Assembly: GCA_965652295.1 (NCBI GenBank)
Contig: CBFGTS010000004.1
Location: forward strand, 192,001 to 256,000
Direction of reading: 5' to 3'
Origin: an uncultured Haloferula sp.
Lineage (GTDB): Bacteria; Verrucomicrobiota; Verrucomicrobiia; Verrucomicrobiales; Akkermansiaceae
Length of the DNA: 64,000 bases
Both the position numbers and the translations under genes were made by a program. The notes under the pieces were generated by a model that saw only the letters and a program-made list of their open reading frames with translations, was not told the origin of the DNA and made no database searches. Position 1 is the stretch's first letter; the number at the start of each line of letters is the position of its first letter. Below, in pieces: positions 1 through 64,000 of this stretch.

Positions 1-1
1 T

Positions 2-994
2 GCAGTATTCGAGCACCGAGTAGTTGCAGGAGCTCTGGAAATTCGTGTGCGAGCCGTCGTAGTCGACCGCCATGCCACCGCCCATGTCGAGCACGCCCAT
101 GGGGGCGCCTTCCTTGACGAGATCGCAGTACATGCGGGTGACCTCGGTGGCGCCCTCGCGGATGGCGGCGATGTTCGGGATCTGGCTGCCTTGGTGGTAG
201 TGGAGCATTTTCAGGCACGCGAGGTAGCCGGCGTCCTTGAGGCGATCGACCACATCGATGACCTGGGCGGCGGAAAGTCCGAAGACCGATTTGTCGCCCG
301 CGCTTTCCTGCCAATGGCCGGAGCCGCGGGTGGAGAGGCGGACGCGGACGCCGAGGTTGGGCAGCACGCCGAGCTTGCGGGAGCGCTCGAGTACAAGGTC
401 GAGCTCGGAGGGCATTTCCAGCACCAGCATGACCTTCAAGCCCATCTTCTGGGCGTGCAGGGCAAGGTCGATGAACTCCTCGTCCTTGTAGCCGTTGCAG
501 ATGATGTAAGCCTGCGTGTCATGCATGTGGGAGAGCGCGGCGATCAGCTCGGGCTTCGAGCCTGCTTCGAGGCCGTAGTGGTATCTTTTGCCGAACTCGG
601 CGATTTCCTCGATGACCTGGCGCTGTTGGTTGACCTTGATCGGGTAAACGCCGCGGTATTCGCCCTTGTAGCCGGTGTTCTTGATGGCCTCGCGGAAGGA
701 CTCGTTCAGCTCGGCGATCCGGGAGTGGAGCAGATCGCGAAAGCGCAGCAGCACGGGCAGCGCGGTGCCGCGGTCGCGCAGGCCCTCGACGACGTCGTGG
801 AGGGAAACCTCGCAGGTTTCCTTCGAGTCCTCGTCCTTCGGCAAACGGACGGTCGTGTGACCCTTCTTGTTGACGCCGAAGAAGCCGTGGCCCCAGGCAT
901 CCACGCCATAGAGCTCGGCGGATTGCTCGGGCGACCAGGCGTTCTTGTCTTTCTTCGGCTTCGATGCGGTGGCGCGGGAAGGCGGCGGAACCAT
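2..994 (-). CDS. speA: Biosynthetic arginine decarboxylase (5' part; runs off window start)
   Basis: Not in the ORF track; translated by hand from ATG at 994: MVPPPSRATAS...AWSPEQSAELYGVDAWGHGFF...YRGVYPIKVNQQRQV...GLEAGSKPEL...ICNGYKD...HYHQGSQIPNI...DMGGGMAVDYDGSHTNFQSSCNYS. These are SpeA signature motifs including the PLP lysine YPIKVN. Confidence 0.93.
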   Translation of the reverse strand, partial: MVPPPSRATASKPKKDKNAWSPEQSAELYGVDAWGHGFFGVNKKGHTTVRLPKDEDSKETCEVSLHDVVEGLRDRGTALPVLLRFRDLLHSRIAELNESFREAIKNTGYKGEYRGVYPIKVNQQRQVIEEIAEFGKRYHYGLEAGSKPELIAALSHMHDTQAYIICNGYKDEEFIDLALHAQKMGLKVMLVLEMPSELDLVLERSRKLGVLPNLGVRVRLSTRGSGHWQESAGDKSVFGLSAAQVIDVVDRLKDAGYLACLKMLHYHQGSQIPNIAAIREGATEVTRMYCDLVKEGAPMGVLDMGGGMAVDYDGSHTNFQSSCNYSVLEYC

Positions 995-1088
995 GGCGGG
1001 AAGAAAGGGGTTTTTCCGGGAATTGAAAGGGAAATGGCCACCCACCTCCAGATTGGCAGGTGCCGGGCTCCGCGGATTTCCCCCCCGG

Positions 1089-1814
1089 TCACTCCTCTGG
1101 ATCGCCCGACGGCTTCATCGTGTGGAGAAACGCGATGATCTCCTGTGGCTCCGCGCGCTTGCGGTAGTCGGCGTCGAGGAACGCCCATTTCACGGTGCCG
1201 TCGGGGGCGATGATGTAGGTCGCGGCGAGCGGCAGGGTGCTGTTGCCTGCGTCAGCTCCGTTGAACGCGGTGAGGTCGAAAAAGCGGGCATACAGTTCGC
1301 GGACCTTCGGGGTGAGCTCGAAAGCGACGCCGTATTCCTTGGCCACCGCGTGGTTGAGGTCGGTGAGAACCTCGAAGCCGAGCCCGTTCTTCTCCTTGGT
1401 GGAAAGACTCTTGTCTGGCAGCTCGGGGGTCAGGGCGATCAAGCTTGCGCCTGCGGCCTCGATTTCCGGGAGCCTCTCCTGAAGGGCGGCGAGCGCGATG
1501 TTGCAGTAGGGACACCAGCCGCCGCGATACCAGGTCAGCACCACCGGGCCTTGTTCGAGTTCATCGGAAAGCCGCACTTCCTCGCCCTTCACGTTCTTCA
1601 GGGAAAAGTCCGGGGCCTTGTCGCCGACATTCACGGCCTTTTCGATGATGCCCGATTTGGCCACGGCTTCGATGCCCTTGGCGAATTCGGCGCGTACGGC
1701 CGGGTCGCCTTCGGCGGCGGCCTGCTTGGACCGGGCCTCAAGCCGCTCCGCCAGCGTGTCGGCATGGGCCAGCGAGGCAAGGGCGAGGGCGAACAAGGTG
1801 GGGAGGTGTTTCAT
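1089..1814 (-). CDS. Exported peroxiredoxin-like (AhpC/TSA family) protein
   Basis: Signal peptide MKHLPTLFALALASLAHA; GDKAPDFSL, YRGGWCPYC and PLAATYII motifs; start trimmed to ATG 1814. Confidence 0.85.
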   Translation of the reverse strand: MKHLPTLFALALASLAHADTLAERLEARSKQAAAEGDPAVRAEFAKGIEAVAKSGIIEKAVNVGDKAPDFSLKNVKGEEVRLSDELEQGPVVLTWYRGGWCPYCNIALAALQERLPEIEAAGASLIALTPELPDKSLSTKEKNGLGFEVLTDLNHAVAKEYGVAFELTPKVRELYARFFDLTAFNGADAGNSTLPLAATYIIAPDGTVKWAFLDADYRKRAEPQEIIAFLHTMKPSGDPEE

Positions 1815-1855
1815 GTCCGGGTGAGAGAGGGTGGGGACGTTCGAATTCCCGGAAT

Positions 1856-4156
1856 CTATTTCCCGCTGCTCTTCAGTTCCTCCGCTTTCCATGGCCGGCC
1901 TGCGCGGTCCTTGGTGGCGGCGCGTTCTTTGGCGACCAGATCGGGGGCAACGGCCGGGGCGCGGTTTTCCCACTCGTTGCGGATGTAGGTGGCGATGTCG
2001 GCGAGGCGTTGATCGGTCATCGCCGGGTTGAAGGACAAGCCGGGCATGTCGGTGGGCGGATGATAGGTTTCGCCGGCAACGGTGACGGGCCCGCTCATGC
2101 CGTGGAGGAGGATGCGGACGAGGACTTCGGGGGACTCGGTGACCCATTCGGATTCGTCGAGCGGTGGACCGAGATTAGGGAGTCCGGCACCATCGGCACC
2201 GTGGCAGCCGAAACAGGCGGCTTCGCCGAGGTAGAGCTCTTTACCGCGCTGGAAGGAGTCGAGGTGGGCACCGTGGAGGGCCGGGCCTTGGGTCTTCGGC
2301 TTGGCCTGGCGCGTCCCGTCTTCGAGCCAGCCGATGAGTTCCTTGTCGTGGGACCTCTGGAGTTCCGCATCGATGAATGCCTGTTCGTGATGGTCGAGCC
2401 CGGAAACGGCGGCTTCGCGCACGAAGCGGAGGTTCTTTTTCTCCACCAGATCTCCCAGAGCGGCGAAGGCGCGGGGGTCTCCGCTGGCACCGAGGGTGCG
2501 CGCGAGGTAGGGCAGGACGGAGTCGTCAAAGCGGAGTTGGATGAGTCCGGAGATGAGGGTGGCCAGCTCGGTGGGTACCAGACGGGTGGCGGCCCAGAGG
2601 GCGGTGGCTTGCAGCTCGGGCTCGCCGGATTTCAGGGCGGGGATGAGGTGGCGGGGTTCCAGCACGCCGAGACCTTCGAGGGTCCAGATGGCGTGGGCGC
2701 GGGCGAGGATCGGTCCGGCCTCGGTGAGCTTTTCAAGGAAGGGAATGACCGCAGGGTCGGCGCGGTCGACCATCAGACGTTGGGCGGTTTCCCGGTGCCA
2801 CGCGTTCTCGTGCATGAGCATTTTCACCAGGGGGAGCGGCTCAAGCGCGGCGAGATCGACCGGCGGTTCGAGTTTTCCACGGGTGGAGCGGAGGCGGTAG
2901 ACGCGGCCGTGGCCGTAACCGGGCTTGTCGAGATCGCGCGAGAGCACCTGCTCGCGCAGGTAGCTGGTCATGTAGGTCTTGTGCTGGACGATGCCGTGGT
3001 AGAGGTCGAGCACGAGCAGCGAGCCATCGGGCGCGTTGTAGACGTTGACCGGACGGAAGCGTTCGTCGGTGGAGGCGAGCACTTCGTTTTTGCCGAGCGG
3101 ATGGGAGCCTTCGAGTTCGCCGTCCTTGCGCTCGATGTGGATGGCTTTGACGAGATTCACGCTGGGTTCGCAGACGAAGGCGGTGTTCTGCCAGGAGGAC
3201 GGGAGGTTGGTGCCGCGGTAGATGGCGATGCCTCCGGCGGCGGTGCAGTGGATGAGTTTGTCGGTCCGTGGATCGAGCATCTGCTCGGAGTAGCCGTTGC
3301 GGCGGTCCATGTAGGCGCGGTTGACGCCGGGGGTGACGCGGATCGGCCAGACTTCATTGCTGCCGACCTGGGTGAAATCCTTGGCCTTCATTTTCACGCC
3401 GGGATTTCCCATCAGGAGGTTGGGAGCGAGCAGATCGCCGAAGAGGAAGGTGGAGTTGTTGTTGTGGTAAAGACGGCCCCAGTCGTCGCGGGCGATGCCC
3501 CACTGGCCGCGGAAGGCGGTGGGTTCGATCTTCCACTCACCGCCGACGCGGCGGATGCGTTTGTCGGATTTGGCGAGGTAGATCCAGTTGTCGAGGTTGC
3601 GCAGCAGACCGTTGGGCTTGTGCTCGACGTTTCCCCCGGAGGCGAAGCGGGCGTCGATGATCTCCGGAACTCCGACCGGTTTGTCACCGTCGCGCTTCAC
3701 CCAGCAGAGGCGGTTTTCATCGATGAAAAGAACGCCGTCTGGAAAGACGCTGAGGGCGCGCGGAAGCAAAAGCTCGTCGAGGAAGACGGTGCGCTTATCG
3801 GTCAGACCGTCGCCGTTGGTGTCTTCGAGGATGACGATCTTGCCCTTGGGGTCGGATTCAAGCTTGCCATCGACGTCCGGCATGAAGCCGGTCATCTCGC
3901 AGACCCACATCCGTCCGCTGGGATCGAAATCGAGGCAGACGGGTTTTTCCACCAGGGGCTCGGTGGCTACGGGCTCGATGGCGAGACCGGAGGCGACCTC
4001 GAAGCTGCGCAGCGCGGCGGGAGGATCGAGCACGGGAGCCGGCGGGATCTTGCTCTCGGGGACGACGGGCGACATGTTGTCGTGCCCGCCGCGATCGCCT
4101 TGCTGGGCGGCGAGAGGGAGGGAAAGGGTGAGGACCAGGAGGGTCGGGAGGCGCAT
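1856..4156 (-). CDS. PVC-type heme-binding CxxCH protein (beta-propeller dehydrogenase-like domain, HEAT-like repeats, C-terminal cytochrome c)
   Basis: Signal peptide MRLPTLLVLTLSLPLAA; EPLVEKPVCLDFDPSGRMWVCEM, EDTNGDG, FRPVN..APDGSL, GRVYR; C-terminal CFGCH and distal Met (MPGL). Confidence 0.85.
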   Translation of the reverse strand: MRLPTLLVLTLSLPLAAQQGDRGGHDNMSPVVPESKIPPAPVLDPPAALRSFEVASGLAIEPVATEPLVEKPVCLDFDPSGRMWVCEMTGFMPDVDGKLESDPKGKIVILEDTNGDGLTDKRTVFLDELLLPRALSVFPDGVLFIDENRLCWVKRDGDKPVGVPEIIDARFASGGNVEHKPNGLLRNLDNWIYLAKSDKRIRRVGGEWKIEPTAFRGQWGIARDDWGRLYHNNNSTFLFGDLLAPNLLMGNPGVKMKAKDFTQVGSNEVWPIRVTPGVNRAYMDRRNGYSEQMLDPRTDKLIHCTAAGGIAIYRGTNLPSSWQNTAFVCEPSVNLVKAIHIERKDGELEGSHPLGKNEVLASTDERFRPVNVYNAPDGSLLVLDLYHGIVQHKTYMTSYLREQVLSRDLDKPGYGHGRVYRLRSTRGKLEPPVDLAALEPLPLVKMLMHENAWHRETAQRLMVDRADPAVIPFLEKLTEAGPILARAHAIWTLEGLGVLEPRHLIPALKSGEPELQATALWAATRLVPTELATLISGLIQLRFDDSVLPYLARTLGASGDPRAFAALGDLVEKKNLRFVREAAVSGLDHHEQAFIDAELQRSHDKELIGWLEDGTRQAKPKTQGPALHGAHLDSFQRGKELYLGEAACFGCHGADGAGLPNLGPPLDESEWVTESPEVLVRILLHGMSGPVTVAGETYHPPTDMPGLSFNPAMTDQRLADIATYIRNEWENRAPAVAPDLVAKERAATKDRAGRPWKAEELKSSGK

Positions 4157-4342
4157 GGGCTGTGTTACGAGGGTGGGGCGGAAATCTTTGCGGATGGGCG
4201 GAATTTGTCGGACAAGTTGGCGGTTTTGTCGACGGGGATGGGTCCGCAAGCCGGGGTGTGGCTGGCTGCCCGACGCGCATGCGAGGCAGAGGGGGAGGAG
4301 CTTGTGAGGGGAATCCCGGGCGGCTGGAAGCCGCAGCACGGG

Positions 4343-5575
4343 TCAGCTCAAACGGTTGCGGAAGTCCTCGTAGTGGAACTCGCGGATGGTTTCGAGGCGG
4401 CCGTCTTCGTGCTGGAGGACGATGGAGGGGTGGGGGACGCCGTTGAAGGTCGTCGTTTTCACCATGGTGTAGTGAGCCATGTCGTCGAAGACGAGCACGT
4501 CGCCGGGGATGAGTTCCCGGGGAAAGGCGTAGTCGCCGATGACGTCGCCGGCGAGGCAGGTGGGGCCGCCGAGGCGGTAGACGAACGCGGAGTGCGGAGC
4601 GCGGAGTGCGGAATGGTCCGGGTCGGAAGTCGGGAGGTAGGTTTCGCCTTCAAGGGTGACGGCGGGTTGCAGAGAGTCGCCGCTCCCCGCTCCCCGCTCC
4701 CCGCTCCCCGCTAGAAAAACGTCGGGGCGGTAGGGCATTTCGAGGACGTCGGGCATGTGGGCGGTGCCGGAGACGTCGAGGATGGCGAGGCGATGGCCGG
4801 CGCTTTCGAAGACATCGATGACCTCGCTGCGCAGCACGCCGGTGTGGATGGCGGCGGCTTCGCCGGGTTCGAGCCAGACTTCGACCTGATATTTCTCCTT
4901 CGCCTCACGGACGAGGCGGATGAGGAGCTCCCGGCCGTAGCCGGGCTTGGTGATCCAGTGGCCGCCGCCCATGTTGAGGTAGGTGAACTGCGGGGATCGT
5001 AGTAGATGACCGAACTTGTCGTCGACGGCGGTGAGGGTGCTCTCGAGATCCTCCGAACCTTGTTCGCAGAGGGTGTGGAAATGCAGGCCGCTGAGGCCGG
5101 TGAGGTCGGCGCCTTCGAGCTGATCGGCGGTGATGCCGAGTCGCGATCCGGACACGCAGGGATCGTAGAGCGGAGTCGAACCGGTGGAGTGCTGGGGGTT
5201 GATGCGCAGGCCGCAGTGGAGTTCACCCGATTGGTAGCGCGGGTGGACCATGATGGTTTCGCGGAAGCGGAACCACTGGGATAGCGAGTTGAAGTCGAGG
5301 TGGGTGGTAAACTCCAACAGGGCCTCGATTTCCGCCGCGGTGTAGCCGGGCGAGTAGGTGATGACGGTTTTCCCGAAATGCTCGTAGGCGAGACGGGCTT
5401 CCCACAGACCGGAGGCGCAGCAGCCGTCGAGGTCGTCGCGGATGAAGGGGAAGGCCTTCCAGCAGGAGAAACCCTTGAGCGCGAGCACCAGCTTGCAGCC
5501 GGCGGCTTCCTTGACCTCGCGGAGGATGGCGGCGTTGCGCTTCAGCGCGGCGATGGAAATGACGTAGCTGGCCAC
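4343..5575 (-). CDS. nspC: Carboxynorspermidine/carboxyspermidine decarboxylase
   Basis: LALKGFS, CASGLWEARL, GLRINP..S....LYDPC..GSRLG, GLHFHTLCEQ, NMGGGHWIT, EPGEA, AHMPDVLEMPYRP, CLAGD, HYTMVKTTTFNGV; GTG start. Confidence 0.93.
   Translation of the reverse strand: MASYVISIAALKRNAAILREVKEAAGCKLVLALKGFSCWKAFPFIRDDLDGCCASGLWEARLAYEHFGKTVITYSPGYTAAEIEALLEFTTHLDFNSLSQWFRFRETIMVHPRYQSGELHCGLRINPQHSTGSTPLYDPCVSGSRLGITADQLEGADLTGLSGLHFHTLCEQGSEDLESTLTAVDDKFGHLLRSPQFTYLNMGGGHWITKPGYGRELLIRLVREAKEKYQVEVWLEPGEAAAIHTGVLRSEVIDVFESAGHRLAILDVSGTAHMPDVLEMPYRPDVFLAGSGERGAGSGDSLQPAVTLEGETYLPTSDPDHSALRAPHSAFVYRLGGPTCLAGDVIGDYAFPRELIPGDVLVFDDMAHYTMVKTTTFNGVPHPSIVLQHEDGRLETIREFHYEDFRNRLS
4587..4712. repeat. 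Pair of oppositely oriented 7-nt tandem arrays inside nspC
   Basis: GCGGAGT-GCGGAGC-GCGGAGT-GCGGAAT at 4587-4614 and (CGCTCCC)x4 at 4681-4708; units are near reverse complements (GCGGAGY vs GGGGAGC). Confidence 0.85.
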
Positions 5576-5586
5576 GCAGGGGATTT

Positions 5587-5620
5587 AACCGCGAATCGGC
5601 GCGAATGAACGCGAATGTTC
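5587..5620. repeat. 10-nt periodic micro-array
   Basis: AACC-GCGAATCGGC-GCGAATGAAC-GCGAATGTTC; same architecture as AACCGCAGATGAACGCAGAT at 36988. Confidence 0.75.
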
Positions 5621-5701
5621 GGGAAATGTGGTCTTTTGGCCGGCGGGTGTGGGGTGGGAGAAATGGATCGACCTGTGAAGAGAAGCACCGTATTTGGAGT
5701 C

Positions 5702-5932
5702 ATGGAAAATGCTCCAGTGGACGGCATGATGCCTCTCTTGTTGCTGATCGTGTGCGTGCTGGTCGGTCTGGTCGTGGTGAGCTTGTGGGTTTGGTCGCTG
5801 ATCCACTGCATCCGGAACCGCTACCTCAACGATACCAACCGCCTGATCGGAATCCTGCTGATCGTGCTGCTCGGCATCATCGGCAGCTTGATCTACCTGT
5901 TCCTGCCGAGGGAAAGCGAGCCGCAGAGGTAG
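5702..5932 (+). CDS. Small membrane protein, PLDc_N-like (two/three TM helices)
   Basis: GGAG upstream of ATG 5702; LWVWSLIHCIRN...RLIGILLIVLLGIIGSLIYLF matches the PLDc_N pattern. Confidence 0.7.
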   Translation: MENAPVDGMMPLLLLIVCVLVGLVVVSLWVWSLIHCIRNRYLNDTNRLIGILLIVLLGIIGSLIYLFLPRESEPQR

Positions 5933-5936
5933 GCGT

Positions 5937-6079
5937 GGAGTGCTCCGGCATGACGGAGCTTTGGGGTGGGGTTGGAGTCGCCGGGTGAGCTGGTTCGGAG
6001 CCGACATGTCGGCTCCGGGGAGGCGGTCACGAACGACGAGCGACTCGGAAGGGAAAGCTCCGACGTGTCGGAGCAGTCC
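5937..6079. repeat. Composite REP/REPIN-like palindrome between convergent genes
   Basis: GGAGTGCTCCGGCATGACGGAGCTTT (5937-5962) and inverted partner AAAGCTCCGACGTGTCGGAGCAGTCC (6054-6079); GAGTCGC/GCGACTC inner arms; perfect 22-nt palindrome CGGAGCCGACATGTCGGCTCCG at centre (5996-6017). Confidence 0.85.
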
Positions 6080-6093
6080 GAAGGACCTGCCGA

Positions 6094-7317
6094 TCACGCC
6101 ACCTGGAACGCGGCGGCCTGCTCGGGCGTCAGCTCGACGCACTGCCATGGCAGGCCGTGCTCGTTGAGGTCGGTCATGAAGGAATCCGGGTCGTGCTGTT
6201 CGATGTTCCAGACGCCGTCCTTGCGCCACTGGCCTTCGAGCATCTGCTTGGCTCCGATCATCGCCGGGACGCCGGTGGTGTAGGAAATGGCCTGGCTACC
6301 GACTTCCTCGAAGCACTTCTCGTGATCGCAGATGTTGTAGATGTACACCGCCTTGGGCTGACCGTTCTTGATGCCGGTGATGACGTTGCCGATGCAGGTG
6401 CGGCCCTTGGTGCGCTCGCCGAGGTCGCCGGGGTTCGGAAGCACGGCTTTCAGGAATTGCAGCGGGATGATTTCCTGGCCGTTGTAAACGACGGGGTCGA
6501 TGCGGGTCATGCCGACGTTCTGCAGCACTTCGAGGTGCTTCAGGTAGTTCGGTGAGAAACTCATCCAGAACTGGGCGCGCTGGATCGTCGGGATGTGTTT
6601 CACGAGCGACTCCAGTTCCTCGTGGTACATCCGATAGATCTCGTAGGTCCCGACCTCGTCCGGGCAAGTGAAGCTCTGGTGCTGCGACATCGGCGCGGTT
6701 TCGACGAATTTTCCGTCCTCCCAGTGGCGGCACTCGGCGGTCACCTCGCGGATGTTGATCTCCGGATTGAAATTGGTGGCGAAGGCGTGGCCGTGGTCGC
6801 CACCGTTCACATCGATGATGTCGAGGGTGTGGATTTCATCGAAATGGTGCTTCAGCGCCCAGGCGGTGAAGACATTGGTGACGCCGGGGTCGAAACCGGA
6901 GCCGAGCAGGGCGGAGCGGCCGGCATCCTTGAAGCGGTCCTGATAGGCCCATTGCCAGGAGTATTCGAACTTGGCGACGTCCTTGGGCTCGTAGTTGGCG
7001 GTGTCGAGGTAGTCGCAGCCGGCCTCAAGGCAGGCGTCCATGAGGGCGAGGTCCTGGTAGGGGAGGGCGACGTTGATGAGGAGCTTGGCGCCGGTGGAGC
7101 GGATCAGGGCGGCGGTCTCGGCGACGTTGTCGGCATCGACCTGCGCGGTGGCGATCTCGCGGCCGGTGCGGGCTTTCACGTCGGCGGCGATCGCGTCGCA
7201 CTTCGAGACGGTGCGGGAAGCGAGGGTGATTTCCCCGAAAACCTCGGGCACCATGGCGCATTTGTGGGCGACGACGTTGCCGACGCCTCCGGCGCCGATG
7301 ATCAGGACCTTGTTCAT
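6094..7317 (-). CDS. Saccharopine dehydrogenase family protein, probable carboxy(nor)spermidine dehydrogenase
   Basis: Rossmann IIGAGGVG, INVALPYQDL, YLDTANYEP, GSGFDPGVT, ATNFNPEINIRE, SQAISYTTGVPA; adjacent to nspC. Confidence 0.92.
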   Translation of the reverse strand: MNKVLIIGAGGVGNVVAHKCAMVPEVFGEITLASRTVSKCDAIAADVKARTGREIATAQVDADNVAETAALIRSTGAKLLINVALPYQDLALMDACLEAGCDYLDTANYEPKDVAKFEYSWQWAYQDRFKDAGRSALLGSGFDPGVTNVFTAWALKHHFDEIHTLDIIDVNGGDHGHAFATNFNPEINIREVTAECRHWEDGKFVETAPMSQHQSFTCPDEVGTYEIYRMYHEELESLVKHIPTIQRAQFWMSFSPNYLKHLEVLQNVGMTRIDPVVYNGQEIIPLQFLKAVLPNPGDLGERTKGRTCIGNVITGIKNGQPKAVYIYNICDHEKCFEEVGSQAISYTTGVPAMIGAKQMLEGQWRKDGVWNIEQHDPDSFMTDLNEHGLPWQCVELTPEQAAAFQVA

Positions 7318-7625
7318 GATGGGCGGGAGTTAGCGGCGGAAAGGCGGTCTGCCAAGGGGAAGGTGAGGCGGTCTTCCCGGAAACAGGGAGCTGGACGGGG
7401 CGGGATCACGAGGATGGGCAGGATGGATTTCGGACCGGGCGAGGCATTTCTCCACGCCATTCCTTCCCGATTCCGTCCCATTCTATCCCGCAACGCTCCT
7501 TCCCCGAAGGATTCTCCCAATCGATCTTTTGCGTCCTCCGGAGGTGAAGATTTTTGCGACAACTTTGGATTCCCGCGGGTTTGATTCCAGCATAAGGGTC
7601 CTCGCGACTTCTGAATCCTGAATCC

Positions 7626-8066
7626 ATGAAAATTCCCCTTCAACCCCGCCGTCGCCGCGCCGCTGGTTTCTCGCTTCTCGAAATGGTCATCGTGCTCGGC
7701 ATCATCGCCGTGATCATCGGTGGCGCGATCACCGTCATGGGCAAGGTGGGCGAAGGCGCGAAGCGGACACAGGTCAGCAGCGACTTCAATTCAATTGGTG
7801 CGGCGCTGCGGATGTATCAGACGAACAACGGCCGTTTCCCGACCACCCAGCAGGGGCTGGACGCATTGGTCAACAAGCCGTCGAGCACACCGGTGCCGAA
7901 GCGCTGGGTGAAGCTGATGGACCGGGTGCCGACCGATCCGTGGCAAACCCCCTACGGTTACAAGTTCCCGGGCTCGGTGGACAACACGACCTTCGAGCTG
8001 ATCAGCGCGGGGCCCGACATGCAGAAGGACACCGAGGATGATATCAGCAGCCAGAAAGACGAGTGA
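7626..8066 (+). CDS. gspG: Type II secretion major pseudopilin
   Basis: Prepilin site G|FSLLEMVIV; Y...NGRFPTTQQGLDALV..P, DPWQTPYGY, ISAGPD...TEDDI. Confidence 0.93.
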   Translation: MKIPLQPRRRRAAGFSLLEMVIVLGIIAVIIGGAITVMGKVGEGAKRTQVSSDFNSIGAALRMYQTNNGRFPTTQQGLDALVNKPSSTPVPKRWVKLMDRVPTDPWQTPYGYKFPGSVDNTTFELISAGPDMQKDTEDDISSQKDE

Positions 8067-8601
8067 TCGTCGGCCCGCGGGCTTCACCCTGCTTGAGTTG
8101 GTGGTGGTCCTCGCGCTGGCGATGATGGTCATCAGCGGTGCCGCGGGGATGATGTATTTCAATCGCGACGAGGCGCGTCTCAACGACGCCATCGGCGAGG
8201 TCGAGATTCTCGCCAAACGCGCCCGCACGCTCGCCACACTCCAGCAGCGGCCCTACGCGCTGGAATTCACGCAAAACCAGGTGAACCTGCTGCCTTTCGC
8301 CCAGGCCCTCATCGAGCCCAACGACCGCGAGGGCGTGGTGGAAATGTCCGGCGACATCTCGCAGCCGCCGGTCACGGCGAGTTTTGCGGTCGAGGAGGAC
8401 TTCCGCCTGCTGGTCCGTCGCTGGGCCACGCGGTCCTGGGATCTTGTCGAGCGCCAGGACCGGCAGATCTGGCGTTTCGATCCGCAAGGGATCTGCGAGC
8501 CCGTGGGCGTGCGGCTGGAAATGGAGAACGGCAACTGGATCGCCGTGCTCTTCCACCCGCTGACCGCCTCGGTGACCGAAACCGAATCCGAAATCCGATG
8601 A
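8038..8601 (+). CDS. Minor pseudopilin, GspH-like
   Basis: G|FTLLELVVV prepilin motif; RFDPQG; position after gspG. Confidence 0.8.
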   Translation: MISAARKTSDRRPAGFTLLELVVVLALAMMVISGAAGMMYFNRDEARLNDAIGEVEILAKRARTLATLQQRPYALEFTQNQVNLLPFAQALIEPNDREGVVEMSGDISQPPVTASFAVEEDFRLLVRRWATRSWDLVERQDRQIWRFDPQGICEPVGVRLEMENGNWIAVLFHPLTASVTETESEIR

Positions 8602-9023
8602 GAAGCGTCCGCCAGCCGAACCGCCGTCGTGGCTTCCTCATGCTTGAGGTGGTCCTGGCGCTCGGGGTTTTCGCGATGGCGGCGACCGCCTTCGCCGTGG
8701 CGCTGGCGCGGACTTCGGATGCCGCTCAGCTGGCCCAGCGGCGGATGCAGATCAACCGCATCCTCGACAGCTCCCTGACCGCCGCGCTTTCGCTGCCGGT
8801 GCTGGAGGAGGGGTCATCGACGGTGGTTCTCGACGAGGAAATCGGAGGAGCCGAGGTGGAGGTGGATACGAAAATCGAACCTCTCGAAGAGCTTCAGAAT
8901 CAGGACGGGGAGTATCTCCAGCAAATGTTCCGCATCCAGGTCATTGCCCACTGGTTCGAGAACGGGGAGTGGCAGGAAGAAGCCGCGGAAACATGGCGCT
9001 ACGCGAGGATGTACCAGCCATGA
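8598..9023 (+). CDS. Minor pseudopilin, GspI-like
   Basis: G|FLMLEVVLALGVF; ATGA overlap with the previous gene. Confidence 0.8.
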   Translation: MRSVRQPNRRRGFLMLEVVLALGVFAMAATAFAVALARTSDAAQLAQRRMQINRILDSSLTAALSLPVLEEGSSTVVLDEEIGGAEVEVDTKIEPLEELQNQDGEYLQQMFRIQVIAHWFENGEWQEEAAETWRYARMYQP

Positions 9024-9793
9024 GAACGCCATCCCGTCATTCCCGGCGCAGCGGCTTCACCTTGTTGGAGCTGGTTCTGGCCATCGGCCTGCTCGCCATG
9101 CTGATCGCGATGGTCATGGGCGTGGCCACGCAGAACATCGCGCTCGGCAACGCCGTGGTCCAGCGGCAGAACGAGGTCAGCATGGAGACCGCGTTTTTCG
9201 ATCTCCTTTCGAAGCAATTCTCCGCCTTGCCGGGAAACACCCGCCTCGAACTGGTCAGTCAGGATTCAGGTGCGCAGTACCTTTCCGATCTCACCCTCCA
9301 GAACGTGCCCACCACCTTCACCTGGGGCGGCGGGGAACGGGTAGCGAAGGCGATCCAGCTTTCCACCGTGCGCAGGCGCGATGGCTTCCTCGACATCGTG
9401 CTGCGCTACTACGAACACCCTATTCTGGAGGAAACCACCGAGGCCGACGAGGCCGTGCTGCCGGGCGACAACGAACCGTTTGCGGAGATCGTGCTGCTGG
9501 AGAACATCTACGTTTTCGAATGGGAGGTCCTCGACGGCCGCACCATGGAGTGGGGCTACGACTGGGATCTGCAAGGCCGGCTCCCCCTGCAAATGAAGCT
9601 GACCTACCTCGCCGACCGGGTTTCGGACCCCATCTCGCACGTTTTCTGGATCACGCCGAAGCAGAACCCGGAGGTGGTGATGCGCCAGCTCCAGCAGACC
9701 GCGCGGCAGGGGCAGGGTGGCGGTCAAGGCGGCGGGCAAGGCGGAGGCAACGACGACCCGCCGGTCATTCAACCCCAGATTCCCGGCCAATGA
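9020..9793 (+). CDS. Minor pseudopilin, GspJ-like
   Basis: G|FTLLELVLAIG; C-terminal W...W....RLP.QMKL motif; ATGA overlap. Confidence 0.8.
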   Translation: MRTPSRHSRRSGFTLLELVLAIGLLAMLIAMVMGVATQNIALGNAVVQRQNEVSMETAFFDLLSKQFSALPGNTRLELVSQDSGAQYLSDLTLQNVPTTFTWGGGERVAKAIQLSTVRRRDGFLDIVLRYYEHPILEETTEADEAVLPGDNEPFAEIVLLENIYVFEWEVLDGRTMEWGYDWDLQGRLPLQMKLTYLADRVSDPISHVFWITPKQNPEVVMRQLQQTARQGQGGGQGGGQGGGNDDPPVIQPQIPGQ

Positions 9794-10716
9794 ACGCACG
9801 CTCCCATCCCCGCGGGGCCGCGTTGTTGGCGGTCATCTGGCTCATCGCGCTGCTCTCGTTCGCCACGGTGGCGGCGGTGCGGGTCGTGGCTTTCGATCTC
9901 GATGTGGCCAACGCCAACATCCACGGCTTCCGCGCCAAACAGCTCGCGGAGATGGGCGTCGCCCTCGGCAGCAATCCCGCCGTGGAACGCAGCGATCCGA
10001 TACTCCAGCAGTATTCCGAGGAAGAGGACGAGGGCTTTCAGGTGCGGCTCCAGTCGGAAGGCGGGAAGTTCAACATCAACCACATCCTCAGCGGGGATGA
10101 CCGGAATCTGCTCAAATCGATGTTCATCGACTGGGGCTTGGAAATCGATGACGCGGGGGCCGTGGTCGATTGCCTGACCGATTGGATCGACTCCAACGAC
10201 GAGGTCTCGATGAACGGGGCGGAGGTTGATTGGTATGAATCCGAAGGCCGGATCAACCAGCCGTTCAACCGGCTTTTCTACAATCTTGACGAAATGCGGC
10301 TGGTCCGCGGGATGGACCTCGTCGAGGCCTACCGGCCGGATTGGCGGAACTGGTTCTGCATCTGGAGCGGTGGCGGGCTCGATCTGAACGAGGCGACGGC
10401 GGAGATGATCGCCGTCGCCGCCGAGGTTTCGCCGCCCGAGGCGGAGATCATCCCCGAAACCGTCCGCGGAGCCGATGGCCTTCGCGATACCGACGACGAC
10501 GCACCTTTCCAGTCCGCCGAGGAAGCGCTTGCACTCCTTGGGGTGGACGGCAGTCTGCGCCCCGAGATCGCCGCCCGTTTTTCGGTCAATGACACGACGA
10601 CCCGTATCGAGAGCATCGGCATGGCCACCGGCGCGAGTCGCAAAATCACCGTCATTGTCCGCAACCGCACCGGCCAACCGGCTGTTTTGGAACGAACCGA
10701 GGAAGTAGTCCCTTGA
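9790..10716 (+). CDS. gspK: Type II secretion minor pseudopilin GspK
   Basis: RG|AALLAVIW, EGGKFNIN, DWIDSND, GAE..WY, N..F..LDEMRLVRGM, LDLNEA. Confidence 0.88.
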   Translation: MNARSHPRGAALLAVIWLIALLSFATVAAVRVVAFDLDVANANIHGFRAKQLAEMGVALGSNPAVERSDPILQQYSEEEDEGFQVRLQSEGGKFNINHILSGDDRNLLKSMFIDWGLEIDDAGAVVDCLTDWIDSNDEVSMNGAEVDWYESEGRINQPFNRLFYNLDEMRLVRGMDLVEAYRPDWRNWFCIWSGGGLDLNEATAEMIAVAAEVSPPEAEIIPETVRGADGLRDTDDDAPFQSAEEALALLGVDGSLRPEIAARFSVNDTTTRIESIGMATGASRKITVIVRNRTGQPAVLERTEEVVP

Positions 10717-11954
10717 GCAAACCCACTGAATTTTCACTCCTTCTGCCTGGCGTGATCGGCTGGGAGATCTGGAAAAAGAACGCCGAAGGCCGCTACGAGC
10801 GGGCTTCGGACGATGATGGCCCCCGTCACGCCGCGGAGCTCTCCGGTCTGCCGGCGGGGCACCTGGCCATGCTTTTCCCGGTCCGCACGCTCCAGGCGTT
10901 GCCTTTCCGCGCCGCGAGCACCGAGGACGAGCTGTTCGAGGACCTCGCGGTGATGCACGCCGAGCGGCTCGGCATCCGCCCGGATCCCATGTCCGGCCAG
11001 CTCAGCGATACCTTCGTGGTCGAAAAGCAGGCGGACAGCACCATACTGCTCCACGTCGTCCTGCAGAACCCCGGCGAAGGTGAGGTGCCGGCCCGCACGC
11101 CGAAGGAGTTCGATCTTTCCCCGCGCGCGTATCATGTCCGCGGCGACGAGGTCTGCCTGTGGAAGGAACTCGGACGCTGGGTTTTCGCCATCTACAAGGG
11201 CGGCAAGCTTCTTTACTGCCAGGCCACCTCGGCCTCCGGCGACGAACCGGGGGACGACGTCCTGCGCGAAGTCCGCCTGGCCGTCAGCCAGCTCAATCTC
11301 CAGGCCCTGCGTGTCCAGCCGACGACGTGCCGCGTCTGGCCGCCGGCCGCCGAGCTGGGTTCCGCCGGGGCGATGGACCGGGTATTCGGGGAAACGATCG
11401 TCGAGCGCCGCCCGGACCCGGTTTTCCCGGAGCCTCCCAGCCGCTTGCTTCCGGCCGACGTCCGCGCCGCCCGTCGCGACCGCCAGAAACGCCAGCAGAT
11501 GCTGGCGCTCGTCGGACTCGTCGCCCTGGCCTATCTCGGCTTCGTCGGCTGGCAGGCCTTCGGGCTGTGGCAGGGCTTCCGCGAGCGGAACGAGCTGGCT
11601 CGACAGGCCGAGCAGGTCTCCGGAGTTTCCGCCGAGTTTCAGGAACACCAGGCGAAGTGGACCGAACTGGGTGTGCTGGTGAACGACCACCAGAGCCTGC
11701 TGGAGGTCATGCGGGAAATCCAGGAATCGATCCCGCGCGGCTCCGGGCTCCGGCTGAAGACCGCCGACCTCAACCTCGCGGAAGAGTCCTTCCGCCTCAA
11801 CGGTTCGTCGCCGCAGTCCGCACCGGTCAACGCCTTTTCGCTCGCCCTCAAGCGCAATCCGAACCTCCGCTCGTGGTTGGACTGGAACACCGAGCCTCCC
11901 GTGAACAAGAGCGGCACCTGGGAATTCAACTTCGGCGCCGTCCCCATCGAGTAA
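10713..11954 (+). CDS. T2SS inner-membrane platform protein, GspL/PilM-PilN-like
   Basis: Cytoplasmic N-domain, one TM helix, coiled coil, then PilN-like periplasmic domain; TTG start overlapping the gspK stop; assignment is positional. Confidence 0.65.
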   Translation: MSKPTEFSLLLPGVIGWEIWKKNAEGRYERASDDDGPRHAAELSGLPAGHLAMLFPVRTLQALPFRAASTEDELFEDLAVMHAERLGIRPDPMSGQLSDTFVVEKQADSTILLHVVLQNPGEGEVPARTPKEFDLSPRAYHVRGDEVCLWKELGRWVFAIYKGGKLLYCQATSASGDEPGDDVLREVRLAVSQLNLQALRVQPTTCRVWPPAAELGSAGAMDRVFGETIVERRPDPVFPEPPSRLLPADVRAARRDRQKRQQMLALVGLVALAYLGFVGWQAFGLWQGFRERNELARQAEQVSGVSAEFQEHQAKWTELGVLVNDHQSLLEVMREIQESIPRGSGLRLKTADLNLAEESFRLNGSSPQSAPVNAFSLALKRNPNLRSWLDWNTEPPVNKSGTWEFNFGAVPIE

Positions 11955-12012
11955 TGCCTCTTTCGACCGACAACTCCGCTCCCGGCCGGGTTTTCCTGCC
12001 ACAGAACGCCGC

Positions 12013-12549
12013 ATGAACGCCCGCGAAAGAAACCTCCTGATCGTGCTCGGGCTCACCCTTTTCGGGGTGCTCAACTTCGTCGGCTACAACGCGCTCACAA
12101 CCTGGAAAGCCAGGGTCGCCAAGGAGGCCGAGCAGCACCGGCAGACGCTCGAGATCGCCCGCTTCGCCCGCGAGCAGGCGGATGCGGTGCAGGGTGAAAT
12201 CGACTGGCTGGAGAAAAACAAGCCCGAGCCCAAGGAGGCCGAGCTGGTGCCTTCGGAACTCCAGACCTTCGTCACCGGCCGCGCCAATTCCACCGGCCTG
12301 ACCGTCGCCAAGCAGGACATCCTCGATAACATGACCGAGGGCACCTATTTCGAGCGGGCCCGTTTCCGGATCAACGTCACCGGTCGCGAGGACGCCCTCT
12401 ATCGCTGGTTGGTCGAACTCCAGAGCCCCAAGGATTTCCGCGCCGTCACCGCGCTGCGCCTCAGCCCGAACCGCGAGGACGACACCAAGATCGACGCCGT
12501 CGTCCAGGTCGAGCAGTGGTTCCAACCCAAAGCTTCCGAGGAACTATGA
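12013..12549 (+). CDS. T2SS GspM/PilO-like protein
   Basis: MNARERNLLIVLG N-terminus typical of GspM; TM plus coiled coil plus ferredoxin-like tail. Confidence 0.7.
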   Translation: MNARERNLLIVLGLTLFGVLNFVGYNALTTWKARVAKEAEQHRQTLEIARFAREQADAVQGEIDWLEKNKPEPKEAELVPSELQTFVTGRANSTGLTVAKQDILDNMTEGTYFERARFRINVTGREDALYRWLVELQSPKDFRAVTALRLSPNREDDTKIDAVVQVEQWFQPKASEEL

Positions 12550-13046
12550 AGGCCGTCCTTTTCCTCCTTTCCGCCCTCGCGCTGCCCCTCCTGGCGGCAC
12601 CACCGAAGGAGCCGCAGCGTGAGCGGTATACACGATTGTGGAAGGAATCTCCGTTCACGGAGAAGGCGCTGCCCGCACCTGCACCGACGGCCGTGGATCC
12701 TTTCAAAGGCTATTCGCTGGGAGGAGTGTCCAAACTCAAGGACGGTTACTTCGTCGTTGTTCTGAACGAACAAGACCCCGGGAAAAAAATACTGATCGGA
12801 CCGGGCGTTTCATCCGGGTTCGACGTTCTGAGCGTGAACTGGTCGGACACCCACTGGCAGGACACGACCGTCAGGGTGAAGCAGGGAACGAAAACCGGCA
12901 CCTTGTCGTTCGACCCGGTCCAACTGCGGATCGCTGGGTCAACGGTGGGAGCGCTGCCATCGAACAACAGCGGGGCGCTCCAGAACTCGAATCGCGATCA
13001 GGACAGGCAACGCCGACCTCGTCCGCGGGTCTCCACACCACGATGA
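12546..13046 (+). CDS. Exported protein, PilP/GspC-like (paralog 1)
   Basis: Signal peptide; YTRLWKESPFT, DPFKGYSLGGVSKLKDGYFVVV; highly similar to the next gene; position before secretin. Confidence 0.65.
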   Translation: MKAVLFLLSALALPLLAAPPKEPQRERYTRLWKESPFTEKALPAPAPTAVDPFKGYSLGGVSKLKDGYFVVVLNEQDPGKKILIGPGVSSGFDVLSVNWSDTHWQDTTVRVKQGTKTGTLSFDPVQLRIAGSTVGALPSNNSGALQNSNRDQDRQRRPRPRVSTPR

Positions 13047-13579
13047 AATTCTTCCTTTTCCTGAATCTCGCCCTCGCGCTGCCGCTCCTCGCCGCACCGC
13101 CGAAGGAGCCGCAGCTTACCCGCTACACGCGGCTGTGGACGGACTCTCCGTTCACCGCCAAGCCGCCTCCGCCAACCGCGCCGGAGGCAATTAATCCTTT
13201 CGAGGGTTACTCGCTCGGTGGCGTCACCAAGCTCAAGGACGGCTACTTCGTGGTCGTGCTCAACGACAAGGACCCGGAGAAAAAGGTCCTGATCCGGCCG
13301 GGCTACAAGTCGGAGTTCGAGGTGGTGGACGTCAGCTGGTCCGATACCAATTGGAAGGACACCACCGTGCGCGTGAAGCAGGGATCCAGGACCGGGACCC
13401 TCGCGTTCGATGACGCCCAGCTGAACCTCAAGGCTCCGGTGGCCGCCACTCCGGCGAGCAACGTCAATCCCGCCGCGCAGAACAACAACGCGCAGCAGCA
13501 GAACAACAACAACCGCGGCAACAACGGCCAGCGCCGTCCGCGCCCGCGGGTCGTGGTGCCCCCGAGACCGAACCGGTAA
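13043..13579 (+). CDS. Exported protein, PilP/GspC-like (paralog 2)
   Basis: Start ATG 13043 (ATGA overlap): MKFFLFLNLALALPLLAAPPKEPQLTRYTRLWTDSPFT...NPFEGYSLGGVTKLKDGYFVVV; N/Q-rich tail. Confidence 0.7.
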   Translation: MKFFLFLNLALALPLLAAPPKEPQLTRYTRLWTDSPFTAKPPPPTAPEAINPFEGYSLGGVTKLKDGYFVVVLNDKDPEKKVLIRPGYKSEFEVVDVSWSDTNWKDTTVRVKQGSRTGTLAFDDAQLNLKAPVAATPASNVNPAAQNNNAQQQNNNNRGNNGQRRPRPRVVVPPRPNR

Positions 13580-13627
13580 GCGCCGCTCCGAACATCTCTT
13601 TTCCAACCGATTTCCTTCCTCCGATTC

Positions 13628-16096
13628 ATGCAACTGACCCGCCTCGCCCTGCTTCTTCTCGCCGGGACCGTTTTCGTTTCCGCGCAAGCGCCTCCCGGCC
13701 TGCCTCCGGGGATCAACCCGAACCCCCAGCAGCAGAATCCGGCCGGCGCTCCCGGCGGACTCACGGTGGACATGGCCCCGCCACCCGGGGAGGTGGACCC
13801 CGCCACGGTGATCGAGGAGGACATCATCCAGGCCAAGCTCAACGGTGACGACCTGGCCGAACTCTACCGCCGCTTCACCGGCCGCCGCGTCACGGTCAGC
13901 CCCGAGGCCGCCGCCGCCGAATTCCGCTTCATCCAGCGCGCCCCCATGACCTACGGGGAAGCCGCCCTGCTCTTGAAGAAGGCCGCCCTGCTTGGCGGCT
14001 TCGTGTTTGTGCCCGACGCGAATCCGGGCTTGGAGCATCACGACGTGCTCGTCACCGCCGCCGGAGGCGTCAACCCGAAGGCCGAGGGCGTCGAGGTGAT
14101 CCTCGATCCCGCCGACCTGCCGGAGGACGACCGCGTGGTGTCCTACGTGATGAACCTCAAGGTGATCAAACCCGACGAGATCGTCCGCGTTTTCACCACC
14201 ATTGTCGGTCAGTTCGGCGCTTATGGCTCGATCACGCCCATCCCCAATGCCGGCGCGGTGGTCATCACGGAGAAGACGTCCCTCATCCGCCGCCTCATCG
14301 AGCTCCAGGCGGAAATCGACGTCTCCAGCACCGTGGCGACCCGTTTCATCCCGGTGCAGTATGCCGACGTCACGGAACTGGCCGAAACCCTCAACGAGAT
14401 CCTCAACACCCAGCAGCAACAACAGCGTTCGACCGGGGTGAACCGCGGAGGAAACAACGCTGTCCCGGCCAACAACAATGCGCCGCCGGTTCCGGGTGCC
14501 ACACCGACGGCCGCTGCCGCGACCCCGAGCGGAGCCAGCAGCGCCGCCGAGGAGGTGCCGATCCAGATCGTGCCCGACAGCCGGACCAACCGCATTTTCG
14601 CCATGGGCCGACCGGTCGATATCGTCTTCATCGAGGGTCTGGTGGCCGAGTTCGACGTCAAGACGGACGAACGGAACTATCTCCGCCGGAAACTCCGCTT
14701 CGTCACTGTGGCGGACTTTCTGGACATCGCCGAGCCGGCCCTGATGCGGGCATTCTCGGGCACCGCGGACGGCGCGGGTGGCACTAGTCCCAGCGGGGCG
14801 AATTTCGGAGGCAACTCGGGCTCGAGCCGCAGTTCGAATTTCAACGCCTCCGCCAGCAACAACCGCAGCAATTTTGGAAACAGCAGCATCGGTGGCAACG
14901 CGGGCGGAGCCGGCGGAGCTGGTGGAGCCGGAGGTGGTGGGGGGATCGGTGGAGGCAGCACTCTTCAAGATCCCCAGATCAACAGCGCGCCGGAAGCCCG
15001 CCTGGTGGGTCGCACATTGCTGGTGGCGGACAACATCACGAACTCGCTGCTAGTCCAAGGACCGCCTGCCAGCGTGGAAATCATCAACAACCTCCTTGAT
15101 GAGATCGATGTGAAGGCGGATCAGGTGATGATTTCCGCGGTTTTCGGTCAGCTTTCGTTGGGGGATACCCTGAACTACGGCGTGGATTTCCTGCGCACCG
15201 TTAACGAGGCTCAGATTGCGAAGGGAAATTCGGCGATCGCCGGTGCAGCGGGAGGCGGTACTAATCCGTTTATCAACGCTCAAAGCCTTCTGACGCCGGA
15301 AGATTTTCCCTCGTCCTCCGGGCTCAATCTCTATGGGATGATCGGTGATAACTGGAACGTTTACCTCAACGCGCTGCAGAGCGACAGCCGCTTCGAGGTG
15401 CTTTCTCGCCCGACCATTTTCACGGCTAACAACCGCAAGGGCACGATTTCGTCGGGTCAAAGGATTGCGGTGCCCTCGAACACCAACAGCTACCAAGGCA
15501 ACATTTCGACCAACATCGAATACCAGAATGTCTATCTGACCCTGGAGGTGGTTCCTTTGGTGAACTCGGACAACGAAATCACATTGGAAATCGCGTTGGT
15601 GAACGAGGAGATCGGACAGACCCGGGTCATTGATGAGAATATCGCGGTTCCGGACATTTTGAGCCGTCAGGTGCTGACATCCGTAACCGTTCCCAACGGC
15701 GGAACCATCGCCCTAGGAGGATTGATCACTTCGAAGATCAACGACACGGTCAGCGGAGTCCCGCTGCTCAGTGACATTCCGATTTTGGGAAAATTGTTTT
15801 CGCAGACCGTCCAATCGGAAGACAAATCCGAGCTCCTCGTTTTCATCCAACCGAAGATCATCAAGGACACCACGGATCTCTACGATGCGCAGGTCGATGT
15901 GGATTCTCGCTATGACGTTGCCGAAAAGGCGCGCGACTGGGCGGATCCGCCGGTGATCGTCAACCAAGCCCCTCAGGTGATGCCGGGCAAGGGCGGCGCG
16001 GTCGCGGCTCCGGTCGTCGTGCCGATGGAAGTGGAAGAGGAAGAAGATCGCTCCCGCCGCGTCCTGGGCAGGCCGACCTCCGCGTTCCGACGCTGA
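13628..16096 (+). CDS. gspD: Type II secretion secretin
   Basis: N-domain repeats (IVPDSRTNRI, VADNITNSLLV); secretin domain QVMISA, LSRPTIFTANN, LEVVPLVN, GGTIALGGLI, GVPLLSDIPILGKLF, ELLVFIQPKII. Confidence 0.92.
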   Translation: MQLTRLALLLLAGTVFVSAQAPPGLPPGINPNPQQQNPAGAPGGLTVDMAPPPGEVDPATVIEEDIIQAKLNGDDLAELYRRFTGRRVTVSPEAAAAEFRFIQRAPMTYGEAALLLKKAALLGGFVFVPDANPGLEHHDVLVTAAGGVNPKAEGVEVILDPADLPEDDRVVSYVMNLKVIKPDEIVRVFTTIVGQFGAYGSITPIPNAGAVVITEKTSLIRRLIELQAEIDVSSTVATRFIPVQYADVTELAETLNEILNTQQQQQRSTGVNRGGNNAVPANNNAPPVPGATPTAAAATPSGASSAAEEVPIQIVPDSRTNRIFAMGRPVDIVFIEGLVAEFDVKTDERNYLRRKLRFVTVADFLDIAEPALMRAFSGTADGAGGTSPSGANFGGNSGSSRSSNFNASASNNRSNFGNSSIGGNAGGAGGAGGAGGGGGIGGGSTLQDPQINSAPEARLVGRTLLVADNITNSLLVQGPPASVEIINNLLDEIDVKADQVMISAVFGQLSLGDTLNYGVDFLRTVNEAQIAKGNSAIAGAAGGGTNPFINAQSLLTPEDFPSSSGLNLYGMIGDNWNVYLNALQSDSRFEVLSRPTIFTANNRKGTISSGQRIAVPSNTNSYQGNISTNIEYQNVYLTLEVVPLVNSDNEITLEIALVNEEIGQTRVIDENIAVPDILSRQVLTSVTVPNGGTIALGGLITSKINDTVSGVPLLSDIPILGKLFSQTVQSEDKSELLVFIQPKIIKDTTDLYDAQVDVDSRYDVAEKARDWADPPVIVNQAPQVMPGKGGAVAAPVVVPMEVEEEEDRSRRVLGRPTSAFRR

Positions 16097-16246
16097 GTCG
16101 GGTCTTGGAGGAGATTCCCGGATTTGCGGGAGAATGCGCGTCAGCGGGGGCAACCGGGGGCTTGCCAACCCGCGCCCCAGTGAGCATTTTCCGTCCACGC
16201 GTCCTCCCGACGGGGACAAACGTCCGTTTTTTCCAAAAATCCCACC

Positions 16247-17644
16247 ATGTCCGAAATTTCCGTAGAGCAGCTCGATCCGTCCGTTAAGTCACTCTATGAC
16301 AAGGCGCTTGCCGCCGTGCAGAAAAGCAACCCTGGCTATGCCGTGAAGCTCCTGCTTTCGGTGGTCAAGGATGCCCCCGGTTTCCTTGAGGGGCGTCAGA
16401 TGTTGCGCAAGTGCGAGGCGGCCGCCACCGGCGGTGCCAAGAAAAGATCCGGCGGCCTGTTTGGCATGAAGTCCGGCGGCGGCCTGGGCACGATGAAGCT
16501 TTCGTCCGCGGTGAAAAAGGATCCGCTCGCCGCGCTGCCCCAGATCGAAGCCGAACTGGAGACGGACCCCTACAACCCGGAGGTCAACGAGGTCCTTTTC
16601 AATGCTTTCTCAGCCCTCGGCTGGATCGACAGCGCCGCTTTCGCGCTGGAGACCGTGCGCAAGGGGCATCCGGAGCAGACGAAGCTGCTGCACAAGCTGG
16701 CCGATTTCTACCTGGCGAACAGCCGCAGCATGAACGCGGCCGAGGTCTACCGCGACATCATCAAGCAGGACCCGACCGACTCCGTGGCCATCAAGGGCGA
16801 GAAGGACTCCACCGCCCGCGCTTCCATGGAGAAGCAGAAGTGGAGCGAGAACGCCGAGATGAGGGATCTCATGCGGAACAAGGGTGAGTCCGAGGAGATG
16901 GAGAAGCAGGCCCGGACCGGCCTGACCCGCGAGCAGCTCGAAGAGCGCCGCGACGACCTGGCCACGAAGTATGCGGAGGATCAGAACAACCTCGGCGTGG
17001 TCAAGGAGCTCGCCAGCGTCTACGAGCGCTTGGAGGACTGGCCGAACGCGCAGAGTTTCTACGAGTGGGCCTTCGCCCTGAGCAGTGGCGACGTTGCCCT
17101 GCGTGCGAAAGCAGAGGCGATGGGCGACAAGTCCAAGGAGCTGGAAATGGCCGAACTCGAGCGCCGTGCGCAGGAGAATCCCGACGATCCGGAAGTGAAG
17201 GCGATGCTCGAGGAGCGCCGCCAGACGCGCATCAAAGAAGCCGTCGCCGACGCCACCCGGCGGGTGGAACAGAATCCGACCGATCCCGTCATGCGCTACG
17301 AGCTGGGCCGCGCGTTGTATGACGCCGGCGACTTCAGTGGCGCGATTCCCCAGCTTCAGCAGGCCAAGCGCAACCCCCACATCCAGTCGAAGGTGCTGCT
17401 CCTCCTCGGGCGCACGTTCAAGGCCAAGGGCATGCTCGACATGGGCGTGAAGCAGCTTGAATCCGCTTTGGAAGATCTCGTCTCCATGGACAACGTGAAG
17501 AAGGAAGTTCTCTACGAGAAAGGCCTGCTCCACGACGAGATGGGCGACAAGGAAGGTGCCATCGCTTGCTTCAAGGAAATTTACGAAGTGGACTACGGCT
17601 ACCGCGATGTCGCCCAGCGCGTCGAGTCGTCCTACACGAGCTGA
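16247..17644 (+). CDS. Tetratricopeptide repeat protein
   Basis: Helical TPR-like repeats; C-terminal YEVDYGYRDVAQR motif. Confidence 0.75.
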   Translation: MSEISVEQLDPSVKSLYDKALAAVQKSNPGYAVKLLLSVVKDAPGFLEGRQMLRKCEAAATGGAKKRSGGLFGMKSGGGLGTMKLSSAVKKDPLAALPQIEAELETDPYNPEVNEVLFNAFSALGWIDSAAFALETVRKGHPEQTKLLHKLADFYLANSRSMNAAEVYRDIIKQDPTDSVAIKGEKDSTARASMEKQKWSENAEMRDLMRNKGESEEMEKQARTGLTREQLEERRDDLATKYAEDQNNLGVVKELASVYERLEDWPNAQSFYEWAFALSSGDVALRAKAEAMGDKSKELEMAELERRAQENPDDPEVKAMLEERRQTRIKEAVADATRRVEQNPTDPVMRYELGRALYDAGDFSGAIPQLQQAKRNPHIQSKVLLLLGRTFKAKGMLDMGVKQLESALEDLVSMDNVKKEVLYEKGLLHDEMGDKEGAIACFKEIYEVDYGYRDVAQRVESSYTS

Positions 17645-17675
17645 GAGACGTCTTCTAAGAGAAGAGCTGGTTTTC

Positions 17676-17711
17676 CGCCCGTCTTCCCTCACTGGAAGGC
17701 GGGCTTTTTTT
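17676..17711 (+). terminator. Rho-independent terminator
   Basis: GCCCGTCTTCC-loop-GGAAGGCGGGC followed by a T run. Confidence 0.85.
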
Positions 17712-17719
17712 GCCTGCGG

Positions 17720-18787
17720 TCAGTTCGGCAGGCTCTGGCGGACGATTTCCTCGAAGCTGCGCTCCCCCAGCACCCAATCGTCGGCCACGGCTTCAGCGAT
17801 GAGCCACTGCCGCGGGTCGTCACAAGTGTCCTCGTGGCGGATGCGCAGCGTCATGCGGAAGGGCACCTTCTCGAGAAGCTTGGGGTTCTCGACGTGGCTG
17901 GCAGCCATCAGCTCGTCGAGATGGAGGCGGTTGCGTGCCTCCACGCGCTCCATGGCGGTGGCGGTGATGCCGTCCTTGGGGCAGTAGGCAAGGAGCGTTT
18001 CCTGGTCTGTGTCGCCGAAGTGCAGGGAAAAACACAACCATCTGGCGTTGTCGGCGTAGTGGCCGTTGAAATAGCGGCCCCGTGAGGCCACGACCCGCAC
18101 CAGCCCTTCCTTGGCATGACCGGCGAGGAGTTCGGCGGCGGGAGGTTCGCAGTAGCGGGCGAAGGCATCGAAGTCCACCTCCCACCGATCGCCGTCGTCC
18201 GGGGTGAGAGCGATCATCCGCATATCGTTCCTGCCGAAACGGAGGTAGAGGCGGTCGATGGGGGCAACCTGGCTTTGCCCGGCTCCCAGCCAGGCGGGCT
18301 CCGGCAGAGGCTGGTGAGCCTTGCGGAGCTCGGCGAGCATTTGCAGGGCATCCGCGGGAGAGATCAGGCCGGGACGGATGAGGAGCCGGACGTCCTCCTC
18401 CCGAGTGGCGTTCAACAGCCGCCGGGAGATGTCCGTCCCCCGGGCCGCGGAGATCCTCGGGGTGAGCGTCGGGCCGACATCCACGGCAGTGCCGACCAGT
18501 GGGGGGAGCTCTGGTCCGCGTTTCTGGGCGATCAAGGTCCACACGATGCCCCCCAGGACCGCCAGGCCGGTCACCGAGCAAACGGCGATGCCCCACCGCT
18601 GGAGTACCGTCGAACGGGCCGGGCGGTGTTTTCTCCCGCGCGAGCGGTGCCGCCGCCGGGCTTCGTAGGTCTGCCGTTCGCCGACTCCAAGAGGGGGGAG
18701 CTGCTCCGCTTCCTTTGGATTCCCCGCCACCCGGTGCTCGATCGCATGTTTCTTGGGGCTCGGCTTCGGGGGGGGCAGGGGGCTCAT
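17720..18787 (-). CDS. Hypothetical single-TM protein
   Basis: 355-aa ORF with basic N-terminus, one TM helix and WEVDFDAFARY segment; follows the upstream gene after a 3-nt gap. Confidence 0.7.
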   Translation of the reverse strand: MSPLPPPKPSPKKHAIEHRVAGNPKEAEQLPPLGVGERQTYEARRRHRSRGRKHRPARSTVLQRWGIAVCSVTGLAVLGGIVWTLIAQKRGPELPPLVGTAVDVGPTLTPRISAARGTDISRRLLNATREEDVRLLIRPGLISPADALQMLAELRKAHQPLPEPAWLGAGQSQVAPIDRLYLRFGRNDMRMIALTPDDGDRWEVDFDAFARYCEPPAAELLAGHAKEGLVRVVASRGRYFNGHYADNARWLCFSLHFGDTDQETLLAYCPKDGITATAMERVEARNRLHLDELMAASHVENPKLLEKVPFRMTLRIRHEDTCDDPRQWLIAEAVADDWVLGERSFEEIVRQSLPN

Positions 18788-18790
18788 GGG

Positions 18791-19285
18791 TCAGCGGGGG
18801 TGGAGGGTGATCCGGGTCGAATCGTAGCGGTCGTCCGGCCGGAACAGCCAGCCGGGCTGGCGGTCGAGGACCTCGTAGCCGGTCAGCATGAACTCCGGCA
18901 GGACCTGATTGCTGTTGGGGTCGTAGGCCTTTTTGCCGGTGAAATAGCCGCGCAGCTTGTATTCGTGGTTCTGGTCGAAGCCGTAGGTACGGCCTGCGCC
19001 GGCCTCGGGGAGGCGGTCCGGGGCGAGCTTCTTGTCCTCGCGCAGGATCACCAGCTGCGCCCGGTTCCACGATTCGCGCGGGCGGCGCACGTAGCCCCAG
19101 AAGCGGGTTTTCTGCACATAGTAACGTCGCCCGATGAAGTAGTCGCCCTTGGATTCCGAGGCGATCGCCGCTTTCCGCTCCTCGACGGTCGGGCCACCCA
19201 TGTTGCCGCTGCCGAGCGAGCCGGCGCACTGGCAGAGGATCATGGGAGCGAGCACGAGGGAAAGACGGGCGAGGATACGGATCAT
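18791..19285 (-). CDS. Hypothetical exported/lipoprotein
   Basis: Signal peptide with Cys (ILCQC); aromatic-rich body (YFIGRRYY..KTRFWGYVR). Confidence 0.75.
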   Translation of the reverse strand: MIRILARLSLVLAPMILCQCAGSLGSGNMGGPTVEERKAAIASESKGDYFIGRRYYVQKTRFWGYVRRPRESWNRAQLVILREDKKLAPDRLPEAGAGRTYGFDQNHEYKLRGYFTGKKAYDPNSNQVLPEFMLTGYEVLDRQPGWLFRPDDRYDSTRITLHPR

Positions 19286-19446
19286 GTGGTTTAAAAACTA
19301 GAGGGACCGCCTTGCGCGGAGCAAGTGTGAATCAGGTAATGCCGGCGATGGCCGCGCGGACGGAAATGCCGCTTGCAACCCCGGGAGGGCGGGGGTAGGA
19401 CGCCGCTCCGCACGACGCCAAAAGGGCGTCCGACGTTGTCCTATTC

Positions 19447-19920
19447 ATGAAGCTTGCATCCCTTCTGACCCCCGATCAGGTCATTCTGGACATGCGCTCC
19501 GAGGAGCACCTGCCGGCCATCGGGGAGTTGGTGGACCATCTCGTGACCCTTGGCAGGCTGTCTGAAAACCTGCGGGACGAGGTCGTGGCGGCCCTGAACG
19601 CCCGCGAGGAGCAGGTCAGCACCGGTATCGGTTACGGCGTCGCCATCCCCCACGCTTTCTCGGAGAAAATCGAGGAAGTCGTTGCCGTCTTCGGTCGTTC
19701 GAAGAAGGGGATCGACTTCGAGGCGCTGGACAATGGTCCGGTGCGTTTCGTGATCCTTTTCATCGTGCCGAAGAAGGACTACCAGCTCCATCTGCGCACC
19801 CTGGCGGCGATCGCCAAGATGTTCACCAACTGCGAGATCCGCAAGCAGCTCTCCGCTGCGGAGAGCCGGACGGAGATTCTCGATATTTTGGCTGGCAAGG
19901 CGTCGGGGAACGCGGCGTGA
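19447..19920 (+). CDS. PTS IIA (EIIA-Ntr/fructose-like) protein
   Basis: REEQVSTGIGYGVAIPH phosphohistidine motif; GIDFEALDNGPV; HLRTLA. Confidence 0.9.
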   Translation: MKLASLLTPDQVILDMRSEEHLPAIGELVDHLVTLGRLSENLRDEVVAALNAREEQVSTGIGYGVAIPHAFSEKIEEVVAVFGRSKKGIDFEALDNGPVRFVILFIVPKKDYQLHLRTLAAIAKMFTNCEIRKQLSAAESRTEILDILAGKASGNAA

Positions 19921-21674
19921 CTTCCCGCATGACCTTGCAGCGCCAGATCGAGTCCGCCCTCGCGGACGCGTTTGAGAAAGTTCTCGGAGAGAAAATCGAG
20001 GCACCCGTGGTGGCCTCCGCCGACCTTCGCTTCGGCGATTATCAGAGCAATGCCGCGATGGCGCTGGCCAAGAGCCGCCGGACCAATCCGCGCGAGCTGG
20101 CAACCAAGGTGGTGGAAGCTCTCGACCTCGCCGGGATCGGTACCGCCGACATCGCCGGGCCCGGTTTCATCAACATCCGGGTGACCCCGGAAAAATTCGC
20201 CGCCCACGCCGCGGAGCTGCTCGCCGACGAGCGCCTCGGCGTCCCCGCCAGCGGCGATGGCCGCACGGTGGTGATCGATTTTTCCGCCCCGAACGTGGCC
20301 AAACCGATGCACGTCGGCCACATCCGCTCGACGATCATCGGAGACGCACTCGCCCGCATCTCGCGGTTTCTCGGTTACGAGGTCATCACCGACAACCACA
20401 TCGGCGACTGGGGCACGCAGTTCGGCATGATTCTCCACGGCTGGAAGACGATCCTCAACGAGGACGTGCTGGAGGCCGACCCGATTCTCGAATTGCTGCG
20501 GGTCTACCGCGAGGTCAACGCCGCCGCGAAGGCCGATCCGGCGGTGATGGACCTGTGCCGCGGCGAACTGGTCAAGCTCCAGGCCGGGGACCAGGAGAAC
20601 CTCGCCATCTGGCAGCGCTGTGTGGAGCTCTCGAAGCAGGGCTTGCAGAAGATCTACGACCGTTTGGACGTCCGCTTCGACCACTGGCTCGGCGAGAGTT
20701 TCTACAACGAGCGGCTCGGCGGCCTGGTGGAGGAATTCCTGGAAAAGGGCTTGGCGCGCGAGAGCGATGGCGCGGTGTGCGTGTTTGCCAGTGGCGAGCT
20801 GCCGGACGAGCAGGACCCGTTCCGCGTCCACAACAAGGAGGGCTGGGCGGACAACCCCGCGATCATCCGCAAAGCCGACGGCGGTTTCCTCTACGCCACG
20901 ACCGACCTCGCCACGGTCGAATACCGGATCGACGAATGGAAGGCCGACGCCATCTGGTATGTCGTCGGGCTGCCGCAGCAGCTCCACTTCCGCCAGATCT
21001 TCGACGCCTGCCGCCGCTGGGGGAAAACCGGGGATTTCCAGCACGTCGGTTTCGGCTCGATCCTCGGCGAGGACCGCAAGCTGATGAAAACGCGCTCGGG
21101 CGACAACGTCGGCCTGATCGAAGTGCTCGATGAAGCCGTGGAGCGGGCGATGAAGGTCATCGCCGAGAAGAACCCCGAACTGCCGGCCGACGAAGCCGCG
21201 GCGATCGCCGAAACGGTGGGCATCGGCGCGGTGAAGTTCGCCGAGCTTTCCCAGAACCGGCTCAGCGACTACGTGTTCGCCTGGGACCGGATGCTCGCGC
21301 TGCAAGGGGACACGGCTCCCTACCTGCAGAACAGCTTTGTCCGCATCCGCTCGATTTTCCGGAAACTGGACGGGGAGTTCGATCCCTCCGGCGTGGCTCT
21401 CACCCTGGAAGAGGAGCGCGAGGTCAACCTGGCCCGCCTGCTGGTGCGCTATGGTGAGGTGGTGCCTACGGTGCTCGACGACCACCGGCCGAACCTGCTG
21501 GCGAACTACCTGCTCGAAGTGGCGCGCGCTTTCCACTCGTTTTACGAAGCCTGCCCGGTGCTGAAGGTGGACGAGCCGCTGCGCTCCAGCCGCTTGGCGC
21601 TGTGCGAGCTGAGCTCGCGCGTCCTCGAGCACGGCCTCGGTCTCCTCGGCATCCGCTGCCCGGAGAGGATGTGA
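19917..21674 (+). CDS. argS: Arginine--tRNA ligase
   Basis: FGDYQSN, AGPGFIN, IDFSAPNVAKPMHVGHIRST, NHIGDWGTQFG, KTRSG, GDTAPYLQ; start may be 19929. Confidence 0.96.
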   Translation: MTSRMTLQRQIESALADAFEKVLGEKIEAPVVASADLRFGDYQSNAAMALAKSRRTNPRELATKVVEALDLAGIGTADIAGPGFINIRVTPEKFAAHAAELLADERLGVPASGDGRTVVIDFSAPNVAKPMHVGHIRSTIIGDALARISRFLGYEVITDNHIGDWGTQFGMILHGWKTILNEDVLEADPILELLRVYREVNAAAKADPAVMDLCRGELVKLQAGDQENLAIWQRCVELSKQGLQKIYDRLDVRFDHWLGESFYNERLGGLVEEFLEKGLARESDGAVCVFASGELPDEQDPFRVHNKEGWADNPAIIRKADGGFLYATTDLATVEYRIDEWKADAIWYVVGLPQQLHFRQIFDACRRWGKTGDFQHVGFGSILGEDRKLMKTRSGDNVGLIEVLDEAVERAMKVIAEKNPELPADEAAAIAETVGIGAVKFAELSQNRLSDYVFAWDRMLALQGDTAPYLQNSFVRIRSIFRKLDGEFDPSGVALTLEEEREVNLARLLVRYGEVVPTVLDDHRPNLLANYLLEVARAFHSFYEACPVLKVDEPLRSSRLALCELSSRVLEHGLGLLGIRCPERM

Positions 21675-21733
21675 TCGCCACGATCGCCCTTGATGTTGCC
21701 CGCTTCTCCAGATGTCGGCATCGACCCTTTAAA

Positions 21734-21763
21734 ATCTGCGGCCGTTTGCGTTCATCCGTGGTT
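21734..21763. repeat. 10-nt periodic micro-array
   Basis: ATCTGCGGCC-GTTTGCGTTC-ATCCGTGGTT; same family as the right arm at 37079-37109. Confidence 0.65.
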
Positions 21764-21876
21764 TACCTCATCCGCCTTCCCGACACGCTTGAGCCTTGGT
21801 TCAGATGGCTCTGAGTGATTTCCCGGAAGGCGGGCTTGCGGGTCGGACGGATCGCTTCTAACGCTTGAGGGAAAGC

Positions 21877-23571
21877 ATGCAGGACGAACGGCCCCGGATT
21901 CCATTTTACGTCATCGGTCACCGCAATCCGGATACCGATGCGATCTGCTCCGCCATCGGCCAGGCCGAGCTGTTGCGGGAAACCGGCACCCCCGAGGCCG
22001 TGGCCGCCCGTTGCGGCGTGGTGCCGCAGCGGACCGCCTGGGTGCTTGAGCAGGCCGGCGTGCCGGAGCCCGAACTGGTCACTGACGTCCGCATCACCGC
22101 CGGCATGATCTGCCGCCGCCATGTGGTCTCCGCGCACGAGGACGATACTTTCCTGCGTGCCTACCGCAGCATGCTTTCCCAAGGAGTCCGCTGCGTGCCG
22201 GTGGTGGACGCGGAGAGAGCGGGCGAGGTGGTGGGCATGCTCCGTTACCTCGATCTGCTGGAGCTGCTGCTGCCGGGCGATGGCTCCAACATGGTCGTCC
22301 GGACCGTCCATGTCTCCATCGCCAAGATCGCCGCCACCCTTCAAGCGGAGTCGGTGGGCGCGCCGTTTCCCCAGGAAAACGGCTCCGAGGATCTCATCAT
22401 GCTCGTCGGTGCCTCGTCGCAGGCCACCGTCAATTCACGCCTCAAGACCGCGACCAAGGAGGGCACCGTGAACCGCTACCTCGTCATCTGCGGCGACCGG
22501 CCGGTGGTGCAGCACTACGCCATCGAGAACGGAGCGCGGATGCTGATCGTCACCGGCGGAAACACCGTCGATCCCGACCTGTGCAAGCTGGCGAAGGAAC
22601 GCGGTGTGGTGGTGCTCCAGTGCCCGCAGGACACCGCCAGCACCACCACCCTGATCCGCTGCTCACGCACGGTGGCGCAGGTGATGGAAACGGACTTCGC
22701 CACCATCAATGACGACGAGCCGGTTTCCCCGTTGCGGAAATCCATGGCCGCCCTCGATCAGGAGCTTTTCCCCGTGATCGATGCCGCCGGCCAGATGGTC
22801 GGCGTGATTTCCAAATCCGACCTCGTCGATCCTCCGCGGGTCCGCGTGGCGTTGGTCGATCACAATGAGTTCGCCCAGGCCGTGCGCGGGGTGGAGGAAG
22901 CCCACGTGGTGGAGGTGACCGATCACCACCGCCTGGCGGGCGACCTCGTGTCCCGCGAGCCGATCCGCTTCCTCAACGAGCCGGTGGGCTCGACCTGCAC
23001 GCTGGTCGCGCGGAAGTTCGTCCACCGGAGTCTCGAACCGACTTCGGGAACGGCGATGTGCCTGTGCGCCGGGATTATTTCCGACACCCTCTGCCTGACC
23101 TCCCCGACCACCACGCAGCTCGACCGCGAGATGCTGGGCTGGCTGGGAAAGATCGCAGGCATGGACCCGGAGAAGTTCACCAAGGATTTCTTCGCCGTGG
23201 GTTCGCTGCTCAGCTCGGGTTCGATCGACGAGGTGCTGAACACCGACCGCAAGGAATTCGAGGAAAGCGGCGCGAAGGTGACCATCGCCCAGATCGAGGA
23301 ACTGGGCCTGCAAGCCTTCCGCAGCCGTCGCGAGGAGCTGGAAGAGGGGCTGAAGGCATTGGTGAGGGACAGCGGATACGATCTGGCGGTCCTTGCCGTC
23401 ACCGATATCGCCAAGCACCGCAGCCTCATCCTCGTCGCCGGCAATGAGCGGATGATCGCCGCGCTGCCCTTCGAACGTCTCGACGCCACCCTCTACGACG
23501 CCCCGGGCGTGGTGAGCCGAAAGAAGCAGATTTTCCCCGCCGTCGGCCAGGCGGTGCAAAGTGCCGGGTGA
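21877..23571 (+). CDS. ppaC: Family II Mn-dependent inorganic pyrophosphatase with CBS and DRTGG domains
   Basis: GHRNPDTDAICS, two CBS domains with a DRTGG-like insert (ICGDR, IVTGG), LVDHNE..Q, DHH, GIISDTL, VVSRKKQ. Confidence 0.92.
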   Translation: MQDERPRIPFYVIGHRNPDTDAICSAIGQAELLRETGTPEAVAARCGVVPQRTAWVLEQAGVPEPELVTDVRITAGMICRRHVVSAHEDDTFLRAYRSMLSQGVRCVPVVDAERAGEVVGMLRYLDLLELLLPGDGSNMVVRTVHVSIAKIAATLQAESVGAPFPQENGSEDLIMLVGASSQATVNSRLKTATKEGTVNRYLVICGDRPVVQHYAIENGARMLIVTGGNTVDPDLCKLAKERGVVVLQCPQDTASTTTLIRCSRTVAQVMETDFATINDDEPVSPLRKSMAALDQELFPVIDAAGQMVGVISKSDLVDPPRVRVALVDHNEFAQAVRGVEEAHVVEVTDHHRLAGDLVSREPIRFLNEPVGSTCTLVARKFVHRSLEPTSGTAMCLCAGIISDTLCLTSPTTTQLDREMLGWLGKIAGMDPEKFTKDFFAVGSLLSSGSIDEVLNTDRKEFEESGAKVTIAQIEELGLQAFRSRREELEEGLKALVRDSGYDLAVLAVTDIAKHRSLILVAGNERMIAALPFERLDATLYDAPGVVSRKKQIFPAVGQAVQSAG

Positions 23572-23581
23572 GGTTCCGAAA

Positions 23582-23612
23582 GGAGCGCCGATTGTGAAAT
23601 CGGCATCGCCTC
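23582..23612 (+). repeat. 31-nt REP-like palindrome (family A)
   Basis: GGAGCGCCGATTGTGAAATCGGCATCGCCTC; 29/31 identical to the reverse complement of 27471-27501. Confidence 0.85.
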
Positions 23613-23737
23613 TCCCCACAGCATGTTCCATTGTCGATAGGCAGCTTTGGAGTCGGCGTTTCCGTTTGCAGGATTCCGGGATTCCGGCAGCGCCTCGTCC
23701 GGTCGTGTCAAGGCACAGCGGGCCGGACAGCCGTTCA

Positions 23738-24208
23738 CTAAGCTCCACGACCCGGTCGAGAGCGCGGGTGGTTGGAATCGCCCCAGAAACGGGTCAGAAT
23801 CGCCAAAAGAATCAGTGAGACCGAGCCGAGGAGGGAGAGGCCAAGAATCCAAGTTCCATAAATCCCGCTGCATTCCTGAAAAACGGTATGACTGAAATCA
23901 TGACCCCGGCCTCCAACGGCACGGACAGTGTAAATCGGCCCGAGTAACACTGTGAGCCATAGCCACCAGATCAGACGCTTCCGAAGAAACAGCAGCATGA
24001 TGAAGATGGATGAAAGGAGGAGCGTGTAAACCGGACCAACAACCTGTTCTCCCAGAAGTTGAGAATGAACGCTCGCTGAATATGGCTGCTGGAACTCAAC
24101 GAAGAAATTCTGTGCGCCAATAGTGGGCAGCACGATGCTCGCGGTCGCCGATGCGACGACGAGCAATCCGAGGCAAATCTTTAGAAAGCGATGCGGTTGT
24201 GAATGCAT
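23738..24208 (-). CDS. Hypothetical multi-TM membrane protein (cassette-like gene)
   Basis: About four hydrophobic segments, atypical low-GC codons; probable start ATG 24208, 12 nt after a GTTCGTC core-like site. Confidence 0.55.
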   Translation of the reverse strand: MHSQPHRFLKICLGLLVVASATASIVLPTIGAQNFFVEFQQPYSASVHSQLLGEQVVGPVYTLLLSSIFIMLLFLRKRLIWWLWLTVLLGPIYTVRAVGGRGHDFSHTVFQECSGIYGTWILGLSLLGSVSLILLAILTRFWGDSNHPRSRPGRGA

Positions 24209-24219
24209 TGGGATGTAAT

Positions 24220-24320
24220 GACGAACCTCATAGCACATCAATCGCCTGAGGGAAGTCGAACATTGGCTGGTGATCGAGGGCGCTCATCATGGTGAGCATT
24301 GAACTCGGATCGGGTGGTGA
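24220..24320 (-). mobile_element. Degenerate attC-like site (right half)
   Basis: Gene strand reads ...GGCGATTGATGTGCTATGAG-GTTCGTC then ATG 12 nt later; resembles an attC right arm with a GTT core; left arm not recognisable. Confidence 0.4.
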
Positions 24321-24373
24321 CGTCCTCCCGGAAAATGACCCGAGGGGAAGCTTACAGTGGGTTGCTGGGAATG

Positions 24374-24409
24374 GGAGCGGCGGAACGTGTCCGCCGGGAA
24401 TGGTTTCTG
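24374..24409 (+). repeat. Single REP arm (family B)
   Basis: GGAGCGGCGGAACGTGTCCGCCGGGAATGGTTTCTG, near identical to the left arms at 27570 and 27747. Confidence 0.85.
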
Positions 24410-24477
24410 AGAGCGATCTCCTCGCTGTCCTAGCCATCCGGAACCAGCGGGGCGGAGGACGAAATGATCAAAATCTA

Positions 24478-24534
24478 GGACCCCGATCAGGGTGGTAGGG
24501 GGCCGGTCAGCGAACTACTCCCCGGGACCCGATT
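24478..24534 (+). mobile_element. Probable group IIC intron 3'-end remnant (degenerate DV plus DVI), antisense to HEPN gene
   Basis: GGTGGT-AGGGGGCCGG...CCCCGGG-A-CCCGAT: DVI-like stem with unpaired A 7 nt from an AT terminus; lies just 3' of the HEPN stop. Confidence 0.6.
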
Positions 24535-24545
24535 TGCCTCCTGCT

Positions 24546-25025
24546 TTATTGGATTGGTTCGGGAATGCAAATATTCGCGACTTCGAGGACGACTTGCTTC
24601 ACTGCGTCGTAATAGTCCTTTACGCGAATGTAGGTAATTCCGGTATTGCGTCCGTGGGCGATACCATTTCTCAGGTTGACCACACTATCTACTGCGGTCT
24701 TGAACTCATCTTGAAGAAAGTCCTCTGCAGCAGTTCGCCATTGGGGATCGAACGAGCCGAGCAACTGAAGCAGCTTCTCTGCATTAGCGTTGGTAAAGTT
24801 CGAGGTCTTCGAATCGACGAATCGTTGAAGGGTCGGTGCCCCACTGCGGCGGGAGTGTTCGAGAAGAAGCTCGGCGATCGCCGTCTCAAGAAAACCTGAA
24901 ACCAGGACACAAAGATACCGAGCGAAATCGGAGCGAATCTCAGCATCAGCGGGAAGAGCATCAACCCTCGCGAAAACTGCATCGAGTCGTTGTTGCTCGC
25001 GGGTCACGGCAGCGCGTCCAGTCAT
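24546..25025 (-). CDS. HEPN-domain protein (RiboL-PSP-HEPN / MAE_28990-like), putative RNase
   Basis: All-helical 159 aa; YLCVLVSGFLE and RNGIAH (Rx4H) HEPN motif; starts 2 nt after the DUF262 stop. Confidence 0.85.
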   Translation of the reverse strand: MTGRAAVTREQQRLDAVFARVDALPADAEIRSDFARYLCVLVSGFLETAIAELLLEHSRRSGAPTLQRFVDSKTSNFTNANAEKLLQLLGSFDPQWRTAAEDFLQDEFKTAVDSVVNLRNGIAHGRNTGITYIRVKDYYDAVKQVVLEVANICIPEPIQ

Positions 25026-25027
25026 AC

Positions 25028-26113
25028 TCAGGGTTTAAATTTAGCCGTCGCAATCTCAATTCTCCGCCTCACCTTCGGCTCTTGGGAGGTTCCGGTGGTG
25101 ATCGCTGATCTGTAATCGTCATCTGCGAGTAATTCAGCATGGCGTGCCCGAAGATCGATGGCATCTAGATCGTGGCCCTCAAGCAAATTGCTCGCGATGC
25201 CGACCATGATTGAATCCACGGCGGCAGCATTGACTGCTCTAGTTGGGCGGAAAGCGTCCTCCCCGATTCCAGTCCTGATCAGCCGAGCCGTGTCCTCAAA
25301 GACTGCTGTAATGTCTGCGTCCGATTGACGTCCAAGAGCGCGATTGGTTGCCATGTAGCGATTCAAAAAATCCTTCATCGGTGCGGCGTAGCTTGTGTGG
25401 AAATAGTAGAGAGCGAAGAACCTAAGTATTAGTTCAACATCCTTAAGTCGCTTGGATCGTGGGCCTACGAGATTCCTCCAGTTCTCGTTCTCGTTAAGTT
25501 GACGAAGCAGTCGGGCAAAGTCCCCATGGTAAAGAGCCATTCGAATCTCCTGGGGCTGCAAACTGATGCCGCCCGTATTTAAGCGTTCGAAGATTATGTA
25601 GATGCTGCTCTGGTCCTCGTCCGGCTGATCCTGCCTCGTAACTGTTGCGTGAACAATGCTGTCATCTAGCCGTCGTCGATCCTCAGTGTCGAGATCCTGA
25701 TAACGACGCCCCTCAAACCGTTCTTGGACGCCAGTCAGTTGATACTCTCGCCCGGCTATCACGCCGTCGTAGAAGGAACGAAGGGTGAATAGACGCTGGT
25801 GACCGTCTAGTACAAGAAATCGACCATCTGCTTCCTTGACCAAGAAAATCCCTGGCACAGGAAGTCCGAGCAGCAACGACTCAATAAATCGATCTGCCTT
25901 CGATCGTGTCCATACATATTCCCGCTGGAAGGGGTCAACTTCGTCGGCCAAATCGTCTTCGTGCTCAAAGGTCGGCACCAGAACGTCTCCATTGCGGACC
26001 TTTCTTACCAGCGACTCAACTGGATAGTCTGCTCCGTAAGATGTGATCGAATAGGTGAAGGGAATCACTTCTCGAGCTTCATCGAGCTCATCGTGGATAT
26101 CGTCTTCTGACAT
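25028..26113 (-). CDS. DUF262 (GmrSD N-terminal, ParB/Srx-like) protein
   Basis: FQREYVW, IESLLLGLPVP, VLDGHQRL (DGQQR-type), IFERLNTGG..L..QEIR; no HNH domain evident; low-GC codons. Confidence 0.9.
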   Translation of the reverse strand: MSEDDIHDELDEAREVIPFTYSITSYGADYPVESLVRKVRNGDVLVPTFEHEDDLADEVDPFQREYVWTRSKADRFIESLLLGLPVPGIFLVKEADGRFLVLDGHQRLFTLRSFYDGVIAGREYQLTGVQERFEGRRYQDLDTEDRRRLDDSIVHATVTRQDQPDEDQSSIYIIFERLNTGGISLQPQEIRMALYHGDFARLLRQLNENENWRNLVGPRSKRLKDVELILRFFALYYFHTSYAAPMKDFLNRYMATNRALGRQSDADITAVFEDTARLIRTGIGEDAFRPTRAVNAAAVDSIMVGIASNLLEGHDLDAIDLRARHAELLADDDYRSAITTGTSQEPKVRRRIEIATAKFKP

Positions 26114-26134
26114 GGTGTAGTGATTTTGTTTTCT

Positions 26135-26224
26135 GGTAAATGTCTAGCTTATCCACAGCGGCGAGGAAAGCCTAAATTCAAACTGATGCGCGTTGCCCGC
26201 CGTTGGATGGAGCGGCTTGATGGG
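26135..26224 (-). mobile_element. Degenerate attC-like hairpin
   Basis: Arms GCTTATCCACAGCGGCG (26147-26163) and CGCCGTTGGATGGAGC (26198-26213) pair with single-base bulges; R-box AAC/GTT cores appear mutated (ATCAAG, GACATT); ends about 22 nt before the DUF262 ATG. Confidence 0.55.
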
Positions 26225-26264
26225 GGGGTGGACGTTGAGGATTCGCACCCCTGCCTGCGGCATT

Positions 26265-26286
26265 AACTACTCCTCGGGACCCGATT
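26265..26286 (+). mobile_element. Second group IIC intron 3'-end-like remnant, antisense to PEP-CTERM gene
   Basis: AACTACTCCTCGGGACCCGATT, 21/22 identical to 24513-24534, immediately 3' of the stop codon. Confidence 0.6.
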
Positions 26287-26291
26287 CGACT

Positions 26292-26888
26292 TCATTGGTT
26301 TCGATGTCGCATTGCCAAGCTGCCTAGTGCACCCAGAAAAAGAATGGCGACGACAGTGGGCTCTGGAACACGAGCGGCTTCAATGGCATCAGCGCCTTCT
26401 GCGACGGTGATTCTTCTTCCATCACTGTTTCCGCGGATATTGGATGCGGTAGTTCCAGTATTGGTCGTGGCAATTGCGACTAGCCAGCCAGAGCCGTCGG
26501 GTTCGAAGTGGAACTGAGCAATAGATTCAAAGGGCTGAAAGAATCCTTCGCCGAACTTCAGATAAGAATAATTCTGGCTGCCGACCATCGCGTCGCCCAT
26601 GAATCCCAAGGGATTATGGTAGAGTACATTGCCGGTGCGACCCGAAGGAATGAGAGTTGCATCTGATCGATAAAAGAATGGATCTCCGAATCCTCCCGCA
26701 ACCGAAAGGTTCACGCCTCCTCCGGTTGCGATATATAATCCTCCAGATCCTGGTCCGACGGACAATGGAGTGGGGTTCGGATTAGTATCGTTTGGAGAGT
26801 CAACGCCGAAGAAATAAACTGTGATTGCTGCAGATGCTGAGAGGCTCGATCCAAGCAGCCCAATCAAGGTTGGTATTGCGGGTTTCAT
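26292..26888 (-). CDS. PEP-CTERM sorting domain surface protein
   Basis: Signal peptide (..SASAAI); C-terminal VPEP plus hydrophobic helix plus RHR; low GC. Confidence 0.88.
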   Translation of the reverse strand: MKPAIPTLIGLLGSSLSASAAITVYFFGVDSPNDTNPNPTPLSVGPGSGGLYIATGGGVNLSVAGGFGDPFFYRSDATLIPSGRTGNVLYHNPLGFMGDAMVGSQNYSYLKFGEGFFQPFESIAQFHFEPDGSGWLVAIATTNTGTTASNIRGNSDGRRITVAEGADAIEAARVPEPTVVAILFLGALGSLAMRHRNQ

Positions 26889-27245
26889 TTTGGCCGGACA
26901 GTTTTATTAGTAGGGTCAAGCATGCTTATATCCAGCGATCCTTTTCGGGGAGGGTGGCTGGGAACTCTCGATTTCACAAGGATTTTTCCGGCTTGGATGC
27001 GTATATCGGCTGACGTGGGGATGTGTTTCGGGGGGCGGAAGCTGGGGGCGATATAGGGATCTTCCGCCGGTGGTGGGTCGTGGGTGCCGCGGAGTCGGGC
27101 ACTGACTATCGTCGCAGGGGATCAAGTCGGGGAGCGAGCGTGCCGGAATGCGAATGAGGTGAAGCCACGGATAGAGGGGTTCACGCAGAATCTTTGAGGG
27201 CCGAGGCCCCATGCAGGCTCCCGAGTCCAAAGTTGCCTTTTCTAT

Positions 27246-27290
27246 CACCGAGAAACGGAGATCTACGGAGATAACGGAGATAACGGAGAA
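27246..27290. repeat. 9/10-nt periodic micro-array
   Basis: ACGGAGATCT-ACGGAGATA-ACGGAGATA-ACGGAGAA. Confidence 0.8.
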
Positions 27291-27418
27291 GGCAGGATGA
27301 GAGGTTTCCGGGCCCGGTGGCTTCTGTCATTTTCAGCGCCTCGATCTCCGGAAGGATGCCTCTGCAACCGCGAGCGACCTCGAAGCCTTCTGACGAAAAC
27401 GGGGGGGCGATCCTTGGT

Positions 27419-28014
27419 GGGGTGGAGAGGTGAGGGGCTGTTTATCCTTGAGGAAGAAATCCCGTGGGGTGAGGCGGTGCCGATTTCATAATCGGCGCTC
27501 CGTGGCTCCGTTAGCCTTTGGTCCGCGATCCATGATCTATCATCTGCGATCGATCATCCACGAGAATGAGGAGCGGCAGAACGTGTCCGCAGGAATGGTC
27601 CCTGTCGGCGGTCTTTTCCGGTGACTTCCGGCGAACGCGTTTCGCCGCTCCGTTCCAGTGGCCGAGCGCGCCCGTTATTCGTGCGCGATAGTCTCACGCG
27701 GTCTCGACTCTTCCACGATCTCGTCACCGCCGAGAGGTGGGAAAGAGGAGCGGCGGAACGTGTCCGCCGGGAGTGGTTCCTGTCGGCGGTCTTTTCCGGT
27801 GACTCCTGGCGAACGCGTTTCGCCGCTCCGTTTGTCGATTCCCGGCCTGCGGGGGAAGGCGGTGCCGGTTTGAAAACCGGCGCTCCATTTTGCAGACGCG
27901 GCGGGGTGCGGGGCTGTTTATCCAAGGGGGAAGGTGTCGCGGGGTTGGGGCGATGCCGAATTCATATTCGGCGCTCCCTTGGCCCTCGGCCCACCATCCA
28001 CCATCTACCATCTC
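27419..28014. repeat. Mosaic REP cluster (3x family A, 2x family B doublets, heptamer arrays)
   Basis: Family A at 27471-27501, 27856-27886 and 27947-27977; family B inverted doublets at 27570-27651 and 27747-27829; heptamer runs at 27526-27560 and 27994-28014; GGGGCTGTTTATCC occurs twice. Confidence 0.88.
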
Positions 28015-28015
28015 G

Positions 28016-29080
28016 TCAGTAGGTCGTGACCGGGGAATCGCCGGTTTCGGTGGTGAGGGCGGGGACCTGGTCGCGGAGCTTGGAGAGTCCGGCGCAGGTT
28101 TTTTGCCAGGCGTCGTCGCTCCAGGTGAGGGGGGCGGCGAGCTTTTTGCGGAAGCGTTTGAGGCGCTTCTCGGTCTCGACCAAGGCGTAGGGGTTCAGCT
28201 TGGCCACGCGGCCGGCGGCGTCGCGGGCGCGGGCGGTGGCGGTGTGGCAGATGAGGGCGAGATCGTTGCCGGCTTCGAGGGCGGCGGTGACGTCGGTGTT
28301 GTCGGGGAATCGATCGGCGATGGCTCCCATGTCGAGGTCGTCGGTGAGGACGAGGTGGCGATCGAAGCCGAGCTGGCCGCGGAGGAAATCGCGGACGATG
28401 CGCGGGGAGAGCGAGGCGGGGAGGTCGGGATCGATGGTCTTGAAGAGGACGTGGGCGAGCATGACGGCGTCGAGCTCCGGCATGAGGGCGGTGTAGGGGA
28501 TGACGTCTTCCTTGAGCAGCTCGGAGAGGGTGGCCTTGGAGACGGGGAGGTCGTGGTGGGGATCGCTGGTGGCGCGGCCGCAGGCGGGGAAGTGTTTGGC
28601 GCAGGATTTGAGGCCGCGTTTGCGCATCCAGCGGTTCCACATGCCGGCGCGGTCGATGACGCGCTGGGGATCGCGGCCCCAAGTACGGGTGCGGAGGGAG
28701 TTGGCGAGACCGGGGTGGTGGTCGAGATCGAGAACGGGGGCGAAGTTCCAGTTCACGCCGAGGAGGCGCAGCAGATCGGCGGTGAGGGCGCCGGCTTCGG
28801 CGATCAGGGAAGGCTGGTTGTGGGCGGCGAACTCGGCGGCGGAGGGGGCCGCGGGGGCGATGGCAGAGGTGCGGGTGACCCGCCCGCCTTCCTGATCGAT
28901 GGCGATGAGCGGCTCGTCGTCACTGAGCGTGCGCAGGTGATCGGTGAGGGCGCGGGTTTGCTCGGGGCTCTCGATATTCCGGGTGAAAAGGATGTAGCCG
29001 ACGGGCTGGAGGTTGGAGAAGAGCCGGGTTTCTTCGTCCGTGAGCGTGGTCCCGGCGATGCCGAGGATGAAGGGCGTCAT
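28016..29080 (-). CDS. nagZ: Beta-N-acetylhexosaminidase, GH3
   Basis: ILFTRN, AIDQEGGRV, NFAPVLD, AKHFPACG...DPH, TDDLDMGAI. Confidence 0.88.
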   Translation of the reverse strand: MTPFILGIAGTTLTDEETRLFSNLQPVGYILFTRNIESPEQTRALTDHLRTLSDDEPLIAIDQEGGRVTRTSAIAPAAPSAAEFAAHNQPSLIAEAGALTADLLRLLGVNWNFAPVLDLDHHPGLANSLRTRTWGRDPQRVIDRAGMWNRWMRKRGLKSCAKHFPACGRATSDPHHDLPVSKATLSELLKEDVIPYTALMPELDAVMLAHVLFKTIDPDLPASLSPRIVRDFLRGQLGFDRHLVLTDDLDMGAIADRFPDNTDVTAALEAGNDLALICHTATARARDAAGRVAKLNPYALVETEKRLKRFRKKLAAPLTWSDDAWQKTCAGLSKLRDQVPALTTETGDSPVTTY

Positions 29081-29092
29081 GGGCCGGTGGGG

Positions 29093-29389
29093 TCAGGTGC
29101 CTTGTTCCCGGGCGAGCATCTCCTCCTCTTCCTCATGGGAGTGGATCTGCAAGGTCGCCTGGACGCTGGCGCGCTCGGCGGCGGCTTTCATTACGGCCCG
29201 GATGGCCGAGGCGCTGAAGCCGTTCCGGCCGATCAGCAGGGCCACGTCGGAGCGTTCGAGAACGAGTTTGAAACGCAGCTTCTGCGGGCCGAGTTCGGCC
29301 ACCTTGAGCTGGGCGCGCTCGGGGTGCTGGATGAACTGGACCGCGATGTACTGGATGAAGTTGCGGATCTGATCGGTGACGACCTGCAT
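29093..29389 (-). CDS. KH-domain RNA-binding protein (KhpA-like)
   Basis: IQHPE, DVALLIGRNG..ASAIR GxxG motif; start ATG 29389. Confidence 0.8.
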   Translation of the reverse strand: MQVVTDQIRNFIQYIAVQFIQHPERAQLKVAELGPQKLRFKLVLERSDVALLIGRNGFSASAIRAVMKAAAERASVQATLQIHSHEEEEEMLAREQGT

Positions 29390-29470
29390 GTCGCGACTGT
29401 GGTCGAAGCCGCCCATGGCAGCAACCTCCGAAGTGGCGGGAGTGCGGGAGGGTGGATCAAGCTCGGGAGG

Positions 29471-29618
29471 AAAATGGACCAGGATGGATGGGATTTTGGG
29501 GATGGATAGGATGCCGATCCGGCCAGGGCTACTGGGTCCTGACTGTTCGCAGCTCAAATCAGCGAACCTTTTAAGCCTCCTCCCTCGCTACTTTTCCCTT
29601 TTTCCTCGTCACTCGCCA
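29471..29618. repeat. 9-nt and 7-nt periodic micro-arrays
   Basis: CAGGATGGA-TGGGATTTT-GGGGATGGA-TAGGATGCC (29480-29515); CTCGCTA-CTTTTCC-CTTTTTC-CTCGTCA-CTCGCCA (29584-29618). Confidence 0.6.
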
Positions 29619-29695
29619 TCCTTCCGGGCGCCCGCCCACCCCTTTCCCGGGCTTGATCGCCCTGGGGAGTAAGAGAAGTTCGCAGCGGAAGGCGG

Positions 29696-30694
29696 TCACC
29701 GCCGGCACTTCTCCAGCAGGGACCCGAGGAAACGGGTGATCTGGTGGAGGGCGACGGTGTAGTCGTTTTCCGGCAAGCCGGCGAGGTCGGCGCGGCAGGC
29801 GTCGAGCATGCCGCAGGCGGTATCAACGGCGGACTCGATGGCTCCTTCGTATTCGGCGATGCCGACGAGCACGGAAAGATCGAGCGGCTGCTGCTCGATG
29901 ATCCGCTTGTTGAGCTTGGTGCGCTGGGACTCGGAGGCGGATTCGAGGAGGTTGAGGATCGGCAGGGTGAGCTTGCCCTTTTCGAGGTCGGTGCGGAGGG
30001 TCTTGCCGACCTGCTCCTCGCTGCCGACGAGGTCGAGGCAGTCGTCGTAGATCTGGTAGACGGTGCCGAGGCGCAGGCCGTAGTTGAAGAGCCGCTGCTC
30101 GGTGGCTTCGTCCGCCTCGGAAAGCGCGGCGGCGATGCCGGTGGCGGCGGCGAACAGGGCTCCGGTCTTCATTTCGATGATCCGGAAGTAGTCGGCCTTG
30201 GTCAGCGACAGGTCGAAGCGGCGCTGGGTCTGGACGATCTCGCCCTCACAGACCTCGCGCGAGGCCTTGCCGACCTTGCGGCAGATGGTGATGTCGTCGA
30301 ACTCGGTGGCCAGCGCCAAGGCGTGGGAAAAGAGGGCGTCGCCGAGGAGGACGGAGAGGCCGTTGCCCCATTTGGCGTTCGCGGTGGGGACCATGCGGCG
30401 GGTCACGGCACCGTCGATGATGTCGTCGTGGACCAGCGTGGCCATGTGGATGAGCTCAAGGATGACCCCGAGTTTCCGCTGGTTTTCACCCAGCATGCCG
30501 AATGCGCCGCCGACGAGGATGGAGAGGGCGGGGCGGATGCGTTTCCCGGATGTATTGCAAACGTAGGAGACGTAAGGTTCGACGGCCGGATCGAAGGCGC
30601 GGATCTGGTCCCGGATCGAGGATTCCACCTGGTCGAGGTGGGGACGGACGAGATCGAACGGGAAGCGGTCGCTGGTGGTAAGGGTGGTCGGCAT
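29696..30694 (-). CDS. Polyprenyl diphosphate synthase (IspB/HepT-like)
   Basis: GKRIRP, ELIHMATLVHDDIID..RR, KTGALF, QIYDDCLD, GKLTLP. Confidence 0.92.
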   Translation of the reverse strand: MPTTLTTSDRFPFDLVRPHLDQVESSIRDQIRAFDPAVEPYVSYVCNTSGKRIRPALSILVGGAFGMLGENQRKLGVILELIHMATLVHDDIIDGAVTRRMVPTANAKWGNGLSVLLGDALFSHALALATEFDDITICRKVGKASREVCEGEIVQTQRRFDLSLTKADYFRIIEMKTGALFAAATGIAAALSEADEATEQRLFNYGLRLGTVYQIYDDCLDLVGSEEQVGKTLRTDLEKGKLTLPILNLLESASESQRTKLNKRIIEQQPLDLSVLVGIAEYEGAIESAVDTACGMLDACRADLAGLPENDYTVALHQITRFLGSLLEKCRR

Positions 30695-30815
30695 GCCCAT
30701 GAAAGAGAGGCGTGCGAGACGCTTCCACAAAGGCCGGAAGGCCGCAACCCCGATGTCAAATCGGCTTGAAAGAGCGATCGATTTCCGCGGGTATCGCCGC
30801 TACTATTCAGCCAAT

Positions 30816-31601
30816 ATGAAGCTCAGCACTCTGAAAGTCCTCTGGATCCTCCCCGTCGTGGTCTCAGCCCAGGAGGTGATTCCGCACTTTGGCGTCGGTG
30901 ACAAGCCGGACCATCCCCAGCTTCCCGGGGTGCCGTGGGTGGTGCACGACGGCACCCGTCCGCAGCCACGGGTGGTGGAAAATGCCGGGGCGGTGACGGT
31001 CGCCCCGCCGGCTGATGCGAAGGTGCTTTTCAACGGGAAATCGCTGGATGCCTTCCGCGATCCGAAGTGGCGGGTGCAGCGCGGGGTGATGATCGCGGAC
31101 CGGGAAGACCTCGTCACCAAGGAGGAGTTCGGCGCGTTGCAGTTGCACTTCGAGTGGCGCGTGCCAGCCGGCCGCCCGGTCAAGGAGCAGGGTGGCGGCA
31201 ACAGCGGGGTGTTCCTGATGGGGTTGTATGAGGTGCAGGTTTTGCAGAGTCATGACAACCCGACCTATCCGGATGGTACCGCCGGTTCGCTCTACGGCCA
31301 GCTGCCGCCGCTGGTGAACGCGACCACGGAGCAAGGGGATTGGCAAAGCTACGACATCGTTTTCACGCCTCCGGTCTATGGCGCTTCGGGGGTGGAAACG
31401 CCGGCCCGGGTCACGGTGATCCACAACGGCGTGGTGGTGCAGAACGCGGAGTCCTACCTCGGGCCGACGGTGTGGCGTCAGCTTGCGAGCTACCCGCAGA
31501 GTCATCCGGAAAAGGGTCCGCTGCGGTTCCAGTTCCACGGCGACCCGATCGAGTACCGCAATGTCTGGGTGCGCGATCTGGGCAAGCGGGACGCGGAATG
31601 A
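30816..31601 (+). CDS. DUF1080 (3-keto-disaccharide hydrolase-like) exported protein
   Basis: LFNGKSL, GNSGVF, YEVQVL, WQSYDI, VIHNGV, QFHGDPIEYRNVW. Confidence 0.88.
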   Translation: MKLSTLKVLWILPVVVSAQEVIPHFGVGDKPDHPQLPGVPWVVHDGTRPQPRVVENAGAVTVAPPADAKVLFNGKSLDAFRDPKWRVQRGVMIADREDLVTKEEFGALQLHFEWRVPAGRPVKEQGGGNSGVFLMGLYEVQVLQSHDNPTYPDGTAGSLYGQLPPLVNATTEQGDWQSYDIVFTPPVYGASGVETPARVTVIHNGVVVQNAESYLGPTVWRQLASYPQSHPEKGPLRFQFHGDPIEYRNVWVRDLGKRDAE

Positions 31602-31754
31602 GGCGGGGCCGTGTCGGGCGATCCGCGCCCATTCTCAGGGGCGGGTTGGCGGAGGAATGGGTGCGGGAGAATGGAAGCGGCTTGGGAAAGCCGCTCTCCG
31701 GATGCGGATGAGACCGCTTGCACGGCGGGGAAGGGGGTGGCTTAATCGGCGGCG

Positions 31755-33974
31755 ATGAAGACCTCATGCTTCCCATGGACCTATGTGCTCCCCGCCGCGG
31801 CGCTCGCGTTGACCCAATGTCAGGACAAGCAGGAGGCAGAGGGGGGCAAGGACCCTGAATCCACGGCGCTCGTCGAAGAGGTCGCCCAGGGGTTGGGGGA
31901 AATCATCGAGTCGCAGTCGTCGCTTTCAGCCGAGGAGCGAGCGAAGATCGTGCCCATCACGGCACTGGCAAAGGGCGATGTCGATGGGGTGGCGTCCCTG
32001 ATCGACTTGGCGGGCGGCGTGGAAAAGCTCCGCGCGCTCAAGCTCTGGGAATTCATCCGGACGCTCGCGCAGAGCGAAGGCGAAGTGGATCTCGAAGCCG
32101 AAATCGGCGGCGCGCTTCAGCCGGTCGCTCCTTTTGCCGGGGAAGAGGTCTCGATCATCTACGGCAAGGGCACCTCGGATTTCGTCGACGTCTACATGGA
32201 TGCCGGGCAGCGGATCAACTATTACCAGCTCCGGGCACTGGCGAAGGGCTTCGCCGAGGGTGCGGTGAGTGGGGACTTCGAGTCCGCCATGTCCGAATTC
32301 GAAAGCGGCGCTTATTTCGCCGGGCTGATCGATGAGGTGGAGGATTTCGTGCCCCAGCTGCGCGAACTCCGGTTTCCTCCGATGGTCTTCAGCACGAAGA
32401 TTTCCGATGAAGCCGCCCGTCAGCAGGCGGTCGGTCAGATCAACGGTCTGTTGGCGATGGTCGCCCCTCAAGGTGAGGAGGTCGCCTTTCCGGCCGGGGG
32501 CGCCCAGTTCTCGGGCGTCCTGCTTTCAGGCGAGCCGTTGGCTGATCAGATGGGCACCAACCCGGGGGATTTGATCGCTCGTTTCGGCGAGGAAACCGCG
32601 AAGGAGCTGATCGAGATCGTCAGGGAGAAGCGCCTGGTCCTGGCCACCGGTGTGGTGGCCTCGAACGTGATGGTTTACCTGGGACCCGATGTGGAGAGCT
32701 GCCCTCTGACTGAGTCGATCGAAGACTCCTTGGCGGGGAACGAGCGGATTTCATTCATCGATGGCTACAAGGATCTGGAGGTGCATGGTTTTCTCTATGG
32801 CTCGAAGGAGACGCTTGAGGCGGCCTTCAAGACCGATGGCATGGGCTCGGTCGCTGAGGGCATCATCGCCGGCCTGAAGGACGCGGAAGGTTTCGGAGAT
32901 CCGCGCGAGGTCATCTCGCTTCTCGGGTTGGTGGAAGAGCGGTCGGAAGCCGTCTACAGCTTCTACAAACCCGAGACCTTCGGCGGAGTGGTCAGCGTCA
33001 ATCAGGGCTTCGTTTTTGAAACCTTCGGCGGCTACGAATCGGGCGCTCTCGACTACGGCGCGGCGCATCGTCTGGGGTCGCTCGGCGAGGGTGGACAGAC
33101 CTTGCTTTTCGCCGACTCGGTGGTGTCTCCGGAGTATCAGGAGGCACTGACGGAGTATCTCGATCTGCTGGTGACGATCGCCTACAGCACCGCCGAGCAC
33201 GTGGCGACGCTGCAACCGGCGGGCGAGGAGATGGCGCAATACGGGCAGATGTTCCAGCTCTTCAACGAACACTTCCGCGAGGATCTGCTGAAGCTGTGGA
33301 ATGGCGTGATGCTCACCGAGGAAGGTCTCGGCAACGAGCGCGCGCTGGTCATCGATCTCGCTGGCGGGGTTCCCTCGATGCCCGGCGTGCCGCCCGTTTT
33401 GGTGGAAGAGGGCCGCCTCCCCCGCGCGACTTATCTCGCGCCGGTGACGGATCGTGCGAAGCTCGGTGAGTCGTGGAAGGAAATCGATGCCTCACTTCGC
33501 TCGCTGCTGGCGACCGCGGGTGAGATGGGCGGACTGGAGAATCTCAACATGCTCGTGCCGACCAGCTCGGAGAAGAACGATCTGGTGACGTGGTATTTCG
33601 ATGCCGCCGCCTTCTCGGATGACCTCAAGCCATCGGTCACGGTCAGCGACGAGTGGTTCGCGGTCTCGACTTCGCGCACGCAGGCGCTGGACCTGATCGC
33701 CAAAGCCTCCGCCGCGGAGGAGGCAACCCGCACCGGGGCATGGCTGAAGCTCGATACCAACGTGCTCGCGGCTTACCTCTCGGACCTTGCGACGCTGGTC
33801 GAGGAGAAGGGCGAGGAAGTGGCTCCAGACGCGGAAGCTCTCGAGCAGTTCCGCGAGAGGTTGCCGGTGATCCGGGAAGGCATCGCGGCGATCGAGGAAC
33901 TGGACGCGGTGACCATTCACGACCGCGAGGAGAACGGCACCCGCCGCATGACCTTCAAGATTTCCGCCGATTGA
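31755..33974 (+). CDS. Large acidic hypothetical lipoprotein
   Basis: 739-aa ORF, lipobox-like LALTQC, normal codon usage. Confidence 0.75.
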   Translation: MKTSCFPWTYVLPAAALALTQCQDKQEAEGGKDPESTALVEEVAQGLGEIIESQSSLSAEERAKIVPITALAKGDVDGVASLIDLAGGVEKLRALKLWEFIRTLAQSEGEVDLEAEIGGALQPVAPFAGEEVSIIYGKGTSDFVDVYMDAGQRINYYQLRALAKGFAEGAVSGDFESAMSEFESGAYFAGLIDEVEDFVPQLRELRFPPMVFSTKISDEAARQQAVGQINGLLAMVAPQGEEVAFPAGGAQFSGVLLSGEPLADQMGTNPGDLIARFGEETAKELIEIVREKRLVLATGVVASNVMVYLGPDVESCPLTESIEDSLAGNERISFIDGYKDLEVHGFLYGSKETLEAAFKTDGMGSVAEGIIAGLKDAEGFGDPREVISLLGLVEERSEAVYSFYKPETFGGVVSVNQGFVFETFGGYESGALDYGAAHRLGSLGEGGQTLLFADSVVSPEYQEALTEYLDLLVTIAYSTAEHVATLQPAGEEMAQYGQMFQLFNEHFREDLLKLWNGVMLTEEGLGNERALVIDLAGGVPSMPGVPPVLVEEGRLPRATYLAPVTDRAKLGESWKEIDASLRSLLATAGEMGGLENLNMLVPTSSEKNDLVTWYFDAAAFSDDLKPSVTVSDEWFAVSTSRTQALDLIAKASAAEEATRTGAWLKLDTNVLAAYLSDLATLVEEKGEEVAPDAEALEQFRERLPVIREGIAAIEELDAVTIHDREENGTRRMTFKISAD

Positions 33975-33995
33975 TCCGGTGGAAGCGGGATCCGG

Positions 33996-35225
33996 CTACT
34001 CCGGCCGGATTTCCGCCCGGGCGCGGACGCCGGAGGCGAGGATCTCGCGGGCGACGTCGCGCACGGCTTCGGTCGTGACCGCCTCGACCCAGGCGAGCGC
34101 GTCCTTCGGACAAATGATGCGTCCGTGGTGGAGCAGCGAGTCGGCCGCCCATGCGGCGTGGCTGGCGGTGTTTTCCATCGAGGCACGGTGCTGGCTGAAA
34201 GCCAGGCGCTTGGCACGGGCGAGCTCCGCCGCGGCGGGACCCTGCGTGGCGAGGTCGCGGAGTTCGTCCTCCATGATGGCGAGGGCTTCGTCGCGACTTT
34301 CGGGATCGAGTCCGGCGTTGAATTCCAGCGCGCCGGTTTCGCCCAGCAGCGTGGCATCGCAGGAGACGTGGTAGCACAGCCCGCGGTCTTCGCGGAGCTT
34401 GAGGAAAAGCCGCGAGCTGGAGCCTTCGCCGAGGATCATGGCCAGCAGGCGCAGCGCGTGGCGCCGGGGATCGAGCCGCCCGAAGGTCGGGTAGGCGAGG
34501 GCGAGCTGGACCTGCTGGGTATCGCGCATATCGATCCGCACCGACTCGCCCGGTGGGAGGCCGGAAAAAGGGATCGAGATGGGAGCGGCGGAAAGCTCCG
34601 GAAGGAGCGGGTCGAGGAGGTCGAGGACTGCCTGCGGCGGGTAGGGCCCGCCGACGGCGATCACGAGGTCGTCCCGGCGGTGCTGGGCGGCGGCGAAGCC
34701 GGTGAGAGCGGCGCGATTGATCCGGCGCAGCGTTTCCAAGGTGCCGGAAATCGGATCGCCCAGCGGGTGGGGCGACCACAGGGCGGAGGAAAGCAAGTCG
34801 CCGATATGGTCGCCCGGCGATTCCTCGTACATCACGATTTCCTCGGCGATGACCTCGCGTTCCAGCTCGATGTCGCGGGGATCGAAGCGCGAATGCCAGA
34901 CCATGTCGCAGAGGATGTCGGCGAGCAGCGGTAGCGTATCGGCATCGCCGCGGCCCTCGTAGCTGGTCTGGTCTTCGGAGGTGTGGGCGTTGAGCATGGC
35001 ACCGACGTCCTCCGTCTCGATGCTGATCGTGCGCGCGTCGCGCCGGGCCGTGCCCTTGAAAAGCATGTGCTCGACGAAATGGGCGGTGCCGGCGAGGCCC
35101 GCAGGGTCGTCGCGGGAGCCGGCGGGGAGATGGATTGAAATGGCCGCGCACTCGCTGTCGGGCAGCTCGGCGATGGCGAGCCGGACGCCGGTCCGGCTAC
35201 GGCATTCATGGTAGGTGGCGCGCAT
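33996..35225 (-). CDS. M16 family zinc metallopeptidase
   Basis: GTAHFVEHMLFKGT (HxxEH), NAHTS, EREVIAEE, SSRLFLKLREDRGLCY; start ATG 35225. Confidence 0.9.
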   Translation of the reverse strand: MRATYHECRSRTGVRLAIAELPDSECAAISIHLPAGSRDDPAGLAGTAHFVEHMLFKGTARRDARTISIETEDVGAMLNAHTSEDQTSYEGRGDADTLPLLADILCDMVWHSRFDPRDIELEREVIAEEIVMYEESPGDHIGDLLSSALWSPHPLGDPISGTLETLRRINRAALTGFAAAQHRRDDLVIAVGGPYPPQAVLDLLDPLLPELSAAPISIPFSGLPPGESVRIDMRDTQQVQLALAYPTFGRLDPRRHALRLLAMILGEGSSSRLFLKLREDRGLCYHVSCDATLLGETGALEFNAGLDPESRDEALAIMEDELRDLATQGPAAAELARAKRLAFSQHRASMENTASHAAWAADSLLHHGRIICPKDALAWVEAVTTEAVRDVAREILASGVRARAEIRPE

Positions 35226-35877
35226 CCAGTTGGAGGAGGGCTCCCGCGATCCTGAGGTCGGCGGGGTGGGTGATTTTCGGGTTGGGTGTGCCGGAGTCGA
35301 CCAGGCGGGTGGCGCGGCCGATGGTCTCCAGAGCCGAAACTTCATCGGTGACGATCCGGCTTTCCGCGACGACGTGGTCGTAGGCCTCCCGCAGCAACGC
35401 CGTGCGGAAGATCTGGGGGGTTTCCATGTGCCAGAGGCCGTCGCGGGGCACCGCGCCTTCGGTGAAACCGGAGGCACCGGCGCGTTTGAGTGTTTCGGTG
35501 ACCGGCCGGGCCAATGCCGCGGCTCCGGTTTCACGTGCGACGGCGAGGCAGGCGGAAATGGCGTGAGGGGTGACCAGAGGACGGGCACCATCGTGCACGG
35601 CCACGAATCCCGCGGCGACCTCCGCCAACCCTGCGAGGACGGAGAGATGGCGTTCGGCACCGCCATCGACGCGGATCAGCGACGCGGCCACGTCACCGAG
35701 CAACTCCTCGAACCGATCGCGCGGGCAGACCACGATGACGCGCCCGATTTCCGCGCAGCGGAGGAACGCCTCGACCGTGTGGCGCAGGACCGGCTGGCCG
35801 CAGAGGTCCGCCGCGAGCTTGTCGAAGCCCATGCGGCGGCTGCTTCCGGAGGCCACGATGACCGCGTCGCAGTCCAT
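35206..35877 (-). CDS. ispD: 2-C-methyl-D-erythritol 4-phosphate cytidylyltransferase
   Basis: ASGSSRRMGFDK, GGAERHLSV, VHDGARP, ETPQIF, NPKITHPADL. Confidence 0.92.
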   Translation of the reverse strand: MDCDAVIVASGSSRRMGFDKLAADLCGQPVLRHTVEAFLRCAEIGRVIVVCPRDRFEELLGDVAASLIRVDGGAERHLSVLAGLAEVAAGFVAVHDGARPLVTPHAISACLAVARETGAAALARPVTETLKRAGASGFTEGAVPRDGLWHMETPQIFRTALLREAYDHVVAESRIVTDEVSALETIGRATRLVDSGTPNPKITHPADLRIAGALLQLDARHLP

Positions 35878-36332
35878 CAGGACAGGCGCTTGGCCACTTC
35901 CTGGGAGAGCGTCTTGCCGTCGGCGCGGCCGGCGCTGCGTTCCTGGACGAGCTTCATCACCTTGCCCATGTCGGCCTTGGAGCTGGCTCCGGTTTCGGCG
36001 ATCGCCGTCTCGACCATGGCGATGATTTCCTCCTGGGACAGCGCGGCGGGGAGGTAGCCTTGGAGGATCTCGATTTCCGCGAGTTCCTTTTCCGCGAGTT
36101 CGGTGCGGCCGGCGGCCTGGAACTGGGACGCGGAATCCTCGCGTTGCTTTACCTGCTTGCGGACCACGGCCATGGCTTCGCTGTCGGTGAGCTGGGTGCC
36201 GAGGCTGCCCTTTTCGATGGCGGCATTGGTCAGCGCGGTTTTCAGGGCGCGGATGACGGTGAGGCGGTTGGCATCCTTGGCCTTCATGGCGGCCTTGAGA
36301 TCTTCCTGGATTTGTGCGGCGAAGTCGCTCAT
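35877..36332 (-). CDS. GatB/YqeY domain protein
   Basis: DLKAAMKAKD, KQREDS, YLPAALS, DMGKVMK, ADGK. Confidence 0.92.
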   Translation of the reverse strand: MSDFAAQIQEDLKAAMKAKDANRLTVIRALKTALTNAAIEKGSLGTQLTDSEAMAVVRKQVKQREDSASQFQAAGRTELAEKELAEIEILQGYLPAALSQEEIIAMVETAIAETGASSKADMGKVMKLVQERSAGRADGKTLSQEVAKRLS

Positions 36333-36442
36333 GCGGCTTAGGTATCCGGCGCGGGAAGGCCGATAAAGCGCAAATCCCGGCCGCGGGTGTCTGCGGTCGC
36401 TTTCGTCTTGGCGGCGGAGCCATCCGCGCCTACCGCCGGGGC

Positions 36443-36937
36443 GTGAAAAAACGGTCGGTCGGATCTCGCATCTACCTGAATTTGGTGGGCTTGGCCCTCG
36501 CTGCGGTGGGGGCGGTGTTTGCCACGCTGATGTGGAAGAGTTACGTCCGTGCGGGGCAGGTGGCGGATTGGCCGGTGGTGCCTTGTTCGATCATGGAATC
36601 GCGTGTCGAAAGCCGCCGCGACGACCCGGACTGGCCGCGGGAGATGCCGCAGGAATATCGGTTCCGGGTCCGTTACGTCTATGAATGGAAGGGCGCCCAA
36701 CATGAATCGAGCCTGCACAAGCTGCGGGGCTCGTCCTGGTCGAGCACTCCGGGGAAAGCCGAGCAACTCGTGAGCAGGTTTCCCGAGGGGGCCGTCAGCC
36801 AGTGCCACGTGAACCCGGAAAGCCCGCGTCAGGCGGTGCTGGAGGGTGAGTCGAAAGCGCCGGGATACTCGTTGTGGTTTCCGCTGCTCTTCGTCGTCGG
36901 CGGGCTGGGAATCATGATCGGTGCCTGGCGGCGCTGA
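36443..36937 (+). CDS. DUF3592-like membrane protein
   Basis: N- and C-terminal TM helices, WPVVPC.I, VRYVY, VNPESPRQAVL; GTG start. Confidence 0.75.
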   Translation: MKKRSVGSRIYLNLVGLALAAVGAVFATLMWKSYVRAGQVADWPVVPCSIMESRVESRRDDPDWPREMPQEYRFRVRYVYEWKGAQHESSLHKLRGSSWSSTPGKAEQLVSRFPEGAVSQCHVNPESPRQAVLEGESKAPGYSLWFPLLFVVGGLGIMIGAWRR

Positions 36938-36986
36938 GCCTCTGGGAAATGGCCGGGGGGCAGGGCTTGTCCCAAATAGGAAAATC

Positions 36987-37109
36987 GAACCGCAGATGAA
37001 CGCAGATATTCAAAGAGTGGCGTCGGTTTCGGGGTTCACCCGCAGGATTGCTCTCGATCTCTACATAAAACGCATAAAATCAGCGTTCATCTGCGTCCAT
37101 CTGCGGTTC
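36987..37109. repeat. 123-bp element with 21-bp terminal inverted repeats built from 10-nt units
   Basis: GAACCGCAGATGAACGCAGAT (36987-37007) vs ATCTGCGTCCATCTGCGGTTC (37089-37109), 20/21 match; AT-richer core; between convergent genes. Confidence 0.85.
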
Positions 37110-37125
37110 ATTCCTCTTTCTAGGC

Positions 37126-39123
37126 TTATCCGTCCTCTGCCGGCGCGAACACCAGGGCGGTGCGCGCCGGCGTGTAGAAGGTGAGTTTCCCCTCCTCGTC
37201 CGCCGGGTAGGGGATGCTTGCGTCCAGTCGGTCGTGACCACCGAAGTCGGGGTGATCGGAATGCAGGACCAGCTGGTACTCGCCGGCACCCGGCACTGGA
37301 ACCCGGTAGCCGGGGACGGAGTGGTCGAAGGACCAGTTGAAGACGAAAATCAGGCCGTTGCGCTCGAAGACGAGGACCTTGTTGACGGGGTCGATGTTGA
37401 GACAGTTCACCGGCGAGTTGCCCGGCAGGTTGAAGCGCTGGCCGATGTCCTGCATGGCGCGATCGAACTCGTTGAGGAACTTGTATTTCAGCGCCGGGTT
37501 GTCCACCAGCGACCACTGGCGGCGGCAGTAGTGGTAGGACCAGCCATTGCCCTCGCGGGGGAAATCGAGCCACTCGGGGTGACCGAATTCGTTGCCCATG
37601 AAATTCAGCCAGCCCTCGCCGGCGGCGGCGAAGGTAACGAGGCGGATCATCTTGTGCAGGGCGATGCCGCGGTCGACGACCGGGTCGGGATCATCGACGC
37701 CCATGTGCCAGTACATGTTCTGATCCATCAGCCAGAAGGCGAGCGTCTTGTCGCCGACCAGCGCCTGATCGTGGCTTTCGGCGTAGGCGATGTTCGGCTC
37801 GCCATCGCGGCGGTTGATCAGCGTGTGCCACATCTCGTCGAGGTTCCAATCCTCGTCGCGGGTGTGCTTCAGCAGCTTGATCCAGTAGTCCGGCACGCCC
37901 ATGGCCAGGCGGTGGGTGAAGCCGATGCCGCCGTCCGCGACGGGCCGGCAGAGGCCGGGCATGCCCGACATGTCCTCGGCGATGAGGATGGCTCCGGGCC
38001 GGATTTCGTTGGCCAGCGAGGTGGCGAGCTGGAGGTAGAGAATCGCGTCCTCATCGACATCGTGGACGAAGTATTTGTCGTAATGATCGAAGGCGGTGGT
38101 GCCGCGGTGCCAGTAGAGCATCGAGGTCACGCCATCGAAGCGGAAGCCGTCGAAACGGAACTCCTCGAGCCAGTAGCGGACGTTCGAGAGCAGGAAGCGG
38201 CGGACTTCCGGGCGGCTGTAGTCGAAGCACTTCGAGTCCCACTGCGGGTGCTCGCCGCGGGCATCGGCGTGGAAATACTGCCCGCCCGAGCCATCGAGGT
38301 TGTTGAGCCCTTCGGAGAGGTTTTTCACCGAGTGCGAGTGGACGACGTCCAACAGCACCGCGAGGCCGTGGCCGTGGGCGGTATCGATGAGATACTTGAG
38401 GTCCTCCGGTGTGCCGAAACGGGACGACGGGGCGAAGAAATTCGAGACGTGGTAGCCGAATGAGCCGTAATACGGATGCTCCTGCACCGCCATGAGCTGG
38501 ATGGTATTATAGCCGAGCCTGGCGATGCGCGGCAGGACCGTGTTGGCGAATTCACGGTAGGTGTGGACGCGGCCCTCTTCGCCGGACATGCCGACGTGGG
38601 CTTCGTAGATGCGCGGGGTTTTGACCGTGGAGGGATCGAATTCGTAGCGCCACTCGTAGCTTTCCGGGGGCGACCAGATCTGGCCCGAGTAGTCGTGGGT
38701 GTCCGGATCCTGGATGGCGCGCAGAATGCAGGCCGGGATGCGGTCGCGCACGCTGCCGTCGGCCCCGGTGACGTGGAGTTTCGCGCGTTGACCGTGTTTC
38801 ATGGCTTCCGCCGGAAGTGTGGCCTCCCACACGCCGTGCTCTCCGCATTGGAGTGGATGGGAATCGTGGTTCCAGTCGTTGAAATCGCCGATCACGCTGA
38901 CGGCCCGGGCTCCTGGGAGCCACTCGCGGATGCTCCACGTGCCGTTGCGCTCCTGATGGATGCCGGTGAAATGGTGGCCGGAGGCATAATCCACGAAGCT
39001 TCCTCCGCCCTGGCGCTCAAGGTGGCTGCGGGTCGCCGTGAAGCGAATGATCCGGTCCTCAATGCGGCCGGCATAGGGTTCGAGCCAGGGGTCGTCCTTT
39101 ACCAGTTGGGGCACATCCTTCAT
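37126..39123 (-). CDS. glgB: 1,4-alpha-glucan branching enzyme
   Basis: IYEAHVG, QEHPYYGSFGYHV, FRFDGVTSMLY, IAED, YAESHDQALVGDKT, NFMGNEFGHPEW. Confidence 0.95.
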   Translation of the reverse strand: MKDVPQLVKDDPWLEPYAGRIEDRIIRFTATRSHLERQGGGSFVDYASGHHFTGIHQERNGTWSIREWLPGARAVSVIGDFNDWNHDSHPLQCGEHGVWEATLPAEAMKHGQRAKLHVTGADGSVRDRIPACILRAIQDPDTHDYSGQIWSPPESYEWRYEFDPSTVKTPRIYEAHVGMSGEEGRVHTYREFANTVLPRIARLGYNTIQLMAVQEHPYYGSFGYHVSNFFAPSSRFGTPEDLKYLIDTAHGHGLAVLLDVVHSHSVKNLSEGLNNLDGSGGQYFHADARGEHPQWDSKCFDYSRPEVRRFLLSNVRYWLEEFRFDGFRFDGVTSMLYWHRGTTAFDHYDKYFVHDVDEDAILYLQLATSLANEIRPGAILIAEDMSGMPGLCRPVADGGIGFTHRLAMGVPDYWIKLLKHTRDEDWNLDEMWHTLINRRDGEPNIAYAESHDQALVGDKTLAFWLMDQNMYWHMGVDDPDPVVDRGIALHKMIRLVTFAAAGEGWLNFMGNEFGHPEWLDFPREGNGWSYHYCRRQWSLVDNPALKYKFLNEFDRAMQDIGQRFNLPGNSPVNCLNIDPVNKVLVFERNGLIFVFNWSFDHSVPGYRVPVPGAGEYQLVLHSDHPDFGGHDRLDASIPYPADEEGKLTFYTPARTALVFAPAEDG

Positions 39124-39197
39124 CGGTGCCGAAGATGAAACGAGCTGCCCGCACAAGCAAGGGAGATGGCGAGATTGTGTGGAGTGCTCCGAAAGGA

Positions 39198-41273
39198 TCA
39201 CCGCAGTTTGTCTTCAAGAAATCCGCGTAGGTATCCCTCGGTGAGGAGGGTCTGGGTGATGTGCGGCGTATCGGAGCCCGGGGCGTAGAAGACGTTCACG
39301 GGGATGGCGCTCATGCCGAGGCGGCGGATTTCCTCGTCGATGTCCGGCCGGGTGGTGGTCTTGTCGGCCTTCAGCGCGACGATGTCGTGCTGGGCGAAAA
39401 ACCGGGCCATGTCCTCGCTGTAGGCCGCGGCCTTGTTCGTCTGGCAGGTGAGGCACCAGCGGGCGGTGAAGTCCACGTACACCGGCTTGCCCTCGGCGAT
39501 GAGCTGGTCCTGGAGTTCCTTGGTCCACGGCTGCCAGTGGATCCGCGGTTTTTCCAGCTCGGCGGCGGTCGGGGTGGGTAGCGGGCGGGCGGCGATGAAG
39601 CCGGCAAGCGCCATCGCCAGGGCCAGACCGCGGGCGGTCCAGCGGACGCTGGCCGATTTGAAAGGCAGGCTCCATCGTCCGTAGATCCAGAGCGCGGTGG
39701 CGATGGCGGTGAGGCCGAGCATGACCTGCACGCCCTTGGCGTCGAAGACGTGGGCGCTGTAAACCCACAGCAGATAGCCGGCGGTGCCCAGCAGGAGGAA
39801 GGACATGCCTTGTTTGAAGGACTCCATCCATGGCCCGGGTCGCGGCAGGCGGTCGACCAGCGCGGGGAAGGCGGAGAGTACGAGATACGGCGTACTGAGG
39901 CCGAGGGCCATCACGGTGAAGGCGAGGAAGAACAGCGGCGCGGGGAGGCCGACCGCGGCTCCCAGAGCCGGTGCGAGGAAGGGAGCGGAGCAGGGGGTGG
40001 CGACAACGGTCGCCAGGACGCCGGAGAAAAACGTGCCGGTGAGACCTTGTTTTCCGGCGAGGTTTCCGCCCACCGAGGTGGCGGAGGCTCCGACTTCGAA
40101 GACGCCGAACATGTTCAGACCAAAGACCAGCATCACGAGCAGCAGCACGTAAACGACCCACGGACTTTCGAGCTGGCCGCCCCAGTTGGCGATGCCGCCG
40201 GCGAGCAGAACGGTGGCGAGGATCCAGAAGGACACCAGGACGCCGAGGGTGAAGAGAATCCCGTGGGCGACGACTTTCGAGCGCGAGTGTCCGGCCTGTT
40301 GGACGAATCCCATGATCTTGAGGCCGATGACCGGAAAGACGCAGGGCATCAGATTGAGGATCATGCCGCCGAGGAACATTAGTCCGAGAATGACGGGGGT
40401 GGTCATCCCCGGGCCCTTCGCGGCCGGGGCGGGGGGCTCGGCGGGCTGCTCGATCGGGACATCGATGAACCAGCCCTTCTGGCCGTCGGCGGCACCCCAG
40501 CCCCGCCCGGCCTTGAGAATGCCCTTCACGCGGTTCGGGGCGGGATCGGTTTCCGGATTGCGGGGAAAGGTGAGCGTCCAGGTTTCACCCACCTTCTCCA
40601 GCACCTGCTCGGCGGCGCTGTCCTCGATCGAGTTCTCCCCGAAAAACCGGGCGTCTTCCAGCTCCATTCGCGGTTCATGAGGAACAAGCGTGAGAGTGAT
40701 CATGGCCCCATTTTGCGAAGCGCTCACCGACCACGGAACGTCCTTCGCGGGGAGATTGGAGCGGGCTTCCTGAAACGCGCCGGCCATGGCGGCCGTCGGC
40801 TCCGAGGGGCCGACCTCCAAGGTCAGCGAAAGCTCCTGATCCTCCGGCACGCAGGTCTCGTTGCAGGTGAGCCACGAGGCGTCGGCCTTGAGCGTGACCT
40901 CGCTGGCTTCGAGCGATTCCGGTGCGGTCAGGGTGGTGAGGAACCAAGTCTCGCCCTCGTAGCCGTAGAACGGAGCGCCGGCGAAGTTTCCGAGGACGGG
41001 AGTGGGAAATTGAAGCTCTCCGGCTTCGAATCCCTCCGGCAGCTCCCATTTCAGCGAGGGCGGAAAGCCGGCCTGACCGGGATTCACGTAGTAGGTGTGC
41101 CAGTGCTCCTCGTGGTCGAGAACCAGGGCGACATCGAGCGTCTGACCCGGCTCGATCGAGGGACGCGAGGGAATCAGGCGCGCCTTGACGTGCGGCTCGT
41201 CATTTCCTCCGAAGGGAAACTGGGCGGAGGCGAGGGAAACGAGGGCGAGGAAGAACAGGAACAGGCGTGCCAT
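39198..41273 (-). CDS. DsbD-family protein-disulfide reductase
   Basis: WHTYYVNPG, CNETC, LNLMPCVFPV, ATPCSAPFL, thioredoxin DFTARWCLTC. Confidence 0.9.
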   Translation of the reverse strand: MARLFLFFLALVSLASAQFPFGGNDEPHVKARLIPSRPSIEPGQTLDVALVLDHEEHWHTYYVNPGQAGFPPSLKWELPEGFEAGELQFPTPVLGNFAGAPFYGYEGETWFLTTLTAPESLEASEVTLKADASWLTCNETCVPEDQELSLTLEVGPSEPTAAMAGAFQEARSNLPAKDVPWSVSASQNGAMITLTLVPHEPRMELEDARFFGENSIEDSAAEQVLEKVGETWTLTFPRNPETDPAPNRVKGILKAGRGWGAADGQKGWFIDVPIEQPAEPPAPAAKGPGMTTPVILGLMFLGGMILNLMPCVFPVIGLKIMGFVQQAGHSRSKVVAHGILFTLGVLVSFWILATVLLAGGIANWGGQLESPWVVYVLLLVMLVFGLNMFGVFEVGASATSVGGNLAGKQGLTGTFFSGVLATVVATPCSAPFLAPALGAAVGLPAPLFFLAFTVMALGLSTPYLVLSAFPALVDRLPRPGPWMESFKQGMSFLLLGTAGYLLWVYSAHVFDAKGVQVMLGLTAIATALWIYGRWSLPFKSASVRWTARGLALAMALAGFIAARPLPTPTAAELEKPRIHWQPWTKELQDQLIAEGKPVYVDFTARWCLTCQTNKAAAYSEDMARFFAQHDIVALKADKTTTRPDIDEEIRRLGMSAIPVNVFYAPGSDTPHITQTLLTEGYLRGFLEDKLR

Positions 41274-41351
41274 GGGATCGGTGCTTTCCGGATAGAGACC
41301 CAACGCATGGCCACGATTCCCGAAAAGTCCAGCCTGCGCCCCGACGATGCC

Positions 41352-42383
41352 TCACACACGGTCCAGTGCCCGGGCGATTTCCCCAACCATCTTCGGACCG
41401 CGGAAGATGAACGATGAGTAGAGCTGCACCAGCGTCGCACCCGCTTCGATCTTGGAAAGCGCGGACTCCGGCGAATCGACGCCGCCGACGCCGATGATGG
41501 GCAACGCGCCGCCCAGTTCGGCTGCGAAGGCCCGGATGACGTCGTTGCTTTTCTCCAGCAAAACGCGTCCGGAGAGCCCGCCGGCTTCATCGGCCCGCGG
41601 GTGACCGGCCACCGCCTCGCGGCTGATGGTGGTGTTGGTGGCGATCAATCCATCCAGCCCTCCCTCTCGGAAAACCCTCGCCAGCCCGGCGATGTGCGGC
41701 GGGTCGAGATCGGGCGCGACCTTGAACAGCAGCGGGACCTTTTTTCCGTGCTTGATCTCCAGTCGGGCTTGCTCGTGTTTCAACGTTTCCAGCAACCGCG
41801 CACAAGCGTCCTCGCCCTGGAGGTCGCGCAGACCGGGGGTGTTGGGCGAGGAAAGGTTGACTGCGATGTAATCGGCCACCGGATAGGCCTCGCGCAGGCA
41901 GATGAGATAGTCGTCGGCCGCGTTCTCGTTCGGCGTGTCCTTGTTCTTGCCGATGTTGAAGCCGATCACGCCGCCGAAGGTCCTCGAGCGTCGCACGTTC
42001 GCCACGCCGGCGGCGATGCCGACGTTGTTGAAACCCATGCGGTTGATGATGGCCTCGTGCTCGACGAGGCGGAACAGGCGTGGTTTCGGGTTTCCCGGTT
42101 GTGGGCGAGGGGTGATCGTCCCGATTTCCACGAAGCCGAATCCGAGCCGTCCGAGCGCGTCGATCGTGTTGCCCTCCTTGTCCAAGCCTGCGGCGAGGCC
42201 GATCCGGTTGGGGAAACGGAGGCCCATCACCTCGATCGGTGCGACGCAATGCGGTGGGGGGAAGAGCAGCGGAAGCAGCCCGGATTTTTCCGCCAGCCGC
42301 AGTCCGCGCATGCTGAGGTCGTGGGCGGTTTCGGCATCGAAGCGGAACAGCACGGAGCGGGCGAGGGCGTAGGCGTTGGACAC
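41352..42383 (-). CDS. pyrD: Quinone-dependent dihydroorotate dehydrogenase
   Basis: GLAAGLDK, GTITPRPQPGNPKPRLFRL, INRMGFNN, NIGKNKDT, NLSSPNTPGLR, KVAPD, GGLSG. Confidence 0.96.
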   Translation of the reverse strand: MSNAYALARSVLFRFDAETAHDLSMRGLRLAEKSGLLPLLFPPPHCVAPIEVMGLRFPNRIGLAAGLDKEGNTIDALGRLGFGFVEIGTITPRPQPGNPKPRLFRLVEHEAIINRMGFNNVGIAAGVANVRRSRTFGGVIGFNIGKNKDTPNENAADDYLICLREAYPVADYIAVNLSSPNTPGLRDLQGEDACARLLETLKHEQARLEIKHGKKVPLLFKVAPDLDPPHIAGLARVFREGGLDGLIATNTTISREAVAGHPRADEAGGLSGRVLLEKSNDVIRAFAAELGGALPIIGVGGVDSPESALSKIEAGATLVQLYSSFIFRGPKMVGEIARALDRV

Positions 42384-42539
42384 GGGCGCGAGCGTGACGG
42401 ACGAGGACCGGATGCCAAATGAGAAATGGTGGATGACCCGCTTGATGGTCCCCTGGACTGGTCAGTTCTTGCGCTTTCGTTTGCGCCGTCCGCTCATGTC
42501 TTGGTCGGCGCGCGGGGTGGGGGTAGAGCGGAGGGAACC

Positions 42540-43514
42540 ATGAAGACCGTGTTTGTCTCAGAAACCTCCTTCGCCAAGGCGCGGGCCGCCTTCGAGGACA
42601 TCAATACGAGCCAGGTGGGGTTCCTCTTCGAGCCGGCACCGGATGAGGAAAAGCCGTTGGCCGGGTTGGTGAGAAAGCATGGCGTGCAGGGATTCATCGC
42701 CGATCTCTCTCCCTACAAGGGCCCGCTTTACGATGCGCTCGGGCGCGGCGGCGTCATCTCACGATACGGCGTCGGGCACGATTCGATCGATAAGGCCCGT
42801 GCCAAAAAGGCAGGCGTGACGGTGTGCAACACGCCGGGCGTGCTCGACAATGCGGTGGCCGAGCACGCGGTCTGGATGCTCGGCGCACTGGCCCGGCCGG
42901 TGGCGACCGCCTACGGCGAGATGCACCACGGCGAGTGGTGCCCGGCGCAGGGGATCGAGGTGAGAGGACGCCACGTCACGATCCTCGGCTGTGGCCGGAT
43001 CGGGCGCGCGCTGGCACGCAAGCTCGGCATCGGGCTGGACATGATCGTGACCGGCTACGACATCCTCGAAAGCCCCCATTTCGGGGAAGACAGCGGCATT
43101 TCCCGCTACACCAACTCACTCGACAAGGCGATCGCCGCGGCCGAGTTCGTGATCTGCCTGCTGCCGGTGCTCGACGCCACCCGCCACATCGCGAACGGTG
43201 AATTCTTTGCGAAAATGAAACCCGGCGCGCGCTTCATCAACTCGGCCCGCGGGGCCTTGGTCGATGAACCCGACCTTTACGACGCCTTGGTTTCGGGCCA
43301 TCTCTCGGGTGCGGCGCTGGATGTCTTCGAGCGCGAGCCGTATCAGCCGATCGATTCCGCCAAGGACCTGCGTTCGCTGCCTCAGATGATCCTGACACCC
43401 CACATCGGCTCGAACACGGAGGAGTCCAACGCCGCGATGGCCCGCACCGCGGCCGAAAACGTCATCACCTGCCTGACCAAGGGCCCGAAGGCCTGTCCCA
43501 ACCGAGTTTCCTGA
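42540..43514 (+). CDS. D-isomer-specific 2-hydroxyacid dehydrogenase
   Basis: GVGHDSID, NTPG..AVAE, GCGRIG, FINSARG, AALDVFEREP, TPHIG. Confidence 0.9.
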   Translation: MKTVFVSETSFAKARAAFEDINTSQVGFLFEPAPDEEKPLAGLVRKHGVQGFIADLSPYKGPLYDALGRGGVISRYGVGHDSIDKARAKKAGVTVCNTPGVLDNAVAEHAVWMLGALARPVATAYGEMHHGEWCPAQGIEVRGRHVTILGCGRIGRALARKLGIGLDMIVTGYDILESPHFGEDSGISRYTNSLDKAIAAAEFVICLLPVLDATRHIANGEFFAKMKPGARFINSARGALVDEPDLYDALVSGHLSGAALDVFEREPYQPIDSAKDLRSLPQMILTPHIGSNTEESNAAMARTAAENVITCLTKGPKACPNRVS

Positions 43515-43528
43515 TTTCCGCACCCATC

Positions 43529-44041
43529 ATGCCGGTCAAACCCCACTTCACCCTCGTCGTCATGGGAGTTTCCGGCAGCGGGAAATCCACGGTCGGCCGG
43601 CTGGTCGCCGATCGCACCGGTTCGGAGTTCGCCGATGCCGATGACTTTCATCCGCCTGCCAATCGCGAGAAGATGGCGGCCGGGATCCCGCTTGAGGACG
43701 CCGATCGCCAGCCGTGGCTGGAGGCATTGCGCGACCGCATCCGTGCGACCAACGATGCGGGCCGTACTTTGGTGCTGGCCTGCTCGGCGCTGAAGCGGAA
43801 ATACCGCGAGACCCTGCGCGAAGCCGGGCCGCAGGTGGCGTTCGTGTTTCTCGACGGGACGCGCGGGCAGCTTCTCGAACGCTTGCAGCACCGGCCGGGG
43901 CACTTCTTTCCCCCGGCGTTGCTCGACAGCCAGCTCGCCACGCTCGAAAGGCCGGAGACGGCACTTGTGTTGGACATTTCGGCTCCGCCGGAGGAGCTCG
44001 CGACGCAGATCCTGGTGCCGTTTTTCAACCGTCTACCTTGA
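43529..44041 (+). CDS. Gluconokinase (GntK/IdnK type)
   Basis: VMGVSGSGKST, DADDFHP..N..KM..G.PL.D.DR.PWL, CSALKR.YR, HFF..LLDSQL.TLE. Confidence 0.92.
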   Translation: MPVKPHFTLVVMGVSGSGKSTVGRLVADRTGSEFADADDFHPPANREKMAAGIPLEDADRQPWLEALRDRIRATNDAGRTLVLACSALKRKYRETLREAGPQVAFVFLDGTRGQLLERLQHRPGHFFPPALLDSQLATLERPETALVLDISAPPEELATQILVPFFNRLP

Positions 44042-44080
44042 TGACCGAAATGACCACGCTCGGCAGCCCGTAGCGAGGCC

Positions 44081-45274
44081 ATGAAGTGGATCATCGCAGG
44101 GCTCGCCTGCACGCTGGCTGCGGCCGGCGACTGGGAAGGGAAGGTCTTCTGTGGTTACCAAGGGTGGTTCCGTTGCGAGGGTGATGGCGGCGGCGTGGGT
44201 TGGCGTCACTACGGCGGCGGCGAAGCACCCTCGGTGGAAAACACCGGCATCGAGATCTGGCCGGATGTCAGCGAACTGGAGCAGCGGTATGAAACCGAGC
44301 TCAAGCACGACGATGGCTCGGTGGCGGAGGTCTTCAGCTCCATGGACGCGGGCACCGTGCGACGGCACTTCCAGTGGATGCGCGAGTATGGGATCGATGG
44401 CGCGTTCCTCCAGAGATTCGGCACCGAAACGCGCGATAAACGGATGCGGGCAACGCTCGACGGGGTGCTGGAGAACGTCCACCGCGCCTCGGCCGCGGAA
44501 GGCAGGGAGTGGTCGCTGATGTATGACGCCAGCGGCCTGGAGCCGGGTCAACTCGACGCGCTGCGAGCCGACCTCGATCATCTTCTTGGAACCGGGCGGC
44601 TCGATGTTTCCGCAGCGAACTACGTCAGATATCGTGGAAGGCCGCTGCTCACCACCTGGGGCATCGGTTTCAATGATCGCGGCACGGATTTCGACGAATG
44701 GAAGGTCTGGGTGCGGCACCTCCGCGAACGGGGGTTCGCGGTGATGCTCGGGGTTCCCTACTACTGGCGGACGCTGGATCGGGATTGCGTGAATGACCCG
44801 CGGCTGCACGAAGTGATCGCGATGGCGGATGTGGTCAGCCCGTGGGCCGTCGGGCGCTTCGGCACGCCGGCGGATGCCGCCCGTTTGGGTGAGGAGGTGG
44901 TCGCGAAGGACCTCGCGTGGTGTCGGGAAAAGCGGCTGGGTTATCTGCCGGTGGTGTTTCCCGGATTCAGCTGGCACAACCTCATGAAAGGGCGGGGCAC
45001 GCAGGCGGAGTTCGATCAGATCCCGCGGCGCGGCGGCAGATTCCTGTGGTCGCAGGCGGTGGCGGCGAAGCGGGCGGGTGTCACGGCTGTCTACGTGGCG
45101 ATGTTCGACGAGATGGATGAGGGCACGGCGGTGTTCAAGTTCGATCCGGATCCCCCGATCGGCGTGCCGTTTCTCCACGAGGTGGACGTGCCGGGAGACC
45201 GCTATCTCAAGGTCTGTGGGGCGATCGGAGCATGGCTGCGCGGTGAGCGGGATGAGAAATGGCCGGGTTTCTGA
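44081..45274 (+). CDS. Exported glycoside hydrolase, GH71/GH99-like
   Basis: Signal peptide; GYQGWF, HFQWMREYGIDGAFLQRF, SPWAVGR, PGFSWHN, AMFDEMDEGT. Confidence 0.8.
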   Translation: MKWIIAGLACTLAAAGDWEGKVFCGYQGWFRCEGDGGGVGWRHYGGGEAPSVENTGIEIWPDVSELEQRYETELKHDDGSVAEVFSSMDAGTVRRHFQWMREYGIDGAFLQRFGTETRDKRMRATLDGVLENVHRASAAEGREWSLMYDASGLEPGQLDALRADLDHLLGTGRLDVSAANYVRYRGRPLLTTWGIGFNDRGTDFDEWKVWVRHLRERGFAVMLGVPYYWRTLDRDCVNDPRLHEVIAMADVVSPWAVGRFGTPADAARLGEEVVAKDLAWCREKRLGYLPVVFPGFSWHNLMKGRGTQAEFDQIPRRGGRFLWSQAVAAKRAGVTAVYVAMFDEMDEGTAVFKFDPDPPIGVPFLHEVDVPGDRYLKVCGAIGAWLRGERDEKWPGF

Positions 45275-45354
45275 GGCGAGGCGGGTGGAATCCGCCGCCG
45301 CCGGGAAAATCATTGGGCAAGCCCGCGGGCGTGTGATTGCTTGGGCTCCTCGCG

Positions 45355-46269
45355 ATGCGCTGCTTTTACTCCCAGAATCTCGAACTCCAACTACCCTCGG
45401 GACACCCGTTTCCGATGGAGAAGTTCCGTGTTTCCAAGGACATGCTCCTGCAGGGCGGAATCCTGAAGGCGGAGGAAATCGTCGAAGTCGGCGGTGCGGA
45501 GTCGCATGTGTTGAAGCGCGTCCATGACGAGGCGTATCTGGGACGGATTTATCGGGGTCAGCTCGACATGAAGGAGCAGATCCGCCTCGGGCTGCCGGCC
45601 ACGCCCTTGCTGTACCAGCGCAGCGTCACCGAGGTTGAGGCCACCCGCAGGGCCTGCCACGCGGCGCTGGAGGAAGGCGTGGCGGTGTGTCTCGCCGGCG
45701 GCTCACACCATGCCTTCCGCGACCATGGGGAGGGCTACAGTGTGTTCAATGACGTGGCGGTGGCGGTGCAGGATCTTCAGGCGCAGCGCCCCGGAATCCG
45801 GGTGATGATCGTGGATACCGACGCCCAGCAGGGCAACGGCACGGCGGCGATCCTGGCGGAGGATCCGCGGGTTTTCACCTACTCGATCCACGTCGGGATG
45901 AACTCGGTGGTGAGCAAGGTGCATGGCTCGATGGATGTCGAAACGGTGCGCTACGTCGAGGGGGCCATGTATTTGAAGCAGCTCTTCAGCACGCTGGCCG
46001 CGGCGCTGGATACGTTTTCGCCGGACCTGGTCATCTGGGTCGCCGGGGCGGACAACCACAGCAACGACCGTATCGGGCAGATGTGGCTTTCGTTGGAAGA
46101 CATGCAGCGGCGTGACGAGGTGCTGCTCGGTGCCTTCCTGCGCAACCGCATCCCGGTGGCGGTGCTCTACGGCGGCGGCTACAACCGGGAGACGGAATTC
46201 ACCTCGCGGATCCACTGCGGCACGGTGGCGGTGGCGAAGCGGCTATCGGAAGCATTCAAGGGATCGTGA
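45355..46269 (+). CDS. Histone deacetylase family protein
   Basis: HPFPMEKF, GGSHHA, FNDVA, DTDAQQGNGT, AGAD, GGGY. Confidence 0.88.
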   Translation: MRCFYSQNLELQLPSGHPFPMEKFRVSKDMLLQGGILKAEEIVEVGGAESHVLKRVHDEAYLGRIYRGQLDMKEQIRLGLPATPLLYQRSVTEVEATRRACHAALEEGVAVCLAGGSHHAFRDHGEGYSVFNDVAVAVQDLQAQRPGIRVMIVDTDAQQGNGTAAILAEDPRVFTYSIHVGMNSVVSKVHGSMDVETVRYVEGAMYLKQLFSTLAAALDTFSPDLVIWVAGADNHSNDRIGQMWLSLEDMQRRDEVLLGAFLRNRIPVAVLYGGGYNRETEFTSRIHCGTVAVAKRLSEAFKGS

Positions 46270-47198
46270 GTTCGGAAACGAAAATCGGCGGACGGATCGC
46301 CCTGGTCGGTGCCGGGGCGGTGGGGCTCTACTACGGCGCGCGGCTGGCGCTGAATGGCGAGGACGTTTCCTTCCTGCTGAGGTCGGGCTACGACGCGGTG
46401 AAAGAGCGGGGGATCATCCTCGAAAGCGTCGATGGCGACGCGGTGCTGCGCGACGTTCAGGCTTTCCGCAAGCCGGAGGAAATCGGGGTGGTCGATTGGG
46501 TGATCGTGGCGTGGAAGGCGACGTCGAACGAACTTTTCGAGGAAGTGCTGGGGCCTCTGGTCGGACCGGGGACCACGATTCTCACGCTCCAGAACGGCCT
46601 CGGCAACTGCGAGCGGCTGGCGGAGCTGTTCGGGCCGGAGAAGATCTGCGGCGGGCTTTGCTTCGTCTGCCTCAACCGGATCAGCGAAGGCCACGTGAAG
46701 CATACGGCGGGCGGCAAGGTGACGGTCGGGGAATGGCTGCCCCAGCCGGGAAACCCGCGGGCCGAACGACTTGCGGCCGGTCTCCGTGCTGCGGGAGTCG
46801 TTTCCTCGGCGGTGGAGAACCTGCCCGCCGCGCAGTGGCGGAAGCTGGTCTGGAACGTGCCTTTCAATGGGCTCGCGATCGCCGAAGGCGGCGTGACCAC
46901 CGATGTCCTGTTGGCCGATCCAGAGATCGAGGCGGAGATCGTCGGGTTGATGCGCGAGGTCATCGCCGCCGCCAAGGCGCTGGGTTATGAGATCGACGAA
47001 GGCGTGGTGGATTTCGAGATCGGTCGCACCCGCCCGATGGGCCCTTACCGGCCTTCGAGCATGATTGATTTCGTCGACGGCAAACCGGTCGAATACGAAG
47101 CCATCTGGGGCGAGCCGCTGCGTCGCGCGAAAGCCGAGGGAGTGCCGGTGCCCATGATGGAGAAGCTCGCGGGAAGAATTCGGGAGAAGCTGGCTTGA
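46266..47198 (+). CDS. panE: 2-dehydropantoate 2-reductase
   Basis: GAGAVG, LQNGLG, WRKLVWNVPFN, SSMID...E. Confidence 0.88.
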   Translation: MSSETKIGGRIALVGAGAVGLYYGARLALNGEDVSFLLRSGYDAVKERGIILESVDGDAVLRDVQAFRKPEEIGVVDWVIVAWKATSNELFEEVLGPLVGPGTTILTLQNGLGNCERLAELFGPEKICGGLCFVCLNRISEGHVKHTAGGKVTVGEWLPQPGNPRAERLAAGLRAAGVVSSAVENLPAAQWRKLVWNVPFNGLAIAEGGVTTDVLLADPEIEAEIVGLMREVIAAAKALGYEIDEGVVDFEIGRTRPMGPYRPSSMIDFVDGKPVEYEAIWGEPLRRAKAEGVPVPMMEKLAGRIREKLA

Positions 47199-47229
47199 GT
47201 CGCGACTCCGGGTCTCCGAGACTCCGGGC

Positions 47230-48054
47230 ATGGATCGTCAACCGCGTGGGCGCGCATGGCAGGGGAAAAAGCGGGCGGCGAAGAAAGCTCCATCGCAGGG
47301 CTGGGACCCGGTGGCGGCATGGTATGATCAGCTCGTCGGTAAGGGTGGCTCGGATTATCACCAGCATGTGGTCCTTCCCGCGACCTTGCGGATGCTGGGC
47401 GAGGTGAAGGGAAAGCGGGTGCTCGACCTGTGCTGCGGACAGGGTGTTTTGGTGGCGGATCTTTTGAAGGGCGGAGCGAAGGAGGTCGTGGGGGTGGATG
47501 CGAGCCCGCGGCTCATCGATTCCGCCAAGCGGCGTTTCGAGAGGGAGAGATCGGTGTCTTTCGTGGTGGCCGATGCCTGCGCGGAAAAGAGCCCGTGGGC
47601 CGATGGTTCCTTCGATCTAGGAGCCTGCCTGATGGCCGTGCACGACGTTCCGGATCTGCCCGCTATGGCCCGCAACGCGGCGGCAGCGCTGAAGCCGGGC
47701 GGGGAAATGGTGGCAATTTTCATGCACCCCTGTTTCCGCATCCCGCGGCAGACGCACTGGGGCTGGGACGAGGGACGGCGGTTGCAGTATCGTCGGATCG
47801 ATCGCTATGGCGTGGACCTGGAGATTCCGATCAAGACCCACCCCGGGAAGGGCGGAGACTCGGAGACCATGTTCTACCATCGGCCGCTGGCGGACGTGCT
47901 GAATGCCTTCGGGCGGGCCGGCTTGGCGGTGGTGGAAACCGAGGAACTCTACAGCCATCGCCGATCCCAAGCGGGCGGGATCCGCAGCAAGGGCGAGCAC
48001 CGCGCTGCGAAGGAGTTTCCGATGTTTCTCGGCCTGCGGATGGTGAGGTTGTGA
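47230..48054 (+). CDS. Class I SAM-dependent methyltransferase
   Basis: VLDLCCGQG, GVDAS, LKPGG, HPCF, YHRPL. Confidence 0.88.
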   Translation: MDRQPRGRAWQGKKRAAKKAPSQGWDPVAAWYDQLVGKGGSDYHQHVVLPATLRMLGEVKGKRVLDLCCGQGVLVADLLKGGAKEVVGVDASPRLIDSAKRRFERERSVSFVVADACAEKSPWADGSFDLGACLMAVHDVPDLPAMARNAAAALKPGGEMVAIFMHPCFRIPRQTHWGWDEGRRLQYRRIDRYGVDLEIPIKTHPGKGGDSETMFYHRPLADVLNAFGRAGLAVVETEELYSHRRSQAGGIRSKGEHRAAKEFPMFLGLRMVRL

Positions 48055-48078
48055 GGAGAGCGGGCAATCCTGCCCGCG
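48055..48078 (+). repeat. REP palindrome upstream of RAYT (family C)
   Basis: GGAG-A-GCGGGCAATCCTGCCCGCG. Confidence 0.85.
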
Positions 48079-48128
48079 CGGCAACCTCAGGACTTGCTTC
48101 GGTCATCGCAGTTCGGCAGCTCTGGAGC

Positions 48129-48719
48129 ATGCGATTCTTCGATCGCGATGCCGGGATCAAGAAGCACGGGACCCGTTTGCCGCACTGGCAACAGGGGACC
48201 GTGGTGCAATTCGTCACCTTCCGCTTGAGCGATGCGATGCCCGTTTCGAAAGTGAGACCATGGAAGATCGAGCGTCAGAATTGGCTGCAACGGCACCCGA
48301 AACCATGGACTGTCGAAGTCGAAGCGGAGTATCACCGTCGGTTCACCGACCAGCTTGAAAAGTGGCTGGATGCAGGTCATGGCGCGTGCCATCTGAGGAA
48401 ACCCGAGGTCCGCGAAACGTTGGAAAAAGTGCTTCGATACGATGAGGGTGAACTCGCCGAGCACCATGCTTGGGTGATCATGCCGAACCATGTGCATCTC
48501 CTTTTCACGCCCCGTGCACCCCTGGAGGAGCTGATGAGAAAATGGAAGGGGATTTCGGCGCGGAGAATCGGGCTGGGACCGATCTGGCAGCGAGGGTATC
48601 GCGATACATTGATCCGCGATTGGCGGCACTACGGCAACGCGCTTCGGTATATCAGGAAGAATCCGGCGAGACTGCGGGAGGGCGATTACTCCCTTTGGGA
48701 GAGGCGAGAAGCTCCTTGA
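48129..48719 (+). mobile_element. REP-associated tyrosine transposase (RAYT, Y1 HUH)
   Basis: LPHW...FVTFRL.D, WVIMPNHVHLL (HUH), IWQRGYRD..IR, YIRKNP (catalytic Tyr); flanked by identical palindromes. Confidence 0.9.
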
Positions 48720-48727
48720 GGTGACCG

Positions 48728-48746
48728 GCGGGCAATCCTGCCCGCG
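48728..48746 (+). repeat. REP palindrome downstream of RAYT (family C)
   Basis: GCGGGCAATCCTGCCCGCG, identical to 48060-48078, direct orientation. Confidence 0.85.
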
Positions 48747-48749
48747 TCG

Positions 48750-48881
48750 TTATTTTCCGCAGCCGCACCCGCCTCCGCACGACCCGGATTTGCGCTTCTT
48801 TTTCCTGAGAACACGGAGAAGTACGATAAACAGCGTAGCCAAAACGATGGCGGCGGCGGCGATGGATTGCCAGTCGTTCAT
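48750..48881 (-). CDS. FeoB-associated Cys-rich membrane protein
   Basis: 43 aa: TM helix, basic run, CGGGCGC; directly after feoB. Confidence 0.85.
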   Translation of the reverse strand: MNDWQSIAAAAIVLATLFIVLLRVLRKKKRKSGSCGGGCGCGK

Positions 48882-48885
48882 GGGA

Positions 48886-50757
48886 TCAAAAACCAAGCAG
48901 CAGGCCCACCTGATAGACCACCAGGGAGGCCAGGCAGGCAAAGGCGGACATGAAGAAAAACTGGCAGGCGGCCCATTTCCACGATCCCGCCTCGCGGGCG
49001 ACGACGGCGGAGGTCGGCAGGCACTGGAGCGCGTACACGTAGAAAACCAGCAGCGACACCACGCTCAGCGGCGTGAACATCGGACGGCCGTCGGGCCACT
49101 TCGCTTCGGCCATTTGCTCGCGGAGGCGGATCTGGGTGTCGGCATCGTCCGCGCCTTCCTCGACTTCGAAAAGCTGCGCCATGGAGCCGACGAACACCTC
49201 GCGCGCGGCGAAGGAGGTGAGGATGGCGGTGCCCGTCCGGCCGTCGAAACCCATCGGCTTGACCACCGGTTCGAGGACGTGGCTGAGGCGGCCGACGACG
49301 GAATGCGAGAGCCGCTCGGCGGGGTCGTCGCTCTCGCTCTTCGGGTAGGTCTGCGCGGCCCAGAGGAGGATCATCAGGGCGAGGATGACGGTACCGGCTT
49401 TGCGGACGAAGGACCAACCGCGGTCGAGCAGGTGGCGGAAAATGTAGCCCCACTGTGGGGAACGGTAGGGTGGCAGCTCGAGGATGAAGTGGGTGGCCTG
49501 CTCGTCGGGACCGAGCTTCTTTCGCAGCAGCTTCGCTGCAGCGAAGGCGGTGAGCGTGCCGATGGCGTAGAGGCCGACGAGGACGAGTGCCTGTTTCCAC
49601 CCGCCTTCGCTGCCACCGAGGAGCAGCGGGATGAGCAGCAGGTAGACCGGCAGGCGTGCAGTGCAGCTCATCCAGGGGGCGACGAAGAGGGTGGTGAGCC
49701 GCTCTTTCGCTGAATCGATCGTGCGCGTGGCCATCACGCCGGGAATCGCGCAGGCATAGGAGCTGAGGAGGGGCAGGAAGGCTTTCCCGCTAAGTCCCAC
49801 GCGGGCCATGAAACCGTCCATCAGGTACGCTGCGCGGGCCATGTAGCCGGAGCTTTCGAGCAGCCCGATGAAGAAGAACAGCATCAGGATCTGCGGCAGG
49901 AAGATGATCACCGAACCGACCCCACCGATGATCCCGCTGACGATCAGGTCGCGCAGGTCGCCTTCTGCCATGGCACCGAGGACGACTCCTTCGAGCCATC
50001 CTTGAGCCGACTCGATCCAGCCCATCGGGATGCCGGCGATGGAAAAAATCGACCAAAATACCGCGAACATGACGGCGAGGAAAGCGACCCAGCCGAATAC
50101 CGGATGAAGCAGCACCGAGTCGATGCGGTCGGAGGTGGTCACGCTGTGCGAATCGGCGCGGCGGGCGGCGGTTTCGCACAGGCGGGTGATGAAATCACGG
50201 CGGCCGCTTTCGCCCTCGGGGCCGGTCGGCCAAGCGACCTTCGGGGACGTTGCGGGGAGCGGAAAGCGCAGCGCCTGCTTCAGTTCGATGAGGCCTTTTT
50301 TTGAGCGCGCCTGCATGGGGACCACCGGCACGCCGAGCTCCTCGGAAATCTTGAGCGGGTCCAGCCGGATGCCGGTGCCTTCCGCGACATCGACCATGTT
50401 CAGCGCCAGTACCACCGGCAGGCCGGCTTCGATGACGTCGAGGGCGAGGATCAAATGCCGCTCGAGCGCGGAGGCATCGACCACGCAGACCACCAGGTCC
50501 GCCTTGCCGAGGTCCGGAATGTCGCCATCCAGCGCTTTGCGGGCCACCTCTTGATCGGGCGAACTACCACGAAGATCGTAGCAACCGGGGAGGTCGACCA
50601 CGCGGACCTTGCGGCCATGGGGCGTGCGGGTGTGACCGATCTTGAGGTCCACGGTGACGCCCGCGAAATTCCCGACCTTGGCGTTCTGACCGGTCAGGGC
50701 ATTGAAGAGGGTCGTCTTGCCGACGTTCGGGTTACCAGCCAGCAACACCGTTTCCAT
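48886..50757 (-). CDS. feoB: Ferrous iron transporter B
   Basis: GNPNVGKTTLFNALTG, GVTV, DLPG, NMVD, LESSGYMARAA, CAIP, FILELPPY, AREVFV. Confidence 0.95.
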   Translation of the reverse strand: METVLLAGNPNVGKTTLFNALTGQNAKVGNFAGVTVDLKIGHTRTPHGRKVRVVDLPGCYDLRGSSPDQEVARKALDGDIPDLGKADLVVCVVDASALERHLILALDVIEAGLPVVLALNMVDVAEGTGIRLDPLKISEELGVPVVPMQARSKKGLIELKQALRFPLPATSPKVAWPTGPEGESGRRDFITRLCETAARRADSHSVTTSDRIDSVLLHPVFGWVAFLAVMFAVFWSIFSIAGIPMGWIESAQGWLEGVVLGAMAEGDLRDLIVSGIIGGVGSVIIFLPQILMLFFFIGLLESSGYMARAAYLMDGFMARVGLSGKAFLPLLSSYACAIPGVMATRTIDSAKERLTTLFVAPWMSCTARLPVYLLLIPLLLGGSEGGWKQALVLVGLYAIGTLTAFAAAKLLRKKLGPDEQATHFILELPPYRSPQWGYIFRHLLDRGWSFVRKAGTVILALMILLWAAQTYPKSESDDPAERLSHSVVGRLSHVLEPVVKPMGFDGRTGTAILTSFAAREVFVGSMAQLFEVEEGADDADTQIRLREQMAEAKWPDGRPMFTPLSVVSLLVFYVYALQCLPTSAVVAREAGSWKWAACQFFFMSAFACLASLVVYQVGLLLGF

Positions 50758-50781
50758 CCGATCGTCTTCCCTCACAACAAA

Positions 50782-51033
50782 TCAGACGGGACAAACCTTC
50801 ACCTGCTCCGCAAGCTCGCGGCTGAGCGCCATCCGGGTGCCGCAGACCGAGCAGATCAGGTTGCGGCCATGAGCCAGCTTGCGGACCTGCATGGTTTCGC
50901 AAAAGCCGAGCCTGCGGAGCTGATCGCACGCCGGCCCTGACAGAAAGCGGATCCTGAAGTCACAGCCGACCCGGGCCTGAGACAGGCTCAGAAGGGTGTC
51001 GGTTTCGAGATCTTGCGCTTCCGCGTGCGGCAT
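50782..51033 (-). CDS. feoA: Ferrous iron transport protein A
   Basis: SH3-like FeoA pattern LRRLGF...GTRMALSRELAEQV; upstream of feoB. Confidence 0.85.
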   Translation of the reverse strand: MPHAEAQDLETDTLLSLSQARVGCDFRIRFLSGPACDQLRRLGFCETMQVRKLAHGRNLICSVCGTRMALSRELAEQVKVCPV

Positions 51034-51052
51034 GACGTCTGGACGGTCCGGT

Positions 51053-51072
51053 AAATGAGACGGGGTTGCAAT
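51053..51072 (-). promoter_or_regulatory. Candidate iron-responsive (Fur-like) operator
   Basis: Imperfect AT-rich dyad AATGAGA-N5-TTGCAAT 20-40 nt upstream of feoA. Confidence 0.4.
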
Positions 51073-51104
51073 AGCAAACTGAGAGGCTTCCTGAATTTCC
51101 CCGA

Positions 51105-51596
51105 CTACACGGGCGGGAGCGCGCGGGCGATCTCCAAGAGCAGACCTTTGCAGGCGTCTTCGACGATGTCGGCGACCCGGTCGAAGCCGCTCTGGCCTCC
51201 GTAGTAGGGATCCGGCACATGGTCGGCCTCCAGAGCGGTGCAGTAGCGGGTGAGAAGGTGGATCTTCGGATGGGTGTCGCCGTTGGGATCGAGGCTGCGG
51301 ACGTCGGAAAGATTGTCTTGGTCGGCCACCAGGATGAGGTCGAAGCGATCGAGATCCCGCCGCTGGATCTGGCGCGCCGCACCGTGGATGGGATAGCCGC
51401 GTTGCTTGAGGGTGGCGGCCATGCGGCGGTCGGGCTCGTGTCCGGCGTGGTAGCCGATGGTGCCGGCGGAGTCTGCCTCGATGCGATCGGCCAGGCCGGC
51501 CTCGTGGACCAGGTGGGTGAAGACGATCTCGGCCGCAGGAGAGCGGCAGATGTTTCCCATGCAGACGAACAGGACTCGGAACGGGTGGGATTTCAT
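51105..51596 (-). CDS. Low molecular weight protein-tyrosine phosphatase
   Basis: VLFVCMGNICRS, DSAGT, VPDPYYG. Confidence 0.93.
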   Translation of the reverse strand: MKSHPFRVLFVCMGNICRSPAAEIVFTHLVHEAGLADRIEADSAGTIGYHAGHEPDRRMAATLKQRGYPIHGAARQIQRRDLDRFDLILVADQDNLSDVRSLDPNGDTHPKIHLLTRYCTALEADHVPDPYYGGQSGFDRVADIVEDACKGLLLEIARALPPV

Positions 51597-51689
51597 GGCG
51601 GAAGACGGCTCACTTCTTGTCCGCACGTTTTCGTCGTGTGGCAACCAAATGCGCGCAACTCCGCGACCTCCGGAGGGTTGCCCTCCATC

Positions 51690-53036
51690 ATGGCCATGAA
51701 TTCATCCGTCACCATCGGTGTCGCAGCCCTGCTTCTGGGGGGCGTCGGCGGTTTTATCGCAGGGAAATCCGGCGGCTCGGATGCCGGTGACGCCCCCGCC
51801 GCGGGCGGGCACGAGGCGAAAATGCGTCGCGAGGCTTCCGTTGACTCCGGGCAGGAAACCGGCTCCGGCTCCCGTCCCCGCAGCGTGCAGGAAGCGCTGG
51901 GTGAGGCGGGCCAGCTCGCGCGCATGCAGTCGCTCGTGGATCTTTACGAAAACATGAGCATCGAGGAACTCGCGGCCGCCGCGGATTCGCTTGAGGATCT
52001 GCCGATGGGCGATCGTATCCTCGCTTCCATCCTGCTATTCAGCCGCTGGGGCGAGGTCGATCCGCAGGGCGCGCTGGCTTACAGCCAGACGATGGGTTTC
52101 GGCGGCATGTTCGCGCGGCCCACGATTCTCCGCAGCTGGGCCAGTGTCGATCCGGTTAATGCGGCCAAGTATTACTCCGAGAACGCGAGCGATTTCCGCG
52201 GCCCGGGCGGTCGCGGGCGCGGTGGCGAAGACGGTGCCGATGTGGTCGCCCGCGAATGGGCGAAGCTCGATCCGGAAGCGGCGCTCGCATGGGCGAACAC
52301 GCTTGAGGGCGGGGACCAGGGCAGTGCGCTGGTTTCCGTGGTGGGCGAGGTGGCCGCCACCGATCCCGCCAAGGCGGCCGCGATGGCCGCGACTCTGAGT
52401 GGTGACGATCAGGTCCGCGCCTACGGCGAAATCGCCGGGAAATGGGCCTCCGAGGATTTCGATGCGGCCAAGAGCTGGATCAACACGCTCAGCGGTGAAG
52501 CCAAGGAGCGGGCGATGTCGGAGGCGCTTCAGGTGCTGGCCCGGACGGATCCGGATGCCGCCGCAGCCGAGCTGGCGACGATGACCGAGGGCAATTACCG
52601 GGACCGCACCGTGGCCGTGCTGGCCGGAGAAATGGCCGAAACCGATCCCGCGCGAGCTGCCGAGTGGCTGGGTAGCCAGGAGACGGGCGACTACGGCGAC
52701 GCGATGCGCCGGATCATGAACAACTGGGCGGCGCAGGATTCAGCCGGGGCCCTGACCTTCATCGAAGCCCAACCCGTGGGCGAAGTACGCGATGCGGCCA
52801 CGCAGACCTACCTTTGGCAAAATCAAAGCCTTGAGCCCGCCCGGGCCGTGGCACTGGCAGAGGCCATCACCGATGATCGCGACCGCAACCGCACGATCGG
52901 CATGACGGCTCGTCGCTGGATGGAGAGCGACCCGGCTGCGGCCCGTGCCTATGTGGAGTCGAGCACCGCCCTGAGCGATCGGGCCAAGGAACGGATTCTC
53001 GACGGGCGCGGAGGGGGCTGGGGCCGCGGTCGTTAA
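51690..53036 (+). CDS. Hypothetical membrane-anchored helical-repeat protein
   Basis: N-terminal TM; recurring W...DP.AA..W/Y repeats. Confidence 0.8.
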   Translation: MAMNSSVTIGVAALLLGGVGGFIAGKSGGSDAGDAPAAGGHEAKMRREASVDSGQETGSGSRPRSVQEALGEAGQLARMQSLVDLYENMSIEELAAAADSLEDLPMGDRILASILLFSRWGEVDPQGALAYSQTMGFGGMFARPTILRSWASVDPVNAAKYYSENASDFRGPGGRGRGGEDGADVVAREWAKLDPEAALAWANTLEGGDQGSALVSVVGEVAATDPAKAAAMAATLSGDDQVRAYGEIAGKWASEDFDAAKSWINTLSGEAKERAMSEALQVLARTDPDAAAAELATMTEGNYRDRTVAVLAGEMAETDPARAAEWLGSQETGDYGDAMRRIMNNWAAQDSAGALTFIEAQPVGEVRDAATQTYLWQNQSLEPARAVALAEAITDDRDRNRTIGMTARRWMESDPAAARAYVESSTALSDRAKERILDGRGGGWGRGR

Positions 53037-53698
53037 TCGGCAGAGTTTGGATCTTCGGCAGGGGCGGGAGCCGCGGTTTCGACCGCCTCCTGCCCTTCTT
53101 CTTCCGCATCGGCCGGGGCTTCGGTGGGAGCCGCGCCGCGTGAGAGATCGTGAACCAGCGACCGTCCGGGATGGTCCGAGTTATAACGGATGCTGAGCCC
53201 GAGATAGAGTGCGAGGAGCGCGAGAAGGGCGAATACCGCAACCGGCATCGGGCGCTGCAAGGCATGAAGGCTTTCGCGCAGGCTTTCCTTTTCCGCCTCG
53301 GTCACGAAAGCCCGCATTTTTGGGTGATCGTCCGATTTCTCCGAGTCATCGAGGACGACCGCAGAAGGGGAATCGTCTTCTTCCGAAAGCGCGGCCTGTT
53401 CGTCCTCCGTCAACGTGAAATGAAACTCCACGTCGCCGAGAAAGACCTTCCGGCCATCGATCAGCGGGGAGGTTTCGCGGGGGACTCCGCTGAGCTTCGT
53501 GCCATTGGTCGAGCCGAGGTCGCGGATCTGGAAGCCGCCCGGCACCCGCTCCATCACGGCGTGGTTGACCGAGACCGAGGCGCAGTCGATCACGACGTCG
53601 TTTTCGCTGCCCCGGCCCAGGGTGACCGCCTGGCGATCGAGCGAGAACCGGTAGGGTTGCGAGTTTTTTCCAGGAGGAGTGATGATGACACGCGGCAT
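53033..53698 (-). CDS. FHA-domain membrane protein
   Basis: LGRGSEND, SVSVNHA, DLGSTNGT; TM near the C-terminus. Confidence 0.88.
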   Translation of the reverse strand: MPRVIITPPGKNSQPYRFSLDRQAVTLGRGSENDVVIDCASVSVNHAVMERVPGGFQIRDLGSTNGTKLSGVPRETSPLIDGRKVFLGDVEFHFTLTEDEQAALSEEDDSPSAVVLDDSEKSDDHPKMRAFVTEAEKESLRESLHALQRPMPVAVFALLALLALYLGLSIRYNSDHPGRSLVHDLSRGAAPTEAPADAEEEGQEAVETAAPAPAEDPNSAD

Positions 53699-53839
53699 GG
53701 TACAGGAAACGTCGGTTGGAGCCGCTTTCTAGCGGCCGTCTGAGGGATTCGCACGGAAAATTCCCATCCCGGCGTGGCATCATGGAAATCGCGAAATGCC
53801 GGTTGCCAAGGGGAGGGCGGTTTGCTGGACTACGCTCCC

Positions 53840-54160
53840 ATGGCGAGCGCAACCAATGTTTTGTCGAGCGGAATCGAAATCACCGGTTCCATCCGTTTCT
53901 CCAATGACATGATCATCGACGGCCAGATCGAAGGAGAAATCATCTCGGAAAAGGGCAAGGTGACCATCGGCGAGAACGCCAGGGTCAAGGGCGACATCAC
54001 CGCCGGCGAGGTGAAGGTCTTCGGCAATGTCGAAGGCAAGATCACGTCCGAGCGTTGCGAGTTGAAGTCGAAGAGCCGCCTCACGGGCGACATCAAGACG
54101 AAGAACCTTTCGATGGAAGAAGGAGCGTCGCTTTCCGGGCGCACCGACATCGGCGGTTGA
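53840..54160 (+). CDS. Bactofilin (polymer-forming cytoskeletal protein)
   Basis: I.G.I repeats: IEITGSI, IDGQIEGEI, VKGDI, VFGNVEGKI, MEEGA. Confidence 0.9.
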   Translation: MASATNVLSSGIEITGSIRFSNDMIIDGQIEGEIISEKGKVTIGENARVKGDITAGEVKVFGNVEGKITSERCELKSKSRLTGDIKTKNLSMEEGASLSGRTDIGG

Positions 54161-54236
54161 CCGTTGGAACCGCGACTCTTCCTCCAAGCACGCTCCGACC
54201 TCACGGTCCGGAGCGTTTTTCATGCAGGCGGATGGC

Positions 54237-54842
54237 CTAACCGCCGAACCGGCGACAGATCCAGGCGACCCGTGCGGCCACCGACTCCATCTCGAGGAGC
54301 GTCTGGCGCTCGTCGGGGTCTTGGATGAATTGCTGCGACATCACATCGCAGAGAATCGCGGGATCGTCGATCGGTTCGCACATCGCGCGGAAGGCGTCGC
54401 CGACTTCGGCGGAAAACGAAGACAGGGCTCCCTCCGCGGCTTCCCTGAGAGCTTCGACGGCCGCCGGGGCCTGACTTTCGGGCTCGAAGATCGAGGGCAC
54501 CGGCTCGATCCGCGTCGTCGGGTAGTCCGTCCCCCGGAGCCATTCGCGGAAGCGCACGCGGATGACGCCATGAAGTAGGAGATTCGACGTTCCGTCCTCA
54601 AGCTCGCGCGAGGCGCGCACGAGCCCGATGGTCCCGATCTGCGGCACGCAGTCGGCCGGATCTTCGGTTTCCTCGCCCTGCAACCGGGCCACCGCAAAGA
54701 AGCAATGGTCGGCCAGCACGTCAGCCAGCATCGCCTTGTAGCGGGGTTCGAAAATCCGGAGGGGCAGGCCGCCGTGGGGGAACACGACGCAGTCGGGCAG
54801 CAGCATGACACCGCAGGTCTCCGGGATTTGCAGGGAAGACAT
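54237..54842 (-). CDS. Lon peptidase N-terminal (substrate-binding) domain protein
   Basis: VVFPHGGLPLRIFEPRY..M, GTIG, LEDGTSNLLLHG..R, RQTLLE. Confidence 0.88.
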   Translation of the reverse strand: MSSLQIPETCGVMLLPDCVVFPHGGLPLRIFEPRYKAMLADVLADHCFFAVARLQGEETEDPADCVPQIGTIGLVRASRELEDGTSNLLLHGVIRVRFREWLRGTDYPTTRIEPVPSIFEPESQAPAAVEALREAAEGALSSFSAEVGDAFRAMCEPIDDPAILCDVMSQQFIQDPDERQTLLEMESVAARVAWICRRFGG

Positions 54843-54887
54843 GGCAGGAGCTGAATCGCGCCCGCCACGCATGGCAACCGCATTCTC

Positions 54888-55289
54888 CTATTTCCGCCGC
54901 GGCTCCGAGGTTTCGCAGGGCTCGCCGCAGTAGGGGCAGCGGAAGAAGCGGGTAAAGCTAACACGCAGAGCGAGATAGAGGCGTGTGCTGCCGAAGATCG
55001 ACTTGCGATGGCGCGAGTTCATCGTCGCCCCCGAACGGCGGAACAGCCTGACCTGGCAGAGCGGGCAACGGATGCTTCCCGACATGGCAAAACCAACGAC
55101 TCCCAGAAAGCAAAGGCCGCCGATCACGCCGAGGGCCCAATACAAGCTTGGCTGATGCCCGAGGAAGAAGCCACGGACCAAAAAAACCGCGAGGGCGACC
55201 CAGAGAAGCGGGAAAATCAGATGAAGACCAGCGGCCGCGCGGAGGCGGGTCAGCGACCTAGAACTCGAGAATCGATGCACGCAAGTCAA
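54888..55289 (-). CDS. Hypothetical membrane protein with putative zinc ribbon
   Basis: Two TM helices then CPLC...CPYC; start uncertain. Confidence 0.65.
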   Translation of the reverse strand: MTCVHRFSSSRSLTRLRAAAGLHLIFPLLWVALAVFLVRGFFLGHQPSLYWALGVIGGLCFLGVVGFAMSGSIRCPLCQVRLFRRSGATMNSRHRKSIFGSTRLYLALRVSFTRFFRCPYCGEPCETSEPRRK

Positions 55290-55460
55290 CTAACTCGCCT
55301 TTATTATTCGTGCCATCAGCAATTTACCCAAATTTGGTCATCCAGCATAATGAGTTGATGAATAGTGATTTACGTTTCTTTGAAGGCCTGTCGGCAGTCG
55401 AGCGGCCGCGGGTTTTTCGACTAGCGCATGCGGCAGATCGGGGCATGCTCCCGCCCCGCG

Positions 55461-57702
<2,242 letters not shown>

Positions 57703-57733
57703 GCCTTTCCGGCATCGCCGACCCGATTCATTC

Positions 57734-57767
57734 AAGCCCGTCCCGGTTCGCCGGGGCGGGCTTTTTG
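57734..57767 (+). terminator. Rho-independent terminator
   Basis: AAGCCCGTCCCGG-TTCG-CCGGGGCGGGCTTTTT. Confidence 0.88.
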
Positions 57768-57817
57768 ATGACGGCAGGCAGCGCTTGTGCCCGATCCAAA
57801 CAGGGTGAGGTCCGCTT

Positions 57818-58594
57818 TTACTCGATGCCGTTGGCCTCGAGGAAGTCGTCCGGGATCGAGTCAGTCAATCGGCCGATCAGCGCGTAGTAGAAGAGCTGGG
57901 TGCCTTCCATCGACAGCCGGTGGCGGTACAGCTCGAGATGGTGGACGTGCATGTATTTCGAGAAAATCAGCGCCCGGATCAGCTTCGACAGGCCCGCCTG
58001 GTCGTTGTGATCGAGGAAGCTCTCCTTGATGTTGAAGGCCAGCCAGCCATCGGTGCGGATGTGCTTGAGCGCGCTGAAGAACGCCTTCGGGGGAATGTCG
58101 CCGAAGCCGAGCGCCGCCACGCAGGTCAGGCAGTCGAATTGCCAGTCGGCAAGCGTCTTGGACTCGTCTTCGCGGAGATCGGTGAAATCGGTGACCAGGT
58201 AGTCGTCGTAAACGTGCGGCCGATCGCGGAAGGCGGCGTCGCGCGCCTCGGGGATGATGTCGGCTCCGACCAGTCGTGCCGCTCCTTCGCGCTTGAGTTC
58301 TTCGGCCATCATCCCGTTGCCGGCACCGAGGTCGAGGATCCGAAGCTCCGTCACCGGCTCGCGCACCGAGGTCAGCGCCCGGATCAGGATCTCGGTCACC
58401 TTGGCCGGCGAGTTGCACTTCAGGCGGTCGTAGAAAAGCTGCTCGTAGAGGCCCGGACGGCGGTAGATCTCGTCGTAGTCGTGGAACCTCATGCGGATCC
58501 GTTTTCCGTCCTCGATCAGGTGGAAGAAAACCTCGTCCTGGGCCTGGGCGTGGGCTGCGGCGGGCGGAAACTGGATGTGGTGGCGTGGTAACAT
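57818..58594 (-). CDS. Class I SAM-dependent methyltransferase
   Basis: ILDLGAGNG, GADII, CVAALGFGDIP. Confidence 0.82.
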   Translation of the reverse strand: MLPRHHIQFPPAAAHAQAQDEVFFHLIEDGKRIRMRFHDYDEIYRRPGLYEQLFYDRLKCNSPAKVTEILIRALTSVREPVTELRILDLGAGNGMMAEELKREGAARLVGADIIPEARDAAFRDRPHVYDDYLVTDFTDLREDESKTLADWQFDCLTCVAALGFGDIPPKAFFSALKHIRTDGWLAFNIKESFLDHNDQAGLSKLIRALIFSKYMHVHHLELYRHRLSMEGTQLFYYALIGRLTDSIPDDFLEANGIE

Positions 58595-58744
58595 GAGAGG
58601 GCAGGCCAACAAGCCAGCCCGCGAAGGTCAAGGAGGGGCGGTGGGTTTCGGGGACCAGAAGGCCCCAACGCTCCGCGCAAGCCGTCTGCCAGAGCGTGTG
58701 GAAGGGGCGGATCCGCAGGGAGGCAGGCTCGCCCCTCCGGCGAC

Positions 58745-59725
58745 TCATCTTTGGGTGCCGGACTTGAACAGCTGGAACAGCTCGCTGTCGGTGGAGAGGA
58801 TCAAAGAGGTCTTGGAATCGATCACGTTTTCGTAAACCTCCAGCGTGCGGGTGAAGTCGTAGAGGTCCTGCGCCTGCTGGGTCTGGTTGTAGGCGTTGGC
58901 GTAGATCGCGGTGGCGCTGGCGTCGGCCTTGCCCTTGATCTCCTGGACCTGGCGGTAGGCCTCCGACTGGATTTCCCGTAGTTCACGCTCCATGTTGCCG
59001 AGGATCTTCGCGGCCTCCCCGGCACCTTCGGAGCGGAAACGCTCGGCGATCTGCTGCCGCTCGGTGATCATCCGCTCGAAGATCCGCTGCTGGACCGAGG
59101 GGTTGTAGTTGATCCGCTTGAAGCGGACGTCGAGCAGCGCGATGCCGAACTCGGCCAGCTTCGGAGTGGCTTTTTCAAGAATCTGCTGCTCCATCGCGTT
59201 GCGGCCGACCCGGATGGGTTTGAGCACGCCGATGTTACCGGTCATGTCGGCCTCGACGATTTCAGTCGACTGCAAAGGTTTGCGGCCCTTGGTCGTCCGG
59301 ACCACCTCGATGAGTTCGTGCTTGGCCACCGTGTTGCGGGTTTCCGAGCCGAGGATGTCGTCCAGCCGCGATTGGGCACTGCGTTCGTCGCGGAGCCGCT
59401 CGAAGTATTTGAGGGGATCGGCGATCCGCCAGCGTCCGAAGGTGTCGACCCGGATGTAGGTCTTGTCCTTGGTCGGCATCTCGGTCGGCGTTCCATCCCA
59501 GTCGAGGATGCGGCGCTCGATGAGGTTCACTTTCTGAATGAAGGGCGTTTTGAATTTCAGGCCGGCCTCAGTGACCGGATCGCCGACCGGCTTGCCGAAC
59601 TGGGTGATGATCGCCTGATGCGTTTCGGAAATCGTATAAGCCGAGGACGAGACGATCACGATCAGGGCGAGAACGACGAGCGCCCCGAGGCAACCGATCG
59701 CGGCGGATTTGGGTGAGGGGCTCAT
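58745..59725 (-). CDS. hflC: FtsH modulator HflC
   Basis: SPFH domain: QFGKPV..GLKFK.P, WRIADP..Y, DVRFKRI, ERQQIAERFRSEG. Confidence 0.92.
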   Translation of the reverse strand: MSPSPKSAAIGCLGALVVLALIVIVSSSAYTISETHQAIITQFGKPVGDPVTEAGLKFKTPFIQKVNLIERRILDWDGTPTEMPTKDKTYIRVDTFGRWRIADPLKYFERLRDERSAQSRLDDILGSETRNTVAKHELIEVVRTTKGRKPLQSTEIVEADMTGNIGVLKPIRVGRNAMEQQILEKATPKLAEFGIALLDVRFKRINYNPSVQQRIFERMITERQQIAERFRSEGAGEAAKILGNMERELREIQSEAYRQVQEIKGKADASATAIYANAYNQTQQAQDLYDFTRTLEVYENVIDSKTSLILSTDSELFQLFKSGTQR

Positions 59726-60750
59726 TGGGTGCGGGCGGGAGGTTGGAGATTGTCGAGATTGAGCAGTGGCAGGATGCCCTTGGCTTCTTCGTCCAGGATG
59801 ATCTTGCGCCCCAGTTTCGGGAGCACCTTGCTCATGGTTTCGAGGTAGAGGCGGCGGTTCGTCACCGCCGGCGCCTTCACGTACTCGGCGTAGAGCGAGT
59901 TGAAACGGGCGGCGTCGCCCTCGGCTTCGTTGATCCGCTGACTGGCGTAGCCGCGGGCGTCGCTGATCTTCCGCTCGGCCTCGCCGCGCGCCTTCGGCAC
60001 CTGTTGGTTGTAGAGCCCGTAGGCTTGGTTGATCGATTTCTCCCGTTCCTGCTGCGCCTGGTTGACCTCGTTGAAGGAGGCCTGCACGGGACGGGGAGGA
60101 TCGACGTTCTTGAGCTGGACCTGGTCGATCGTCAGCCCCATGGCGTAGCGATTGGTCAGTTGCTGGAGCTTCAGCAGGGCCTCGGCTTCGATTTCCTGGC
60201 GGCCTACGGTGAGGACTTCATCCACCGTGCGGTCGCCGACCGCCTCGCGCATCACGGATTCGGAGGCGTGGCGCAGGGTTCTGTCCGGATCGCGCACACT
60301 GAAGAGATACTCGCGGGGATTATCGATCCGGAATTGAACGACCCATTCGACCGTGGCCGCGTTGAGATCGCCGGTGACCATCTGGCTCTCCGACTGTTGC
60401 TCATCCGGGCTGGCTGCCTGGTAGCGGTAGGTCGCCCCAGAAGTGGAAAAACCGAACTCCTGCTTCATTTGCCGACGGACCGCCACCTTCCGCACCCGGT
60501 CGATGCCGTAGGGAAGCTTGAAGCGCAGCCCGGGCTCGGTGGTGTCCGAATAGCGCCCGAATCGCAGCACCACCCCGACTTCCTCAGCGTCGATCTGGTA
60601 AAAGGAGGTCCACGCACCAATCACGAGGAGCAGGGCCGCGGGCAGGGCGAGTAGGGCTTTGCCCTGAAGTTGGATCTTGGGCACGGTGATGACGCGGGGT
60701 GCACGCTTGGTGCGCGGTGGGAGATCGGGAGGTCCGTTTGGGGCAGCCAT
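59722..60750 (-). CDS. hflK: FtsH modulator HflK
   Basis: GVVLRFG, MVTGD.N, PPRPVQASF.EV..A.Q, A.GDAARF, RRLYLETM. Confidence 0.92.
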   Translation of the reverse strand: MAAPNGPPDLPPRTKRAPRVITVPKIQLQGKALLALPAALLLVIGAWTSFYQIDAEEVGVVLRFGRYSDTTEPGLRFKLPYGIDRVRKVAVRRQMKQEFGFSTSGATYRYQAASPDEQQSESQMVTGDLNAATVEWVVQFRIDNPREYLFSVRDPDRTLRHASESVMREAVGDRTVDEVLTVGRQEIEAEALLKLQQLTNRYAMGLTIDQVQLKNVDPPRPVQASFNEVNQAQQEREKSINQAYGLYNQQVPKARGEAERKISDARGYASQRINEAEGDAARFNSLYAEYVKAPAVTNRRLYLETMSKVLPKLGRKIILDEEAKGILPLLNLDNLQPPARTQ

Positions 60751-61103
60751 AATGGTTGAGAGCGGTCCCACCGTGGGGTCCCTCCTGGCTTCCTACCAGT
60801 GTAAACCGCCAGGATCGGAGGAGGCCGTGGAAGGAGGGCCCTTGATAGGATTGTTTGATCGAAACAATGGATGGTTTTGGAGATCGATGATCGGACGGAT
60901 GGCTTTTGATCTTAAACAAGAAACAATGAAAAAAACGGAAATTGGGAAAAAGAGAAATCTCCACCGCATGTTTCAGCAACCAGTTGCAGCGCGCCGAACG
61001 AAACAATCGTTCCAATCGATCTTTGGTTATCTGAAGCGTCGGGTTGATGTTTCCCGCTGTCGGCGGGCTTGCGCCGGGCGCGCCGCAGGCTCAAGAGTAA
61101 GCC

Positions 61104-62747
61104 GTGAAGGAAAGGATGGCTGGTTTGCTGCTCCCGGTGTTCAGCGCGCGGCGGGATGGAGATCTGGGGATCGGAGACACGCGGGCTCTTCGGGAGTGGG
61201 TGGATCTTTGTGCCGGGTATTCGGTCGGATTTCTCCAGCTTCTGCCGATCAATGAAATGGGGGCGGACGACAGCCCCTACAACGCCCTATCGGCCGTAGC
61301 TCTGGAGCCTCTGTTTCTGACCATGGAGGAGGTTCCCGGGGTGGAGGAGTCCCAGTTGGTGGCGGCGCGTCGCGGAGTGCCCGGCGGGCCTGTCGACTAT
61401 CCGTCTGTGCGCCAGCGGAAACGGGCTTTGCTACGCGCGGCCTGGGAGCGATGGGATCAGCAGGGAGAGGCGCTTCATGAGGAATTCGCCAGGTTTTGCC
61501 GCGCCGAGGAGGCTTGGTTGGCGGATTATGGTGCGTTCCGGGTTTTGACGGAGCTGCATGGCACGGCGGCTTGGGAGAGTTGGCCGGAGCTGCATCAATC
61601 GATCGGGGGAGCGAGGGCGGTTGCGGCGGAGCGGACGGACGAGATGGACTACTACGCGTGGCTTCAGTGGCTGTGTTTCCGTCAATGGCGGGAGGTCCGG
61701 CGTCATGCCGACCGAATGGGAGTGCGGTTGATGGGTGACATTCCGATCGGGGTGAGCCGTTCCTCCGCCGATGTGTTTTTCGGTCGCGACGATTTCGATC
61801 TGGCCTGGTGTGGCGGCGCGCCGCCCGAAAAGGTCTTCAAGCACGATGCGTTCATTCGCAAGTGGGGTCAGAACTGGGGCATCCCCCTCTACCGTTGGGG
61901 TAAGATGCGGGCCGAAGGTTTCCCCTGGTGGCGGCGGCGGATCGACAAGCTGACCGACGTTTTCCACATTTTCCGCATCGATCACGTCCTCGGGTTCTAT
62001 CGCATCTATGCGTTTCCCTGGACTCCGGACCGGAACGGCGAATTCCTTGAGCTGACGGGCGCGGAGGCGGCGGAGATCACCGGCGGCGAGCTGCCGCGAT
62101 GGGTGCCGCGTCCCGACGACTACGAGACGAACTGCGACGCCAATCGCGCCGATGGCGACCGCCGCCTGAGGGTCGTCCAAGAGGCTGCGGGCGCGGCCGA
62201 AGTGGTGGCGGAGGATCTCGGTTGCGTGCCCGATTACGTGCGTCCGCATCTGGCATCGCTTGGGATCCCGGGCTTTCGCATCCCTCATTGGGATTTGGAT
62301 GAGGAACAGCGGGTGATCCCTGGTGCGGAATTTCCCGAGTGCTCCTTTGCCACCTGGGCGACTCATGACCACGATTCGATCCCCGCGATGTGGGAGGATT
62401 TTCGTCGACGGGCTTCGGAGAGTAACCCGGATGTGGACGATCGCCTGGAGATCCTCGTGGCATGGAAGGCGATGGCGGACTTCGCCGGGATCAAGCCGGC
62501 CGGGGCCTTCAGCGGGGAAATCCTCTGGAGCTTGATCGGTGCCTTGATGACCTGCCGTTCGCGACTCGCTGCGATCATGATCACGGATCTCTACGGTCTG
62601 CCCGACCGGATCAACAGTCCCGGCACGGTGGGGCCGCGGAATTGGACCTTCCGCGTACCGGAGACGGCGGCGGAAAGCCGGAGCCGACCCGAGTGGATGC
62701 GTTGGAAATCGCTCATTCAGGAGGCCGGGCGGGGCCTGGGATCATGA
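61104..62747 (+). CDS. malQ: 4-alpha-glucanotransferase (amylomaltase, GH77)
   Basis: QLLPINE..SPY, MGDIPIGV, GQNWGIPLY, FRIDHVLGFYR, AEDLG, THDH, RINSPGT..NW. Confidence 0.93.
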   Translation: MKERMAGLLLPVFSARRDGDLGIGDTRALREWVDLCAGYSVGFLQLLPINEMGADDSPYNALSAVALEPLFLTMEEVPGVEESQLVAARRGVPGGPVDYPSVRQRKRALLRAAWERWDQQGEALHEEFARFCRAEEAWLADYGAFRVLTELHGTAAWESWPELHQSIGGARAVAAERTDEMDYYAWLQWLCFRQWREVRRHADRMGVRLMGDIPIGVSRSSADVFFGRDDFDLAWCGGAPPEKVFKHDAFIRKWGQNWGIPLYRWGKMRAEGFPWWRRRIDKLTDVFHIFRIDHVLGFYRIYAFPWTPDRNGEFLELTGAEAAEITGGELPRWVPRPDDYETNCDANRADGDRRLRVVQEAAGAAEVVAEDLGCVPDYVRPHLASLGIPGFRIPHWDLDEEQRVIPGAEFPECSFATWATHDHDSIPAMWEDFRRRASESNPDVDDRLEILVAWKAMADFAGIKPAGAFSGEILWSLIGALMTCRSRLAAIMITDLYGLPDRINSPGTVGPRNWTFRVPETAAESRSRPEWMRWKSLIQEAGRGLGS

Positions 62748-64000
62748 AGACGCTTGTCGTTTGGGTCGTTCTCGCTGCGGCTCCACTTGTTGGGGCGGCG
62801 GAGGAGGATTGGGGATCGCGTCTCGCAGGTTGGTTCTCGGGCCGACTGGATGAAATCCACATCGAAGTGGTCGAGGTCGAGGCTTCGATGGTAGGGCTGC
62901 CCCGGGTTCCGATCGATGACCAAGGCGGCAGTGGGGGATTCGCCAGCTTGCATCCTTCCGAGTTTCCGACCGGGGCCGATGCTCATGCCGTCGAGCTGCG
63001 GTGGGGCGAGGTCGTGCCGATCGATGAGGTCGCCCTGATTCCTGCCAGGCGTTACGATGCCCAGGGGCTCGAAGCTCAATTCGGGATGCCGGATTCGTTT
63101 CAAGCATTTGCTTTAAATGGCACTGAGGAAGTTCTGTTGGGGGAGGTGTCCGGTCTCTGGAGCGACCCCGTCCTCGCGGGTCATCCGATCTTCTTGAAAC
63201 AGGATTCGGTCGTCTTTGCCGATGGCATTAAAATCAGAGCAGGACGCTTGCCTTCAGATCCTTATGAGGGTTCGAGTTTCGTTCACGCATGGGCCGAATG
63301 CATGGTCTTTTCGGAAGGCCGGAATGTGGCGGGTTCAGCGGAGGTGAAAGCGCTTTCAGGGATGGCTCCGTCCGCGCCTTGGCAGTGGTCTGCGGAATTT
63401 TTGGTGGATGGGCAGACGCCGCTCGGGTTGCCGGAAGTGGAGGACGAGAACCACGTCAACGTCGGCTGGCTTTCCAAGGCGATGCCCACGGCGGACTCGA
63501 CGGTGACGTTGGAGATCGATCTGGAGGAGGTCGCCGAAGTGGACGCGCTGAGGCTGTTTCCCGCCAAGCGTCCGACTCCCGATCTGCCGAGCGGGTTCGG
63601 GTTTCCCGAGCGTCTTGAAGTCAGCTTCGGTGCGACGCAGGCGGAAGTGAACCAAGCAACACCTCAGGTGTTCGAGCTGCGCAATCCGGGGCACAATCCG
63701 GTGCGTCTCCCGGTCGCGTCCACCTCCGCCCGCTTCGTGCGTCTCCGGGCGACCCGGCTCTGGAAGCCGTTCGATACCTACCCGGCGTTCTGCGCTTTCA
63801 GCGAAATCGAAGTCCTGAACGGCATGAAGAACGTCGCCCTCGGTGGCCGGATCCGGAGTGCCGATGGCATGGGCAATGTGGTGGCACCGGGAGGTCGCTA
63901 CTGGAGTTCCCAGAGCCTGACCGACGGCTTCGGACCGGACGGACGGATCGTCCCGATGGCGGAGTGGCTGGGAATGCTCGACCAGCGGCGGCAGTTGGAA
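62744..64000 (+). CDS. Exported discoidin/F5-8-like domain protein, probably the sensor part of a histidine kinase (runs off window end)
   Basis: Not in the ORF track; open frame from ATG 62744 to 64000: signal peptide, two repeats of (D.V.L.PA...FG.P...NVA...L.DG), ARFVRLRAT, then start of a coiled coil. Kinase domain is not visible in the window. Confidence 0.7.
   Translation, partial: MKTLVVWVVLAAAPLVGAAEEDWGSRLAGWFSGRLDEIHIEVVEVEASMVGLPRVPIDDQGGSGGFASLHPSEFPTGADAHAVELRWGEVVPIDEVALIPARRYDAQGLEAQFGMPDSFQAFALNGTEEVLLGEVSGLWSDPVLAGHPIFLKQDSVVFADGIKIRAGRLPSDPYEGSSFVHAWAECMVFSEGRNVAGSAEVKALSGMAPSAPWQWSAEFLVDGQTPLGLPEVEDENHVNVGWLSKAMPTADSTVTLEIDLEEVAEVDALRLFPAKRPTPDLPSGFGFPERLEVSFGATQAEVNQATPQVFELRNPGHNPVRLPVASTSARFVRLRATRLWKPFDTYPAFCAFSEIEVLNGMKNVALGGRIRSADGMGNVVAPGGRYWSSQSLTDGFGPDGRIVPMAEWLGMLDQRRQLE

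Follow-up and report, generated by a model that had tools for sequence, protein, structure and literature searches.

On its minus strand, the 64,000-nt stretch analysed here (the window) carries a cassette array that lacks an integrase and bears, in antisense, scars left by the 3′ ends of a class C intron that targets attC, an assignment that our data support. Read from its attI-like head, the array runs through cassette 1 (a PEP-CTERM gene), cassette 2 (a DUF262 and a HEPN gene) and cassette 3, and it is very probably what is left of a small chromosomal integron that is now dead. The first-pass annotation of this DNA had proposed a decayed integrase-less array with group IIC intron-end scars, and the proposal holds; intact members of the intron family sit inside attC sites of relatives. 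As a decayed integron array the locus is ordinary, although its lineage has been little studied.

Cassette genes and attC sites

The genome (4.37 Mb, assembled in 35 contigs) has a GC content of 0.61-0.68 in most bins flanking the island vs 0.49-0.55 within it. Four minus-strand ORFs lie here (26292-26888, 25028-26113, 24546-25025 and 23738-24241, the likely start of the last being 24208), in agreement with the four lower-GC genes described earlier. The cassette 1 gene (26292..26888) encodes a 198-aa PEP-CTERM protein (TIGR02595, 20.1 bits, cut-off 16) and has a 72% DNA homologue in one congener, near which no attC was found. Cassette 2 holds gene A (25028..26113), for a 361-aa DUF262/GmrSD-N protein (PF03235; PD-T4-2_A, E 2.5e-53; NsnA, E 1.5e-63), and gene B (24546..25025), for a 159-aa RiboL-PSP HEPN protein (PF18735) with its R-x4-H motif present. 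From these family assignments, the two are probably a PD-T4-2-like anti-phage gene pair. On gene A the NsnA profile, which belongs to the Menshen system, outscores PD-T4-2_A. Gene B was not found in the 200 family genomes searched, and a metagenome scan for it confirmed no locus. The cassette 3 gene (23738..24208; gene 4) encodes a hydrophobic protein of 156 aa that fits no known family, two homologues of which adjoin attC sites; a protein atlas search returned unnamed clusters only. In two sequencing runs from other studies there is cover over gene 4 and none over cassettes 1 and 2, missing cover in contigs proving nothing.

A mosaic of dispersed repeats without assigned strand (24276..24487) includes half of a REP-like palindrome at 24367-24419 and motifs that also occur at contig ends. 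REP-like repeats are numerous throughout the island; an Rfam search of the window gave nothing at gathering score, the low-score matches to miRNA models being REP-like hairpins only. A sigma-70 scan detected no promoter on the gene strand.

The hairpin at 26135-26225 on the minus strand is a decayed attC of the 89-nt type in which both core triplets have changed. At 27.5 bits it is the weakest of the 12 attC sites in the genome, the other 11 scoring 40-70 bits. The hairpin noticed earlier is thereby confirmed; it has its own decayed R″ box and is probably a separate site rather than the attC split by the intron. The adjoining 37-nt spacer (26226..26262, minus strand) matches two attC sites in their right arms, at 73% identity over 30 nt (E 0.84), the covariance model (CM) finding none here, and on this faint resemblance it may be the right arm of the split attC. 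The right half of a long-type attC occupies 24220..24290 on the same strand, where four attC-like sites from relatives and from this genome match at 70-78% identity (E 6e-7 to 8e-5); its R′ at 24226-24220 contains the GTTCGTC core reported before. The CM search of the island detected a single attC, and the count therein is one whole decayed site (own CM), one half site by homology and one doubtful arm. No support emerged for an attC after cassette 3 (23690-23745). Elsewhere in the window, a CM match within a coding gene (12765-12831, 14.8 bits) was taken as chance.

Intron scars and their source family

Two copies of a 22-mer, at 24513-24534 and 26265-26286, differ at one position and lie, in antisense, 12 and 6 nt past gene stops, respectively. 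Allowing up to 3 mismatches, the window holds 2 matches vs 0 expected from 100 shuffles; allowing up to 4, the genome-wide check found only these two copies, both antisense just past stops. The coordinates, the 21/22 identity and the post-stop placement given by the first-pass annotation stand, and the extent requires correction: the final T of each copy is exon, not intron, and the intron-derived stretch is longer than the repeat, at 46 nt for copy 1 and 23 nt for copy 2. Scar 1 (24488..24533, plus strand) represents the last 46 nt of an intron, namely the 3′ arm of domain V and a domain VI with a mutated left arm, and is 80% identical to locus L020 (profile E 8e-6 genome-wide). Scar 2 (26263..26285, plus strand) comprises the loop and 3′ arm of domain VI, the last 23 nt, and is 96% identical to locus L046. 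Searched genome-wide with intron-end profiles, the two scars rank first and second; taken on its own, scar 2 is a weak match (E 0.027). The Rfam model Intron_gpII (RF00029) gives the scars no score and also misses the 3′ ends of all four intact family members at its cut-off, and its silence is therefore uninformative.

The intron's last base is the exact end point of both scars, which lie between homologues of attC and attI and each abut half an R″ box. The left 5 nt of the cassette 1 R″ box (26286..26290, minus strand), the 3′ exon of the intron insertion, agree with the exon logo and recur as the same exon in L072, and the left 5 nt of the cassette 2 box (24534..24538, minus strand) match the three T at the start of that cassette (26140-26138). 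Each 3′ exon matches its own cassette start at 3 of 4 variable positions, an only moderately strong test, since the same four positions pair in 15-19 of 23 intact sites. The split R″ box claimed previously is thus borne out on its 3′ side, where both exons resemble R″ halves. Because both scars have lost the junction with the 5′ exon, insertion into attC is demonstrated for the family and by one half here.

With 23 and 46 nt only, no catalytic triad and no fold (z-scores of +0.2 to +0.8 vs -4.9 for an intact intron end), the scars fall far short of the domains I-VI of a functional intron. Scar 1 has 6 differences in its first 25 nt and none in the last 21, an unevenness that could reflect selection, but the conserved part is that by which the repeat was first spotted.

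An 18-nt core of the intron end gave 87 matches in our collection, of which 79 are ends of one intron family and 8 are chance matches. Full-length introns with a reverse transcriptase (RT) account for 8 of the 87 and measure 1844-2060 nt. TTGT precedes all 13 copies that have a 5′ end, with a CM-detected attC at 10 of them, and 3′ exon bases 2-5 fit R″ boxes, base 1 being fixed by the search pattern. Intact 3′ ends show domain V/VI, a CGC triad, a bulged A 7 nt from the end and an AY terminus; domain I matches RF02001 in 4/4, and the one RT ORF scanned, that of L020, matches TIGR04416 at 371.6 bits (cut-off 300). A CGC triad and a short domain V are marks of class C introns. On these sequence features, the scars stem from a Verrucomicrobiota family of class C group II introns. 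A tree without a named reference set places 7 family RTs in one clade (100/100) and does not resolve how this clade branches relative to 3 RTs of class 1 integrons and 4 others. Ranked by bit score, the top plasmid RTs are 47-48% identical to the family RT, and the two examined both lie in class 1 integrons.

Among the 301 family genomes, about 1 in 9 has an end of this family: 5′ ends give 66 matches in 35 genomes and 3′ ends 65 in 34, with search patterns that may differ in conservation. On these equal counts we discard 3′-transduction and preferential survival of 3′ ends. Truncated copies in relatives span 31 to 665 nt with varied junctions, some being 41 and 43 nt long and others clustering at 84-93 nt, and 9 of 43 copies are interrupted by insertions rather than truncated. 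One congener has the same lesion as the window, with a solo attI, cassettes and an intron tail joined into the middle of an attC. The locus pairs L014/L026 and L019/L096 each have a common truncation point and upstream flank and unlike downstream genes, implying that certain chimeric tails either spread or arose more than once; no flank of the window's scars is shared with those in relatives. The RT of this family is absent from the 35-contig assembly, from which a collapsed intron copy could be missing, and RT matches lie only on contigs other than the window's. The full intron on contig C35 of this genome was rejected as the source, as it has no DNA match to the scars, an RT of 40% identity and different ends.

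An attI-like head without an integrase

The array begins at an attI-like site (26893..26935, minus strand; GATAT, 19 nt, AATAAA, CTG/TY). In congeners, homologues of this site are placed at the 5′ end of intI genes that diverge from it, and ahead of attC arrays. The crossover falls between 26899 and 26898, and the core has decayed to GTC instead of GTT. Divergent intI sequence lies upstream of 15 of the 29 motif sites, and a CM attC follows 24 of the 25 that have more than 400 nt downstream; in congeners, 10 of 25 sites have no intI within 1.1-1.5 kb upstream. The start of the first cassette pairs perfectly (R′/R″) with the first R″ at C11, C14, C18, L168 and L172. By homology, 26893-26935 is a predicted attI, and its presence makes the locus a beheaded integron rather than an anonymous cassette cluster. 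The label CALIN, given earlier, is right in that no intI is nearby; it calls for at least two attC sites, of which the locus offers the whole, the half and the doubtful one counted above, and it leaves out the head. IntegronFinder has attI models for classes 1-3 only.

A leader common to other contigs extends over 26888..27391 (minus strand) and consists of ~265 nt ending in attI, also found on C18, C11 and C7 and in part on C14, and of a dispersed repeat further 5′. It is 88% identical to C18 and 80% to C11 and C7; the genome thus holds four copies of the ~265-nt leader (80-88% identity), with a similar left boundary and different first cassettes. BLAST found leader DNA in 0 of 34 congeners, unlike the profile and pattern searches, which recovered attI-site homologues there. 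The assembly has no intact intI, with pieces on C18 and C14 only, and an intI remnant inside the window's leader was tested and found unsupported. The arrangement suggested by C18, with intI co-directional with the array, was dropped because intI is divergent in congeners and on C14. As had been claimed, the window contains neither integrase nor RT: the nearest integrase matches, to another tyrosine recombinase, are ~90 kb outside it on the same contig.

Integrase-less attI heads are common in the genus and are a more interesting side result than the scars; our literature search found no account of multiple attI copies. It is conceivable, although we rate it improbable, that the attI platform spreads in the genus without integrase, that solo platforms are loadable in trans by one integrase and that attC-homing introns act as a ratchet, whereby insertion into R″ followed by deletion would destroy the site and turn captured cassettes, the defence pair of cassette 2 among them, into fixed genes. 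If true, this would add a route to the origin of integrase-less arrays.

Origin of the scars and known systems

Based on the above data, we propose with high confidence that the array is dead, that it suffered two antisense intron insertions into attC with later loss, and that its cassettes became fixed. A class C intron targeting attC would have inserted twice, hitting two attC sites on their bottom strand and in each case separating the T's of the R″ box. Separate deletions would then have removed the 5′ 1.8 kb of each copy along with the left part of the attC around it, unless reverse transcription had never been completed; 23 and 46 nt would have stayed beside the genes, and the remaining att cores would have mutated thereafter. 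The scars would be inactive as RNA, and the three cassettes, including the probable anti-phage pair, would no longer be excisable and would persist as fixed chromosomal genes.

The rival closest to this scheme, from which it differs in timing only, makes the scars short from the outset through abortive reverse transcription. The start points are the domain VI loop for scar 2 and domain V for scar 1, copies in relatives measure 41, 43 and 84-93 nt, and PMC7923331, where it treats other 5′-truncated copies, suggests such an origin; however, neither scar has an intact 5′ exon beside it, attC sequence is missing too, and the insertion-interrupted copies of relatives are not truncated, so we give this version perhaps one chance in a handful. 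Far less probable is that the scars are intermediates of cassette formation, in which a gene and an attC are joined by recombination between two intron copies (the model of Leon and Roy 2009, as outlined in PMC7923331 and PMC3001079). Such an origin would suit cassette 1, a lineage-typical PEP-CTERM gene whose congener homologue has no attC nearby and whose stop lies 6 nt from an intron end, but the R″-like 3′ exons, each agreeing with its own cassette start, are as expected of finished cassettes that were hit later.

The first-pass annotation had also offered a non-autonomous intron-end/attC hybrid serving as a cassette delimiter or recombination site. The almost unchanged last 21-23 nt of both copies and the shared truncation points and flanks of the two locus pairs in relatives could be read in this way. 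Yet there are just two genome copies, which differ in length and in neighbours, tails are missing from the other 11 attC sites, no flank is common with relatives, no hairpin is left, and 3′ ends are not in excess over 5′ ends; with no common length or breakpoint either, this alternative is unsupported and we regard it as very improbable. A mere chance match, or a short repeat of another kind such as REP, can be set aside almost entirely: some collection matches to the core were indeed chance and REP-like repeats abound here, but neither accounts for exact intron-end termini, antisense, 6-12 nt past stops and between att homologues, where shuffling expects none.

Relics of this type are already known, and short tails like these could be present in published intron-fragment lists. 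The locus is a clear example of how the death of a cassette array leaves genes fixed; it adds a widespread family from Verrucomicrobiota to the attC-homing class C introns and provides a usable attI motif for the lineage.

Like the group IIC-attC introns (S.ma.I2 type) in the passages of PMC3001079 and PMC7923331 that describe them, the scar family lies antisense to cassettes at TTGT/T in the attC bottom strand, has a 3′ end of class C type and encodes an RT/maturase in intact members; unlike them, it belongs to Verrucomicrobiota, its RT has no settled grouping with those of class 1 introns, and the window keeps 23 and 46 nt. The fragments UHB.F1, H.ha.F1 and H.ha.F2, as presented in PMC7923331, are likewise intron 3′ ends in arrays without a neighbouring integrase, but they retain domains V-VI and part of the RT, whereas the scars have neither RT nor catalytic triad. 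In the same account, the best match of an IIC-attC fragment is a Verrucomicrobia RT (80%). The array resembles a CALIN (Cury et al. 2016, PMC4889954) in having cassettes and attC with no intI nearby, and the origins discussed there include intI loss in one of several integrons; it differs in keeping an attI-like head and in that only one whole attC scores. Cassette 2, finally, resembles PD-T4-2 (DUF262 + PF18735 HEPN, as tabulated in PMC10952713) in its adjacent DUF262 and PF18735 genes and departs from it in that the HEPN gene matches no PADLOC profile (E 0.01).

Genes and scars of the island

Four minus-strand genes, of 49–55% GC and already remarked as lower in GC in the first-pass annotation, are flanked by a DHH/CBS-domain gene (ppaC-like) and a glycoside hydrolase 3 gene (nagZ-like). 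The 22-nt repeat lies at 24513–24534 and 26265–26286, as first placed, 12 nt past the stop of the HEPN gene and 6 nt past that of the PEP-CTERM gene. In the window, these are two copies at up to three mismatches versus none expected, and in the whole 4.37-Mb genome the same two are the only ones at up to four. A DNA search of 40 relatives matched the flanking genes widely, and the closest relative carries both in a different order. The four genes together at this locus, an arrangement named earlier as telling against an array, are absent among the matches listed (21 weak matches lie outside these). REP-like palindrome clusters of at least two families, with many copies genome-wide, occur on both island flanks (27461–27990 and 23579–23624). 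Elsewhere in the window, at 12546–13579, two small paralogous genes whose N-termini are almost identical sit in tandem in a secretion-system-like operon.

Cassette 1 encodes a PEP-CTERM protein and cassette 2 a DUF262 protein (gene A) with a PF18735 HEPN protein (gene B), the same domain pair as that listed for PD-T4-2 in the available text of PMC10952713. Gene A matches PD-T4-2_A and NsnA, whereas gene B hits none of the PADLOC profiles. Defence cassettes in integrons are already known, according to the accessible part of bioRxiv 10.1101/2024.07.02.601686. A further study, bioRxiv 10.1101/2024.07.02.601719, reportedly also concerns defence cassettes in integrons. No homologue of the HEPN gene was found in 200 family genomes, against 444 elsewhere. 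Homologues of gene 4 (cassette 3) occur in 11 of the 200 family genomes, two of them adjoining attC sites; no attC site was found downstream of gene 4 itself.

With profiles of the intron end, the two window copies are the top two matches of the genome: scar 1 at 24488–24533 (46 nt, E 8e-6) and scar 2 at 26263–26285 (23 nt, E 0.027). Both are devoid of the catalytic triad and fold no better than shuffles. The 5 nt beside each scar fit the R'' halves of relatives, their first base being fixed by the search pattern, in keeping with the split R'' box originally read at the gene-strand junctions. The suggested search for an intron RT elsewhere gave an RT-bearing group II intron of a different family; neither a 5' end nor an RT of the scar family was found in the assembly. 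This other intron is complete and fills the 1864-nt contig C35, perhaps a collapsed repeat. A second RT (C3:190459–192061; loci L008 and L010) lies in a 739-aa open frame with a weak intron-end match.

The intron family and its attC targets

An exact scan with an 18-nt core, using one genome per species, returned 87 loci, of which 79 align to the 3' end of a single intron family and eight are chance matches. Among the 73 real matches having a record title, 72 are labeled Verrucomicrobiota. Eight introns are full-length (1844–2060 nt) and five further copies have retained both ends; 23 run into a contig or locus end, and 43 end within the locus after 31–665 nt, nine of these with extra intron pieces further on. 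The single RT scanned passes TIGR04416, domain I matches RF02001 in all four introns compared, and the intact end takes up a fold of domains V and VI (z −4.9) in which the bulged A lies 7 nt before the terminus. Each of the 13 copies that have a 5' end is preceded by TTGT, and our attC covariance model finds attC at the 5' insertion point in ten of them; this insertion rule is shared with IIC-attC introns, as described in the text available of PMC7923331 and PMC3001079. In a tree of 15 RTs the family stays together, without a firm grouping with three class 1 integron introns; it is a candidate member of the IIC-attC clade. At L022, L035, L064, L072 and L075, several intron copies have one common short junction just before the 3' end, which suggests recurrent internal deletions yielding RT-less derivatives.

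The covariance model was built from 23 intact sites of relatives, whose alignment covaries more than 500 of 500 shuffles and all slid controls. It detects 12 attC sites in the genome, 11 at 40–70 bits and the window site (26135–26225) at 27.5 bits. The hairpin first described as attC-like has model support. Its left end looks like an unsplit R'' carrying a substitution and not like the 5' junction of an intron; the intron probably split a different site. Compared with intact 89-nt-type copies, both core triplets are changed, and its DNA folds no better than shuffles (two intact sites, z −2.7 and −3.8). Between the hairpin and scar 2, a stretch of 37 nt weakly resembles an attC right arm (E 0.84), and the right half of a long-type attC (70–78% identity) lies at 24220–24290, with dispersed repeats between it and scar 1. 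Other attC arrays, in which intact sites remain, are found at C9:192380–194100, C2:372354–372442, C7:177837–177944, C14:58948–59073 and C4:294600–296650, the last headed by another attI-like junction, with a core that pairs with the first R''.

A putative attI head and integrase remains

The 500 nt ahead of cassette 1 are 80–88% identical to other contigs of the genome, and this leader ends in a motif present in five copies (C4:218917, C18:1523, C11:87635, C7:182767 and C14:55755). Four of these share a leader of ~265 nt and a similar left boundary but differ in the first cassette; an intact intI is missing throughout. Behind the C7 site, C7:179288–182082 holds two larger genes, of 456 and 476 aa, which by their translations may be an Argonaute-type defence pair.

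Among 29 intI loci of congeners, a profile search places the motif at eight, there on the 5' side of a divergent intI. With a strict pattern, 13 of 35 genus genomes yield 29 sites in total (reversed control, 0), with divergent intI sequence upstream of 15, co-directional pieces upstream of one and none upstream of 13, one of which offers only 128 nt to inspect; counting congeners only, 10 of 25 sites have no intI upstream. An attC follows in 24 of the 25 sites with more than 400 nt downstream, and at the five sites checked the sequence following the crossover shows perfect pairing to the first R''. By its position, the motif is a putative attI, with a changed core in the window copy.

An integron integrase match exceeds the cut-off in 20 of the 35 genus genomes. 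The intI sought elsewhere in this genome survives in pieces, with no intact copy: a C-terminal part on C18 (2085–3001), interrupted by an element of ~200 nt whose ends are inverted, and an N-terminal stretch of ~57 codons on C14 (55262–55477). The C18 part faces the attI array, as opposed to the divergent layout of congeners.

Origin of the array and known relics

Based on the above data, we consider it highly probable that capture, intron entry, deletion and decay followed one another. By homology, attI would have captured the cassettes and an intron would have inserted in two attC sites; separate deletions may then have removed most of each intron, either at insertion or afterwards, with part of its attC; lastly, the integrase would have been lost and the att cores would have drifted. 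One congener has the same lesion with another breakpoint. The decayed, integrase-less array with intron 3' scars proposed initially is retained, now with a putative attI head and with the hairpin as probably another attC.

The proposal that an intron-end/attC hybrid acts as a functional, non-autonomous cassette delimiter is not supported, as the copies differ in length and flanks, and the 301 family genomes hold 5' ends and 3' ends in equal measure (66 matches in 35 genomes versus 65 in 34, where a few one-mismatch 3' matches may be chance). Scar 1 has no change in its last 21 nt but six in the preceding 25, which would fit a delimiter, although the way in which the repeat was noticed is a confounder. 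Likewise, in two pairs of relatives (L014/L026 and L019/L096) an 84- or 93-nt intron tail is joined to a shared upstream sequence at one and the same position, with different genes downstream; the window's flanks are not involved. In L026 the upstream sequence is where an ATPase-like gene ends, within a phage-like region, and such junctions perhaps reflect an element integrating into the intron 3' region. The boldest reading, that attI platforms without an integrase are loaded in trans and that introns then fix the cassettes, is unlikely. No report of multiple attI copies was found in the literature searched, which takes in few subscription journals.

Intron fragments in general are already known; for RmInt1, 3'-end loss is reported (PMC4181065, available text), and intI loss in one of several integrons is discussed in the accessible part of PMC4889954. 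In the literature searched, again with few subscription journals, only PMC7923331 combines group II introns, attC and Verrucomicrobia; its available text covers IIC-attC introns as well as integrase-less arrays with 5'-truncated copies, and notes a Verrucomicrobia RT close to one such copy. The window array is a further example of this already known kind of relic.
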